64,000 nt of DNA. It comes from the human T2T-CHM13v2.0 reference genome, Homo sapiens. Below are positions 1-64,000 of this stretch, one piece after another (position 1 is the first letter of the stretch; every line of letters starts with the position of its first letter). The position numbers were made by a program, and so were the translations under genes. The notes under the pieces are model-generated. The model ran no database searches. It was not told the origin of the DNA and worked only from the letters and a program-made list of their open reading frames with translations. Where the stretch lies: NCBI RefSeq assembly GCF_009914755.1, contig NC_060944.1; one strand, 5' to 3'.

Positions 1-1274
1 GTCTCTCTCATAGCTTCCATTATGTTATTTCCTGGAAGTCAGCGTAATTTGCAAATACATAATCCTTTTTGTGTGTATCAGTATACTGCCTCTTTTTCCT
101 TCTTGACAATGAGATGCATGATGTCTTGTTCACTCTAGTATGCTCATAGCCTAGGATAGTGTTGGCACTTAGGAAGTAATCAATTTTCTTCACAAGTAAT
201 GGCCTATAAAGGCTCATAAACGTAATTTCACTTTCTAGTTAAATACAAGGCTATTATCATGAAAATACTATTGGTCATTCAGTGAAGAATGGTGGAATAA
301 ATTTGCATAAAATCTAACACCTACAATAGAAATCAATTTTTAATGCAACTAGACATTCATTTGCTTTCCTGAAATTTGACTCACAGAAGCATAATAAATA
401 AAGGACAGGTGAATAAGCCTCTGGACCATGGAGCAGAGCAATAATAATCATCCACATTTGTAAAGGTCTTGGCACTTTGAAATGCCTTCACAATGCACTT
501 TATTCCATTAATCCCTCCCAGTGACATTATTATGTCATCAAATACGTTATTCAGGATTGCACAAACAACACGTGGCGGGAAGAAAACACGGTTTTTCTTT
601 TCTATGTCCAGTGTTCTTACTCAGACCTTCCCACCTTCCCCTTTCTAAATACAAATTCTGAAGCAGCATTCTCTGAAGGACGGTCTTTCCTTTGACAATG
701 GAATTGTTTTTATGTTACCATCAGTCATTTTGCCTTGTCTGTAGTATTTAAAACATTCTCATTTCAACAATAGTAACTTTGATCTCTTAGTCAGGTATTT
801 GATAAAGAACAAATAAATTATTCAAACAACATCATGTTTAGTGGTGAGCAAAATCCTTTCAGGAGATTTAGCCAATATCTGGAAGAAGCTTCACTGAAGA
901 GGAATTGGAGTGGAGCCTTGATGTCACACTAGAAAGCTTAGATGAGGGAGCAGCTGAGTTTCTAAATCTGCTTCATGATACTTTCACTGAGGAGCTTTGG
1001 CACTCATGCACACTCTTAGGAAACTACCACAGTAGATAGTTACAGTGTGTTTATATTTTAGGACATTGATTTACTCACTCATTGATGCATTTCATAAAGA
1101 GCTGTATAAAAAGGATTTTATTTCTTAAGAGATTCAAACTCTTTGAATCTACCTTTGCACTTATTATCACCCTGTATATGAGATTGTGTTCAATAACTAC
1201 AGTTTTGCTGCTGCATTTCCTGGTTGATTTTGGACTTGGGCTACAACAACTCGTTGTAATAAACTTTGAAATTC

Positions 1275-1660
1275 TGTCTTAGGCCACATTTCCTAGAAGT
1301 AGAATCTGAGATGGGAATTTGAGTATAAATGATTTCTTGTGGGGAGGGCTCTTGAGAAATGGAGTGATGGGAGCAAATGGAACAGAGGGTGGAACTCAGC
1401 AAGGATGTGTGCTCAGCAGGAAAGCTTCAGCTGATGCCAGAGAAAGCCCAGGAGAACTCACTGTACCATAAAGACAGTCCCACCTGAGGCAAGGGGGCTG
1501 GCCTTTTGCACATCCTTGCAAGTCACTCTTTGGCTACTGGTTACTGGGGGGAGAAGAGGACAGCTGTGAGCCATCAACAGCCAACAATCTCAGCATTTGG
1601 GGGGCATGGATGCACAGCCCAGTACAGGGAACTGGACTTCAACATCAACAAAACCTGTTA
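1275..1660 (-). mobile_element. ERVL LTR (LTR16-like)
   Basis: tgtcttaggccacatttcctagaagtagaatctgagatgggaatttgag... typical LTR16-family reverse terminus. Confidence 0.55.
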
Positions 1661-2192
1661 CTCTGTCCACGTAAGTGCAGGCATTCATCCTTAAAAATGT
1701 GAGAAATCCACTTACTTCTCTAAAACATCAACCATCACCTTCAGAATGACATAGCACTATAATTATAAATCTAATAAGTATAAGCTAAGTTTAGGATAAG
1801 CATCTTCACCCATGTTTGAGTGACAGTAAGTCACGTATGTGTCAATGCATTCTTACACAAATTGCCCCATATATTTTTAAACGTTCAAGTTGGCGTATCT
1901 CTCCTCCCATTTCATTCAGGTATCACATAGTTTTTGTAGTACACTGAAGCAGATTATTATACAGGGATAAGCATTTGGGAGTTCCAAAGAAACGTGAGAG
2001 CATATGCAATTGTAGGAAGCTGAGGAGGAAAATGGCCCAAATTAAGACCATCCAGTTATCCCCAGTCATGAGAGCACAGAGTTTATTTGAGATAAAATGA
2101 GAGATTCGATTAGGAAATGAAGGCAGAGACTCGATCATGACAGGCCTTGAGTAATATAAAAATACATTTACTATTATCTTAAGAAAAATAAG

Positions 2193-2635
2193 TGCTAGGT
2201 TCCTTGGCTAACCTTACAAATTACCATAAACTAGGTGGCTTGAAACAACAATAATTTATTCTCTTATAGTACTGGGGATTAGAAGTTTGCAATCAAGGTA
2301 TCAGCAGGGCTGCACTCCCTCCAGAGACTCTAAGAGAGAATCCCTCCCTTGCCTCTTCCAACTTCTGATGACTGTGGGCAATCCCTGGCTGTGACTGCAT
2401 CCCTCTCAGCTCTGTCTTCACATTGCCTTCACTGGGAATCTGTCTCTCCCTGTCTCTCTCTTATAAAGATAGTTGTGATGGTATTTACGATCCACCCCAA
2501 TAACCTAAGATAATCTTCTCATCTCAAAATGCTTAACTTAATGACGTCTGCAAAGACCCTTTTTCCAAGGGTCCCATGCACGGATTTCAGGATGGGGATG
2601 TAGATATATCTTTGGGAGCCATTATCGGCCTACCA
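2193..2635 (-). mobile_element. MLT1 (B/C/D-like) LTR, inserted in an L2 remnant
   Basis: acaaattaccataaactaggtggcttgaaacaacaataatttattctc...aatcaaggtatcagcaggg...ctgcaaagaccctttttcc...attatcggcctacca. Confidence 0.8.
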
Positions 2636-2639
2636 TGGT

Positions 2640-3050
2640 GGAAAATGTATAAAATTATTTAAATCAAAGGCTCAGTATGATCAAATTTATGTTTTAGAGA
2701 AAAAAATACTCCACAAGCATTATAGAATATGAATTAGATGGAGTTAATACTAAGGTGAGGAAACCTTACAGGAGGTCTGGTCAATCGTTCAGATGATTAG
2801 TGGTGAGAAATTGTATGAAGACATAGGTCTTGAAGAAGGAGAAATGTGGCCAAGATATAATTGGCAGCATGAAGGGACAGGTTACTATATGGGTGAGAGA
2901 GATCTAGGAGCCAACGATGATTCCCAGGCTTCTAGACTGTGCAACTGCAGGACGATCTTTTGTTCACTGAGGCTGGTCATATACGGAGGAGGAGCAGACC
3001 TGGCGAAAAAGGATTATAGCTTCCATTTTGGCCAAGGTGCAGGAAGTATG
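2640..3050 (-). mobile_element. L2 fragment
   Basis: gatgattcccaggcttctagactgtgcaactg...ttcactgagg matches the L2 core in reverse. Confidence 0.55.
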
Positions 3051-3849
3051 CAGTAGAAGAGGGAGACAAACCAGTGTGGTCATAACTGATCTGTCCAGAA
3101 GATGGCTCTCACACATTTTCTTTGTTTCCAGTTTCCAAGTTAGTTGGAAAAATAATTGCTAATTTACAATGAACCAACACATTGACACATGACTGAAATG
3201 TTTCTCTATAGAGTGATAAATACATGTCCTAAAATGTAGAAATTATTTCCTATTTTTCCTCCCTAGGGTTTCAGGACATTGCATCTGGGTGCCAAAATTC
3301 TACATTAAACAATCAGAGAGGGAGTCATATTGTACACGTAGTGCACATCTGTATTGATCCTTGGCAGCCTACTTACGATTTTTGGATGGTTGAATTGCGG
3401 TGTGACTGTAAGATAAGCAAGTGGAGATGTCTAAGACACACCCAAGTGTTTGGTACCTGCCAATGTCATCTAAAGACATTTTTAAACAATGCACATTCCA
3501 TTATAGGAACTCAAAAGACACTAGAACCCCTGATACATATTTTGAAGAGTTTAAGGAGATAAAACAAAACAAAACAATACAAAAAGTACCTTCTGTTCCC
3601 CTCCATAATTTCAACTGAGGAAAAAGGCGTAGGGATCAATTGGATAAAAATCAAAATATTGCTTCTATTACCAATAAAGCTGGATTTGATAACATAATTT
3701 ATATGTGAATTAACAGACTTTCTAATAATTCTCTGAAGTATACTCCTTGGGACAACCCAAAAACCAAAAGAGAGTTTGGGTCTTGAAGAGAACACACTGG
3801 AATCTCCTTGGAACATGAGTGACATGTGTTCCCCTCCCAGCTTTCATGT

Positions 3850-4210
3850 GTTTTGCTTGGAACTCCCAGCACATGTGGCTCTTCTGTAGGGAAGTTCCCT
3901 GGGTTGCTGGGACACTTTGCCTGGTCATACAGAGGCAGAAGTACCCGAAGCAACGTTTGATCAATGACAGAGAGGGAAGAAATAAAAGCCCAGCTTCCTC
4001 AGATCCAGAACAACTTTGAGATGGAACTCACAGTCCCTAGTACCCCTGTGGCCACTTCCTTGCTTGGGACTCTACTCTTGCTTGACTTCCTTCTATGTCT
4101 GTCCTGCTTCTCCTCCTCTCTTCCTGTCTCCCCTAGGTGCCTTACCTATGTAACTTGTGTGTGTACGCCTTCCTATCTTAGGGTTTACTTCTGAGGAACC
4201 CAACCCAACT
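3850..4210 (+). mobile_element. LTR16-like ERVL LTR fragment
   Basis: Ends cttagggtttacttctgaggaacccaacc. Confidence 0.45.
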
Positions 4211-4921
4211 CTGAGCTGTAGAATGGATGCAGTTCCTCAGAGTGTTGCTTCAACTTTGGCACCTATAGACAGCTCCACTTTTTCATGCTAGGCCTTTCAA
4301 TTCCAAAGCCTTCCAGATGTCATTTCTAAACTGGCAAGATTTCCACCCTTTCAAGCTGTGTGCATTCTCTTTTGGAAATCATGAAAACATCACAGATGGC
4401 CTTATGATATAAATAATTAGTGAAGAAGACAATTATTGCTCATCTGTGATGAATCAAGCTTCTTTTTATTTAGTCAGCAACAAGCTGGACATAGTCATTA
4501 CATAGCCCTAGGGTCTACGCAGCCACACAGATTATAAGTTTGTCCTGTATTTTTGCCTCATGGGGTCATGTGCTAAATATTTATATGAAATGTCACTATC
4601 ATATACTCTCAGACTATCAATTTCTATGTTAATATTTTTCTTGGCAATTGCTCTGCAGGCAAAACTACAGCCTATATGTGTAATAGCTTCACATGTCAGT
4701 ACTTTTCTTAATGTCTCATAAAAAGAAATTGTTCCTCTGACAATTTAACTAAGATACCCAAAAGAGCCAAACAAGTCTTTCAACATCCTCTTTAATGACT
4801 TCTTGTTGTTTTTATTCAGTTTTATGAAAACATCTAATTTCATCACTCTCTCTGAGTTTTATTGATTTAAGCTGGCATGATTACCCTTTATAACTCAATA
4901 AGTTGGCTTCAGAAGTACACA

Positions 4922-5267
4922 CAGTCATATGTCACTTAACAACAAGAATACATTCTGCAAAATATATAGTTAGGCAGTTTCATCATTGTGTGAACATCAT
5001 AAAATGTACTTACATAAACCTGGATGTATAACCTATGACACACCTAGGCTATATGGTAGAGTATATTGCTCTTAGGCTACAAACCTGTGCAACATGTTAC
5101 GTACTGAATACTGTAGGCAATTGTAACATAATGGTAAGCATTTGTGTATCTAAACATATCCAAATATAGAAAAGGTACAGTAAGAACACCGTATTATAAT
5201 CTTATGGGACCACTATCATATGTGTGGTCCATTGTTGACCTAAACTTCATTATGCAGTTCATGACTA
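4922..5267 (+). mobile_element. Tigger3a (MER7A/Golem-type) non-autonomous DNA transposon
   Basis: TIRs cagtcatatgtcacttaac ... attatgcagttcatgacta, TA 3' flank; internal ctaggctatatggta, ggctacaaacctgt. Confidence 0.88.
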
Positions 5268-5547
5268 TACATAAAGATTTTCTTAGGTAGGATGATCAAT
5301 AGAGAGCAAACTGGACTAGGAGTCAGAGAATCCAGCTATCTTTTTGTATCTGCTTTAAATTGTTTAACGACCAAGACAAAATTACCAAACTTTTAACTTT
5401 GTTTAATCAACTTTTGAGAAAATGATTTTTACATTATGATTTCCAACATCTACTTTAGTTCCAAAGTTTTCTGACTCTGGGAGCTTTAATCATACCTCAT
5501 TGGACCAAATACACATCTGCCTTTGAAAAAAGATTACTAATTAGCAT

Positions 5548-5712
5548 TTACATTAATCAAAGTGTGATCCTTGAATTAGCAATATCAACATCAGCTGGGC
5601 ATTTATTAGAAATACAAATTATAGGCCCCATCCTAGATCTACTGAATCAGAAACTCTAGGGATGGGGCTCAGCAATTTGTTACCTGTCAAAGTTTGAGAC
5701 CCATTGATTTAT
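5548..5712. mobile_element. MER5A (hAT-Charlie)
   Basis: tcaaagtgtgatcc...atcagctgggcatttattagaaatacaaat...tactgaatcagaaactctaggg...aaagtttgagaccc. Confidence 0.8.
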
Positions 5713-6192
5713 ACAAGTCAAAAACAATCGTCATGGTAACAGGAACTGAGTTTTACCGACAAGAGCCAGTAGTCCTCCAAATTACTCAATGTGGTTTGCC
5801 AATGGCCACCCAAGAGCTTTTGATTCAGTATATTTGGAACAGCTTCCAGGAATCTATGTTTTAAACAAACAATAGAGAAAATTTCAAGGACCAACTTTAG
5901 ACAGTGATTACCTAAAGACAGTGACTGAGTTGCTGGTCTGCCCTCCTGGCAGGTGTCACAGAGTGAGTACTCTAGACCTAATTAATGGAGGAAGGAAAAA
6001 AAGGATGGGGAGGAGATAAACAGAGCAAGAGACAGAGATGCATGTCATGTCAGTGTCATTTCCTCAAGGCTGGGAAGTCTAGAACAGTATCAGTGCTCCC
6101 ATTTGTTGCATGTGATTACTACAATATCAACTCTTACTGGAACAAACTACAAAGAGTCCTTGAGAACAAACGTCCTGAGTATTTTTTATGTT

Positions 6193-6518
6193 CAGTCAAT
6201 CCTTGGTATCCATGTTTTCTGCATCCCCAGATTCAACTAACTGTACATTGAGAATACTCTGGGAAAAAGAAAATAGAAAATAACAATACAACAATTAAAA
6301 AACAATACAAATAAAAAATACTGTATGACAACTATTTGCATAAGATTTACATTGTATTAGATTATTATAAGTAGCCTAGAGATTTAAAGTATACAAGAGG
6401 GTGTATATAGGTTACATGCAAACGTGATCTCATTTTATTTAAAAATATTGAGTATGCATAGGTTTTGATATCTGCAGGGTCCTGGAACAAATCCCCCACA
6501 GATACCATGAGATGTCTG
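6193..6518. mobile_element. MER2 (TcMar-Tigger)
   Basis: cagtcaatccttggtatccatg ... gtcctggaacaaatcccccacagataccatgagatgtctg. Confidence 0.85.
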
Positions 6519-6886
6519 TATTTTTGCTTAAGTGACAAGATGAAACAAGGCAACACTATAACATCCTACTCACTATGGAGCAAAGGATAGGCTATATTGG
6601 GTATATAAACAAGATAAGGGTCAACGAAAAAAAGTGTATAAGCCTCTATTCTCCCTCATCTCACAGAAAGGGACACTATTCCTGAGAATAGCTACTGCAC
6701 ATGCAGTAGGTTTGCATTTTAAGAGAGGAACACTGTTCACCTCATTTCTGCTACTCTATCTTCTTATAGTACAAGTGTGAAAGTGCACATATAATTGAGA
6801 AGAAAAAAATTGGAATTTACTCAAGAAAGTATATGAATTTACAGAATGTGATAGTTTTCAAATATGTTCACTAATTGTCATTCCAC

Positions 6887-7326
6887 TTTTTTTCCTTCAA
6901 CTTTTATTTTAACTCAGGGGTACGTGTGCAGGATGTGCAGGTTTTTTACATAGGTAAACGTGAGCCATGGTGGTTTGTAACACAGTTCATCCTCATCCTG
7001 TTAGCCGGGTATTAAGCCCAGCCTCTATTAGCTATTCTTCCTGCTGTTCTCCCTCCCCCCACCTCCCAACAGGCCCTAGTGAGTGTTGTTCCCCCTCATG
7101 TGTCCATGTGTTCTCATAATTCAGCTCCCACTTATAAGTGAGAACACACAGTATTTCTGCATCAGTCTGCTGCAGATAACTCCATCCATGTCCCTGCAAA
7201 GGACATAATCTCATTCCTTTTTATGGCTGCATAGTGTTCCATGGTGTATATGTACTACATTTTCTTTATTCAGCCTATCATCAATGGGCATTTAGGTTGA
7301 TTCCAAGTCTTTCCTACTGTGGCTAT
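6887..7326 (-). mobile_element. L1PA (older, PA11-14-like) 3' end
   Basis: ttcaacttttattttaactcaggggtacgtgtgcaggatgtgcagg...gctcccacttataagtgagaac...ccatgtccctgcaaaggacat. Confidence 0.9.
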
Positions 7327-7336
7327 ATCACTCCCC

Positions 7337-7623
7337 TTTTTTTTTCTTTTTTTTTTTGAGACGGAGTCTCACTCTGTCGCCCAGGCTGGAGAGCAGTGGC
7401 GATCTCGGCTCACTGCAAGCTCCGCCTCCTGGCTTCACACCATTCTCCTGCCTCAGCCTCCGGAGTAGTTGGGACTACAGATGCCCGCCACCACGCCTGG
7501 CTAATTTTTTGTATTTTTAGTAGAGACGGGGTTTCACTGTATTAGCCAGGATGGTCTCGATCTCCTGACCTCGTGATCCACCCAAAGTGCTGGGACTACA
7601 GGCGTGAGCCACTGTGCCTGGCC
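7337..7623 (-). mobile_element. AluY
   Basis: T-tail, gcaagctccgcc, cattctcctgcc, ttagccaggatggtctcgatc; TSD-like tcactcc(c/g)cttttt. Confidence 0.95.
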
Positions 7624-8674
7624 GTCACTCCGCTTTTTAAAATGTGAAACTTAAGATCCCTCTTTTTTAATTTCCAGGCTTAGTGGCCCACTCCTATAAA
7701 ATAGAATGTGGTGGATGATTGCAGAAATTAGGTCACAGAAAGCATTTCCTTCTGTGAAATACTTCTGTGAAAGGCTTGATTGCTTCTGCAGAGATTTTTC
7801 ACCCATTTGGGGATGCCAGCTCCGATACTGTGGGAAAATGCAGGCAGTCTGTGGGAAGGTTCTTATGGAGAGGTACTGAGGCCACCTGCCAACAATCAGG
7901 CACAACCTGCCATCCATGTGAATCAGCCACTTTGGAAGTGGATCTTCCAGCTTCAGTCAGTCTTCAGATAACTAATAACAAGCCTTCAGATGAACTAATA
8001 TCTATGACTTCTAGGAAAGATGACCACTTGCCTCCGAAAACCTTTGCACAGTTGCAGCAAGTGGGAGGACTCCACAGGAAGCGCGAGAGGTTAGATGTGG
8101 GCAAGCTCTGCCGCTGGAGTACAGGCAGTGCCTGGTCCTGCCAAGCCATTGTCAGGCAGTCAGAAAGAGCTCCCAGGATCATTCTAAAAATCTTGCTTAT
8201 CACTTCACATATAGCAAGCTTCAGTCCCAAGGCAAACACTACCAAACCCTACTACTTTGCCTTGAAACCACCTGAACGTGGCATATGGTCTGAAAAGAAA
8301 AGAGAATAAATAGGAAATTTTAGGAATTTATACTGTGGCTGATTCTCTTGTCTCTTTAATTATAGAGGTATTTTATATATCATGTTTGAAGTTGTTTAAA
8401 GCAACAAGCTACAAATGGAAGTAAACAATCAAGCCTTAGTCACTCAAAGGCATCACTTGCATTGTTCACAGCAACTTCTTGGCAAGGACATGCCATGCTA
8501 GTGGCTCATCAGTGATGGGATAGAGCACAAGCCATCTGAGCATGGAAGATCCACAAGATAGGATGGGCATCCACGAATGTATCCAGAGCAGTGGAAAATT
8601 CTCTAGAAATCAGCAATGGTGACGCCTTTGATTGACAACAGCTGTTCAACAGCACAAAGCAAAAACGAAAACAA

Positions 8675-9810
8675 AAAACAAATAATCTGATCAAAAAATA
8701 GGCAGAAGATCTGAATAGGCATTCTCAAAAGAAGACAGACAAATGGCTAACAGATGTAGAAAAATATACTCAATATCACTAATCATCAGGGAAATGCCAG
8801 TCAAAACCACAGTGAGATATCCTTTCATCCCATTTAGAATGGCTATTATCAAAAAAACAAAAAATACCAAATATTGGTGAGTATATGAGATCTCCTCTTA
8901 TACACTGTTGAAAAAATAATCAGTATCACTAATCATCAGGGAAATGCAAATCAAAACCACATTGAGATATCATCTCATCCCAGTTAGAATGACTATTATC
9001 AAAAAGACAAAAAAAAAATACCAAATGATGGTGACTATGTGCAGAACTCCTCTTATACACTGTTGGTAGGAATGCAAACTAGTTCAGCCATTATTTAAAA
9101 CAGTATTGGAGGCTCCTCAGAAAAATTGCAAGTAAAACTATCGTATGATCCAATAATCTCACACTGGGTATCTATTCAAAGAAAATGAAATCAGTATGTC
9201 CAAAGAGATAACTGCATTTCCATGTTTATTGCAGCAGTGTTTACAATAGCCAGGATATGGAATCAATCAATAACAAATAAATTTTAAATTTCATATGTAT
9301 ACACAATGAAATATTATTCAATCATGAAAAGAATGAAATTCTGTCATTTGCAATAGCATGGGTGAACCTAGAAGACATTATGTTAAGTGAAATAAGCCAA
9401 ACACAGACAGAAAAATACTGCATGATCTCATTCATATGTTGAATCTAAAAAAGTTGATCATGTAAAAGTAGAGAGTAGAATAGTCCTTACTAGAAGCTGA
9501 GAACAGTACGGAGGAGAAGGAATGAAGAGACGTTGGTCAGTGGGTACAAAATTACAGTTAGGAGGAATAAGTTCTGGTGTTCTATTGCACAGCAGTGTGA
9601 CTGTAGTTAACCATAATGTATTGCATATTTCAAAATATCTAGAAGAGAGGATTTTGAATGTTCTCACTAAAAAGAAATGACAAGTATTTGAGATGATGGA
9701 AGTACTAATTTCCATGATTTAATTATTACATAATGTATGCATTATTGAAACTTCGTGATGTACCTTATAAATATGTACAGTTATGTATCAATTAAAAACA
9801 AAATAAAACA
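8675..9810 (+). mobile_element. L1MA (MA4-6-like) 3' portion with internal ~150-bp tandem duplication
   Basis: atcactaatcatcagggaaatg twice (~8775, ~8925); L1MA 3'UTR ttctattgcacagcagtgtgact...gaagagaggattttgaatgttc. Confidence 0.88.
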
Positions 9811-11563
9811 AAAATAAACAACTGTCATTTTGAACGTGGCAATGGGAGACTTCAACATAGCAATTCAGAAGATAAGATCAATAATCAATGCAATTTCAGC
9901 CATTGTGCTTCCCTGAGCCTTCAGAGTAGCTGAGCAAGTCCTGAGGAGGGTGGAGTCCTGAGCTGGTTGACTCTAGTGAGAACCAACCACTTTTATGTAC
10001 CCCAAACCACAGGTGTGTTTGGTATCTGTTAGGATAAGCTGGGTAACACTTTTCAATATTAACAGAGATTAAAACTTTATTGTTTATTTCTTGATTGTGA
10101 CATATTGGCTGAGCATTCTGGTCCACATCATTGGCTTTCACAGATGCAAGCTTATAAATCCTCCACCACCTTGCACATTGCTAATTGCTACAGCACAGGT
10201 TAGGAAACTTGACAAACCAGGCAATGGCTCTGAAAGCTTCAGCCTAGAAGTAGCATACTTTCAATGGCTAAAGTAAGGGACATGTGAGGCCTACCTTTAG
10301 GAGAACAGAGGATACAATACTTCAATGTGTGCAGAAGGAGAAAAACTAGAAATATTGACCAGCATGAATGATTACCATGCCTATAAATGTTGACATTTTC
10401 TATGTGATATAAAAAAAGCCTAGGAAGCTCTGGTCTGTATCCCTTGATAAGAATAAGCAACAATTTCCAAAATATACTAGTCATCAGATGGTACCGCCTG
10501 GGTGATGGGATATAATTTTAAAATGTTTTCAATGTGGGGTGGGCAAATAGAGATATATAAGAATAAGTACATATCTTGGCCTTTACTGATGTGGCCAAAT
10601 AAAAACAAAACTCATTGACTATCTACAATGACCACTTACATACTTCTTTGTATCTTTTTTATCACATTTAGGTAAAGTAAAACATATCAGCTTGTAGGCA
10701 ATAAGTAGTTTAGACATCATAGTTAGGGATAAAACACTTTTTCTTCCCTCCTCTGGTTTCCATGAAGGGGTATTTTCCCTGAACACACCTCAACCCTTGC
10801 CCAACTCCTCACTCAGGGAAATCAGGATGACTTATCAGAATCTGAGCTTGGAATGAAGACTGGTTGTGCATAGCTCAGCCACCTCCCTTCTCTTCTACCT
10901 TATAGCCAGATTGCCTGCATAAAATAACAGTCCAATATTCTTCTCCGGAATCTCCTGGAGATTTTACACTGATATATCTGCAATTGGGAAACTTGTGATG
11001 GTTGAGATGCCTATGGCTGAGTTTGAAATGTGATTTTGTGGTTCAATAATAGGATGTCCCCTTGTTTCTGGATATTTAGAACAATCTATTATTATCTGAA
11101 GTCCTCTTCATATTTGGATTCCTATTTTTTTCAATTTCTTAGACTATCTCTGAATGAGTTTCCAGCTAGGGTGAGCAATAGTAAGACTCTTATTTACTGG
11201 ATATCCTCAACAATTCCTCTCCCCACAAACACCAATACTGAATTCCAAGCAGCTCAGAACATTTCTGAAATCACTGTTATAAAGATATTTCATTGATTTT
11301 GATCAGTAATAAACCATTTATTGATCTACTATTTCCTACACATGAGGCAAGAAACAAAGTATAAGACATGAGCCCACCTCATAAAGAATTGGTAATATGG
11401 GATGTCTCTCCTTGTAAAAAAGCTGCAATTTCATCAACCAAAATGAAAGCATCACATTTTTTTATTTCCTGTAACTGATTCTTTTTGTTCTATAATTCAA
11501 ATTTTTGCCAGTGCAAACAGAGACTTCCCATTTGACAATAATGTATTTCCTTGATTAAACAGT

Positions 11564-12650
11564 CTTTACCCTTTTATTAATGGGGTTATTTGTTTTTTGC
11601 TTGGTGATTTAAGTACTTTATAGATTCTGGATAGTAGGCCTTTGTTGGATGTGTAGTTTGCAAATATTTTCTCCCATTCTGTAGGTTTTCTGTTTACTCT
11701 GTTAATAGCTTCTTTTGCAGTGTAAAAACTCTTTAGTTTAATTAGGACCCACTTGTCAATTTTTGTTTTTGTTGAAATTGCTACTGGAGACTTAGCCAAA
11801 AATCCTTTGCCAAGGCCAACACTGAGAAGAGTATTTTCTAGGTTTTCTTCTAGGATTTTTATTTGGCCAACAAACATATGAAAAAGTGCTCAGTATCACT
11901 AATCATCCAGAGAAATGAAAATCAAAACCACAATGAGATATCATCTCACAACAGTCAGAATAACTATTATTAAAAAGTTAAAAAAAATAACAGATGCTGG
12001 CGAGGCTGCAGAGAAAAAAGAACTATTATACACTGTTGCTGGGAATGTAAATTAGTTTAGCCTCTGTGGAAAGCAATTTGGAGATTTCTCAAATAACTTA
12101 AAACTGAACTCCCATTTGACCTAGAATGCCATTTCTTGGTATATAGCAAAACAAAAATAAATCATTCTATCAAAAAGACACAGGCACACATATGTTCATC
12201 ACCACACCGTTCACAACAGCAAAGACATGGAATCAACCTAGGAGCTCATCAACAGTGGACTGGATAAAGCGAATGTGGTACATATACACAATGGAATACT
12301 AGAATGAAATAATGCCCTTTGCAGCAGCATGTATGCAGCGGGGGCCCTTATCCTAAGCAAATTAATGCAGGAACCAAACACTGAATACTACGTTTTCACT
12401 TTTAAGTGGGAGCTAAACATTGAGCACATGTGGACATAAAGATGGGAATAACAGACACTGGGGACTACTAAAGGGAGGAGGAAGGGAGGTGGGCATGATT
12501 TGGAAAACTACCTATTGGGTACTATGCTTACTACTTAGGTGATCAGATCCCTACTCCAAACTTCAGCATTGTGCAATATACCCATGTAGCAAACCTGCAC
12601 ATTTACCCCCTAAATCTAAAATAAAAGTTGAAATTATTTTAAAAAATTTT
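11564..12650 (+). mobile_element. L1PA (PA15/16-like) with 5' inversion (inverted part 11564-11862)
   Basis: Minus-strand ORF2 piece (ORF 11566-11877 LEENLENTL...KIDKW.LIKLKSF...EWEKIFANY) abuts plus-strand ggccaacaaacatatgaaaaa...aaataaaagttgaaatt. Confidence 0.9.
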
Positions 12651-13779
12651 TAAAAAGAATCTTTAGTCTTTTCCATGGTAACATTCTATGAACTTAATGT
12701 CCGCAGCCCCTATGACTTTCATTTCCCCCTTCTTTCCTAAGATGGCTTTTCAGTATAGAAAAAGATTCTGTGTGTAGTTCATATACTCTTCTGTGGGTTA
12801 TCCTGTGGTCCATATACTCTTGTGTGGATCATCAGAAGCCTCTTCTGAGTTGTTGTTTTCCTGCCTGGTACAGTCTGGGGATTGGGAATGGTTCCATAGC
12901 ACCTACCACCGTCAACCATAAATATTACCATTTGCCTTTCATCATAAAGATGGTGCATTTTGCAGCCACACCAATCTTCTTTTCAATGCCACACCAATCT
13001 TCAGGTTTTGGGGATGGTGAATGGCCATCAACTCAGAAAAGTCAACATGGATTAACCTCAAGATCTCACTGCAGGTATGATGCTAAATTCATGTGGTCCA
13101 GGATATCCTTTGTATGAAGTTTCTCAAGACTGCAGGTCTTCTGAAAATCCCCATGCTTTCTCACTTTACCAAACTCTTCTTTTTCAATGTATTCATGGTA
13201 AATTCATTCATACCAAAATATAACAATTATGTTCAATAATTTTTCATTATGCAAATTACTTTCCAAAAATAATCACTGCCGTTATTTTGGTACCATCTTT
13301 TCAGATACCTTTACTGGCTCTTTATTTATTCAAGAAATAGTATTTATTGCCTGAAAGGGGTGGCAAAGACAGAGTTGAGTTTTTGAAAAATCAAATGAGT
13401 TTCTGGTTGGAACTTTATTTTTCATAGATTGTGAAGATATAGTATTGAAAGTGGAGATATTGGATTGTGAGAGCCATGTTTTTGAGAGAAAAGTAGACCT
13501 TTTGAGTTTTAAGCCTGGTTTTGAATATTAAGAGCTAAGGAGGCTGGAGGACTCAGAGGACAAGATTGATACCAGAAGCAGTAGCACAGGGAAGAACGCA
13601 CAAGACTGTCAAAGTAATTTCTGGGGATAGATTTAGTGTAAATTGTTGTGGGAGCAATGAGAACTGAGAAAAGTAAGTAAGAGTTGGGTGTTGATAAGAA
13701 TATTTGAGAGAGGTTTGAGCTTTTCCCGACCAATGGTGGGATTTTGCACTGGACCAGAACTCAGCTAATTTCTCAGCTC

Positions 13780-14260
13780 ATATAGGACTCCACTGGTGCC
13801 CACCCAGATCCCCTTCACCTGCAGAGGCCCCATCCCACAGCTGCTCCAAGTTTTGTTTGCTTAGGCCCTTAGCTAGCCCCTCCTCAGAGAATTGCCTTCA
13901 CCCAATAGGAATTGCCTCTCCTGCGATAGCACACTTCTCCACCTGTGCTTCCAAGAAGCAGCCTACAGCCAATGATTGACCGATGAAGGATACTTAAGCC
14001 CAGCCCCCTTGCCTGGAGGTGAAAGAAGTCTGTGGTGCTATTCACTTTCCACAGCGACTCTTGGAATCGCAACGAGGCTGGACTTTAGCTAAAACCACAC
14101 CACTTTTTTTTCTAAGTTCTTTCACTTCTCCTCATTGCTTCTCTCACTCCCTCATAGTAACACTTCAGGGTTATTATAAATTCAAAAAATTAACTTTATT
14201 CCTCTGTAACTAAATTTGGCTTTGCATCAGTTTCTACTGTTATCAGAAAACCTAATCTTG
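13780..14260 (+). mobile_element. LTR16-like ERVL LTR
   Basis: gtgcccacccagatcccc...gagaattgcc...cagccaatgattgac...cagcccccttgcc...gaggctggacttt. Confidence 0.6.
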
Positions 14261-15654
14261 CTCAAAGTAAATTCAGTCACTTCTGGTTTAAATTTCATTA
14301 GGATTCCACTTCCATCTCTGTTCCTCCCTGTTCTGAGATTGGAGAATGGCGCTATTGGATATAAACTTTTGTTGGCTTATATTTTCTTCCATGGACCCAC
14401 TTGGGAAGCAGTACAGAAGTACTGTACCACACAGGGAGTCGGGTGCCTGTGATTTGATGGTGCACTGCTTCTCATATGCCTTGGGGCAGAATGGGTTGAA
14501 GGTGGCTTAGCCCCAACACAAATTCACCCTTTATCTTCTGAATCCCTGAGTGTCACCCAGATTCCATTCCATTAATAATGGCTAAGTTACATGAGTTTCC
14601 CAGTCAGCCTCTACTCATCAAAAGCATTCCTATCTCTCTTCCCACCTCTCTGTCGCCTGGAATAAAAATGCTTGTTTAAAATTGGAAATTTTTGATTTAT
14701 GAAAATCTATTTCTTTGGCTCTGCTTGAAAATGCACGAAAGATAATCTCATGTATTTGCATCAAACGCTCCATCTTTTTTCTTTATGAGATCTCTTGCTC
14801 ATCTTCAGGTAAAAATTTTTGATTGCTTTTTTTTTATTGGTGTGGAAAATAGAAAAGGGAGACATGTTTTCCACACTGTCAGGTTTCAAAGCTCTTAGTT
14901 ATGCTAGTCAGTCATAGAAATAAACAGCTTTAAACTATTTTCATGCATATTTATATCCACACAGCAAAAAATACAAGTCAAGGAAGTGTTTTCTGTGTGA
15001 ATGTCAAGTGAATTAATTAATAGCTTCCTAGATATTGGCGAAATTTCATTTGACTCTTTATTAAAGGTTGTAAATGGATCCCCTGTTATAGTATTGCATT
15101 GGATCGTGATGATGAATCGTCAGCAAAATGCCTGACTGGACCCTGGGATTAGGGGACTGGAAAATTGACAGGAGTTTCAATACTGTATCTCAATGCCTTC
15201 TCGGGTAGCTGTTCAGGAAAGCAAGGCAAATCTTTGCTTTTGTCTTGGGTTGTTTGGTTTTCTATTGTTTTAATTATTAAATAAATCAGAGGGACAGAAC
15301 TTAAAAAGGAAATAAGCAGTGGGCCCTTGTGTGCCCACCAACAAACTTAGGTTATAAAGTTTTAAATATTCATCCCTCATCCCATTTCCCAAATGTTTTT
15401 CTTCTTCCAAAGAAGCTACCAGCTTGTGATGTTTATCACGTCTACTCATTGGTAATAATTCTACTTGTGTATGTATCAATCAGTAACATACAGGATTCTA
15501 TTTTATGCTTTTAACCTTAAATGGTATCTACATATGGTGTTTCCTTCAACATTATAATATTTAGTTGTGTTTTTTTAATTCACACTACTAGATCCAGCAC
15601 TCATATCCACTTCTGTATAGTGTTTCATCATAAGATGAATCCATCCTCTTCTTA

Positions 15655-17797
15655 AAATATTTTTTATTTTTAATTTTTATGAATACATAGTAAGTGTATA
15701 TATTTGTGGAATACATGGGATACTTTGATACAGGCATGCAATGCATAATAATCATATCAGGGCAAGTAAGGTATCCATCACCTCAAGCATTTATCATTTC
15801 TTTGTGTTACAAACAATCCAATCATATACTTTCAGTCATTTCTAAATGTACAATAAATTGTTAACTATAGTCCTCCTGTTGTGATATCAATTATGACCTT
15901 ATTTATTCTATCTAACTATATTTTTATATCCATTAACCATCCCCCGCACCCCTCACTACCCTTCCCAACCTCTGGTAAGCTTTATTGAGTTCAATTGCTT
16001 TAATGTTTAGCTCCCACAAATGAATGAGAACATGCAAAATTTGTCTTTCTGTACCTGACTTATTTCACTTAATATAATGTCATCTAGTCCCATCCATGTT
16101 GCAAATGACAGGATATTATTCTTTTTTATGACTAAATAGTACTCCATTGTATATACATACATTTTCTTTATCCATTCATCTGTCGATGGACACTTAGATT
16201 GCTTGCAAATCTTGACTATTGTGAGTAGTGCTTCAATAAACGTGGGAGTGCAGATATCTCTTCAATGTACTGATTTCCTTTCTTTTGGGTATACCTAGCA
16301 GTGGGATTGCTGAGTCATATGATAGTTCTAGTTTTAGTTTTTTGAGGAACCTCCAAACTGTTCTCCATAGTGGTTGTATTAATTTACATTTCCATGAATG
16401 GTATATGAGGGTTTTCTTTTTTCCACATTGTCTCCAGCATTTGTTGTTGGCTGTTTTTGGATAAAAGCCATTTTAACTGGGGTAAGATGATATCTCATTG
16501 TAGTTTTCATCTGCATTTCTCTGATGATCAATGATGTTGAGCATCTTTTCACACATCTGGTTGCCATTTATACATCTTCTTTTGAAAAATATCTATTCAT
16601 GTATTCTGTCCAGTTTTAAATCAGATTATTAGCTTTTTTTCTCTTGAGTTGTTTGAGTGCCTTATATATTATTCGTATTAATTCCTCATCAGATAATTTG
16701 CAAATATTTTCTCCCATTCTGTGGGCTGTCTGTTCACTTTATTGATTATTTGTTGTGCAGAAGCTTTTTAACTTAATGTGATCCCATTTTTCTACTTCTG
16801 CTTTTGTTGCCTGTGTTTTGGGGTTATTACTCAAAAAGTCTTTGTCCATGCCAACATCCGGAGAGTTTCCCCCAATGTTTTCTTTTAGTCTTAATAGTTT
16901 TATAGTTTGAAGTCTTAGCTTTCAGTATTTAATCCATTTTAACTTTACTTTTGTATATGTTGATAGATACGGTTCTAGTTTCATTCTTCTGCATATGGAT
17001 ATTCAGCTTTCCCAGCACTATTTATTGAAGAGACTGTCCTTTCCCCAAGGTATGTTCTTGGCACCCTTATCAAAAAAGAGTTTGCTGTAAATGTATGGAT
17101 TTATTGCTGGGTTCTCTATCTGTTCCATCAGTCTATGTGTCTCCTTTTATGCCAGTACTATGCTTTTTTGTGTACTATAGCTCTGTAGTATAATTCGAAT
17201 TCAGGTAATATGACTCCTCTCGTTTTGTTCTTTTTGCTCAAAATGGCTTTAGCTATTCTGGGTCTTTTGTGGTTGCACATACATTTTAGGATTTTTTTTT
17301 TTCTACTTCTGTGAGGAATGTCATTGGTATTTTGATAGGAATTGTATTGAATCTGTAGATTACTGTGGGTAGTATGGATATCTTAACAACATTGATTCTT
17401 CCAATCCATGAACATAAAATATTTTTCTATTTTTTGTATTGCTTTCAGTGTCTTTCATCATTGTTTTATACTTTACATTGTAGAGATCTTTCAACTCTTT
17501 GGTTGAGTTTATTGCCAATTTTTTTTTTTGGAGCTATTGTCAAGGGATTGCTTCTTTATTTCTTTTTCAGATTGTTCATTGTTGGTATATATAAATGCTA
17601 CTAATTTTTGTATGTTGATTTTATATCGTGCAATTTTACTAAATTTGTGTATCAGTTCTAAGGTTTTTTTGGTGGAGTCTTTGGTTTATTCCAAATATAA
17701 GATCGTATTATTTGCAAACAAGGATAATTTGACTTCTTTCTTTCAAATTTGGATGCCCTTTATTTTATTCTCTTGCCTGATTGCTCTAGCTAAGACA
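15655..17797 (-). mobile_element. L1MA (MA1-3-like) 3' ~2.1 kb, nested in an older L1M
   Basis: atttttaatttttatgaatacatagtaagtgtatatatt...tgatacaggcatgcaatg; ORF 16379-16567 [22 protein letters not shown] is the ORF2 C-terminus. Confidence 0.92.
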
Positions 17798-17819
17798 TCA
17801 AGATTTATTCTCTCAATGA

Positions 17820-19190
17820 TTACATTGAGGCTGTTTCCATTTTTTGGTACTGTAAATAATGCATGAATGATAATTTCACATCTCTCTCCTTATGTTTATT
17901 GGCAATATTCTTTCCAGAATACGTATTGTCAATTTTACTAGTTACTGCCAAAGTTTTCCAAAATGATGGCACCAATTTATTCCATCACAATTAGTGTAGG
18001 AGACTCTCATCATTCCATCTTCTTAGCAAAATTTGTTGTACACTACTTTTTACTGAATTAATGGGTATGAAATTGTTTTTTATATCTGTTTTAATTTCAA
18101 TTTCTTGGATTATACCTAATGTTAGGCAACTTTTCATATATTTATTGGGCATTACTTTCTTCTTGCTTGGGAATTGCTTGTTTATATATTTTCATAATGC
18201 TTAATTTAATTTTCTTCTGAGTTGTCAACATTTATATATCTATTATATATATCTTTGTAGTAAGTCTGATAATTTATATTCATTCAAATATTGTCTTGAT
18301 CTGTGGCTTACATTTTACTTTGTGCAGAGTATCTCATGAAGCATTTATCTGTTTTTATTTATGAAGTTTTTATTTATTGTATCAGTTATATATTGCCTTA
18401 TAACAAATCACTCTAAAAATCAGTAGCATAGATTATTTGTTTGCTCCATTCTGTGGATTGGCAGTGTGGGCAGAAATCATCCCTGCTCTCTGTGGCTTTG
18501 GCTGGTCTCACTCGTATTTATGGTCATGTGGCAGGTCTGCTGGGGAACAGCTGGTCCCAGATGGCCTCACTCATATGTCTAGCTGTTGGCTGGAACATTT
18601 AGATGAGGTACCTTTGTTCTCCTCCACGTGGTACCTCCCCCTGATTGGCTAAGGCTTTCCTCTCTCTTAGCAAGGTGGTTGCCAGAGGGTGGCGGTGCAA
18701 GCTTCATGTCTCTTGAGGCCTAGCTTGGAAGTCGCCCACATCAGTCCCACTGCTTTTGATTTCTCAAAGCAGCCGCAAGGCCAGCCCAGATTCAAGATGT
18801 AGTAAAGCTACAGATTCCCTCTGCATCTGGATGGGCAAAGCATCAACATCACACTGTAAAAGGAGATATGCCAGAATAGAAAGAATTTAAAATGTAACTT
18901 AGTCATACTTAAAAGGTATGTATCAATGTTTTACTTTAAATTCTGTATCTTTTGTATCTTGAATAAAAATTCCCCCACTCTAATTTCATAAAGATATTAC
19001 TTTTTTTTTCTAAATTTATTAGAGTTTTATTTTTTACATTTAGGGCATTTAATCCAGCTGAAATTGATTTCTGTGTATGATGTGAACTAATCTCATGTTT
19101 TCTTCATGAATAACAAGCTTTGTCAGTAGCATTCATTGACTGTTCCATCATTGCAGTGCTGGTTTGCGATGGCACTTCTGTCATATTTAA
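17820..19190 (-). mobile_element. Old L1M remnant (also ~15480-15650), interrupted by MLT1
   Basis: gtttccattttttggtactgtaaataatgc, ccaatttattccatcacaa, ttaatccagctgaaattgatttctgtgtatgatgtga. Confidence 0.6.
18378..18870 (-). mobile_element. MLT1 (G/H-like) LTR
   Basis: tgtatcagttatatattgccttataacaaatcactc...gatggcctcactcatatgtct...caaggccagcccagattcaag. Confidence 0.75.
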
Positions 19191-19762
19191 CAATAACATT
19201 GATTAAGCAGAATCCATGAGGCACCAGCAGGTAAGAACTTTATAATTTTCTTCCAATGTGCTTTCAAACACATTCACTTCCCTACCTGAGTTTGGAATCA
19301 GCTATGGAAATATCAAGAACTGAAGCAGATAGATGTCAAAATATCAGCCTTCTTGCTAGATAAAAGCAGGATTAAAGGACATGACCTACATGTTTAACAT
19401 CAATGGGCTTGTTAACCCTGAGGTCCCAAATCGACCTGCCAACCTGCCCAGAGCTGTGCTGAACAGTCACATTAACTCTGAAGGAAAATTGCAATGTACT
19501 CTCCTGCTGGACTGGGTGTACTAACAACTGAATGGAAACGGTGTGAGAGACAAAAAATGTCTGGAGAAAAGTTTAATGCTTGAGTATAAACAAGAAAATA
19601 ATGAGACTTTCTAAGATTTTATCCAAGGGACAGGTTAACTTCATTCTGCCCTACATTATTGGTACCACTGTAACTAATAATCACAACAGCTAACCATTTC
19701 GAACACCTTACCATGTGGCAGGTACATTAAAAGCTTTTAACCATCAAGTAAAATGTATAGGG

Positions 19763-19985
19763 TGTATTAGTCCAGGTGCTTTAAGGAGAAGACACTAAAA
19801 CAAGATTAGGTGTGCAAGAGATTTACTAGGGGAAATTGCTGTGAAGGAAAATTAGGAAGAGTTACAGGAGGCTGGGAGAGCCATCAGACTCCAGGTAAAG
19901 AAAGGAGGAAAGAACTGAAGATTTCATGAAGAGTCTTTGCAGTGTCCATGCTAAGGTATTTTTCCAAAGCTAATGTGGAGTCTAT
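19763..19985 (-). mobile_element. ERVL-type LTR fragment (probably resumes ~20445-20660)
   Basis: tgtattagtccagg...caagattaggtgtgcaagagatttactaggggaaa...ggctgggagagccatcagact. Confidence 0.5.
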
Positions 19986-19989
19986 CACT

Positions 19990-20441
19990 GCTATGTGACC
20001 ACAAATGTAGTGGCTTAAAAGAAAACAAATGTATTATCTTACAGTTCTGAGGTCAGAATTTCTAAAATCAAGGCACTGGTGAGGTTGCACATCTTTTAGG
20101 GGCTTAGAGAATCCCTTTCCTTGCCTTTTCCAGAGTCTAGGAGCCACCTGCATTCTTTGGCGTGTAGCTTCTCCATTCTCAACTCCACCCCTCCCCGCAC
20201 CATCTCTGACCTCTGCATCTGTGATCACATCTCCTTTTTCTGATTCTGACCCTCTTGCCTCCCTCTTAGAAGGACTCTTGTGACCATTTTGGGCCAACCG
20301 AGGTAATCCAAAGTAATCTTCCTATTTCAAGATCCTTAACTTATTCACATCTGCAAAATTCCTTTTGCCATATAAATAGTAACAGGTCCAGGGGATTAAG
20401 ACATAGGCATCTTTCAGAAACCATTATTTTGTTTGCCACAG
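19990..20441 (-). mobile_element. MLT1C/D LTR
   Basis: gtggcttaaaagaaaacaaatgtattatcttacagttctg...gagaatccctttccttgccttttccag...cacatctgcaaaattccttttgcca...ttgccaca. Confidence 0.85.
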
Positions 20442-21066
20442 AATCTTCAAGCTAAAAATTACTCATCAGAGAAGCCCATGAAATGGGCTTCCTTTAACAT
20501 CCCTGCTGTTCTCACTTGTCTGGGAGCAGCTCAGGGGAGGTGATGCCCCCACTGAAAACACAATCAGAAAACTGGGAGGCTGATTTTCATGACCACCACA
20601 AGAGGTTAGCAGAGGAAACAAAGACATACTGAGGGTGAGTAACTTATGTACGAATACAGAGCCAGTGGAATAATCTCTCTTTCTCTCCCACATGCTCCTT
20701 TTCTCCTGGTCTTTCTCTCTCTCAATCTCTTGGTCCCCTCTTTGTCTATATCTTAATCTCTGACTTTTTTGTTTTTGAATTTTCTGTTTTGGAGCCTGAA
20801 CACAGTGATTGCTTTTCGATGGTGTTATAAAACTTGCCAAGTTTTCTCTGATTCTAGTAACTAGTTTGCCAAATGGGAAATTATCAAAAATAATCTAAAA
20901 TTATGAGGAAGTAGAATAAAGTCCCTCCATAGACCTGATTTGCCTCCTTTCACCAAGAGAATGTTACAGATTGGATGGATATGGAATAAACACTGTTGGT
21001 CCTGTATCACTGGCTAGAGTTTAATTTGAATATAATAGTGAATTATGCTTAATGACATTAAAAATT

Positions 21067-21366
21067 GGCCAGGAACGGTGGCTCATGCCTGTAATCTCAG
21101 CAGTTTGGGAGGCCAAAGTGAGTGGATCACTAGGTCAGGAGCTCAAGACCAGTCTGGCCAAGATGGTGAAAGCCTGTCTCTACAAAAAATACAAAAAATT
21201 AGCTGGGCATGGTGGCAGGTGCCTATAATCCCAGCTACTAGGGAGGCTGAGGCAGAGAACTGCTTGAACCCGGGAGGCGGAGGTTGCAGTGAGTTGAGAT
21301 TGCACCACTGCACTCCAACCTGTGTGACAGAGCAAAACCCCATCTCAAAAAAAAAAAAAAAAAAAA
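21067..21366 (+). mobile_element. AluS
   Basis: Full dimer ggccaggaacggtggctc...A-tail; short TSD aaaaatt. Confidence 0.95.
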
Positions 21367-21548
21367 TTAACAACTAAAATCTTGGTAACCAGGTAGCCCT
21401 GGCCTGTTCCTCAGTAGCTCCCTGAGTGCACCACAGACAAGGAGCTTTGAAATTCTACTCCAAACACCAGAGAGCACACATCTTCGAATGCAGTACTGGG
21501 GACTCTTCAAGGGTCAATATGTATGGGCATCAAAAATATGTTGGTTCC

Positions 21549-21972
21549 TAACCCAAATGCCCATCAATGACAGACTGGATAAAGAAAATGTGGCACACAT
21601 ACACCATGGAATACTATGTAGCCATAAAAAAGAATGAGTTCATGTCCTTTGCAGGGACATGGATGAAGCTGGAAACCATCAAAATAACACAGGAACGAAA
21701 AACCAAACACCACATGTTCTCACATATAAGTGGGAGTTGAACAATGAGAACACATGGACACAGGGAGGGGAACATCACACACTGGGGCCTGTCAGGGTGT
21801 GGCGGGGGAGGGGAGGGAGAGCATTAGGACAAATAACTAATGCATGCAGGGCTTAAAATCTAGATGATGAGTTGATGGGTGCAGCAAGCAACCATGGCAC
21901 ATGTATACCTACATAACAAACCTGCCCGTTCTGCACATGTATCCCAGAACTTAAAGTATAATTTTAAAAAAA
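21549..21972 (+). mobile_element. L1PA (PA7/8-like) 5'-truncated 3' end
   Basis: acccaaatgcccatcaatgacagactggataaag...cccagaacttaaagtata; TSD atgttggttcc on both sides (ending 21548 and 21983). Confidence 0.93.
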
Positions 21973-23610
21973 ATGTTGGTTCCAGAAGAATTTGACTTTG
22001 ACATCAGATATTGAATATAAATAAACCTACTTACATGCTATATCGTAGTAAATATATTCATTCTATTAAGCCTAAATGGTTGTATACTAGCATGACATCA
22101 ATGCTAGTGATTATTTGTCATAATTCTAAAGAAGAAATTATTAGAATTCTAAATAATAGCTGTATATGAAGCCATTTCCTCCCAAGAATTCAGGGAGTTT
22201 CTAAAGTAAAGCCTCAGACAGACAAATCCAAATCAAAAAACTTTCCCTCCTTCATCACTAGAGAAAGACTAAGAGGATAGTTTGTCAAGAAAAGACTCTA
22301 CGGAGAGATAAAATGCTGAAAGTTATGAACATATGGTACCCAAGGGTTGAACATTTTTAAAAAATGGCCTTACCATTAAGAAAATTGGCAGGAGACCTTA
22401 CCATATTATTACACTATACTTTCTAATATTTTCTTCTTCCAGATTAAACTCTAACCAATAATACAAAGGTGTTTTATTTCATATCCATCCTTTCAATAAA
22501 AATCTCCACAAAATTTAAACATGGTAGCCAGTTACGTATCTAACTCGTTAGACACATTGCCGTTCCACATAGTGAAAAATGATATTTTTGGATGTTTATT
22601 TCATTTCAGAAGGAGAGAAATCTCAGAATCCCAATGGCCCCATTTTGGTCTTTTTTTTTGCAAAGTTCCAAAGTAATGAATCAGTAGAAATGTTTGTAAA
22701 GATACTAAAAGGTTGATTTCCCATTTTAAATAAGTACCTCTATTATAAAAAGATAGAGATTTCAAAAAATACAAATTAGGAGAGAAAAATCAATTTCATT
22801 TCTGGGAAAATCTGCAGTGTGTTTCTCATGAGAAAACAACAAAATATGGATTTTGGCTTTCCTCCTCTTTATTCTCCACAGGGATGCAATTTATTTCTTT
22901 ACCCCCAAGACCTTTCTCCCCTTTGATGTTCTTGCTGTCTGACCTCGACCTTTCCAGATGGAAGGATTGCCTGAGGCCTGAAAAGATTCTATTTTCCAGT
23001 TGAGGCTGCAGCATCTGCCCTTCTTTCTTAAACCATCAATGAGGCTAGAGTGAGAAGAGGAAGGAGAGGCGCTGTCGGTGGCATTCATCTTTACCCTACA
23101 TGGCTCATGCTTTTTTTTTTTTTTTTTTTTTTTGGTACACGCAAATTGCTCCTTTAGAACCTGAAGCTGAAAAAAACATTTTTTTAAAGGGGTGTGCTGA
23201 GTTTTACAAAAGCTATTGCTTTGCTTCATGTACCATTTACTCTCAGGGCTGAACAACATTCATTAACAAATATATCCTGTGCCACTTTTCATGCAGTGAT
23301 TTTTTTTACTAGTTATTTCAGTCTGATCTCCTATGTCATGCTGGAGATACATCAGAAAGAAACTTCCGGTCACAAATGTTGCTGACCTCAAATAAGGAAT
23401 TAAGAAACCTAAATTTAAACTATTTGGTGAATGCAAAATTTGATTCTCAAAATGAAAGGCTATGTGATTTTTATATCAGAGTGATCAATATATATTATCT
23501 TATATTTTTAAAATATTTATTTTGACATATACTTATCTGATCCATTATATAACTGAAAAATCTCTTGGGACAATATATCATATATTAATATTTATTGTAA
23601 CTGCAATAGT

Positions 23611-23855
23611 AATAATAATAGCAACTAACACTGAGCACTTAACATGGAAAGAACATGGTATTATGTACATTATATGAATTCCCTTTTTAAATCCTTTTAG
23701 CAATTCTATGAGGTAAATACTGTGATGCTGCTTATTTTACAGGTTAATAACTGACACAAAGGAGATAAACTTGCCCAAGGTCTCCCATTTTGTAAATGGT
23801 AGAGTGGAAGTTGACATCAGATCTTTCTTTCCAGGTACTAAACCATTATTTTATA
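23611..23855 (-). mobile_element. MIR
   Basis: aataataatagcaact...caattctatgaggtaaatact...attttacagg...aacttgcccaaggtc. Confidence 0.8.
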
Positions 23856-24124
23856 CAACTCTAAAGAATGTTATTGAATTTCTTCACAGACATTCACAGA
23901 AAGTTTATGCAAGGAGAGGGACTATACTAATGGTAACCAAAAAGAACATGTTCACAGTCTGTTCAGATATGTGCCAATCTTTCTGTACTCCTCGGTCAAA
24001 CATACAACAATGTTTCTGCCATGGATGATCAATTTCAGGTCCTATGATATCCCAATAGCAGAGCAAAGTCAAAGAAACCTGACTTATTACTAAGAATATC
24101 ACTGAGTGCTCTTCAGTCTCTTTC

Positions 24125-24320
24125 AGCTCAGGGCTTTTCAAACATTAGCACATGTAAGAATTATCTAGAGAGCTTATTAAAAAACACATTCCTGGGCATC
24201 AGCCTTATATATTCTCATTCAACAGGTCTTGGGTAGAACCAAGAATGAATTTCTCTACTCCAGAACCAGTTGAGGCTGATGCTACTACACAGTCTCACTT
24301 TGAATAACACTGGTCTAGTG
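24125..24320. mobile_element. MER5-family fragment
   Basis: cagggcttttcaaacattagcacatgtaagaattatctagagagcttattaaaa...cactttgaataacactggtcta. Confidence 0.7.
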
Positions 24321-25239
24321 GATAACAATAACCTTCTACCTGTAAGTTCAGTTTTGCCAAAGATGGAGGGTCTAGATCTTTAGTAGACATCACTAGAAAG
24401 CTTGCTTGAAGTGAAAGCTGCAGAACGCCAACACCAGAAATTCTTGTTTATCTGATAGTTTATGGGAGAAACTTTGAGAATAAGTGCTGGTCTCTAAATC
24501 GGTGAATGAGAAGCTTTGATGTATAGGTGAAGCGTTCCTGCTTTTTCCAACGAGGGTCTAGAAAATGTCTGAAGTTATATTACCTCCTGTCTCATAAGCT
24601 TGATATTTAGTCCTCTAGTTATATCCTCATCTTTATGACTCAACAAATATTTACTTCATGTCCACATGTACCAGATATTGTTCAAGGCAAAAAGCAAAAC
24701 AAAACAAAACAGGAAATGTCCATGCACACATCAACTTACAATTCTCTTCCCAATTTCCACTCAGGAAACCCCAGTTAGCCAGGGAACTGCAAACCTCTAC
24801 CCTCCTGCCTGCAACCCCTTTCCCTAGTATAGATCATAGGGTTAGCTCCCTTGACATCAACCACAGGGCATTATGCTATGATGTAGGCATCCCACCTGAG
24901 GACAAAGATTGTCCTGCCTAGAAGTCATAGTCTCATCTCCCACTCTCTTACAAGTGTTGACCCCTTGGAAACAGAGTTCATTAGGCCTCCTTGGACCTGA
25001 TGATTTGGAATCCTGCCCCTTCAGATGGTAACCACTCCCTTATAAAAGGTTAATTCCAAGCAGTCAGCCCTTCATTCCCATCAAGCATTCCCAGCGTGAG
25101 CCTTGACAACTATGGCAATCTCAGACCATATAACCTCACCTGACTCTTCAGATTCCTGCTGTGGTAGAACTGATTCTGTTTCAAGTGGTAAACGACTGGG
25201 GGACCAGTAATTGCAGGAAGCAGTGTGAGAAAGAGTAGA

Positions 25240-25440
25240 AAGAAGTTATGCTTTACAGAGCATCAGAACTACTACCTGAATTTACCACTTAATATCTGTG
25301 TGATTGTACACAAGTTTAATGTCTCCATGTCTCATTTTCCCCATCCAGTAGAATTGCTCTGATCATTGATGAGACCAAGTTGGTAAAGTCCCTAGCACAG
25401 TGCTTGCTATAAAATAGGGATGGAAATGATTGGTCACTAT
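25240..25440 (+). mobile_element. MIR
   Basis: accacttaatatctgtgtga...ctccatgtctcattttcccc...gtaaagtccctagcacagtgcttg. Confidence 0.65.
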
Positions 25441-25444
25441 GGTA

Positions 25445-26015
25445 ATGTTATTGCAAAAGTAACCCAGTATTCCTCCTTTCCCTGTGTCCATGCTCCTGTG
25501 CAATGTCACCTGCAGTTCCTCCATTAAGAAGCCAAATCTACTTCTCCAACTCTTGAGTCTGGGCAGGTCTCCAACTTGACTTGGCCAACAGAATGTGGCA
25601 AATGTGGCATAAGCCAGTTTCAGGCCTTGGTCTCAAGAAGTCCTGTGTGTTCTGCTCATTCTCTGGGATTCCTGTCCGTATTGCCATATCAATATGAATA
25701 AGCCCAAAATATGAATAAAGCCCAAAATATGAATAAGCCCAAAATAGCCTGGTGGATGATACAGACCTCATGAAGCCCACTTGTCTTGTCCAAGTCCTCA
25801 GGTATATGAGTGAGCCCAAGTGAAACTGCAAATTGACCTTATTGATTTGCAGCTGAAAACAGAGGCATGAGCCAGCCCAGCTGAAATCAGCTAACTGGGC
25901 CTCTACCAGCAGGACCACCAAGCCAACCTATAAACTATTGAAAAATAATAAATGGTTATTGTACTAAGCCATAAAATTTTAGGGTGGTTTCTTATATAGC
26001 ATTATGGTCGACATA
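25445..26015 (+). mobile_element. MLT1 (G/H-like) LTR
   Basis: cttgagtctgggc...ttggccaacagaatgtggc...aataaatggttattgtactaagcc...gggtggtttcttatatagca. Confidence 0.75.
25691..25746 (+). repeat. 17-18-bp unit x3 (aatatgaataa(a)gcccaa)
   Basis: Units at 25691, 25708 and 25726. Confidence 0.9.
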
Positions 26016-26861
26016 GATAAACTTCACTGTTCTTTTCCCCAATTCCTTCAAATATTTTGTTCAATGTTATACATCAAAAATCAAAACTAAAAACTTCTGT
26101 GTCCCTTTTAACTCCTTTCTCTCCCTGTATCCCAACACAAAGCCAGTCAGTCACCAACCGAAAATGACTTGGATTCAAGTGTCCTGCAGATCTCCTGGCA
26201 AATTTTCTTCCCTGGGAAAGAAAGCTCTTCCCCATTCGTTTTTCCAGAGAAGCCAGTTACATGAAAAGTTCCTAATACCAGTTTATATCCAGCCTGCCTC
26301 GTGGGTTGGACAATTACCTGGAACAGAACTTCTTCTGGGTCAGATCACACAATAGCAATGGTTTCCTACTTCTCACTGAAGCTGCAAAGGTCTTTGGACA
26401 CAATGTTGTTCAGTACTAAGCCCCTTATTTTGTTTTATTTTGTTTTGTTTAGTTTTGTTTTTAACCAGCTTTCTCAGGTTGAGGAAGGCCCCTGTTTCTG
26501 AACTGGACCCTGTCTCATGCAGAGGACTTGGTCTCTATCCCGCCCTTGTCTATTTCTTCCTCCTGTCATGCCCAGTAGCCTGACATCATGACTGTGCTCT
26601 TTACCACTATATCACTAACACTGGTTCATTGAAAGTACTTTTAAAACGTGTGTTTGATGGGAAAATAAATAAAAACTGGATAAATTAATATTCTTCCCAC
26701 TGAAAACATCTTTCTCCCCTTTTCCATCTATTAAAATCAAACAATTTATGTAAAAGGCAGCTTAAGTAACAATCACAATGTATTATTTGCACCTCTCCAG
26801 GTGCAGATTACTTTTCTGCGTTTTTAATAGTTTATTGTCTATCTGTCTGATCCTTGAAATA

Positions 26862-26918
26862 TATGGGTTAGTGCAATTAAAATATCGCAAAACCTGCAAT
26901 TACTTTTACACCAACCTG
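26862..26918. mobile_element. Degenerate, internally deleted MADE1 (mariner MITE)
   Basis: gggttagtgcaa ... gcaaaacctgcaattacttttacaccaacct resembles the Hsmar1 TIRs. Confidence 0.55.
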
Positions 26919-27003
26919 TAGTATAAATGCTGAATCATATTCTCAAATGAAAATTGTTCCATGTTGAATTGGAGCCATAGTATAGAAACGTCTCTTAACT
27001 CTA

Positions 27004-27364
<361 letters not shown>

Positions 27365-27439
27365 CTAACCTTAATATTCAAAGCACCACAAGGAGCTTGG
27401 AGATGTACTGAGCAAAAAGAATGAAAAGATGCCTCAGTC

Positions 27440-27880
27440 TGCTGTATACAATATAATGCTGTGTAACAAACTATCCCAAATTTAGTGGCTTACAAGACAC
27501 ATTTATTTCCTGTTTATATGTCTTCAGGTCAGCTGAGATTTGGCTGATCTAAGCTGGGCTCAACCAAGCTTAGATTCAAGCTGCAGTTTGGGTCCAGATC
27601 TTAACTATAGCTCTCATCCTTCTTAGACCAGTAGTTTCCAGAGGCAGGCTTTCCTCATGATAAAAGGCAGGAGCACAAGAAGTCGAGTTCAACCATATAT
27701 CACATTTAAAGCTACTTTATGCAACATATCCACTAATGTTCCATTGGCCAAAGCACTTCACATGGTAAAGCTCAACATAAATGAGTTGAAGTATACTCTG
27801 CCTACTCTAATTGGAGGAACTACAGAGGTACAAAGAGTGTGACTCTGGGAAGTGTTCAATAGTGGAGAACACAAATATAA
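27440..27880 (-). mobile_element. MLT1 (I/J-like) LTR
   Basis: ataatgctgtgtaacaaactatcccaaatttagtggctt...ccattggccaaagcacttcacatgg. Confidence 0.7.
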
Positions 27881-30639
27881 CACCTGTGGTTGGAAACTTA
27901 ATGAATGACAAATAGAAGTATTTTGAGCTTACTAGAACTAAGACAAGTAATTCAATTCCAAATTGCTGTTTCCTCACTGAATATACATGAATCTTTCATT
28001 TTATATACATTATAGGCTAAAGGTCACTAGAAAAGAAATGTGGTATTATAAATAAGCCAATCACTAGTATGCATTTTTAGATGACAACACAGGACATACA
28101 TTTCTACCCTCTTTTCTTCTGTTCAGCTGAATTATAACCTTCAAAAAGACTATTTAATTTGGAAATGGCACTAGTAACTAGAAACAGCTTTGATATTAAT
28201 TTATTATTGATAGAAAATTTCTGTTTGTGCATGAATTTTCTGCTTTCAGAATTGCCTCTGAGATCAAAAAGAGTCTTTGTTTTGTTTAAGAAAAATACAT
28301 TATTGGTTAACATACCATATAGTATAGATAATCTTATAAACACATAGGAGGTATGAATTTGCTGCTACTATGATTCAAAGTCAAAGAAATGTCACATTTC
28401 TTTATGCTCGTTCAGTCATATTAAATCTAACTTCAAGTCTGGGAGGAAATTGAGTCTTAGTCATTATTAGGTGCTATCCCATGATTTCCCATTGACCTTA
28501 CCTGATTCCCTCTTCCTCCACTCTGCAATGCCTTGAATTATACCAGGGATGTCAAGCAGAACAGAACCCTTTGGGAAGACATGTTGATCATCTTCCAGCT
28601 AGCCTAACAACCCCTGAAGCCTCAGAGCTCTGCAGTTTTCAAGGCATCTTCAGACAAGAATCCTCATGAAGCATGGCATTTCATCACCACTCTATCCAAC
28701 TTCCTAGAATTACCACAGAACTATCTTTTTGAGGTCCTGATGACTTTTGGAGCATCTGAGACAGGAAGGGAATATTGGGTTACTACTTCTTGCTAGACCA
28801 GCATATTAGACCAGCATATAACCTTCCACTCTTGTTATAACTTCTTTTCCCTCCACTTATTTATGATTCTCATATTTGACAATCACTCATCTCCCTTCCC
28901 TCCAAATAAAATAAAGGTCTACCTTCTTGGAAGTGCCTCACGTAATCTTATTGAGATTTAGCTTTTGAAAGATCAAACAAGAAAAGGGATTTTCTTAAAG
29001 ATATTTGCTTTTGGCTCTAAGGCAAAAATTTTAACTGAGTCAGAGGAATAAAGAGGTTGGGTTGGGTGGGGTGCATTGGGTTGGGATGGGGAGTGGTGGA
29101 AACAGAGAATAGAAATCACGAATAGCCCTCAGTCTACTGCTTATTACATAGCAGGAGATTCAAAACACAAATTAATAAACCTATAATTTTCCTGCCACAA
29201 AGCTATTTATTTTATTATCATTTTATGTCAGCTTCAGAATGAAATTATTCCCATTTCTTCCATGCCATATTATTCTATTCAGTAGCATAGTTAATTAGAG
29301 GACTTCATTAATATGGAGACATGCTTACTTAATTAGTTACAATATATATTTCTATTGTCTATATATTTTTCCTTTTAGCAATTGCAGTCTAAAGGGTAGA
29401 GTTCAGAAATTAATTTTAGCAGCTTCTGGGAAACCCTGTACATAACAAAAACTAAAATGTCAATATGCCATAAGAGGATACTTCACAGCTTTTCAATTTA
29501 TTTTAATATAAACTAGTGGGCACTAACAAATTAAAGCACATGTATCTTCTTGAAATAACTGGATTTGTTGTAGAGGAAAATTTTACTCTAATTCATTCTT
29601 GCAATCACTTGCTAATATTTTATGCTTATTTCTTTCATTACTGTAATCCGATATATGAAGTTCTGAGAAGTTTTCTTCATCGGTCAAACAAAGAATTAAG
29701 CTTTTTTCAATAGTATTCTATGTCAGTCACTAATTAAAATTTATTTAGGACTCATAATGTACCTTTATAGAAGATACATATATGAGTTCAATTAAGTGAA
29801 GAACTGCATGTTTTTGTAACTTCATTTATGATCAATCATATAAAGCAACATAAGATACGGTTATTTCCATGTATCCACAGCAAAACAAAACAGTCGACTA
29901 GAGCTTATAAAATTCATTCTTTCAAAAAGTACTTCTTTAGCCCTTACTATGTTCTCAGGTAAACATTTTAAAACAACAAGATAATACATAGTATGGGACA
30001 AAACTGCTATGTAATTTCATTTGTATTAATTCAAACAAAGCTGAGATATAAAATAATGTATTTTAACTACAAAATGAATAGACGTACTGCTATGTCCATC
30101 TTTAAATGCAATTAAAAACCCTCTTCTTATTCTTTACGAACCAATCAATCAGTTATTTCCAAATCTTCTTGATTAGATTAAATTTTATTAAATGTGTGCC
30201 ACTGTATTAAATTCTAGGAATACAGCCAATAACAAAGCAGTCATGGTCCCTGCCTTCAGGATACTTATAGTCTTTAAATTATATGTGAATACAAACTAAT
30301 AAAGTACAAATACCAGAATATGTAATTCAAACATAGTTATCTCATTTTAAAATATCCACCATGGAATTTTATATTGGGGATACTTACCTCCTTTGGGATT
30401 TCTTTCAGAGTTAAATTATGCTGAACCAAAAACAATACTGCCCAATGAAATGCCACAGCACGCTGCCCAGATTTTTGCATTAGTTAGGTAAGTAGCCCAT
30501 TTTAGCAATTCAGCCTTCCAAAAAGTCTCTCATGCCATCAATCCCAAAAGGAATGTCTGATTGAATGGCAGGCTTGCATGCCCATTCAGGGCCCAATTCT
30601 CTTCTGTCTTCCTCTATTCTGCCTCTAGAGTGTTAAATG

Positions 30640-30843
30640 GGAAAGACAGAGCACAGAGGATTGTGGGAGGTTTCCATGGTCCAGGCCAAGAAGTACTGCA
30701 GTTACTGCTGGTCACATCTCTTTCACCAGATGCAATCACGTGACTGCAACTGACTGCAAGAGAGGCTGGGAAATGTAGTCTAAGGTTGAGTCCAGAGGAA
30801 AGAGGAAATGGTTTTGGGGAGCACATAGCACTTCTGTGTCACA
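30640..30843 (-). mobile_element. MLT1 (J/K-like) fragment
   Basis: tcacgtgactgcaactgactgcaagagaggctgggaaatgtagtct...tttggggagcacatagc. Confidence 0.65.
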
Positions 30844-31014
30844 ACTTGTGTCTGGATGCATTTTAGCCGTTCCTGGGGAAAGAAAGAAACAAACAAAAAA
30901 ATAAACAACAACATAAAACCTGCTTTTAAAGAATATTTATTCTATGGAAAGTTATTAAAAACTATGTCACAACCTTCTTAATTAGCTCTTTTCTAGTTAA
31001 TTTGATATTTTAAA

Positions 31015-31225
31015 AAATTATTTTCAGTTCATTTACATCTATAGAAGAGTTACAGAAATAGCACAGAGAGTTATTGTACATCCTGTACCCAGCTTCCTCT
31101 AATGTTTAAATCTTACATAACCATAGTACACATAGAAAAAAACTAAGAAATTAACATCGGCACAATGTTATTATAGATTTCACCACATATTTTTGACTTA
31201 CGTCTTTTCTTCTGTTCCAGGTATT
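31015..31225 (-). mobile_element. L1MC-like 3' end fragment
   Basis: gaagagttacagaaatagcacagagag...acccagcttcctctaatg...aaccatagtaca...aagaaattaacat. Confidence 0.65.
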
Positions 31226-31449
31226 TCTATCTACTTTTAACTCACACATACACACACACACACATGAACACATCCCTAAGGCTTTATTTCTTCTTTGAGT
31301 TTCCTAATTTCTAGAGTAAAAGACATTTTTCCATTCTCATAAGTAATCATTATTCAAATATCATTGGTTTTCCAAAAGTGAAATCTTACATAGACTATAA
31401 CCATTGCCAGGAGTGTGGCAGTCATCAGAGGAAAGATGCTAACACATGG

Positions 31450-31672
31450 TAATAATGATAAGAATAACGACATAATTGAGGTCTACTGAGCTGTTACTAC
31501 ATCTGGCAAGTGCTAGTATGACTCACTTAATTCTTGAAGAAGTTGTATGAGAAACAAATTATTTTAACCCTCTTTTCCTGGTAAGGAAACTGAGGCTCCA
31601 AGAAGTTACACAATTCATCGGTCCCACAGCTAGTGAGGAAAGAGCCTAGGTTCACTTCAGTCCATTTTAACC
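31450..31672 (-). mobile_element. MIR
   Basis: ggtaaggaaactgaggctcc...gtcccacagctagtgagg. Confidence 0.7.
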
Positions 31673-32239
31673 ACAAAACTTCAAGGGAAAACTGAAACTA
31701 ATAAGGACAAAAGCATATCCAAGGCATTTCTGGATGGGGTTATATCCAAGCATTCACAAGAAGTATCCATTAGAAGGAGCATTTAGAGGTAGGTTTTTGA
31801 GGACAAAAAGAACAAAAAATGAGCCTAATGATTTAACTTTTTGCCTTTATTCCTAGTAGTTCAGCATTTACCTAGGACAACAATCCTTCTTCCCTCTCAG
31901 TTGTCAGGGGTCACATAGGAATTAAACTGGTTGCAAGAGCAAGAGCTGAGGTTCTGAGCCTTGGTACTTTCTGAACTTAGCATTTCCGACCTTGAGTCAT
32001 GTTTGCCACCTGTGGCCCTTTCTGATCTTTGCAAATCCGATTTCTCTAGTCAGCCTAGTTTTGAGACCTAATTACTTGGCATTTCACCTCTGACGGTCTC
32101 TGCGCAGGCCTGAATGTTAAGCCCTGTGATTCTAGCAATAAGATGCCCCTGTGTCTGCCAGTGAGTCCAGGCTCCTTGCATGAGTACCATCTGAGATCCA
32201 TCTTAGAAAAAATATATTCCATTAGTGCAATCATTCCCA

Positions 32240-32425
32240 AAATGTGAGCCTTGGGCTACCAACATCAGCATCACCTGGGAACTTGTCACAAATGCAGATC
32301 CTCAGGGTCTTCATGCCAGCCCTACTGAATCAGAAATTCTAGGCAACAGGGAACATCAATCTGTGTTTTAACAAACCCACTATGATTTTGATGGATGCTA
32401 AAATTTGAAATTCCTGAATTAGTAT
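32240..32425. mobile_element. MER5A
   Basis: cccaaaatgtg...catcagcatcacctgggaacttgtcacaaatgcaga...tactgaatcagaaattct...tgtgttttaacaa. Confidence 0.8.
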
Positions 32426-33242
32426 CTGTGTCTCCTCATTTGCTATGATGCCCATTGGTACAATGGATTAAGACAGGGAGGACTTAGTGTCTGACAGCTC
32501 AGCAACTTAGCTGGTTGCATGCCCCTGGGTCCTTGCTCAGCCTCTGTGCTTTTCCATTTTCTCATTTTTAAAAATACACCAAAGAGCTATAATCGAGCTC
32601 TCGTTTTTCTGTGTTTGCTGATGAGTAACTAATGGAGGGTTGTGCTATCCCATGTTAATCTTAACTGCCTGACTAATGCTTAGCAATGGCTTTTGTACAA
32701 AGGTTGTCCTTGTGATTTCTGAACCTCTTCTCCTGCTTGGATTTAAGCAGCAATATCCCATCACATTTGTATTACATAAATCATTGGGGCATGGGTTGAA
32801 TGTTATATACTCATAACTATGTGTAATTAAACTTAATATGGATTTGACCATTAGTTAAACTCTCACGCTTTGAGATTAGCTATAATTGAGGAAGGCATGA
32901 CCTTTATTCTAACAGGGTAGAACTTTCTCTTGGAGCATTTAAGGTTAAGGTATGAGAGGACTTTGCTGTTATACAAAAATATTCCACATAGGAAGTTCAA
33001 GTAAAATACTAAACCTTTCTAGGCCAGAGTTCTTTAAGAAATTAATCCAGATAAAACCATGAGATAGAGATAATTGCCACAGAAATTAGCAATCCTGCCA
33101 AAAGAACTGACCATGCATAGGCTGATCTTTTAGGAACACGGAAGGGACCTTAAAAATGTCACATGGAAACCACTCTTTGGGAGTTGTTTTTTGGATCAGA
33201 ACAGAAATTAAGAAGCTAGATAGAAAAAATTCATGAAGATGA

Positions 33243-33430
33243 GTGTCTTAGTTTGAATTCCCCAGAAGCAGATTCTGAGTAAGAATTTTAGTGCAAGTGC
33301 TTTATTTGGGATGTGATCCCAGACAATACTAGCAGGAGGGGAGCAGAAATTGAGACAGGACAGAGAATGAAGGCAACACAGTGTGTATTATCAAGCAAGT
33401 TATCACTATCAGCAATTGAAGTGTAGGGTC
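33243..33430 (-). mobile_element. LTR16-like fragment
   Basis: tgtcttagtttgaattccccagaagcagattctgag...gtgcaagtgctttatttggga. Confidence 0.6.
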
Positions 33431-33729
33431 AGAGTTTCTGAATACAAGTCTAGGATAGGCTCTGTGGCTTATCAACTCAGCCCTTGAAGAATTATACCAC
33501 TTCTTTACGCATTACATCCTTCTTCAAAGAAATGAAGATAAAAATGCTCTCCAAATGGGATGATGCGGTTGCTATTGATAATAAATGGCTACCTTTTATT
33601 GAATACTGATCCTGTACCAGGTTCAGTGTTAATCTTTACTCCAAATCCTAGGAGATAGGTAAATGTTCTTCAAATTTTACTAAGAGATCATATCAATTAT
33701 ATACATATATATGTATTATATAAATATAT

Positions 33730-34000
33730 ATATTTAACTTTTAAGTTCGGGGTACATGTGCCGGTATGTTATATAAGTAAACTTGTACCATGAGGGTTTC
33801 TTGCACAGATTATATCATCACTCAGGTATTAAGCCTAGTACCCATTACTTATTTTTTCTGATCCTCTCCCTCCTCCTATGTTTCACCCTCTGATAGGCCC
33901 CAGTGTGTGTTGTTCCCCTCTATGTGTTCATATATTAGCATCATTTAGCTCCCACTTATAAGTGAGAAAATGTGGTATTTAGTTTTTTGTTTCTGTGTTA
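33730..34000 (-). mobile_element. Short L1PA 3' end
   Basis: aacttttaagttcggggtacatgtgc...gctcccacttataagtgagaa; possible TSD caa(t/c)tatata. Confidence 0.88.
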
Positions 34001-34199
34001 CCAACTATATAATTTTATAAACATAAGGGGCTTTGCAAACTGTAAGGTGATGTTAAAGAGAACTTGTTGCAGCTTTTTTTGAGTCAATGGAAAGTCCATA
34101 CTTAAGTTATAATTTTGCAACTCATTAGCCATGAGGCTTCAACCAGATAACTTTGCCTCTTTCAGTCTGCCTCCTATATTAAAAAATACATAAGCCAGA

Positions 34200-34915
34200 T
34201 GCTAATATTAGGCATTAGGGGAGGCTGGATACATGGGACAGAGGTCTCTGCTGGGTATTTCTTTGCAAATTCTTATAAATCTGTAATTATTTAAAAATAA
34301 AAGTTAAATAATCATAGTTGGGCTGGTGGAAATATAAATTGGTCTAACCAATTTAGAAAATTGGTATAATTTATGAAAGCCAAACATATGCATACATGTA
34401 GCCCAGAAACTACAGTCCTAAATAGATACACAACAGAAATACAAGCATACGAGCACCAAAAGCTATGTACTAGAATGTTCATAGCAAGATAATGTGTGAC
34501 AGTAAAAAATGCAAACAACACAAGTGGCTATGAACTGTAGAACTGAATAAGTTGTGATTTACTCATGTATTGAAATATTATGAAGTGATGAAAATGAATA
34601 ATCTTCAAGAATACATGACAAGGATGAATAATATTACAGATGTGATAGTCAGTGTGACAAACGTCATACAAAAGAGAACAGTATAATTCTATTTAGAAAA
34701 AGTTCCCAAGAAGCAAGATATGTCTATGCTATTGGAAGGCAGGATGTCTGGGAGGGCAGTGACTGAAAGAACACAAGAGGTGGGCTTCTAGGAAACTGAG
34801 AGTTTTCTGTTTCTCGTTCTGGGTGCTGGTTACATGGGTACACTCATGGAGCAATTAAATTATTATCTGTGTACTTTTCCATAAGTACTTTGTATTTTTT
34901 AAAAGTTTACCTAAT
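34200..34915 (+). mobile_element. Old L1M (MC/ME-like) 3' fragments
   Basis: tggtggaaatataaattggtctaacc...gtactagaatgttcatagc...tgggtgctggttacatgg. Confidence 0.7.
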
Positions 34916-35649
34916 AAAAGCACTATGAGTTGGGTTAGATGACTCCAAAAGATTCTTCTAGCTCTAAAATCCTGATCATGAGATGAGGCTCTGCCATCTT
35001 CCCATATCTATTGAGATGAGGCTGGGAGTTGAGTTGGTCCACTTGCCAACATGAGGTCAACACACTGGCTCTGTTTAGTTCTGCAACACGAGGATGCCCC
35101 TTTGCATGGCACAGTTCATTTTCCTCTCGCTGGTACTCAGCACAGAGATTTATACAAACAGGTACTCAGCAGACACATGTTCAAAGATTTTAGATCATGC
35201 AATTTTAGAAACTTCCACAGGGTGGCAAGGACGCTATTACTTGATAGTCTTTACACACATAACAACCTTTCTCCTCTTTTTTGTCCCCCTCAGTCTCTTT
35301 CACAACATACAGGTTTCCCTATCCATGGCTATTATAAATATTGGAAAATACAGTTTTATAGACTATACTATTTCTAATGAATGCTCCATATTACAATTAA
35401 ATTAGAGGACTAATCTGAAGCTTGAGTAGACTAAATAAAATAGTGGGTAGGGGGAAATCAGTGTTGTACCAGAGAATATAATTTCTGAAACATAAGAAAA
35501 TTAGCACAGAACATGACCAAGGGGAGGAATTACAGCAAAATGAGTTGCAAGGTAATGGAATAAAGATGACATAATATTATTTGCCCCCTTTAAAAAAGGT
35601 CCTGGGCATTTGATAAGCACAAAATGAATTCAGATAGACAATAGCCAGA

Positions 35650-36170
35650 AGGTGGTAGATTGTTTGCAAAAGAATTGCTGCAATTATTTCCTTCCACATA
35701 TCTGCATCATTTTGCAATGTGGTTTTTCAAAAACTCCCATTAAGGGGTGGAGCTATTTCCCTACCTGTTGAATTTAGGTTGGTCTTTTGACCTATTTACT
35801 AGAAAGTAACAAAGTAATTATCTTCTACTTTTAAACTTAAGACTAAGGAGTCCTTGCACAGTTCTGCTTTTTCTCTTTGACCATAGCCTCTGCCACGTGA
35901 ACAAGCCTGAGCTGGCCTGTTAGAAGATGAGAAGCCAGGTGGAACAGTCATTCCCATTGTCCCAGCCAAGCACCTCCTAGCCTTTAACCTACCCAGCAGC
36001 AGACCAGAGATACCTAAGCAAGGCTTGCCAAGAGCAGCCGAACCTCACCCACATCAGTAGAGCCACCCAACATGACTGATACACTTGTTAGCAAAAAATT
36101 TTTTTTAAAAGATAATTGTTTAAGTCATGAAGTTTCATGTGGTTTGTTAGGCAGCAGTGGCTAACTCACG
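35650..36170 (+). mobile_element. MLT1 (H/I-like) LTR
   Basis: ggtggtagattgtttgcaaaa...ctcccattaaggggtggag...gtggtttgttaggcagcagtggctaact. Confidence 0.7.
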
Positions 36171-36449
36171 GCCATATAAAAATATCAATTGCACTAGCTT
36201 ATTTTCTGCTAAACTTCCTTTTAGATGCAGCTTTGTATGCAGTGAGAGCCTCAGCCTGAAAGTCAAGAACTTTGGATTCAAACTTTTGTAACAGTAAAAA
36301 AATGAGAGATCTTGAAAAATCGCCTTTGAAGTGCTTTTTTATCAACCTATCTACCTATCAATCAGTCATCTATCTATCTGTGTGTGGGTATATTAATCTT
36401 GTAATGGGTGCACGTGTATGTGTTTAATGTAAACACACGAAGAATGGTC

Positions 36450-36930
36450 AGTGTCTTCGGTTAAGTTTTCCCAGCAGCAGGCCCCAAGACAAGCATCCAA
36501 GTGCAAGTAGTTTATTTGGGATGGGACCCCAGGACCTTTTAGGAAGTTGGGAAGTGACAAAGGGAAAGGAAGACAACCATGAGACTGCATTAACAAATAG
36601 GTTACCATTGTGAATAATTCGATTTTTATCTTCCTGGGGAACTCCAGAAAACAGTTTAAAATTTAAATTTTAAACCTTAAATTTATCCTATCCAGGGGTA
36701 AGGGAGCTGGAATATTTATCCTACCAATCCCAGATATTACTGGTTGCGAGTTGATCATGAAGGGAATTTTTTTCCCAGTACTTCCCATCACATGCATGGA
36801 CAAAGTGGGCTCTGGTAGCCAAAGAAAGTCCTCAGGCAAAGAGAAAGGAGTGCGGAACAGTGGAAAGTTGGGTAAGAATGGTAAGGCCCAATAGGAAGCA
36901 GCAGAGCACTGGCAGCATCTGCCAGCAACA
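36450..36930 (-). mobile_element. LTR16-like ERVL LTR
   Basis: tgtcttcggttaagttttcccagcagcaggccccaagacaag...gtgcaagtagtttatttggga...agggagctggaatatttat. Confidence 0.65.
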
Positions 36931-39220
36931 CTGTATCTTAAACCTGGGACATGCTAGATGTACAATTAACCTTTGTATACAAACATTTTTCTATTTTAGA
37001 ACTTTATTGCTTACAATCTTTAGTATATAAAATGGGTTCTATTTTCACTCTCTGAATGAGAATTCAAGGGAGAATTCTACCTCCTCTGTAGAGCTCATCT
37101 TATGCAATTTTATCTACATTCTCCATCAATAAAGAGATCAATAGATAAATAAATACAGACATATATACATAAGATAGATGAGAGTGTGTTCTTTATTCTT
37201 CAATAACGATCTACGTTTTACAAATCACAATGTCTGAATTTATCATATTGAAACTATAATTATACTTAGGGGTCTCTTTTCTGCTGATTTTTTAGTTCTG
37301 TAAGTATTTATGTAATTCCAGTATGATCCCTGACATATATTAAGCATTTGTGAATGTTGACTGCCTAACCAATGGAATGCACTGATGGGTACTCACCAAA
37401 TGCTAGTAGAAAATCATAAATATAATTTACATATACCCTATGTGGTTGAATGTCTCAGCAGGCATGTTATATGCTCCACGAAGATAAAGATTCTATTTGT
37501 ATTGTTTACTTTTATACCCTAATGCCAAACAAAATGATTCTAGCAAAGTAGAAACTAGAAAAATACTTGTTAAATAAAAGAAAAATTGTTTGAAGTCTAA
37601 AAACATTACTGAGAATTTAAAAATAGCAAAAATAAATTACTTACATCTTTCTGTATATTCTGTTGCACTGGACACATTCAATTTGCATTAAGCACACAAG
37701 ATAGCAGAATTTTAGATGACTTCTGTACAATTCATAGATTACCTATACCTAATTGCAAACTTCATTTGAGAAAAAAGTTGATGGTCCTCTTGTTTGAAGA
37801 ATTTTATTTCTGTTATGAAGTTTCACTGTGGGATCCCAAATACAATAAAATAAGTCAAAGCATTTTTGTGGTCATGGAAAATAATGTATAGCTGATTGTT
37901 CATTATTAAACTGCAACATATATTGAATGTTATCATGTTTCAAGGCTATTTTATAATTAGTAAGTTTTTGCAAAATAAAAATCCTAGAATTTTATTTTTC
38001 ATACCTGCACTCTTCAGAGTTCAGCTTCATCCATATACCTCTTTCTACAGTGAGGTGCATTGGTTGAACTAGGAAATGCAGAGATTACTCTCAATTACCA
38101 GTTATTACTGAGTTGCTGTGAAAACATTCAAAAAATGTTGAGATTATTATCAAAGACGCAGGCCAGAAAAAATAAAAAACTGTATAGGACCAGGAAGAGC
38201 TGTATTCACACTAATGTCAGAGTTCACTGTACAAATGTCTTAATTTGTCATTATAAAATGAATCTGGAAATACCGAACAAATCAAAAAAGATCTGTTGTG
38301 ACGTGGTGATTTTTTTTTTGAAAGCTACATACCACCAGAGAGCTTCTGTCATCCAAGTTATTCCAAGACAGTTTTCTATTCTTGCCATGGCTATGAATGA
38401 CAGCTTAATATAACGTGTGTGGAGGGGAAAAAAAAGAAGAAATTCTTACTCAGACTCAGGGCTTCCAAGTGTCTAATAACAATCCTAAAAAACAACTGCA
38501 TCTTCAAATAACTCTTAAACTCTAACTTATGGTTTAGCATTCATCTTTACTCAAGTACTAGTAGATGAGATGAATTCAATTATATCAAAGGTGTGGCATC
38601 CTATGGAAAATCAAAGACATGCTGGGCTGCTACCATTTAGAAATTGATTTCTCATGAGGAACCTTTACCTCTTTGTCTGTCATCATGAAATTGTCCCTTA
38701 CCAGTATTGATAGCATTTAACCCTCTGGATGAGGAAAACACTTGAAATAAAAAATAAAACTGGGTAGCCCATAAGCTGCTATTATCTCTAAAAGGAACTG
38801 ACACTTTAGGATTGATGCTAGACATAAAAATATTTTATTTGTGCTATTTTTTTATTTTTACTTTATTGCAAAGTTTCTACTAAAATAAAATTCAGGGCAG
38901 AAATTAACCAAAATTCCATCCCGAAGTCAAAGTTAGTGTTTTTATTTTTCTAATACAACTTCCAGTCCTTGCTCATATTCAAAAGGCTACCTTTTCAATT
39001 TTTGCAGTCTACATTTTTACTTAATTTTATACTGTGGCTTCTCCCTCCCACTTTCCTACAACTGTTTTGTGGTTTTTTGTTTGTTTGTTTGTTTGTTTGT
39101 TTGTTTTTAGCCTTTCTTTCCCAATTCTATCTATTCCATCCACACCATCACATTCCTAATGTAACAAATGTTACCATCTTGGGGTATATTTTTCCAGATC
39201 TTTTTTCTGGTCTTACAATC

Positions 39221-39895
39221 TGTATTAGGCAAAATTCTAAGATTTCCCCCAATGAAAAATACCCTTGTATAATCCCAGCCCTTGAGTATGGGTAACGCCT
39301 GTGCGCATAATATGATTATCACTCCTGTGATTATATTATGTTATATTATATTATATTATATTATATTATATTATATTATATTATATTATATGGAAGTTAT
39401 TTTGCTAATGTAATTGAGGTCTGTAACTAGTTGACTTTGAGTTAATCAAAGGAAAGATTATCCTGGGTGAGCCTGACCTAATCACATAAGCCCTTAAATT
39501 AAAGAGTACTGAGCTCTTTCTGAAAGGAAGGTGATTCTTCTCTATGTTTTGAAGAAGTGAATTGTCATATTATAAGAGGACTATGTGGCTAAACCTGAGG
39601 GTGGCCTCTGACAGGTCAGAGCAACCCTTAGCCAACAGCCAGGTGAAAAATAGGAACCTCAGTCTTAGAGTTACAATTTTGATTTTGCTAACAACCTGAA
39701 TAAACCTGGAAGAGGACTTCAAGTTCCAGGTGAGAAAGCATCCCAACAGACACATTGATTTTCACCTCGTAAGATGCTGAGCAGAAAACCCAGTAATTTT
39801 GTGGCCAGATTTATGGCCCAGAGAAACTGTGAAATAATAAAAGGGTGTTGTTTTAACTGCCAAATTTGTAATTGCAATAGAAAACTAATTCATAA
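39221..39895 (+). mobile_element. MLT1E-like LTR containing (TTATA)n
   Basis: tgtattaggcaaaattctaagat...gttgactttgagttaatcaaag...gattatcctgggtgagcctgacctaatcac...caatagaaaactaat. Confidence 0.82.
39331..39391 (+). repeat. (TTATA)n pentanucleotide microsatellite, ~12 units
   Basis: Directly visible. Confidence 0.95.
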
Positions 39896-39929
39896 TCATT
39901 TACACACATATAGAGATAACGTCACTATT

Positions 39930-41740
39930 GTTTGTAATAGGATGTTAAAATGGAAATTTGTAGCAGACAAATTCACAGTTATAGTCAGAGGTTTTATTGC
40001 CCTACATCAATAATGTTAGAATAAGTTGATATAAAATTATTAAGAATGTAGACTATTTGAACAACATGAACAAAAACCTTAGGCTAATTAAATACTCAAC
40101 CCAACAATAGCAAAACATATACCCTTTCCATGGGCACAGGAAACACATTAAAATAGATCATATTCTGGGTCCTAAAACAAATCTAAAAGAAAGCAAATTT
40201 AAAAGAGAGTACTTTATCTGAGCAAAATGAAATCAAATGAGAAATTAATAACAGAACAACTCTAGAAAATCCTTAGATATTAAAAAATTGCATATCGCAC
40301 TGCTAATAACCCCATGAGTTAGAGAAGAATTTCAAAAGAAAATTATAAAGTATTCTGAACTAAATAAAAATTTCAAGACCAAAATATCAAAATTTGTATA
40401 GTGCTACTGAATTAATAATTAGGAGTAAATTTATAAAAATAAAATTTTATATTGAAAAAAGAAAGAACTCATATTAATTACCACAGCATTTATATAAAGA
40501 GATTAGAAAAAAAAGAAGAGCAAAAAGGAGCCAAATTAAGCAGAAGAAAGAATAATAAATATAAAAGCATTTCTCAGTTAAATAAAAGTAGAAAAACAAT
40601 ACAGAAAATTTAATGAAACTAAAAGGTGGTTCTTTGAGAAGACCAAAACAACTGATAAACCTTTAGCTACACTGACGAGAAAAAGAAAGAATAAAGGCAC
40701 AATTTACCAAGTCAAAAATAAAAGAAGTGTCATCACACAGGCTATATAGATAATACAAAGATAAAAGGAGAATATTGTAAAAAATTTAATGTTAAAGAAA
40801 CTTAGAATAAAAATTTTATAAAATACACAAACTATTAAGATTCACTACAGAAGAAATAGATGACCAACATAGCCTTATATCTATTAATTAAACACAATTT
40901 AAAGTTAAAAGCCTTACTGACTAAAAAATTCCAACCTCAGATAGCTGGCTCTACATTGGAAAATTCTTAAACATCAAGGAAGGAATTATACTAATACTAC
41001 TGAAACTTCTAAAAAGCTGAAGAGGAGAAATAATTGAAAAGTAAATCTATGAAAAAACAAATTATTTTATAAAGTCACCATTATCCTCACACCAAAACCA
41101 GAACAATAAAGAAAAACTATAGATCAGTATCTCTTATGAAGATAGATGCAAAAAATATAAATAAAATTATAATAAATTGAATCCAACAATGTACGAAAAG
41201 GCTAATATATCAATCATGACTAAACAGCATTTATACTAGGAATGCAAGGTTGGTTTAATATTCAAAAATTAAGAAATGTAACTTATTATAAAACTCAAAA
41301 AGAAAAAAGTAAGGTCATCTAAGTAGACATGTAAAAGTAAATTTGACAAAATCTAATATACTTTCCTAATAAAAACTCTCAGAAAATAGAAATACAAGGA
41401 GATTCCTCAATCTCTTAAAGGGCATCTGCCAAAAACTCATATTTAATGATGACATCATACTTAATGATGAAAGAAAGTGTTCCTCCTGAGATTAAAAAAA
41501 AAAAAAAATTTTCATGACCTGCCTGCAACATTGTCATGGAGGTTCTAGCCAGTGTAATAAAGCAAGTAAAAGACATTAAAAGAAATGAAGATTAAGAAGG
41601 AAGAAGAAAACTGTCTTTATTCACAGAGGACACCATTGTCTATGTAAAAAATATAATGGAATCTACAACATATCAATTAGAAATAATAAGGGAGTTTAGC
41701 CACATTGCAGGATGCAAGATCAATATAAAAAATTAATTAT
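39930..41740 (+). mobile_element. Old L1M ORF2 remnant
   Basis: ggtggttctttgagaagacc, ggaatgcaaggttggtttaatattc, ggaggttctagccagtg, gcaggatgcaagatcaatat. Confidence 0.8.
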
Positions 41741-42929
41741 AGAGCACAACATCAGGAACAGTAGCATCAAGAGCTCCATGGAATCTCCCTCCAGCAAAAC
41801 AATCATAATAGGTAAAAACTGAAAAAACAACAAAAACCAGATTACTTTAATCTCTTGAAATTGTTATAAGAGCATACAGAAAATTTTTTAAAGATAATTT
41901 ATTATAATAAATCTAGTAAATATTGGTAAGAACAGTGCTACTCTGTGGCATTTGAGCCACTACCTGTTCCCTCCCTCCTTTCTTCCTGCTCAGCATGACA
42001 GAAACATTATGTCAGGGCAGTGCAGTGAAATACACAGGACTCCCTCTCACCCTACTTCCCACTTAAGGACTATGACACCTTTTGGGGAGAATCAGGCCAC
42101 CAGAATTTCTCCTTCTCTCCGTTTTTTGGTATAGAAATTCAGTCAAGAAGACCCCTAAACGAAGTCAAGAAAGAATGAAAGATATGGGACTTTCTTTCCC
42201 CACACAGTTCTAATTAAAGGGTAAAACTTTTATCTCAGGCATGACAGCCTGAGACTATTGGAGCCCAATTTACTCTTGTCCCAGATCACTTGTGAGGCTT
42301 CACAGTAGAAGATTCCATACCAGATGAGGCAAACTAAAAAAGACAGAAGCCACTGGCTCTGTCCACTGTCCTGCTAGTAAAGCAGATGTGTTACTCCAAG
42401 ACAAGTGGGTCATTGCCCCCCTCCACCCCACCCCACTCAAGAGCAGTCACAAAGCCCATTTGCCTAGAAAGAGAGTGATCAGATCTCTATGAAGAAACGG
42501 ATTTTATTTGGAATAGCCTGTGGGAAAGTTCAAGCCTTAGGGCAATTTCAAAAACAATGAAGGTTTTGGTGGTAGGTAATTAAGAAGATGCAGGTAATTC
42601 CATGTAAGCATCTACCTAAACCTTAGACCAGCTGAAGTTTACCAGAGATAATACAGGAAAAGATACAGAAGAGCACTCCTAGGGTTGAAGATTCATCTTA
42701 AAGGCTACGTCTGCAAAGAGACCTGACTTTCTTGAAAACAGGCTGCAAAGCAATTTAGGTGCCCAGGGCATTGTTGAAAACAATAGAGCAATTATCCATC
42801 AGTTCATGTAACCTAACAGCTAGATGTGACCAACAAAGTCAAATAACCTAATAGACGAATCAAGGAAAAAGTCAAAGACAGCCCTTCTAAAAACATTGTC
42901 ATCCCATAGTGACAGTGCACATCTCATAC

Positions 42930-43128
42930 CACCTTTTTGTTCTAATTGGGCCATTAATGTATTTGATGATGCCCAACCATGTTGCTGAAGCCAACTTTCT
43001 TTACTCAGTCTATGACTTAAATGTTTCTCCTGGAAACACACTCACAGACACACCAAGAAATAACGCTTTACCAGCTATCTGGACATTCCTTAGTCCAATT
43101 AAGCTGACACATAAAATTAACCATCACA
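42930..43128 (-). mobile_element. MLT2 (ERVL) LTR fragment
   Basis: cactcacagacacaccaagaaataa...gctgacacataaaattaaccatcaca. Confidence 0.85.
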
Positions 43129-44752
43129 GGCAAAGAGGAGAAGCAGCAAACTTGACAGTCCACTTGATATTGCATTTAAGGAGCAAAATCAAAAGGAATG
43201 AAGAAGCAAAAAGAGACTCTTGAAAACAAAAAGTGAAAAGTGACTCATCACATAAAATATATCTCCAATAAGATTAGCAGCAAATTTCACAAAATAAACC
43301 TTGCAGAAAAGAAAGCAGTAGGATGATATATTTAAAGTCCTGGAAAAAAAATGTAAGCTGAGAATTCTATATCTGGCAAAACTATCTTTCAAAACTATGG
43401 GAGAAATTAAGACATCCCAAGACAACAGCTAAGGGAGTTTATTATCACTAAAACTTTCCTACAAGATATGCTAGAGAGAGAGTCCTTCAAGTTGAAAGGA
43501 AAGGACATCAGACAGTAATTCAAAGTCATGTAAAAATATACAGTTCTTAAGCAAAGGTAAACATGTGGACAAATGTAAATAAACAATATTATTGTAATTT
43601 TGGTTTGTAACTTAAGTCTTTCATTTTCTACAAAATTTAAAAAACAAATGAATAACAAATTGTAAACCTATGTTAAAGACTATGTGATATAAAGATGTAC
43701 TGTGTGACATTGATAACATAAAGGGGTTGAAACTGTATAGTAGTAGAGTTTTTGTATGTGATGAAGTTAAATTGGTATGAACTTAAGATAGAGTAACATA
43801 ACTTTAGGACATTATATGCAATCCCCATGATAATCTTAAATAATCTACCTATAGAATATAAACAAAAGGAAATAAAAAGGGAATCAAAATGTATCACCAC
43901 AAAAAATCAACTAAAAATAAAGAAAATCAGAAAAGGAAGAAATAAGGGACAAAATAGCGATAAGAAAACAAAATTTACAATGTCAATTGTAAGTTCTTCC
44001 CTATCAGTATTTATTCTCAACATAAATGAAAATATTTATATTTTCATTCAAAAGACAGATTGGCTGAATGGATTTTTAAAAATTAACAGGATCCAGCTAT
44101 ATACTGTCTACAAGAGACTCACTTTAGACCTAAAGACACACATAGGTTGAAAGTGAGAGGATAGAAAAATGATATTAAATTCAAAAATTTACCAAAAGAG
44201 ATCAGTGGCAATTATATTAATATCAGACAAAATGCACTTTCAGTGAAGAATGGTTACAAAAAATGAAGTAGGACATTATATAATAATTAAAGGATGAATT
44301 CACCAAGAAGACATAACAATTATAAACGCATATGAAACAAACATTGAGAGAATTGAAAGGGGAAATAGACAGCTCTACAATAATAGGAGACTTTAATAAC
44401 CCACTTTCAATAATGGATAGAAAAACTTGAAAGACCAATAAGAAGATAGAGAACTTAAGAACTATTTTAGAGCAATTGTATCTAATAAATATACACAGAA
44501 TACTCCATTTAACAATGCAGAATATGCATTTTTCTGAAGTGCACATGGAACATTCTCCAGGATAGACCATGTTAGGCTACAAAACAAGTCTTAATAAATG
44601 TTAATGTATGGAAATCATATGAAGTTTTTTCTTATCACAATGGAATAAAACTACAAATTAATACCAGAAGGAAAACTTTAAAAATCAGAAATGAGTGAAA
44701 ATTAAGCAACACACTCTTAAACAGGCCATGGGTCAAAGAAGAAATCACAAGG

Positions 44753-47018
44753 TGTATTAGTTTGTTTACATGATGCTGATGAAGACATACCCGAGACTGG
44801 AAAGAAAAAGAGGTTTAATTGGACTTACAGTTCCACATGGCTGGGGAGGCCTCAGAATCATGGCGGGAGTCAAAAAGCACTTCTTACATGGAGGCGTCAA
44901 GAGAAAATGAGGAAGAAGCAAACCCAGTAATCCCTGATAAACCAATCAGACCTCATGAGACTATTCACTATCATAAGAATAGCACAGGAAAGACTGGCCC
45001 CCCCATGATTCAATTACCTCCCACTGAGTCCCATTTGAATTCTGGGAGATAAAATTCAAGTTGAGGTTTGGGTGGGGATAAACCCACCCAACCATATCAT
45101 TCTGCCCATGGCCCCTCCAAATATCATGTCCTCACATTTCAAAACCAATCATGCCTTCCCAACAGTCCCCCAAAGTCTTAACTCATTTCAGTATTAACCC
45201 AAAAGTCCACAGTCCAAAATCTCATCTGAGACAAGGCAAGTCCCTTCTACGTATGAGCCTGTAAAATCAAAAGCAAGCTAGTTACTTCCTAGATACAATG
45301 AGGGTACAGGTATTGGGTAAATACAACCATTCCAAATGGAAGAAATTGGCCAAAACAAAGGGGTTACAGGGCCCATGCAAATTTGAAATCCAGCAGGGCA
45401 GTCAAATTTTAAAGCTCCAAAATGATCTCCTTTGACTCCAGGTCTCACATCCAGGTCACACTTATGCAAGGGGTGGGTTCCAATGGTCTTGTGCAGTTCC
45501 ACCCCTGTGACTTTGCAGGATACAGCCCCACTCCCAGATGCTTTCACGTGCTGGTTTTGAGTGGCTGCGGCTTTTCCAGCCACACAGTGCAAGCTGTCGG
45601 TGGATCTACCATTCTGGGGTCTGGGGATGGTGGTCCTTTTTTCACAGGTCCACTAGGCAGTGCCCCAGTAGGGATTCTGTGTGGGGGCTCCGACCCCACA
45701 TTTCCCTTCCACACTGCCTTAGCAGAGGTTCTCCATGAGAGCCCTGCCCCTGCAGCAAACTTTTGCCTGGGCATCCAGGCATTTCCAAACATCTGAAATC
45801 TAGGCGGAGGTTTCCAAACCTCAGTTCTTGACTTCTGTGCACCCACAGGCTCAGCACCATGTGGAAGCTGCCAAGCCTTGGCAGCTTCCACCCTCTGAAG
45901 CCACAGCCCAAGCTGCAAGTTGGCCCCTTTCAGCCACGGCTGGAGTGGCTGGGACACAGGGCACCAAGTCCCTAGTCTGCACATAGCACGGGGACCCTGG
46001 GCCCGGCCCATGAAACCACTTTTTCCTCTTGGGCTTTCGGGCCTGTGATGGGAATGGCTGCTGTGAAGGTCTCTGATGTGGTGGCCTGCAGGCATTTTCC
46101 CCAAAGTCTTGGGGATTAACCTTAGGCTCCTTGCTACTTATGCAAATTTCTGCAGCTAGCTTGAATTTCTTCCCAGAAAATGGGTTTTTCTTTTCTATCA
46201 CATAATCAGGCTACAAATTTTCTGAACATTTATGCTCTGCTTCCTTTACAAAACTGAATGCCTTTAACAGTATCCAAGTCACCCCTTGAATGATTTGCTG
46301 CTTAGAAATTTCTTCCGCCAGATACCCTAAATCATCTCTCTGAAGTTCAAAGTTCCACAAATCTCTAGGGCAGGGGCAAAATGCTGCCAGCTACTTTGCT
46401 AAAACATAACAAGAGTCACCTTCGCCCCAGTTCCCAACAAGTTCCTCAACTCCATCGGAGACCACCTCAGCCTGGATTTTTTTGTCCATATTGCTGTTAG
46501 CTTTTCGGGTAAAGCCATTCAACAAGTCTCTAGTAAGTTCCAAACTTTCCCACATTTTCCTGTCTTCTTTGCAGCCCTTCAAACTGTTCCAATCTCTGCC
46601 TGTTACCCAGTTCCAAAGTTGCTTCCACATTTTCGGGTATCTTTTCAGCAACCTACTCTACTGGTACCAATTTACTGTTTTAGTCTGTTTTCATGCTGTT
46701 GATAAAGACATACCTGAGACTGGGAAGAAAAAGAGGTTTAATTGGACTTACAGTTCCACATAGCTGGGGAGGCCTCAGAATCGTGGCCGGAGGCAAAAGT
46801 CAGGGGGGCAACAAGAGAAAATGAGGAAGAAGCAAAAGCAGAAATCCCTGATAAACCCATCAGATCTCATGAGACTTATTCACTATCATGAGAATAGCAT
46901 GGGAAAGAGTGGCCCCATGATTCAATTACCTCCCCTGGGTTCCTCCCACAATATGTGGGAATTCTGGGAGATAAAGTTCAAGTTGATATTTGGGTGGGGA
47001 CACAGCCAAACCATATCA
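44753..47018 (-). mobile_element. Full-length THE1A MaLR provirus (3' LTR 44753-45099, internal 45100-46675, 5' LTR 46676-47018)
   Basis: Two LTRs tgt(a/t)ttag...ccatatca with THE1A-type ggacttacagttccacat...gaggcctcagaatc; THE1-int sequence between; PBS-like gtaaattggtacc and PPT gggcagaa on the minus strand; 5-bp TSD caagg/gaagg. Confidence 0.93.
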
Positions 47019-47169
47019 GAAGGGAAATTAGAAAATATCTTGAGACAAATGAAATGAAAACACTACATGCCAAATTATGGGATTCAGTAAAAGCAGTGCT
47101 AAGAGAGATAATTGTTAATGTTAAACACTTGTATTAAAAAAGAAGAACAAGCTCAAATAAAAAATCCAG

Positions 47170-47653
47170 TGAGGAGAGTAAAAATCACCTGGTGACCATC
47201 AAGCAAGCCCCAAAGACAAAAATTTCTTATCTGAGGAATTTAGAAGTAATTAGACTTTCCTATTGTCTAAAGGCACCTGGTTCCAGGCCTCTTTTCAACT
47301 TAAAATTTATAAATATAACTAGAATTTCTATACATCTCTGGAATGCACGCATATCAAAACTCATTGTGCAACCTTTGCCAACATTAAGGAACCATAATAT
47401 CTACAAATGTAATCATTTATTGTGCAAACTACCTTTCACTTCCTGCTTTAAGGTCCATAAATACTCCTAAGGAAAAATCCACTGTGGGCACTCAGTCCTC
47501 TCTCGCTGTGGTGCCTGGCTGCACTCTTCTGCAGTGTTCTTTGTATCTAATAAAACTTTCCTTTTCAAATCTATACTGTTGTTGGTAAATTCTTCTTACC
47601 AACCCATGAGTCAACCACTTCCCTATGCAGGAACTCTGACACCTCGCCTGATA
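47170..47653 (+). mobile_element. ERV1 solo LTR (MER83/MER84-like)
   Basis: tgaggagagtaaaaatcacctggtgacc...tatctgaggaatttagaag...cataaatact...ctaataaaactttcc; interrupts L1 ORF2. Confidence 0.7.
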
Positions 47654-47910
47654 CCTAGGTTTACACCTGAAGGACCTAAGAAATATATAAAAACAAACTA
47701 AACCCAAAGTTTGCAGAAGAAAATAAATTGTAACATAAATAAATAAAATAGAGACTAGAAAAACAACAGAGAGCATCAACAATACCAATAATTGGTTCTT
47801 CAAAAAGATCAACAAAATTAACACCTTGTAGCTAAGTTGACAAAAAAAGAGAGAAGTTTCAAAGAACTAAAATCCAAAATGAAAAAGAAGACATTATTAA
47901 TTACTACTAA

Positions 47911-48164
47911 TTTTTTTTTTTTTGAGATGAAGTCTCACTCTTGTCCCCCAGGCTGGAGTGCATGGCACAATCTCGGCTCACTGCAACCTCCGCCTTTCGG
48001 TTTCAAGCGATTCTCCTGCCTTAGCCTCCCAAGTAGCTGGGATTACAGGCACCTGCACCACGCCCGGCTAATTTTTGTATTTTTAGTAGAGACGAGGTTT
48101 CACCATGTTGGCCAGGCTGGTCTCGAACTCCTGAACTCACGTGATCCACCCACCTCGGCCTCCC
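47911..48164 (-). mobile_element. AluS, 5'-truncated by ~40 nt
   Basis: T-tail, gcctcccaagtagctgggattacagg, ends cacctcggcctccc; TSD attactactaatttt. Confidence 0.93.
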
Positions 48165-50324
48165 GACATTACTACTAATTTTACAGAAATAAAAAGAATT
48201 ATAAGAAAGTCCTGTGAACAACTGTACCTCAACAAAATAGGTAACCTAGATGAAAATGGACAGATTTCTAGAAATGTACAATCGACTAAGACTGGATCAT
48301 GAAGAAATAAGGAATTCCAACAGATGGATAATGAGTAAGGAAATTGAGTCAATCATCAAAAACCTTACATGAAAGAAAAGTTCAGAATCAGATGGCTTCA
48401 TCAGTGAATTCTAACAAATGTTTAAAGAAGAATTAACATCAATCTTCAAATTGTTAGAAACATTAAAGAGGAAAGAATACTTCTATAGTCATTCAATGAG
48501 GCCCGTATTATGCTGATGCCAAAGCCAGAAAAAGATATGACAAGAAAACTACACACCAATATTACTTATGAATATCGATGCCAAAAATTGTTTGGTTTAC
48601 TAGGAAACCAAATTCAATTGCATATTGGAAGTATTATATGCCAAGATGAAGTAGGATTTATTCCTGGGATGTAAAGGTAGTTTTAAATACAAAAATTAAT
48701 TTGCCATACCACATTAACAGAATGAAGTTGGGGAGCGTGATTATCTAAATTGATGCAGAAAAAAATGCCAAAATACACATTTTCTCGTGATAAAAACACT
48801 CAACACACTAGGAATAGAAGAAAACCATCTCAGCACAATAAAGATATATGTAGAAAACCCATAGCTAACATCATACTCAATGGTGGAAAACTGAAAGCTT
48901 TTTCTATAAGATCAGCAACAAGGCAAGTACGTTCAATTTTACCACTTTTATTTAACATAGTGCTAAAAGTTGTAGCCAGAGCAATCAGGAAAGAAAAATA
49001 AATAAAAGGCATCTAAATTGGAAAGACAGAAGTAAAATTATCTCTGTTCTCAGATGACATCATCTTATATGTATAAAATCCCAAGAATACACACAAACAT
49101 CCCCCCCAGCACACACACAGGAACAAACAAAACCTGTTAGAACTAATAAACATATTTAGCAACGTTTCTGTAAACAAAATCAGCACATAAAAATGGGCTA
49201 TATTTGTGTCCTAACAATGTGTAAGCTGAAAAGAAATTTAAGAAAACAATTACATTTACAATAGCATCAAAAGAATAAAAAACTAAGTCTAACCAAAGAG
49301 ATGAAAGATTTATACACTGAAAATGACAATCCACTGCTGAAATTCAAGAAGACACAAATAAATGGAAAGAAATCCCATGTACATGAACTAGGTGATTTAC
49401 TACTATTGTTATGATATTCATACTATCCAAACTAATCTACAGATTCAATGCAATCCCTTTTAAAATTTCAATGATGTCTTTTGCAAAAATTAAAAAAAAA
49501 ATCACTCCTAACATTCATAATAAATCTCAAGGAATTCCCAACTGCCAAAACAATCCTGTAAAGGAAAAACAAAGTTAGAGGTCTTATATTTTCTGCTTTT
49601 GAAACTTACTACAAAGCTATGGCAATCAAAACAGTGTAGTAGTAACATAAAGACAGACATATAGACCAATGGAATAGAATAGAGAGCACAGAAATAAATC
49701 TTTACATTTATGATCAAATAAACAATGGTGCCAAGATGGCTTAATGGGGGAAAAGACAGTCTTTTCAACAAGTGGTACATAGAAAAATACATATTCACAT
49801 GCAAAAGAGCAAAGTTGAACATTTTATTGTCTAATATTATTGAAAAAACTTAACTGAAAATGTATCAAATATCTAAACCTAAGAGCTAGAGCTATAAAAC
49901 TTTTGGGAGAAAACATAGGGGAAAAGCTTCATGACATTGGATTTGGTAGTAATTTGTTGGCTATGACACCAAAAGCACAGACAACAAAAGAAAAAAAATA
50001 CACAAATTGGACTCCATCAAAATTTAAAAGATTTGTTCATCAAAGGATGTTATCAACAAAGTAAAACAAGTAACACAAAAAATGAGAGAAAAAATGCAAA
50101 TCACCTATCTGATAAAGGAATAATATATAGAATATAAAAAGAGCCCCTACAACTCAACACCATAAAACAAACAGTTCAATTCAAAAATGAGCCAAGGATT
50201 TATAGACATTGGTCCAAAAATATATACAAATGGTCAATAAACATATAACAAATACTCAACATCACCAGGAATCAATAGGAAAATGCAAATCAAAACACAA
50301 TGAGACACCACTTCTCTTCAAAAA

Positions 50325-50876
50325 TGCATGGGGGATTTGTGGTAATTGGGTATGTCAAGATTATTATAGACACAGAAATGATGATTGTGAAGAACTTTAT
50401 ACTCACAGATTCCCCAGAAACAGGAGGCATAGCAGCCCACACAGGGCCACATGAGAGAAGCAACAAGGTCAGTTAGGAGGCACAAGGGGAACATGGGAAA
50501 ACATGGCCTGGAGCCTTTATTCGGGGTTTCCTGGGAAGAAATGGGCAAGGCAGGATAGGTACACCCAGTATATTTGGGATATGTTTTAACAATTTTGGTG
50601 AGCTGTAGACTATAGGAGTCATCTCTAGTTGTCTGGTATCTGGCTCCAGGGTGATTTAGGACAGGAAAAATATTGGCTCGGTGTGTGAAAGTTTGATAAA
50701 GGAGATGGTTGGGGATGTGGACTGAATTGTTTTGTTTGTATATCAAAGACAGGCTGAAAGGGGAGTTGTTTGCTGTCTGAAATTAGTTAGTTACCCTTGG
50801 GAAAGGAAGTTTATCTGGTATCAATGAGGCCCCAATTTCCAGAGCATCAAGAGTGTGGAAAACTTAGTCAATACAA
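50325..50876 (-). mobile_element. MER74-like ERVL LTR
   Basis: Reverse start tgtattgactaagttttccacactcttgatgctctgg...ggggcctcattga; interrupts L1 ORF2 end. Confidence 0.7.
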
Positions 50877-51306
50877 CTTTAGGATGGCTATTTTTCAAAA
50901 CAAAACAAAACAGAAAACAAGTGTTACAAGGGTCTGAAGAAATTTGAACCATCAGTATTTCTAGTAGAAATAACAAATGCAGCAGCAACTGTGGAAAACA
51001 GTATGGCAGTTCTTGAAAAATTAAACAGAATTAAACCATAGGATTCAACAATTCTACTTCTGGGAATATTTTTTTTAATTTTAAAAAATAAGTTTATGAA
51101 TATTTGTACACTAGTGTTCATATCAGCATTATTCACAATAGCCAAAAGTTGAAAACAATACAAATGTCCATCAATAGATAAATGGATAAATTAAGTGTGG
51201 TCTATAAATACAAGTGGAATATTATTCAGCCTTTAAAAAGAATGAAATTCTGATACATGCTACATGGGTGAAACTTGAGTGCATTATGCTAAGTGAAGTA
51301 AGCCAG

Positions 51307-51331
51307 ACACACACACACACACACACACACA
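51307..51331 (+). repeat. (CA)n microsatellite
   Basis: Directly visible. Confidence 0.95.
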
Positions 51332-52589
51332 AATGCATGATTCCACTGATATGAGATACCTACAGCATTCAAATTCATACAGACAGAAAGTAGAATGGAG
51401 TTTTACAGTAGCTAGGGGAGGAGAAAATGGAAAGTTATTATTTAATGTGTATAGAGTTTCACCATGGTATGATGAAAAAGTTATGGAAATGAATGGTGGT
51501 GATTGTTACACAACAATGTGAAACTTAATGACACAGACATGTACACTTAAGAATGGTTAAAATGGTAAATTTTATGTCTTGTACATTTTAACACAATTTT
51601 AAAAATTAAATCTAACAATAACTAAACAAAACTAGGCAGTTTTTCTCCATAAGCTGTGCTTTTAATCATTTTGTTGTAAGTAATGATACAGAAATGTTTT
51701 CACCAACAAATAAGTTTATGAATATATGCAGACATATAGATATATAAAGCACCATTAACTTAAGGTTAGGGTAAAAGCATTTGAGTATGATCGTAGTACA
51801 ACAGCTCATAAAGCAATATTTAATAATAACCTAGACAAGACAATACATGGTACAAATATATTACGAGAGAAAAAAGGTTGTAATCCATTGTTCAGTCTTT
51901 CCTCAATTAAAATAGAGCTTTATTCCTTAGTTTACCTTCATCTTTTCTATTCACTTACATCTTTCTTCTTCTTCTTCCTCTTCCATTTTCCATGCCATTC
52001 ATGGTAACAGTCTCTGCTGTAAGCATGCAAAAGGAAGAAGGTATTGGCATTTCCATACAACAAAGTTCTTGAAAATTTTCAATGAATTCACTAAATGTTT
52101 CTGTTACAAAGATATTCAAGAGAAAACTGAAGAAGCAGCGTAGGGAAGTGTCTTTCCATAGAGAGGGCATGACTTCTAGAATTTACTAATCTAAGAACAA
52201 AAGAATACGGCCTATAGAAAAAGTTTGCTTCATAAACAGGAAGTAGAAGTCTGTGTAATGTCATTTTGACCAAAGTCCTTTATCTTAATAGAAAAAGGTG
52301 ATTTTTCTCTCTAAGAAGGCTAAGTTTAGTAGGGTCAGGTTCTCGAGTTAAAATAAATAAAATCTACTCTGTCTAGGTTAACCAGTAAGGGATTTATTTA
52401 TAAAAAGATCTTAATAGCTACCAGAATAGCAGTTATCTGGGGGAACAGATAAGGTTGAGATTCCAGAAATAAAACAACACAAACCATTCAGTAGAACAGG
52501 CTGCATTTAACAAACAAACAAATAAAATTAATAGCACTGCCATATCAATTACTGGAAGAAAGGAAGTCAGCTTTTCTGAAACCACTGTT

Positions 52590-52975
52590 GATAAATGCTT
52601 TGTAATTTTCTAAAATGTGTTAACATAATTAGGTGATAGTCCCCAGTTATTTAATTAAATGCTAATCTAGTGTTTTTGTGAAGTGACTTTGGAGATGTCA
52701 TTAAAGTCCCTAATCAGTTAACTTTAAATAAGGGAGATAAGCCTGGATAATCTAGGTAGGCATGACAATCACTTAGAAGACCTAAAAAGCAAGGCAGAGT
52801 GTTTCCTGAAAAAGCGCAAAGAAATTCTTTCTGTTGACAACTTTGGCCCATGCCCGTGAAGTTCCTCCTACTCATAATCTTCCCTTTCTGACTGCCCACC
52901 CTACAGATATCAAACTTGTTTCAACTGTATCAGTTCACACCACTGTATAATTCAATTCCTTGGCACACCTCTCTA
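52590..52975 (+). mobile_element. MLT2 (D/F-like) LTR fragment
   Basis: gtccccagttatttaattaaatgctaatctag...aatcagttaactttaaataagggagata..ctggataatctagg. Confidence 0.7.
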
Positions 52976-53323
52976 GAGAGCTAGAAAGCGAATTAAATAT
53001 GTATAGTTAGAGAGACAGGAAATTCTGTCTGCTGTAACACCCTATGGCAAAAACCTGACTTTGCAACCACTTCCATTCCCCAAATCCACAGGCTTCCCAT
53101 AACCAAAGGACAATTCTACTCAAAACAATGTCCTCTATTTCCTGCCTTCAGATCAGTGAAACTAGTGGGTATATGTAAGTCAAATGCCTACAGCCTAGCT
53201 CTAAGTGAGACTAGGAACTCAATTTTGATTTCTACTTTGAAAAGACAGACTTCTCACAGGTGAATTTTCCCAGATACTGGAAGCCTATCCAAAAGGTTGA
53301 AAACAGCCATAAATATAATTCCT

Positions 53324-53630
<307 letters not shown>

Positions 53631-53864
53631 TCAAATTTCTGGCTTCTCAAAAGGTCTTAAAGGAAGAATTTACTCTTTAACCTATTAATCCCAATTAATA
53701 ATTGAGTAACATATTCAGGATTAATAGCTGAAAGAGCAAATTGTGTTTTATCAGCTTTGAGTATGTTACTCAACTGACTTGAGATCTCAACATAATGGTG
53801 ATCATGCTAGCTTTGATTAAACAATCACGTGATGACTATTTTCCTATGTTAATGCATATTAGTC

Positions 53865-54237
53865 TGTGCATCAGTCTGGATGCTCTAGATTATAGGGCTG
53901 TAACAAGTAACCTCCAGAGCTCTGTGGCTTAATACAACAAATGTTTATTTGTTGCACATGGTACAAGCCCTATGTGTTGGGCAGGGGGCTTTTTTTACCA
54001 TAGTCACTTAGGAATGCAAGTTGAGGGACACTTCTTCTTGAAGTGCACTTCCATAATTATCAAGGCAGAAAAAAGGGACATGGTATATTGTGCATTTTAT
54101 GTTAAAACTTCTATAAGAGAGGTCACAGGTTCCTTCTGCTCACATTTTGCCAACCAAATATAGGTCATTCTTAGATTCTGGAGAATATGGCAAGTGTAAT
54201 CTAACCATAATTTTTGAAGAAACACAATGTTTGTTAA
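53865..54237 (-). mobile_element. MLT1 (J/K/L-like) MaLR LTR, host of the retrocopy; last few bases probably resume at ~58408-58425
   Basis: ctagattatagggctgtaacaagtaacctccag...tggcttaatacaacaaatgtttattt; the rejoined end tgtttgttaacaaccttcttcactacc resembles the MLT1 terminus. Confidence 0.65.
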
Positions 54238-54271
54238 CAACCTTCTTTTTTTTTTTCATTCCCAGTAAGTC

Positions 54272-54281
54272 TTTATTTATT
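54272..54281 (-). terminator. Polyadenylation signal(s) AATAAA of the retrocopied mRNA
   Basis: Minus strand reads gaataaataaagacttactgggaatg followed by the A-run (54246-54256). Confidence 0.85.
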
Positions 54282-55223
54282 CACTGTATTTTCCCAGGGA
54301 AAGGAGAAGGGAAGGGAAGAGTCAGCATGTGTTACAAAATGATTAGAAAATGGGAAAGGAAGTACCCAGTACAGCAAATTCAACCACAAATAAATACACC
54401 CCAGTGATGGGGTCACCAAAGCCCAAAGGGGCTCAGTCTCCTGCAGTTCAGGAATGAGGGGAAGGGATCAGGAAAAGAACAGACAACCTCAGGCTTTCCT
54501 ACCCTCCCTCCCAATAAACGCAAAATTTCACACAAAGCTTTGGTTTCTAGCAGCAAACATGGAGTTACATTCATTTGTCTCCTATTAAACAATCTTGCGG
54601 CCACTTTGACAAAAGTTTCTTGCACTTGCATAACAATTCCTGAGTGCCTTGGATATACATTCGTATTCCCTTTCTTGGCCTCCTGAACCCACTTTCCACA
54701 TGGAAGGCCCCCAGTTGCTTCTCTCTACTTTAGGATTAAAGATTAACTAGGTTTGATCCATCCAAAGTACAGCAGTGTCTTAAGAGTTTGGCATGGATAC
54801 ATCAGGAAATGGTCTTGACTCAGGAAGTTGGGAACAAGCGATGGAGGGTTCCTAGCTTCTTCAGGATGTTTGCATAAATCATTTAAGAGTTGTGGAGACA
54901 CTCCGAGCATTAAATGTGTATGTGTCTGGGTGTGTAGGTTTTCTTTTGGGGATGAACAGAAAACAGGGCAGGGTAGGAGACAAGTTTTTAGGACAGAAGA
55001 TGTGGTCTAATAGGTAATGGGGAAGAGGAACACAAAATAAAGGATGGTTCAAGATCTCCACTTTAATAAGAGGGCACCCCAAACTAATGTTTGAGATCTT
55101 TTTGCCTGGCGCAGAACCTTCTGTCAAAGATGGTCTCAATACAAAAAGAAGTTATAAGTAAACAAGTAAACAAGAAGTAAACAAAACCCCAAAAGAACAT
55201 GGAAAAAGACCAATGCATTGTAT

Positions 55224-55409
55224 TTACATAAAGTAGGCCCTCTAGCAATCACCAACTGGGTGAAGTCCTACAAAGCCCAGACAAATACAATAACTGGGGG
55301 AGTGGGGAGGGCAGCATTACATAAAGTAGGCCCCCTAGCGATCACCAACTCGGTGAAGTCCTACAAAGCCCAGACAAATACAATAACTGGGGGAGTGGGG
55401 AGGGCAGCA
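55224..55409 (+). repeat. 93-bp direct tandem duplication (2 copies, ~3 mismatches)
   Basis: ttacataaagtaggccc...gggagggcagca at 55224-55316 and 55317-55409; seen as a 31-aa repeat in ORF 55218-55433. Confidence 0.95.
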
Positions 55410-55612
55410 TTTAGGGAAGATAAGAACCCATGATCAGACACACACCACCCAGTGCGGTCCATTTCATTTGTCCCGTTTCAACACAGTGAGGTGGGTTTGT
55501 GGTGATCTCAGAGCATGTAAACGAAACCCTTTTCTCCTTTAGCTACCGATACTATTAATCACTACTGTAGCAAGCAGGGCATGGGCTCCAGGCACCACAA
55601 AGAAGCCCTCGC

Positions 55613-55814
55613 ATCAGGAGATCGAGACCTTCTTAGCTAACATGGTGAAACCTCGTTTCTATTAAAAAGAATACAAAAAATTAGCCGGGCGTGGTGGCAG
55701 GCGCCTGTAGTCCCAGCTACCCGGAAGGCAGAGCTTGCAGTGAGCCGAGATTGCGCCACTGCACTCCAGCCTGGGCGACAGAGCAAGACTCTGTCTCAAA
55801 AAAAAAAAAAAAAA
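55613..55814 (+). mobile_element. 5'-truncated AluY with internal deletion, inserted in retrocopy 3'UTR
   Basis: Starts at tcaggagatcgagacc; Y-type gctaac and gagcttgcag; ~30-nt deletion after cccagctac; A-tail; TSD aaagaagccctcgc (55599-55612) / aaagaagcactcgc (55815-55828). Confidence 0.9.
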
Positions 55815-56287
55815 AAAGAAGCACTCGCTTATGGGTTTCCCTGGAACCCCCAAATTTTGAAAGGTTAAGGATTTTAGACCTTGCTTCATATACCCAGCCC
55901 TCGACAGCACAGGATAAGTACAGAGGTATTGGTCTTTAAACTTATCCCTACCAACTCACATTTTTTTCCAAACACACATACCCTCTGGAACATGGTAGAC
56001 CTAATCTAGTGAAGAATGGATCTGGGATGTAAAGCATGTCCTGTGCCCTAGGATTAGACAAGCCTCACCTAATCTTGGCTTCCTCTCTGGGCCTTTCACC
56101 TGGCCCAACCTCTCCTAATCTCTCTGCACCACCATTTCCTGTTTAGACTAATTTCCAATCTTCCAGTAGTTGGCTATCGAGTCATGAGGCAACCCAGTTA
56201 AAACCTAGTCTCCCATAAAACATTTTCAAGGCAGAGGGGGTTTCAAGAGGATATTATGGCAGAAAAGCCAGCTCTCATTAGCAAAAA

Positions 56288-56295
56288 TGAGGTAG
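56288..56295 (-). promoter_or_regulatory. let-7 8mer target site (CTACCTCA) retained from LIN28A 3'UTR
   Basis: Plus strand TGAGGTAGT equals let-7 nt 1-9; minus strand gaactacctca. Confidence 0.75.
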
Positions 56296-56892
56296 TTCAA
56301 TAGGCCAGGCACTCCAAATAGTTGCTCTCCCTGGTTCCAAAAATGACAAAAAGTATTTCTGCTGTGCAAACCTGGAGTTGCTGCCGGCTTGTTCCTGAGA
56401 CCGCTCATGTACCTGAGAACACAGTGCAGGAAATGAGGGCCTTAGGTTAAAATATACAAAAATACAAAAGCAGAATATTTACATTAAGGAAAAAAACATT
56501 AAAATGCACAAGATGACGTCAGTCGCACACAGCTAATGCAGTTGGCATCCTGCAGAAAGTGAGACCTGAGGTGCTGTATCCAAGGGCGCAAATAAATAAA
56601 ATCACATTGGCCCAGAATGGGGTGGGGGTGAGCATAGGAGCAGCAGGTTTGCAGCTGTTCTCCCAAACACCCTTCTTGCCATCATCTGTAGCCATTGCTT
56701 GGGAGAGTTCCCAGGACCCTAACCCAAAAGTGGGTATAAGGATACAAGATGTGAAAACAAAACAAAAACACTGCCTTATTCCTGAGAGATTCCCTCCCAC
56801 AGAATGTAGTGGCTTGGCTCCATGGATCTGGTCTTGTACTTAATCACTTCACTCTGGCGTGGGAATTATTACTATATATTCTTCTTTAAAAG

Positions 56893-57425
56893 TGTCGGAG
56901 GTGTTTGAACCAGAGTAACTCCATCTTGAATAGGGGCTGGCTAAAATAAGGCTGGGACCTGTTGCGCTGCATTCCCAAGAGGTTAAGGCATTCTTAGCCA
57001 CAGGATGAGATACAACATACAATTCATAAAGACCTTGCTGATAAAACAGGTTGCAGTAAAGAAGCCGGCCATGTACCAGCAAAACCAAGATGGCGATGAG
57101 AGTGACCTCTGGTTGTCCTCACAGCTACACTCCCACCAGCACCATGACAGTTTACAAATGCCACGCCAACGTCAGGAAGTTACCCTGTATGGTCTAAAAA
57201 GGGGAGGCAGGAATAATCCACCCCTCGTTTAGCATATAATCAAGAAACGACCATAAAAACGGGCAACCAGTAGCCCTCAGGGGCTGCTCTGCCTATGGAG
57301 CAGCCATTCGTTATTCCTTTCCTTTCTTAATAAACGTGCTTTCACGGACTCACCCTGAATTCTTTCTTGCGCCATGTCCAAGAACCTTCTCTTAGGGTCT
57401 GGATCGGGACCTCTTTCCGGTAACA
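56893..57425 (+). mobile_element. MER41A solo LTR (ERV1) inserted in the retrocopy 3'UTR, antisense to LIN28A
   Basis: Begins TGTCGGAGGTGTTTGAACCAGAG, ends GGGACCTCTTTCCGGTAACA; internal ATAAAGACCTTGCTGATAAAACAGG and AATAAA ~57329; lacks the tandem TTCCNGGAA block of MER41B. Flanks aaag/aagg form an imperfect 4-bp TSD; LIN28A 3'UTR continues on both sides. Confidence 0.9.
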
Positions 57426-57715
57426 AAGGAAAACAACTTCCCTATCTAGGCCATTTTCAAAAGCTGGAAATTCCCGCTGCCATCCCCCACCGCCCCCAGA
57501 AGCCCTCACTTGCATATGGACAGAGCATGGTTGGAGTTCCTTTGCCTCACCTTTTCCCCCCACCTAGAGGGAAGAAGGGGCGATGGTGTGAACCCCAGCC
57601 TGAGATACATGGCAGTGCCAACTGGCCCAAATGCACCCTATTCCCACTTTCTCCACTTTGCCTGTTCCATGAAACTTCCTGCTCTTGGGAAACAGGAAGC
57701 TTCACCCTTTGTGGC

Positions 57716-58335
57716 TCAATTCTTGGAACCCCAGAATCAGGGCAGGGCTGTGGATTTCTTCTTCTTCCCTTGGAGAGTAGGTTGGCTTGCCCTGTGCGCT
57801 AGGGGCCTGCTGGGCCTTCAGCAGACACGAGGCTACCACATGGCTGATGCTCTGGCAGAAGTGGCACTTCTTGGGCTGGGGTGGCAGCTTGCATTCCTTA
57901 GCATGATGGTCTAGACCTCCACAGTTGTAGTACCCGTCTCCTTTTGATGTGCGTTTCTGCATGTTCTTCTCCTTTGGCCGCCTCTCACTCCCAATGCAGA
58001 ACACCCCACCAGGTCCGGTGACACAGGTAGTTTCCACACCCTTGGGTGACTCCTCCACTGTTTCGTCCTCCTTCAGGCTCCAGGAAGCCCTCCGTGTGCA
58101 GCTTACTCTGGTACACAAAGACGTCCACTGGGGGATCGAGCGCGACCCTGGCTAGGGCGGTCATGGACAGGAAGACAAACCCCAAGCCCACGTTGAACCG
58201 CTTACAGATGCCCGCATCGTGCAGCAGCTGAGGCTTGTCCGCCGGCGGGGCCGTGTCCTCCGGCACCTCTTTAGGCGCCTCCTCTGCCACCTTAGCGCAG
58301 CCACCTGCTAACTGCTGGTTGGACACGGAGCCCAG
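57716..58335 (-). pseudogene. Disabled LIN28A CDS remnant
   Basis: Start ATG->CTG (plus cag 58333-58335); +1 frameshift near 58083 (ttc ctgg agc vs ttc cgg agc); in-frame loss of ~4 codons (FTFK); W46->R and H75->Y in the cold-shock domain; first Cys of knuckle 1 ->Y (GDGYYNC); second +1 shift just before the original TGA (plus tca 57716-57718). Confidence 0.93.
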
Positions 58336-58400
58336 GGTCGTCAGCTGAGCCCGCAGCCCTGGGTCCCTGGTTGGGCGGCTGCTGGCCCCAGAGAAGTCCG
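58121..58400. other. CpG-rich segment (5' end of the retrocopy)
   Basis: About 21 CpG in 280 bp by manual count; GC-rich, in a window that is otherwise CpG-depleted. Confidence 0.75.
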
Positions 58401-59612
58401 AAGGCTTCAACCTTCTTCACTACCTATGTTTTCAACGGCTGTGTAAAAGAATGCATATACTTCACCTTTAAAGGGTTTACTTGGTGGAAATAAAAAAGGA
58501 ATTCATAAATTTTAAAGTTTCCGCTTACATAACAGCAGCTAGATCTGGTAGGGAGTCGGAGCATGACAATTCCATGGTATGCCTGCTGCAGAGAGGGCCC
58601 AGGGTAAGGTACCGCTTCCCCACCTGGGAACACACAGAAAGATTTCTAGGGCAGTATAATTATTTCTAGAATGAGAAATCATTCCAAGAAAATAAAGAGG
58701 TTGAAAACACCTGTCTGGCTTCCCTTAGGGGAGATCACAGATGGTTAAAACGGGAAGTAGAGAAAGGAAATTATCTATATATATGTGTATATAATCGTTG
58801 GAGAACCTGAAAATATCAGGAGATAGATGAGTAGATTCATTTCATAGATGCAGCCTTTAGCGGGAGGGCACTTCACTAAAAGAAGCCCCAGCCCCATGTT
58901 CTCCAAACATGCATTGGGAAAATAGCATTTGCACAGGGTACTTCTGAAGAAGATCTGTTTTCTCACACTCTTCAAGGAGGCATTTCGAGATTTCAGAAAT
59001 CCTTCTGTGCCTCAGAAGGGAGGGGTGGACTCACAGATGTGTGGCAATGGCCTGAGTATGTAATGAAGAAGCCACAGTGTGCAGACTTAGAGCAGAGGCA
59101 GAAGGGTGGACCCTGAGATATTATCTGTGGATACCTGGAAAGCAAGTCAGAAGGAAAGGCAGGACCAGTCATGCGTCAGCAGTCACCAGTCCAGGGAACA
59201 GAAGAGACACGTCACCAGTGGCAACAGCCATTGATGATCTGAGGACAGTGAACATCTTTATTGGTTCTGTGGAACTTCACAAACCTCCTGCCCTGATGCG
59301 CCATCTCCAGGGAGGGTAAAGAGAGGCTGGAAAAACAAAAAAGGCTGAATTATCCAAAATCAGGAATTTAAGCCAGAAGTAAGTGAAAGTTGGCAACTGG
59401 AAGAATGAGTCCACAGGAGGAATATTAGGACTGTTATAGAATATAAAGTTTATTTTATGTGTAGAACTCATTATCATTTTATATAAATGTATAATCCAAT
59501 GACAAATACCTTCAAATATTTAGCAAACTTGGGTCTAGTTCCATGGAAAAGTTGAGCATTTATGAAAGTTAAGAAATATTTAAGAAATTAAAAATCTTTC
59601 AAGTGTTTCTTC

Positions 59613-59902
59613 TTTTTTTTTTTTTTTTTTTTTTTGAGACGGAGTCTCACTCTGTAGCCCAGGCTGGAGTGTAGTGGTGCGACCTCGGCTCACTGCAACC
59701 TCTGCCTCCTGGGTTCAAGCAATTCTCCTGCCTCAGCCTCCTGAGTAGCTGGGACTACAGGTGCACACCACGGCTAATTTCTTTTGTATTTTAGTAGAGA
59801 CAGGCTTGCCCAGGCCAGTCTCGAACTCCTGAGCTCAGGCAATCCACCTGCCTCAGCCTCCCAAAGTGCTAGGATTACAGGCATGCGCCACCATGCCCAG
59901 CC
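59613..59902 (-). mobile_element. AluS
   Basis: T-tail, ctcgaactcctgagctcaggcaatcc; TSD aagtgtt(t)ctt. Confidence 0.95.
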
Positions 59903-61428
59903 AAGTGTTCTTTAAAAATTGTGCTTTGTGACAACTCTAAAGATAAGCCTATTCTAGAAATCTCTCCATTGAATGCTTATTTTAATTTCAATAAACTTGG
60001 GATAATAGTGTAATAAAGTGTCATATGGTTATTCTTCATCTTTAATAATTATTAATACTCTACTATTTATGCTTCATTTTTCTTTCTTTTCATTTTTTCT
60101 TTTTCTTTCTTCACCTTCCTTTTTAATTTCCTCCTTCCTTCTTTCTTTCCTTTCTTCCTTCCTTTTTTTCCTGAAGTATCTTAAAATACAAATACACTCA
60201 ATAGATGTTTTCTAAGTAAATAAATGACACACATGTGTGGCTTTAAATGTCAATTAAGAAGTTATTGTGGGCCAGTTAAAATTACAAGTTGTTAACTCTT
60301 TCCCCTTTAGAAGTTTTGAGTCATGAAGACAGGAAACAGATAAACAATTATAATTTAGTGAACTAAACACAATAATAAGAGTATGAACTGGGATAGTATG
60401 TAAATGAAAGGATATAAATTAATAGGAAGAGCATAATAGGAAGAAAAAAGATGATAGAATATGATGGAAGAAAGGCTACTACGGGTGGAAGGAAGAGCAT
60501 TGGGCACCAGGAACACTTGTCTGTCCACGGTATGTAGGAGGATAGCGTGAACAAGGGCAGTAATTCATCTGAAAAAAATTCAGGTTTTTACTTCCAGATT
60601 TTCAGGAAAGGTAAAAATGAGAATCAAACCTATTAAACACATTGTGCCAGAGACCAATAGTCCCCTTTTTGATCCTCTCTTCACCTACCCCTTGAGGGAG
60701 GCACTTAAGGTAGTTTGCATGCATGTGGAAATTACAAACATATGTACATGTGAACATATGCATACAATATATAGACCAATATGTATATGCTATGTATATT
60801 TATATGGTGTATCCATAATGTAAGATATATGTGTGTATATATGTGTGTACAAGTTTCATTTGTGTATGGAAATAAAACAACCTTGGATGGAAAAAAAAAA
60901 AAAAGACGAAGAGGCATGAGAGGAGAGCATGTTACCTTCAGAAACTGCAAGTGATGAAGCCTCAATGGGCCACAGATGAGATTTATGGAGAAGTGGTGGA
61001 AGACGAGCCTAGGGAAAGCCTATAAAGGAACAGGCCTTTATATCCTTGTATATATGTTTTAAATCCTTAGATTTAGGGGGAGTTTTTCAGTTTTAAGCTG
61101 AAAGGAATGGATCAGATTTAGTTTTGGAAAAATCAATGTGAAGGATAAACACAACCTGGTATAAGGTAAAGACTAATGAGATAGACAAAATTGGCAAGAG
61201 TGATAAAAAATGAAACAGAAAGGTTACAACTAAAACATATTAGGGGTAAAAGAAATATATAACTGAGCTCCAGGTAGGATTTGAAAAGAAAAATAAATTA
61301 TAGTGAACAACTCGAAGCCAGTGCTATGAAAAATCAAATAGTGAAACATTTTTAGGCAAAAGATAACATCAAAACTAACGAGAAACATGACAGTTTTATA
61401 ATATTTCAATAAAGAAATTTAATAGTTA

Positions 61429-63480
<2,052 letters not shown>

Positions 63481-63509
63481 AATACCTTCTTTATGCATGT
63501 AGAAAAGTT

Positions 63510-63631
63510 TTCTATCTCTGTCATAACAAATTACCATGAATTTGTCCGCTTAAAGAACGCAAATTAATTATCTTACAGTTCTGTAGTCAGACACAGGACA
63601 CAGGCCTTGCTAGGCTAAAATCAAGGTGTTC
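63510..63631 (-). mobile_element. MLT1C/D fragment
   Basis: cataacaaattaccatg...ttatcttacagttctgtagtcag...ggctaaaatcaaggtg. Confidence 0.7.
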
Positions 63632-63633
63632 TA

Positions 63634-64000
63634 TTAGAATGGCTTTTATCAAAAAAAGAAAAATATTGGCAAGGATATGGAGAAAAGGAAACCTTTGTAC
63701 ATTGTTGGTGGGAATGTAAATTATTACAGCAATTATGGAAAATAATACAGATGTTTCTCAAAAAATTAAAAATACACTTAACATATGATCAAGTAATCCC
63801 GCTCCTAGGTACATACCCAAAGGAAATGAATTCAGTATATTGAAGAGATATCTGCACTGCCATGTTTATTGCAGTATTAGTCACAGTAGCCAAGATATGG
63901 AGTCAACCTAAGTGTCATCAAGTAATGAATGGATAAAGAAAATGTAGTGTGTGCATATTATACACATACACATATACATACACAGTGGAATACTATTCAC
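63634..64000 (+). mobile_element. L1MA 3' region (runs off window)
   Basis: ttagaatggcttttatcaaaaaa...gttggtgggaatgtaaatt...catgtttattgcagtatt...aatggataaagaaaatgt. Confidence 0.88.

What the first reader, a model, noticed from the sequence alone, without database searches (positions are those of the whole stretch)
54761..54820. LIN28A retrocopy preserves the 3'UTR from before the inverted Alu pair: two empty Alu sites
Seen: the minus strand reads continuously gtcaagaccatttcctgatgtatccatgccaaactcttaagacactgctgtactttggatggatc with no Alu. Known, from recall: the human LIN28A 3'UTR has an antisense Alu after ...aagaccatt and a sense Alu after ...gacactgctgta, about 40 nt apart. This IRAlu hairpin has been used as a model for A-to-I editing and nuclear retention. 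Here each target sequence (accatttc; acactgctgta) occurs once, as expected of pre-insertion sites. Inference: the retrocopy is a fossil of LIN28A mRNA from before this dsRNA regulatory module arose. It provides the ancestral UTR and a natural IRAlu-minus control.
Basis: partly seen in the sequence, partly recalled or inferred. Interest (0 to 1): 0.8.

Follow-up and report, generated by a model that had tools for sequence, protein, structure and literature searches.

The report
LIN28A retrocopy predating its inverted Alus
This dead copy of the LIN28A messenger RNA was pasted into chromosome 20 before two Alu elements entered the parent gene's tail, so it keeps the older, hairpin-free version, while two younger copies elsewhere carry the Alus together with scars that look like ancient RNA editing.

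Summary
Window 54248-58407 (minus strand) is a full-length LIN28A processed pseudogene with a poly(A) tail and a 10-bp target duplication. It reads straight through both places where the parent gene (contig C1) carries an antisense and a sense Alu 46 nt apart (gaps of 315 and 316 bp).

It is not the only such copy. Of 15 other LIN28A-derived loci, 10 span both sites. Eight of those are empty and two (C2 183.75 Mb, C11 47.1 Mb) hold both Alus.

A tree places the window copy as sister to the Alu-bearing clade (support 100). It is therefore the youngest Alu-free fossil and gives the closest older bound on when the hairpin arose.

In the two Alu-bearing retrocopies, polarised non-CpG A>G changes on the mRNA strand are frequent inside the Alus: 22 of 103 and 10 of 103 A sites. 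The matching T>C counts are 3 of 107 and 1 of 107. Outside the Alus, A>G is 10 of 675 and 0 of 282. This is the pattern ADAR hyperediting would leave if edited RNA were copied into DNA. The window copy shows no such asymmetry (11 A>G, 11 T>C).

The kind of thing is known; this instance is neat.

The parts
54248..58407 (-). LIN28A processed pseudogene, full length, 4160 bp including three later insertions or duplications. RefSeq LIN28AP3 annotates only 57535-58405.
   Evidence: Aligns to the parent on C1 exon by exon and without the intron. The LIN28A-like reading frame is split into two pieces in different frames.
58408..58417 (-). 5' copy of the retrocopy's target-site duplication, AAGAAGGTTG
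54238..54247 (-). 3' copy of the retrocopy's target-site duplication, AAGAAGGTTG
54248..54256 (-). Poly(A) tail, shortly downstream of the AATAAATAAAG signal that the parent shares
54806..54813 (-). Empty site 1: a single copy of ACCATTTC, the target of the parent's antisense Alu
   Evidence: The parent has 315 bp more here.
54768..54781 (-). Empty site 2: a single copy of AAGACACTGCTGTA, the target of the parent's sense Alu
   Evidence: The parent has 316 bp more here.
54768..54813 (-). 46-nt stretch that corresponds to the loop between the two Alus in the parent. It has no stable fold of its own here.
   Evidence: A 160-nt fold around it gives z = +0.60.
56892..57425 (-). Later insertion of a roughly 530-bp high-copy interspersed repeat, LTR-like, flanked by CTTT
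   Evidence: Query 983-1516 has dozens of genomic matches at 83-85% identity. Junctions are shown.
55602..55823 (-). Later insertion of a 5'-truncated antisense Alu with a GCGAG(T/G)GCTTC target duplication
55225..55410 (-). 93-bp tandem duplication within the UTR-derived part
   Evidence: The unit is found twice, 93 bases apart. The parent matches overlap.

Best explanation
Window 54248-58407 (minus strand) is an L1-made processed copy of LIN28A mRNA. It was inserted before two Alu elements landed, in opposite orientations and 46 nt apart, in the parent 3'UTR. It therefore keeps each target sequence once and cannot form the roughly 246-bp hairpin that the modern mRNA forms. Among at least ten informative LIN28A retrocopies it is the youngest without the Alus, so it gives the closest older bound on the origin of the hairpin. 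The retrocopy at C2 183.75 Mb gives the younger bound. The two retrocopies made after the Alus arrived were copied from mRNAs whose hairpin had been deaminated by ADAR. Reverse transcription read inosine as G and fixed A>G scars in both arms. Shown here: the retrocopy hallmarks, the empty and filled states, the branching order, the hairpin prediction, and the strand-specific A>G excess confined to the Alus. Inferred: that ADAR caused the excess, and the absolute dates.
For: Retrocopy hallmarks are present: no intron, a poly(A) tail and a 10-bp TSD.

Both sites are empty with single targets and no Alu residue. The gaps are 315 and 316 bp.

Census: 15 non-parent loci match the last 536 bp. Ten span both sites, of which 8 are empty and 2 are filled.

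Order: K2P distance to the parent is 0.020 (C11), 0.055 (C2 183.75), 0.087 (window) and 0.106-0.172 for the other seven. Sixteen informative sites put the window copy before C2 183.75, against 3 in conflict. IQ-TREE support is 99 for parent+C11, 100 for that clade plus C2 183.75, and 87 for that clade plus the window copy.

Hairpin: 246 Alu1-Alu2 pairs, MFE -456.4 kcal/mol, z = -36.3 with 0 of 20 shuffles as good. The window counterpart gives z = +0.60.

Scars: polarised non-CpG A>G against T>C inside the Alus is 22/103 against 3/107 for C2 183.75 (p = 2.5e-5) and 10/103 against 1/107 for C11 (p = 0.0045). Outside the Alus, A>G is 10/675 and 0/282. The parent lineage shows 0 A>G inside the Alus. 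The window copy shows 11 A>G and 11 T>C. G is depleted and T enriched at the -1 position of the 32 A>G sites (p = 0.031 and 0.014).
Against: The left flank of the antisense Alu is not a textbook junction. All three filled alleles carry an extra ACCATT.

The window copy and the oldest Alu-bearing copy are close in age (0.087 against 0.055). No copy carries only one Alu, so the order of the two insertions is unknown.

No other primate genome was available, so all dating is internal.

For the scars: the ancestral Alu states come from a majority consensus of only 22 unrelated Alus. Seven A>G sites are shared by the two retrocopies (overlap p = 0.028). These could be editing hot spots, but could in principle be ancestral G later reverted in the parent. 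C11 has an unexplained run of G (6 T>G) at the Alu1 tail, and C2 183.75 has T>C in that tail. No RNA editing data were compared.
Confidence: 0.92

Rival explanations
1. The Alus were already in LIN28A mRNA when the window copy was made, and both were later deleted precisely from the retrocopy by recombination between their target duplications.
For: Precise Alu loss between TSDs is known to occur rarely (established knowledge, not tested here). A single locus alone could not exclude it.
Against: Eight independent retrocopies on different contigs show the same two empty sites. The extra ACCATT of the filled alleles is absent from all four empty copies aligned base by base. The tree places all empty copies outside the filled clade, with support 100.
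Confidence: 0.01
2. The window copy came from an Alu-free allele, or from a transcript variant lacking this stretch, at a time when the Alus were already present or polymorphic in the population.
For: The window copy and the first Alu-bearing copy are close in divergence (0.087 against 0.055), so an overlap in time cannot be strictly excluded.
Against: The junctions are exact pre-insertion sites, not splice junctions. Sixteen derived states shared by the parent and C2 183.75 are missing from the window copy, against 3 in conflict. An internal branch of 0.0126 with support 100 separates them.
Confidence: 0.04
3. The A>G excess in the two Alu-bearing retrocopies is ordinary DNA-level mutation, such as GC-biased gene conversion, transcription-linked asymmetry, CpG effects or wrong polarisation, and not fossil RNA editing.
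For: The ancestral states rest on a small generic Alu consensus. Unpolarised counts include CpG decay in the parent.
Against: Biased conversion would raise T>C as much as A>G, but T>C is 3/107 and 1/107. The flanking UTR of the same copies shows no excess: A>G is 10/675 and 0/282. Sites that create or destroy CpG were excluded. Only sites where the parent equals the consensus were counted. Parent-lineage changes inside the Alus include no A>G. The -1 neighbour bias matches ADAR's known preference (the preference itself is recalled).
Confidence: 0.12

Closest known systems
Processed pseudogenes as fossils of ancestral transcripts, and empty-site (presence/absence) logic for Alu insertions
   Same: An L1-made copy freezes the mRNA as it was. 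A single target copy with no Alu marks the state before insertion.
   Different: Here a series of at least ten dated copies of one gene brackets the birth of a studied regulatory element. The window copy is the last one before it.
LIN28 3'UTR IRAlus, as used in reporters for nuclear retention, STAU1/PKR control and ADAR editing (Chen et al. 2008, cited in PMC4378195; PMC3956526; PMC3409221; passages only)
   Same: The parent gene on C1 carries exactly this inverted pair, which folds into a roughly 246-bp duplex.
   Different: The window sequence lacks the pair. It is a dead, diverged copy on another chromosome with no evidence of function.
A-to-I editing traces fixed in the genome through retrotransposition (Knisbacher and Levanon 2015; only the title was seen, in the reference lists of PMC5850729 and PMC6669771; the content is recalled)
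   Same: A>G clusters in a retrotransposed copy relative to its source.
   Different: Here the edited template is a cellular mRNA whose 3'UTR hairpin is an experimental model. The scars sit in two independent processed pseudogenes outside the window, with an Alu-free sister copy as an internal control.

Membership tests
L1-mediated processed pseudogene | Introns of the parent are absent | tested here: met
   Parent L009 819-1011 and 1762-2303 abut in the window copy at query 477/474. Exons 1-2 were not fetched from the parent.
L1-mediated processed pseudogene | Poly(A) tail at the parent's polyadenylation site | tested here: met
   An A run follows the shared AATAAATAAAG signal, whereas the parent continues with unrelated sequence.
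L1-mediated processed pseudogene | Flanking target-site duplication | tested here: met
   AAGAAGGTTG at 58417-58408 and 54247-54238.
Pre-insertion (empty) Alu site | One target copy in the empty allele, two flanking the Alu in the filled allele, and a gap equal to Alu plus tail plus one target | tested here: met
   Sense Alu: exact, with AAGACACTGCTGTA against a second copy that has one mismatch, and a 316-bp gap. Antisense Alu: ACCATTTC(TT) duplicated, with a 315-bp gap that includes an extra ACCATT shared by all filled alleles.
Pre-insertion (empty) Alu site | No residual Alu sequence and no ragged deletion | tested here: met
   Base-level alignment of four empty copies. Four more are inferred empty from contiguous BLAST coordinates.
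3'UTR inverted-repeat Alu (IRAlu) dsRNA element | Two Alus in opposite orientation in one 3'UTR that pair into a long duplex | tested here: not met
   Met in the parent (246 pairs, z = -36.3). Not met in the window copy, which is the point of the finding.
ADAR hyperediting footprint (in loci L010 and L011, not in the window) | Excess of A>G on the transcribed strand, confined to the dsRNA arms | tested here: met
   22/103 and 10/103 A>G against 3/107 and 1/107 T>C inside the Alus. Flanks show 10/675 and 0/282. The loop shows 0 and 1 changes.
ADAR hyperediting footprint (in loci L010 and L011, not in the window) | 5' neighbour preference, with G disfavoured | tested here: met
   G at -1 in 4 of 32 edited sites against 24 of 71 unedited A sites (p = 0.031). 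T at -1 in 9 of 32 against 6 of 71 (p = 0.014).
ADAR hyperediting footprint (in loci L010 and L011, not in the window) | The same positions are edited in LIN28A RNA today | not testable with these tools
   No RNA-seq data or editing database was at hand. PMC3409221 (passage) says only that Lin28 is edited in hESC.

The most novel reading that the evidence does not exclude
The LIN28A retrocopy series is a time-stamped record of how a dsRNA regulatory module was born and used. The window copy is the last snapshot before the inverted Alus. The two later snapshots carry ADAR scars in both arms, 7 of them at the same positions. On this reading the hairpin was already hyperedited in germline or early-embryo cells tens of millions of years ago, and such edited mRNAs escaped nuclear retention well enough to be picked up by the L1 machinery.
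Probability: 0.7. Interest if true: 0.6.

Novelty: new member of a known kind. Interest (0 to 1): 0.45.

Why it matters
The LIN28 inverted Alus are a standard model for editing, nuclear retention and STAU1/PKR control. Knowing when the pair arose, and having the sequence just before it, gives an evolutionary baseline.

The internal bracket predicts which primates should have the hairpin. The scars in the younger copies, if confirmed, are direct genomic evidence of two things. First, the hairpin was edited in cells that contribute to the germline. Second, edited IRAlu mRNAs remain available for retrotransposition. This fits the report that hESC lack paraspeckles and export LIN28A mRNA (PMC7012776, passage).

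The same test, A>G against T>C inside inverted repeats of retrocopies with older repeat-free copies as controls, could be run genome-wide.

Tried and rejected
Precise deletion, and origin from a spliced or Alu-free variant, were considered and rejected (see the rival explanations).

Order of the two Alu insertions: no copy carries only one Alu, so this stays unresolved.

Five of the 15 loci were uninformative at the sites. C14 96.8 Mb, C2 8.0 Mb and C23 151.15 Mb are truncated downstream of the sites. C1 63.37 Mb and C8 81.29 Mb gave no alignment across the sites at E <= 1e-4.

Alu subfamily naming was not possible because no repeat library was at hand. By recalled diagnostic features both look like AluS types. 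This was not tested.

Absolute dating rests on recalled primate divergence figures only.

Chen et al. 2008, Chen and Carmichael 2009, and Knisbacher and Levanon 2015 are not held, so their content is cited only through other papers or from recall.

The literature searches turned up no paper on LIN28A retrocopies, or on editing scars in processed pseudogenes of IRAlu genes. That covers only the held library. Supplements were not consulted.

Full report
OBSERVATION. On the minus strand the window reads the quoted string without a break from 54819 down to 54755. A search of the window's own genome with the whole retrocopy finds the parent on contig C1 at about 26.26 Mb. The hub names C20 as chr20, so I take contig numbers as chromosome numbers. 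In the parent locus (L009 = C1:26262500-26268500) the matches to the window copy are interrupted twice, between L009 4052 and 4359 and between 4404 and 4707. The interruptions match Alu sequence in opposite orientations. Read base by base, an antisense Alu (T-rich tail first) follows GTCAAGACCATT, and a sense Alu follows AAGACACTGCTGTA.

THE RETROCOPY. The copy spans window 54248-58407 on the minus strand.
- It lacks the parent intron between L009 1011 and 1762.
- It ends in an A run shortly after the AATAAATAAAG signal it shares with the parent, whereas the parent continues with unrelated sequence.
- It is flanked by AAGAAGGTTG at 58417-58408 and 54247-54238.
- Its LIN28A-like reading frame is broken into two pieces in different frames.
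- Three later events interrupt it: a roughly 530-bp high-copy LTR-like repeat (56892-57425, flanked by CTTT), a 5'-truncated antisense Alu with its own target duplication (55602-55823), and a 93-bp tandem duplication (55225-55410).
- RefSeq's LIN28AP3 (57535-58405) covers only the first 871 bp, so the finding lies about 2.7 kb outside the annotated pseudogene.

THE TWO SITES. Relative to the window copy the parent has 315 and 316 extra bases.
- Sense Alu: the gap is exactly Alu plus A-rich tail plus one copy of AAGACACTGCTGTA. The second copy in the parent has one mismatch.
- Antisense Alu: the target ACCATTTC(TT) is duplicated. All three filled alleles also share an extra ACCATT on the left. 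This is a small irregularity of the insertion, or of the time just after it. It is not a sign of deletion in the empty copies.
- No Alu residue is present in the window.

CENSUS. A search with the last 536 bp of the parent UTR finds 15 loci besides the parent. Ten of them span both sites.
- Eight are empty: the window, C5 117.04, C2 203.57, C13 86.58, C1 173.24, C7 151.5, C14 61.13 and C21 30.08. The first four were aligned base by base. The other four were judged from contiguous BLAST coordinates.
- Two hold both Alus: C2 183.75 Mb and C11 47.1 Mb. Both end in poly(A) at the parent's site, and the C2 copy is intronless.
- Five loci are uninformative.

Eight concordant empty sites exclude precise later deletion.

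ORDER AND DATING.
- K2P distance to the parent over non-Alu UTR positions is 0.020 (C11), 0.055 (C2 183.75), 0.087 (window) and 0.106-0.172 for the other seven.
- Sixteen sites show a derived state shared by the parent and C2 183.75 but not the window copy, against 3 sites of the conflicting pattern.
- A maximum-likelihood tree on 1175 columns is a comb: parent+C11 (support 99), plus C2 183.75 (100), plus the window copy (87), then the older copies.

The window copy is therefore the youngest Alu-free fossil. Both Alus entered on the internal branch of length 0.0126 between it and C2 183.75.

Terminal branches are 0.058 (window), 0.040 (C2 183.75) and 0.010 (C11). Lineage-specific counts agree: 106/1801, 109/2602 and 11/1081. 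Against recalled primate divergence figures this suggests, very roughly, 40-55, 30-40 and about 10 million years. That would place the origin of the pair near the time when AluS elements were most active. This is inference, not a tool result.

HAIRPIN. The parent stretch L009 4030-4735 folds with 246 pairs between the two Alus around a 46-nt loop. MFE is -456.4 kcal/mol, against -223 for shuffles, giving z = -36.3 with 0 of 20 shuffles as good. The window counterpart (160 nt) folds no better than shuffles: z = +0.60, with 141 of 200 shuffles as good.

SCARS IN THE YOUNGER COPIES (outside the window). While aligning the filled alleles I saw many A-to-G differences on the mRNA strand. To test this I built a majority consensus from 22 unrelated full-length Alus in the window and the fetched loci. 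I counted a change on a retrocopy lineage only where the parent equals that consensus. I set aside changes that create or destroy CpG.

Copy | A>G inside Alus | T>C inside Alus | Fisher p | A>G outside | T>C outside
C2 183.75 | 22/103 (8 in Alu1, 14 in Alu2) | 3/107 | 2.5e-5 | 10/675 | 6/761
C11 | 10/103 (5 and 5) | 1/107 | 0.0045 | 0/282 | 2/353

The remaining observations:
- The 45 polarisable loop positions show 0 and 1 changes.
- Unpolarised counts point the same way. Inside the Alu bodies A>G, G>A, T>C and C>T are 38, 6, 12, 12 for C2 183.75 and 19, 8, 7, 2 for C11.
- Changes on the parent lineage inside the Alus include no A>G.
- The window copy, which never had the hairpin, shows 11 A>G and 11 T>C over 451 A and 566 T sites.
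- Seven A>G sites are shared by the two independent copies (overlap p = 0.028).
- At the 32 A>G sites, G is depleted and T enriched at -1 (p = 0.031 and 0.014).
- Of these sites, 27 of 32 lie in predicted pairs, against 91 of 103 for all consensus A sites. That is no enrichment.

The simplest reading is that each copy was reverse-transcribed from an ADAR-hyperedited mRNA.

Weak points of this reading:
- the small generic consensus;
- the possibility that shared sites were ancestral G;
- an unexplained G run at the Alu1 tail of C11 (6 T>G);
- T>C in the Alu1 tail of C2 183.75, where a TTCC-like microsatellite has formed;
- no RNA data.

LITERATURE.
- PMC4378195 (passages) uses reporters with IRAlus from the Lin28 3'UTR and credits Chen et al. 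2008.
- PMC3956526 (passages) reports STAU1/PKR control of LIN28 through its 3'UTR IRAlus.
- PMC3409221 (passage) cites Chen et al. for editing of Lin28 in hESC.
- PMC7012776 (passage) says hESC lack paraspeckles, so that LIN28A mRNA reaches the cytoplasm.
- The idea that RNA editing of retroelements becomes fixed in genomes is in print (Knisbacher and Levanon 2015). I saw only the title, in two reference lists, and the paper is not held.
- Searches found nothing on LIN28A retrocopies or on editing scars in processed pseudogenes. That covers the held library only.

VERDICT. The phenomenon, a processed pseudogene older than a transposon insertion in its parent, is ordinary, and this copy is one of eight. 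It gains some value from being the last copy before the Alus. It also serves as the control that makes the A>G scars in the two younger copies readable. Cross-species alignments and RNA editing data, which I could not reach, would settle both the dating and the scars.

Noticed in passing
L010 (C2:183749000-183756000) about 4805-5520, and L011 (C11:47110800-47115500, minus strand) about 1400-2100: The two LIN28A retrocopies that carry both Alus show a strong mRNA-strand A>G excess confined to the Alus (22/103 and 10/103 A sites, against 3/107 and 1/107 T>C). Seven positions are shared. This is probably fossil ADAR hyperediting.
   Followed up: yes
window 57535-58405 against 54248-58407: RefSeq LIN28AP3 annotates only the first 871 bp of a 4160-bp retrocopy. 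The 3'UTR-derived 3.3 kb, including the finding, is unannotated.
   Followed up: yes
window 56892-57425: A roughly 530-bp interspersed repeat inserted into the retrocopy, flanked by CTTT. Dozens of genomic copies match at 83-85% identity. It looks like a solo LTR, but the family was not identified.
   Followed up: partly
window 55602-55823 and 55225-55410: A 5'-truncated antisense Alu with its own 11-bp target duplication, and a 93-bp tandem duplication. Both arose after the retrocopy was made.
   Followed up: partly
L009 4044-4049, and the same place in L010 and L011: All three Alu-bearing alleles have an extra ACCATT just left of the antisense Alu. It is absent from the empty copies. It arose at or soon after the insertion, by an unknown mechanism.
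   Followed up: partly
L011 (minus strand), tail of the antisense Alu: A run of G, interrupted by T, stands where the parent has T and A runs (6 T>G in the count). It is unexplained. It could be an edited A tract or a tail rearrangement.
   Followed up: no
L009, non-Alu 3'UTR: Since the window copy split off, the parent lineage has changed about half as much as the retrocopy (0.029 against 0.058 in the tree). This is consistent with constraint on the LIN28A 3'UTR.
   Followed up: partly
L012 (C13:86581500-86586500) and L017 (C14:61123500-61129500): The C13 copy is rearranged, with segments in opposite orientation. The C14 61.13 Mb locus holds two pieces of the UTR end on opposite strands.
   Followed up: no
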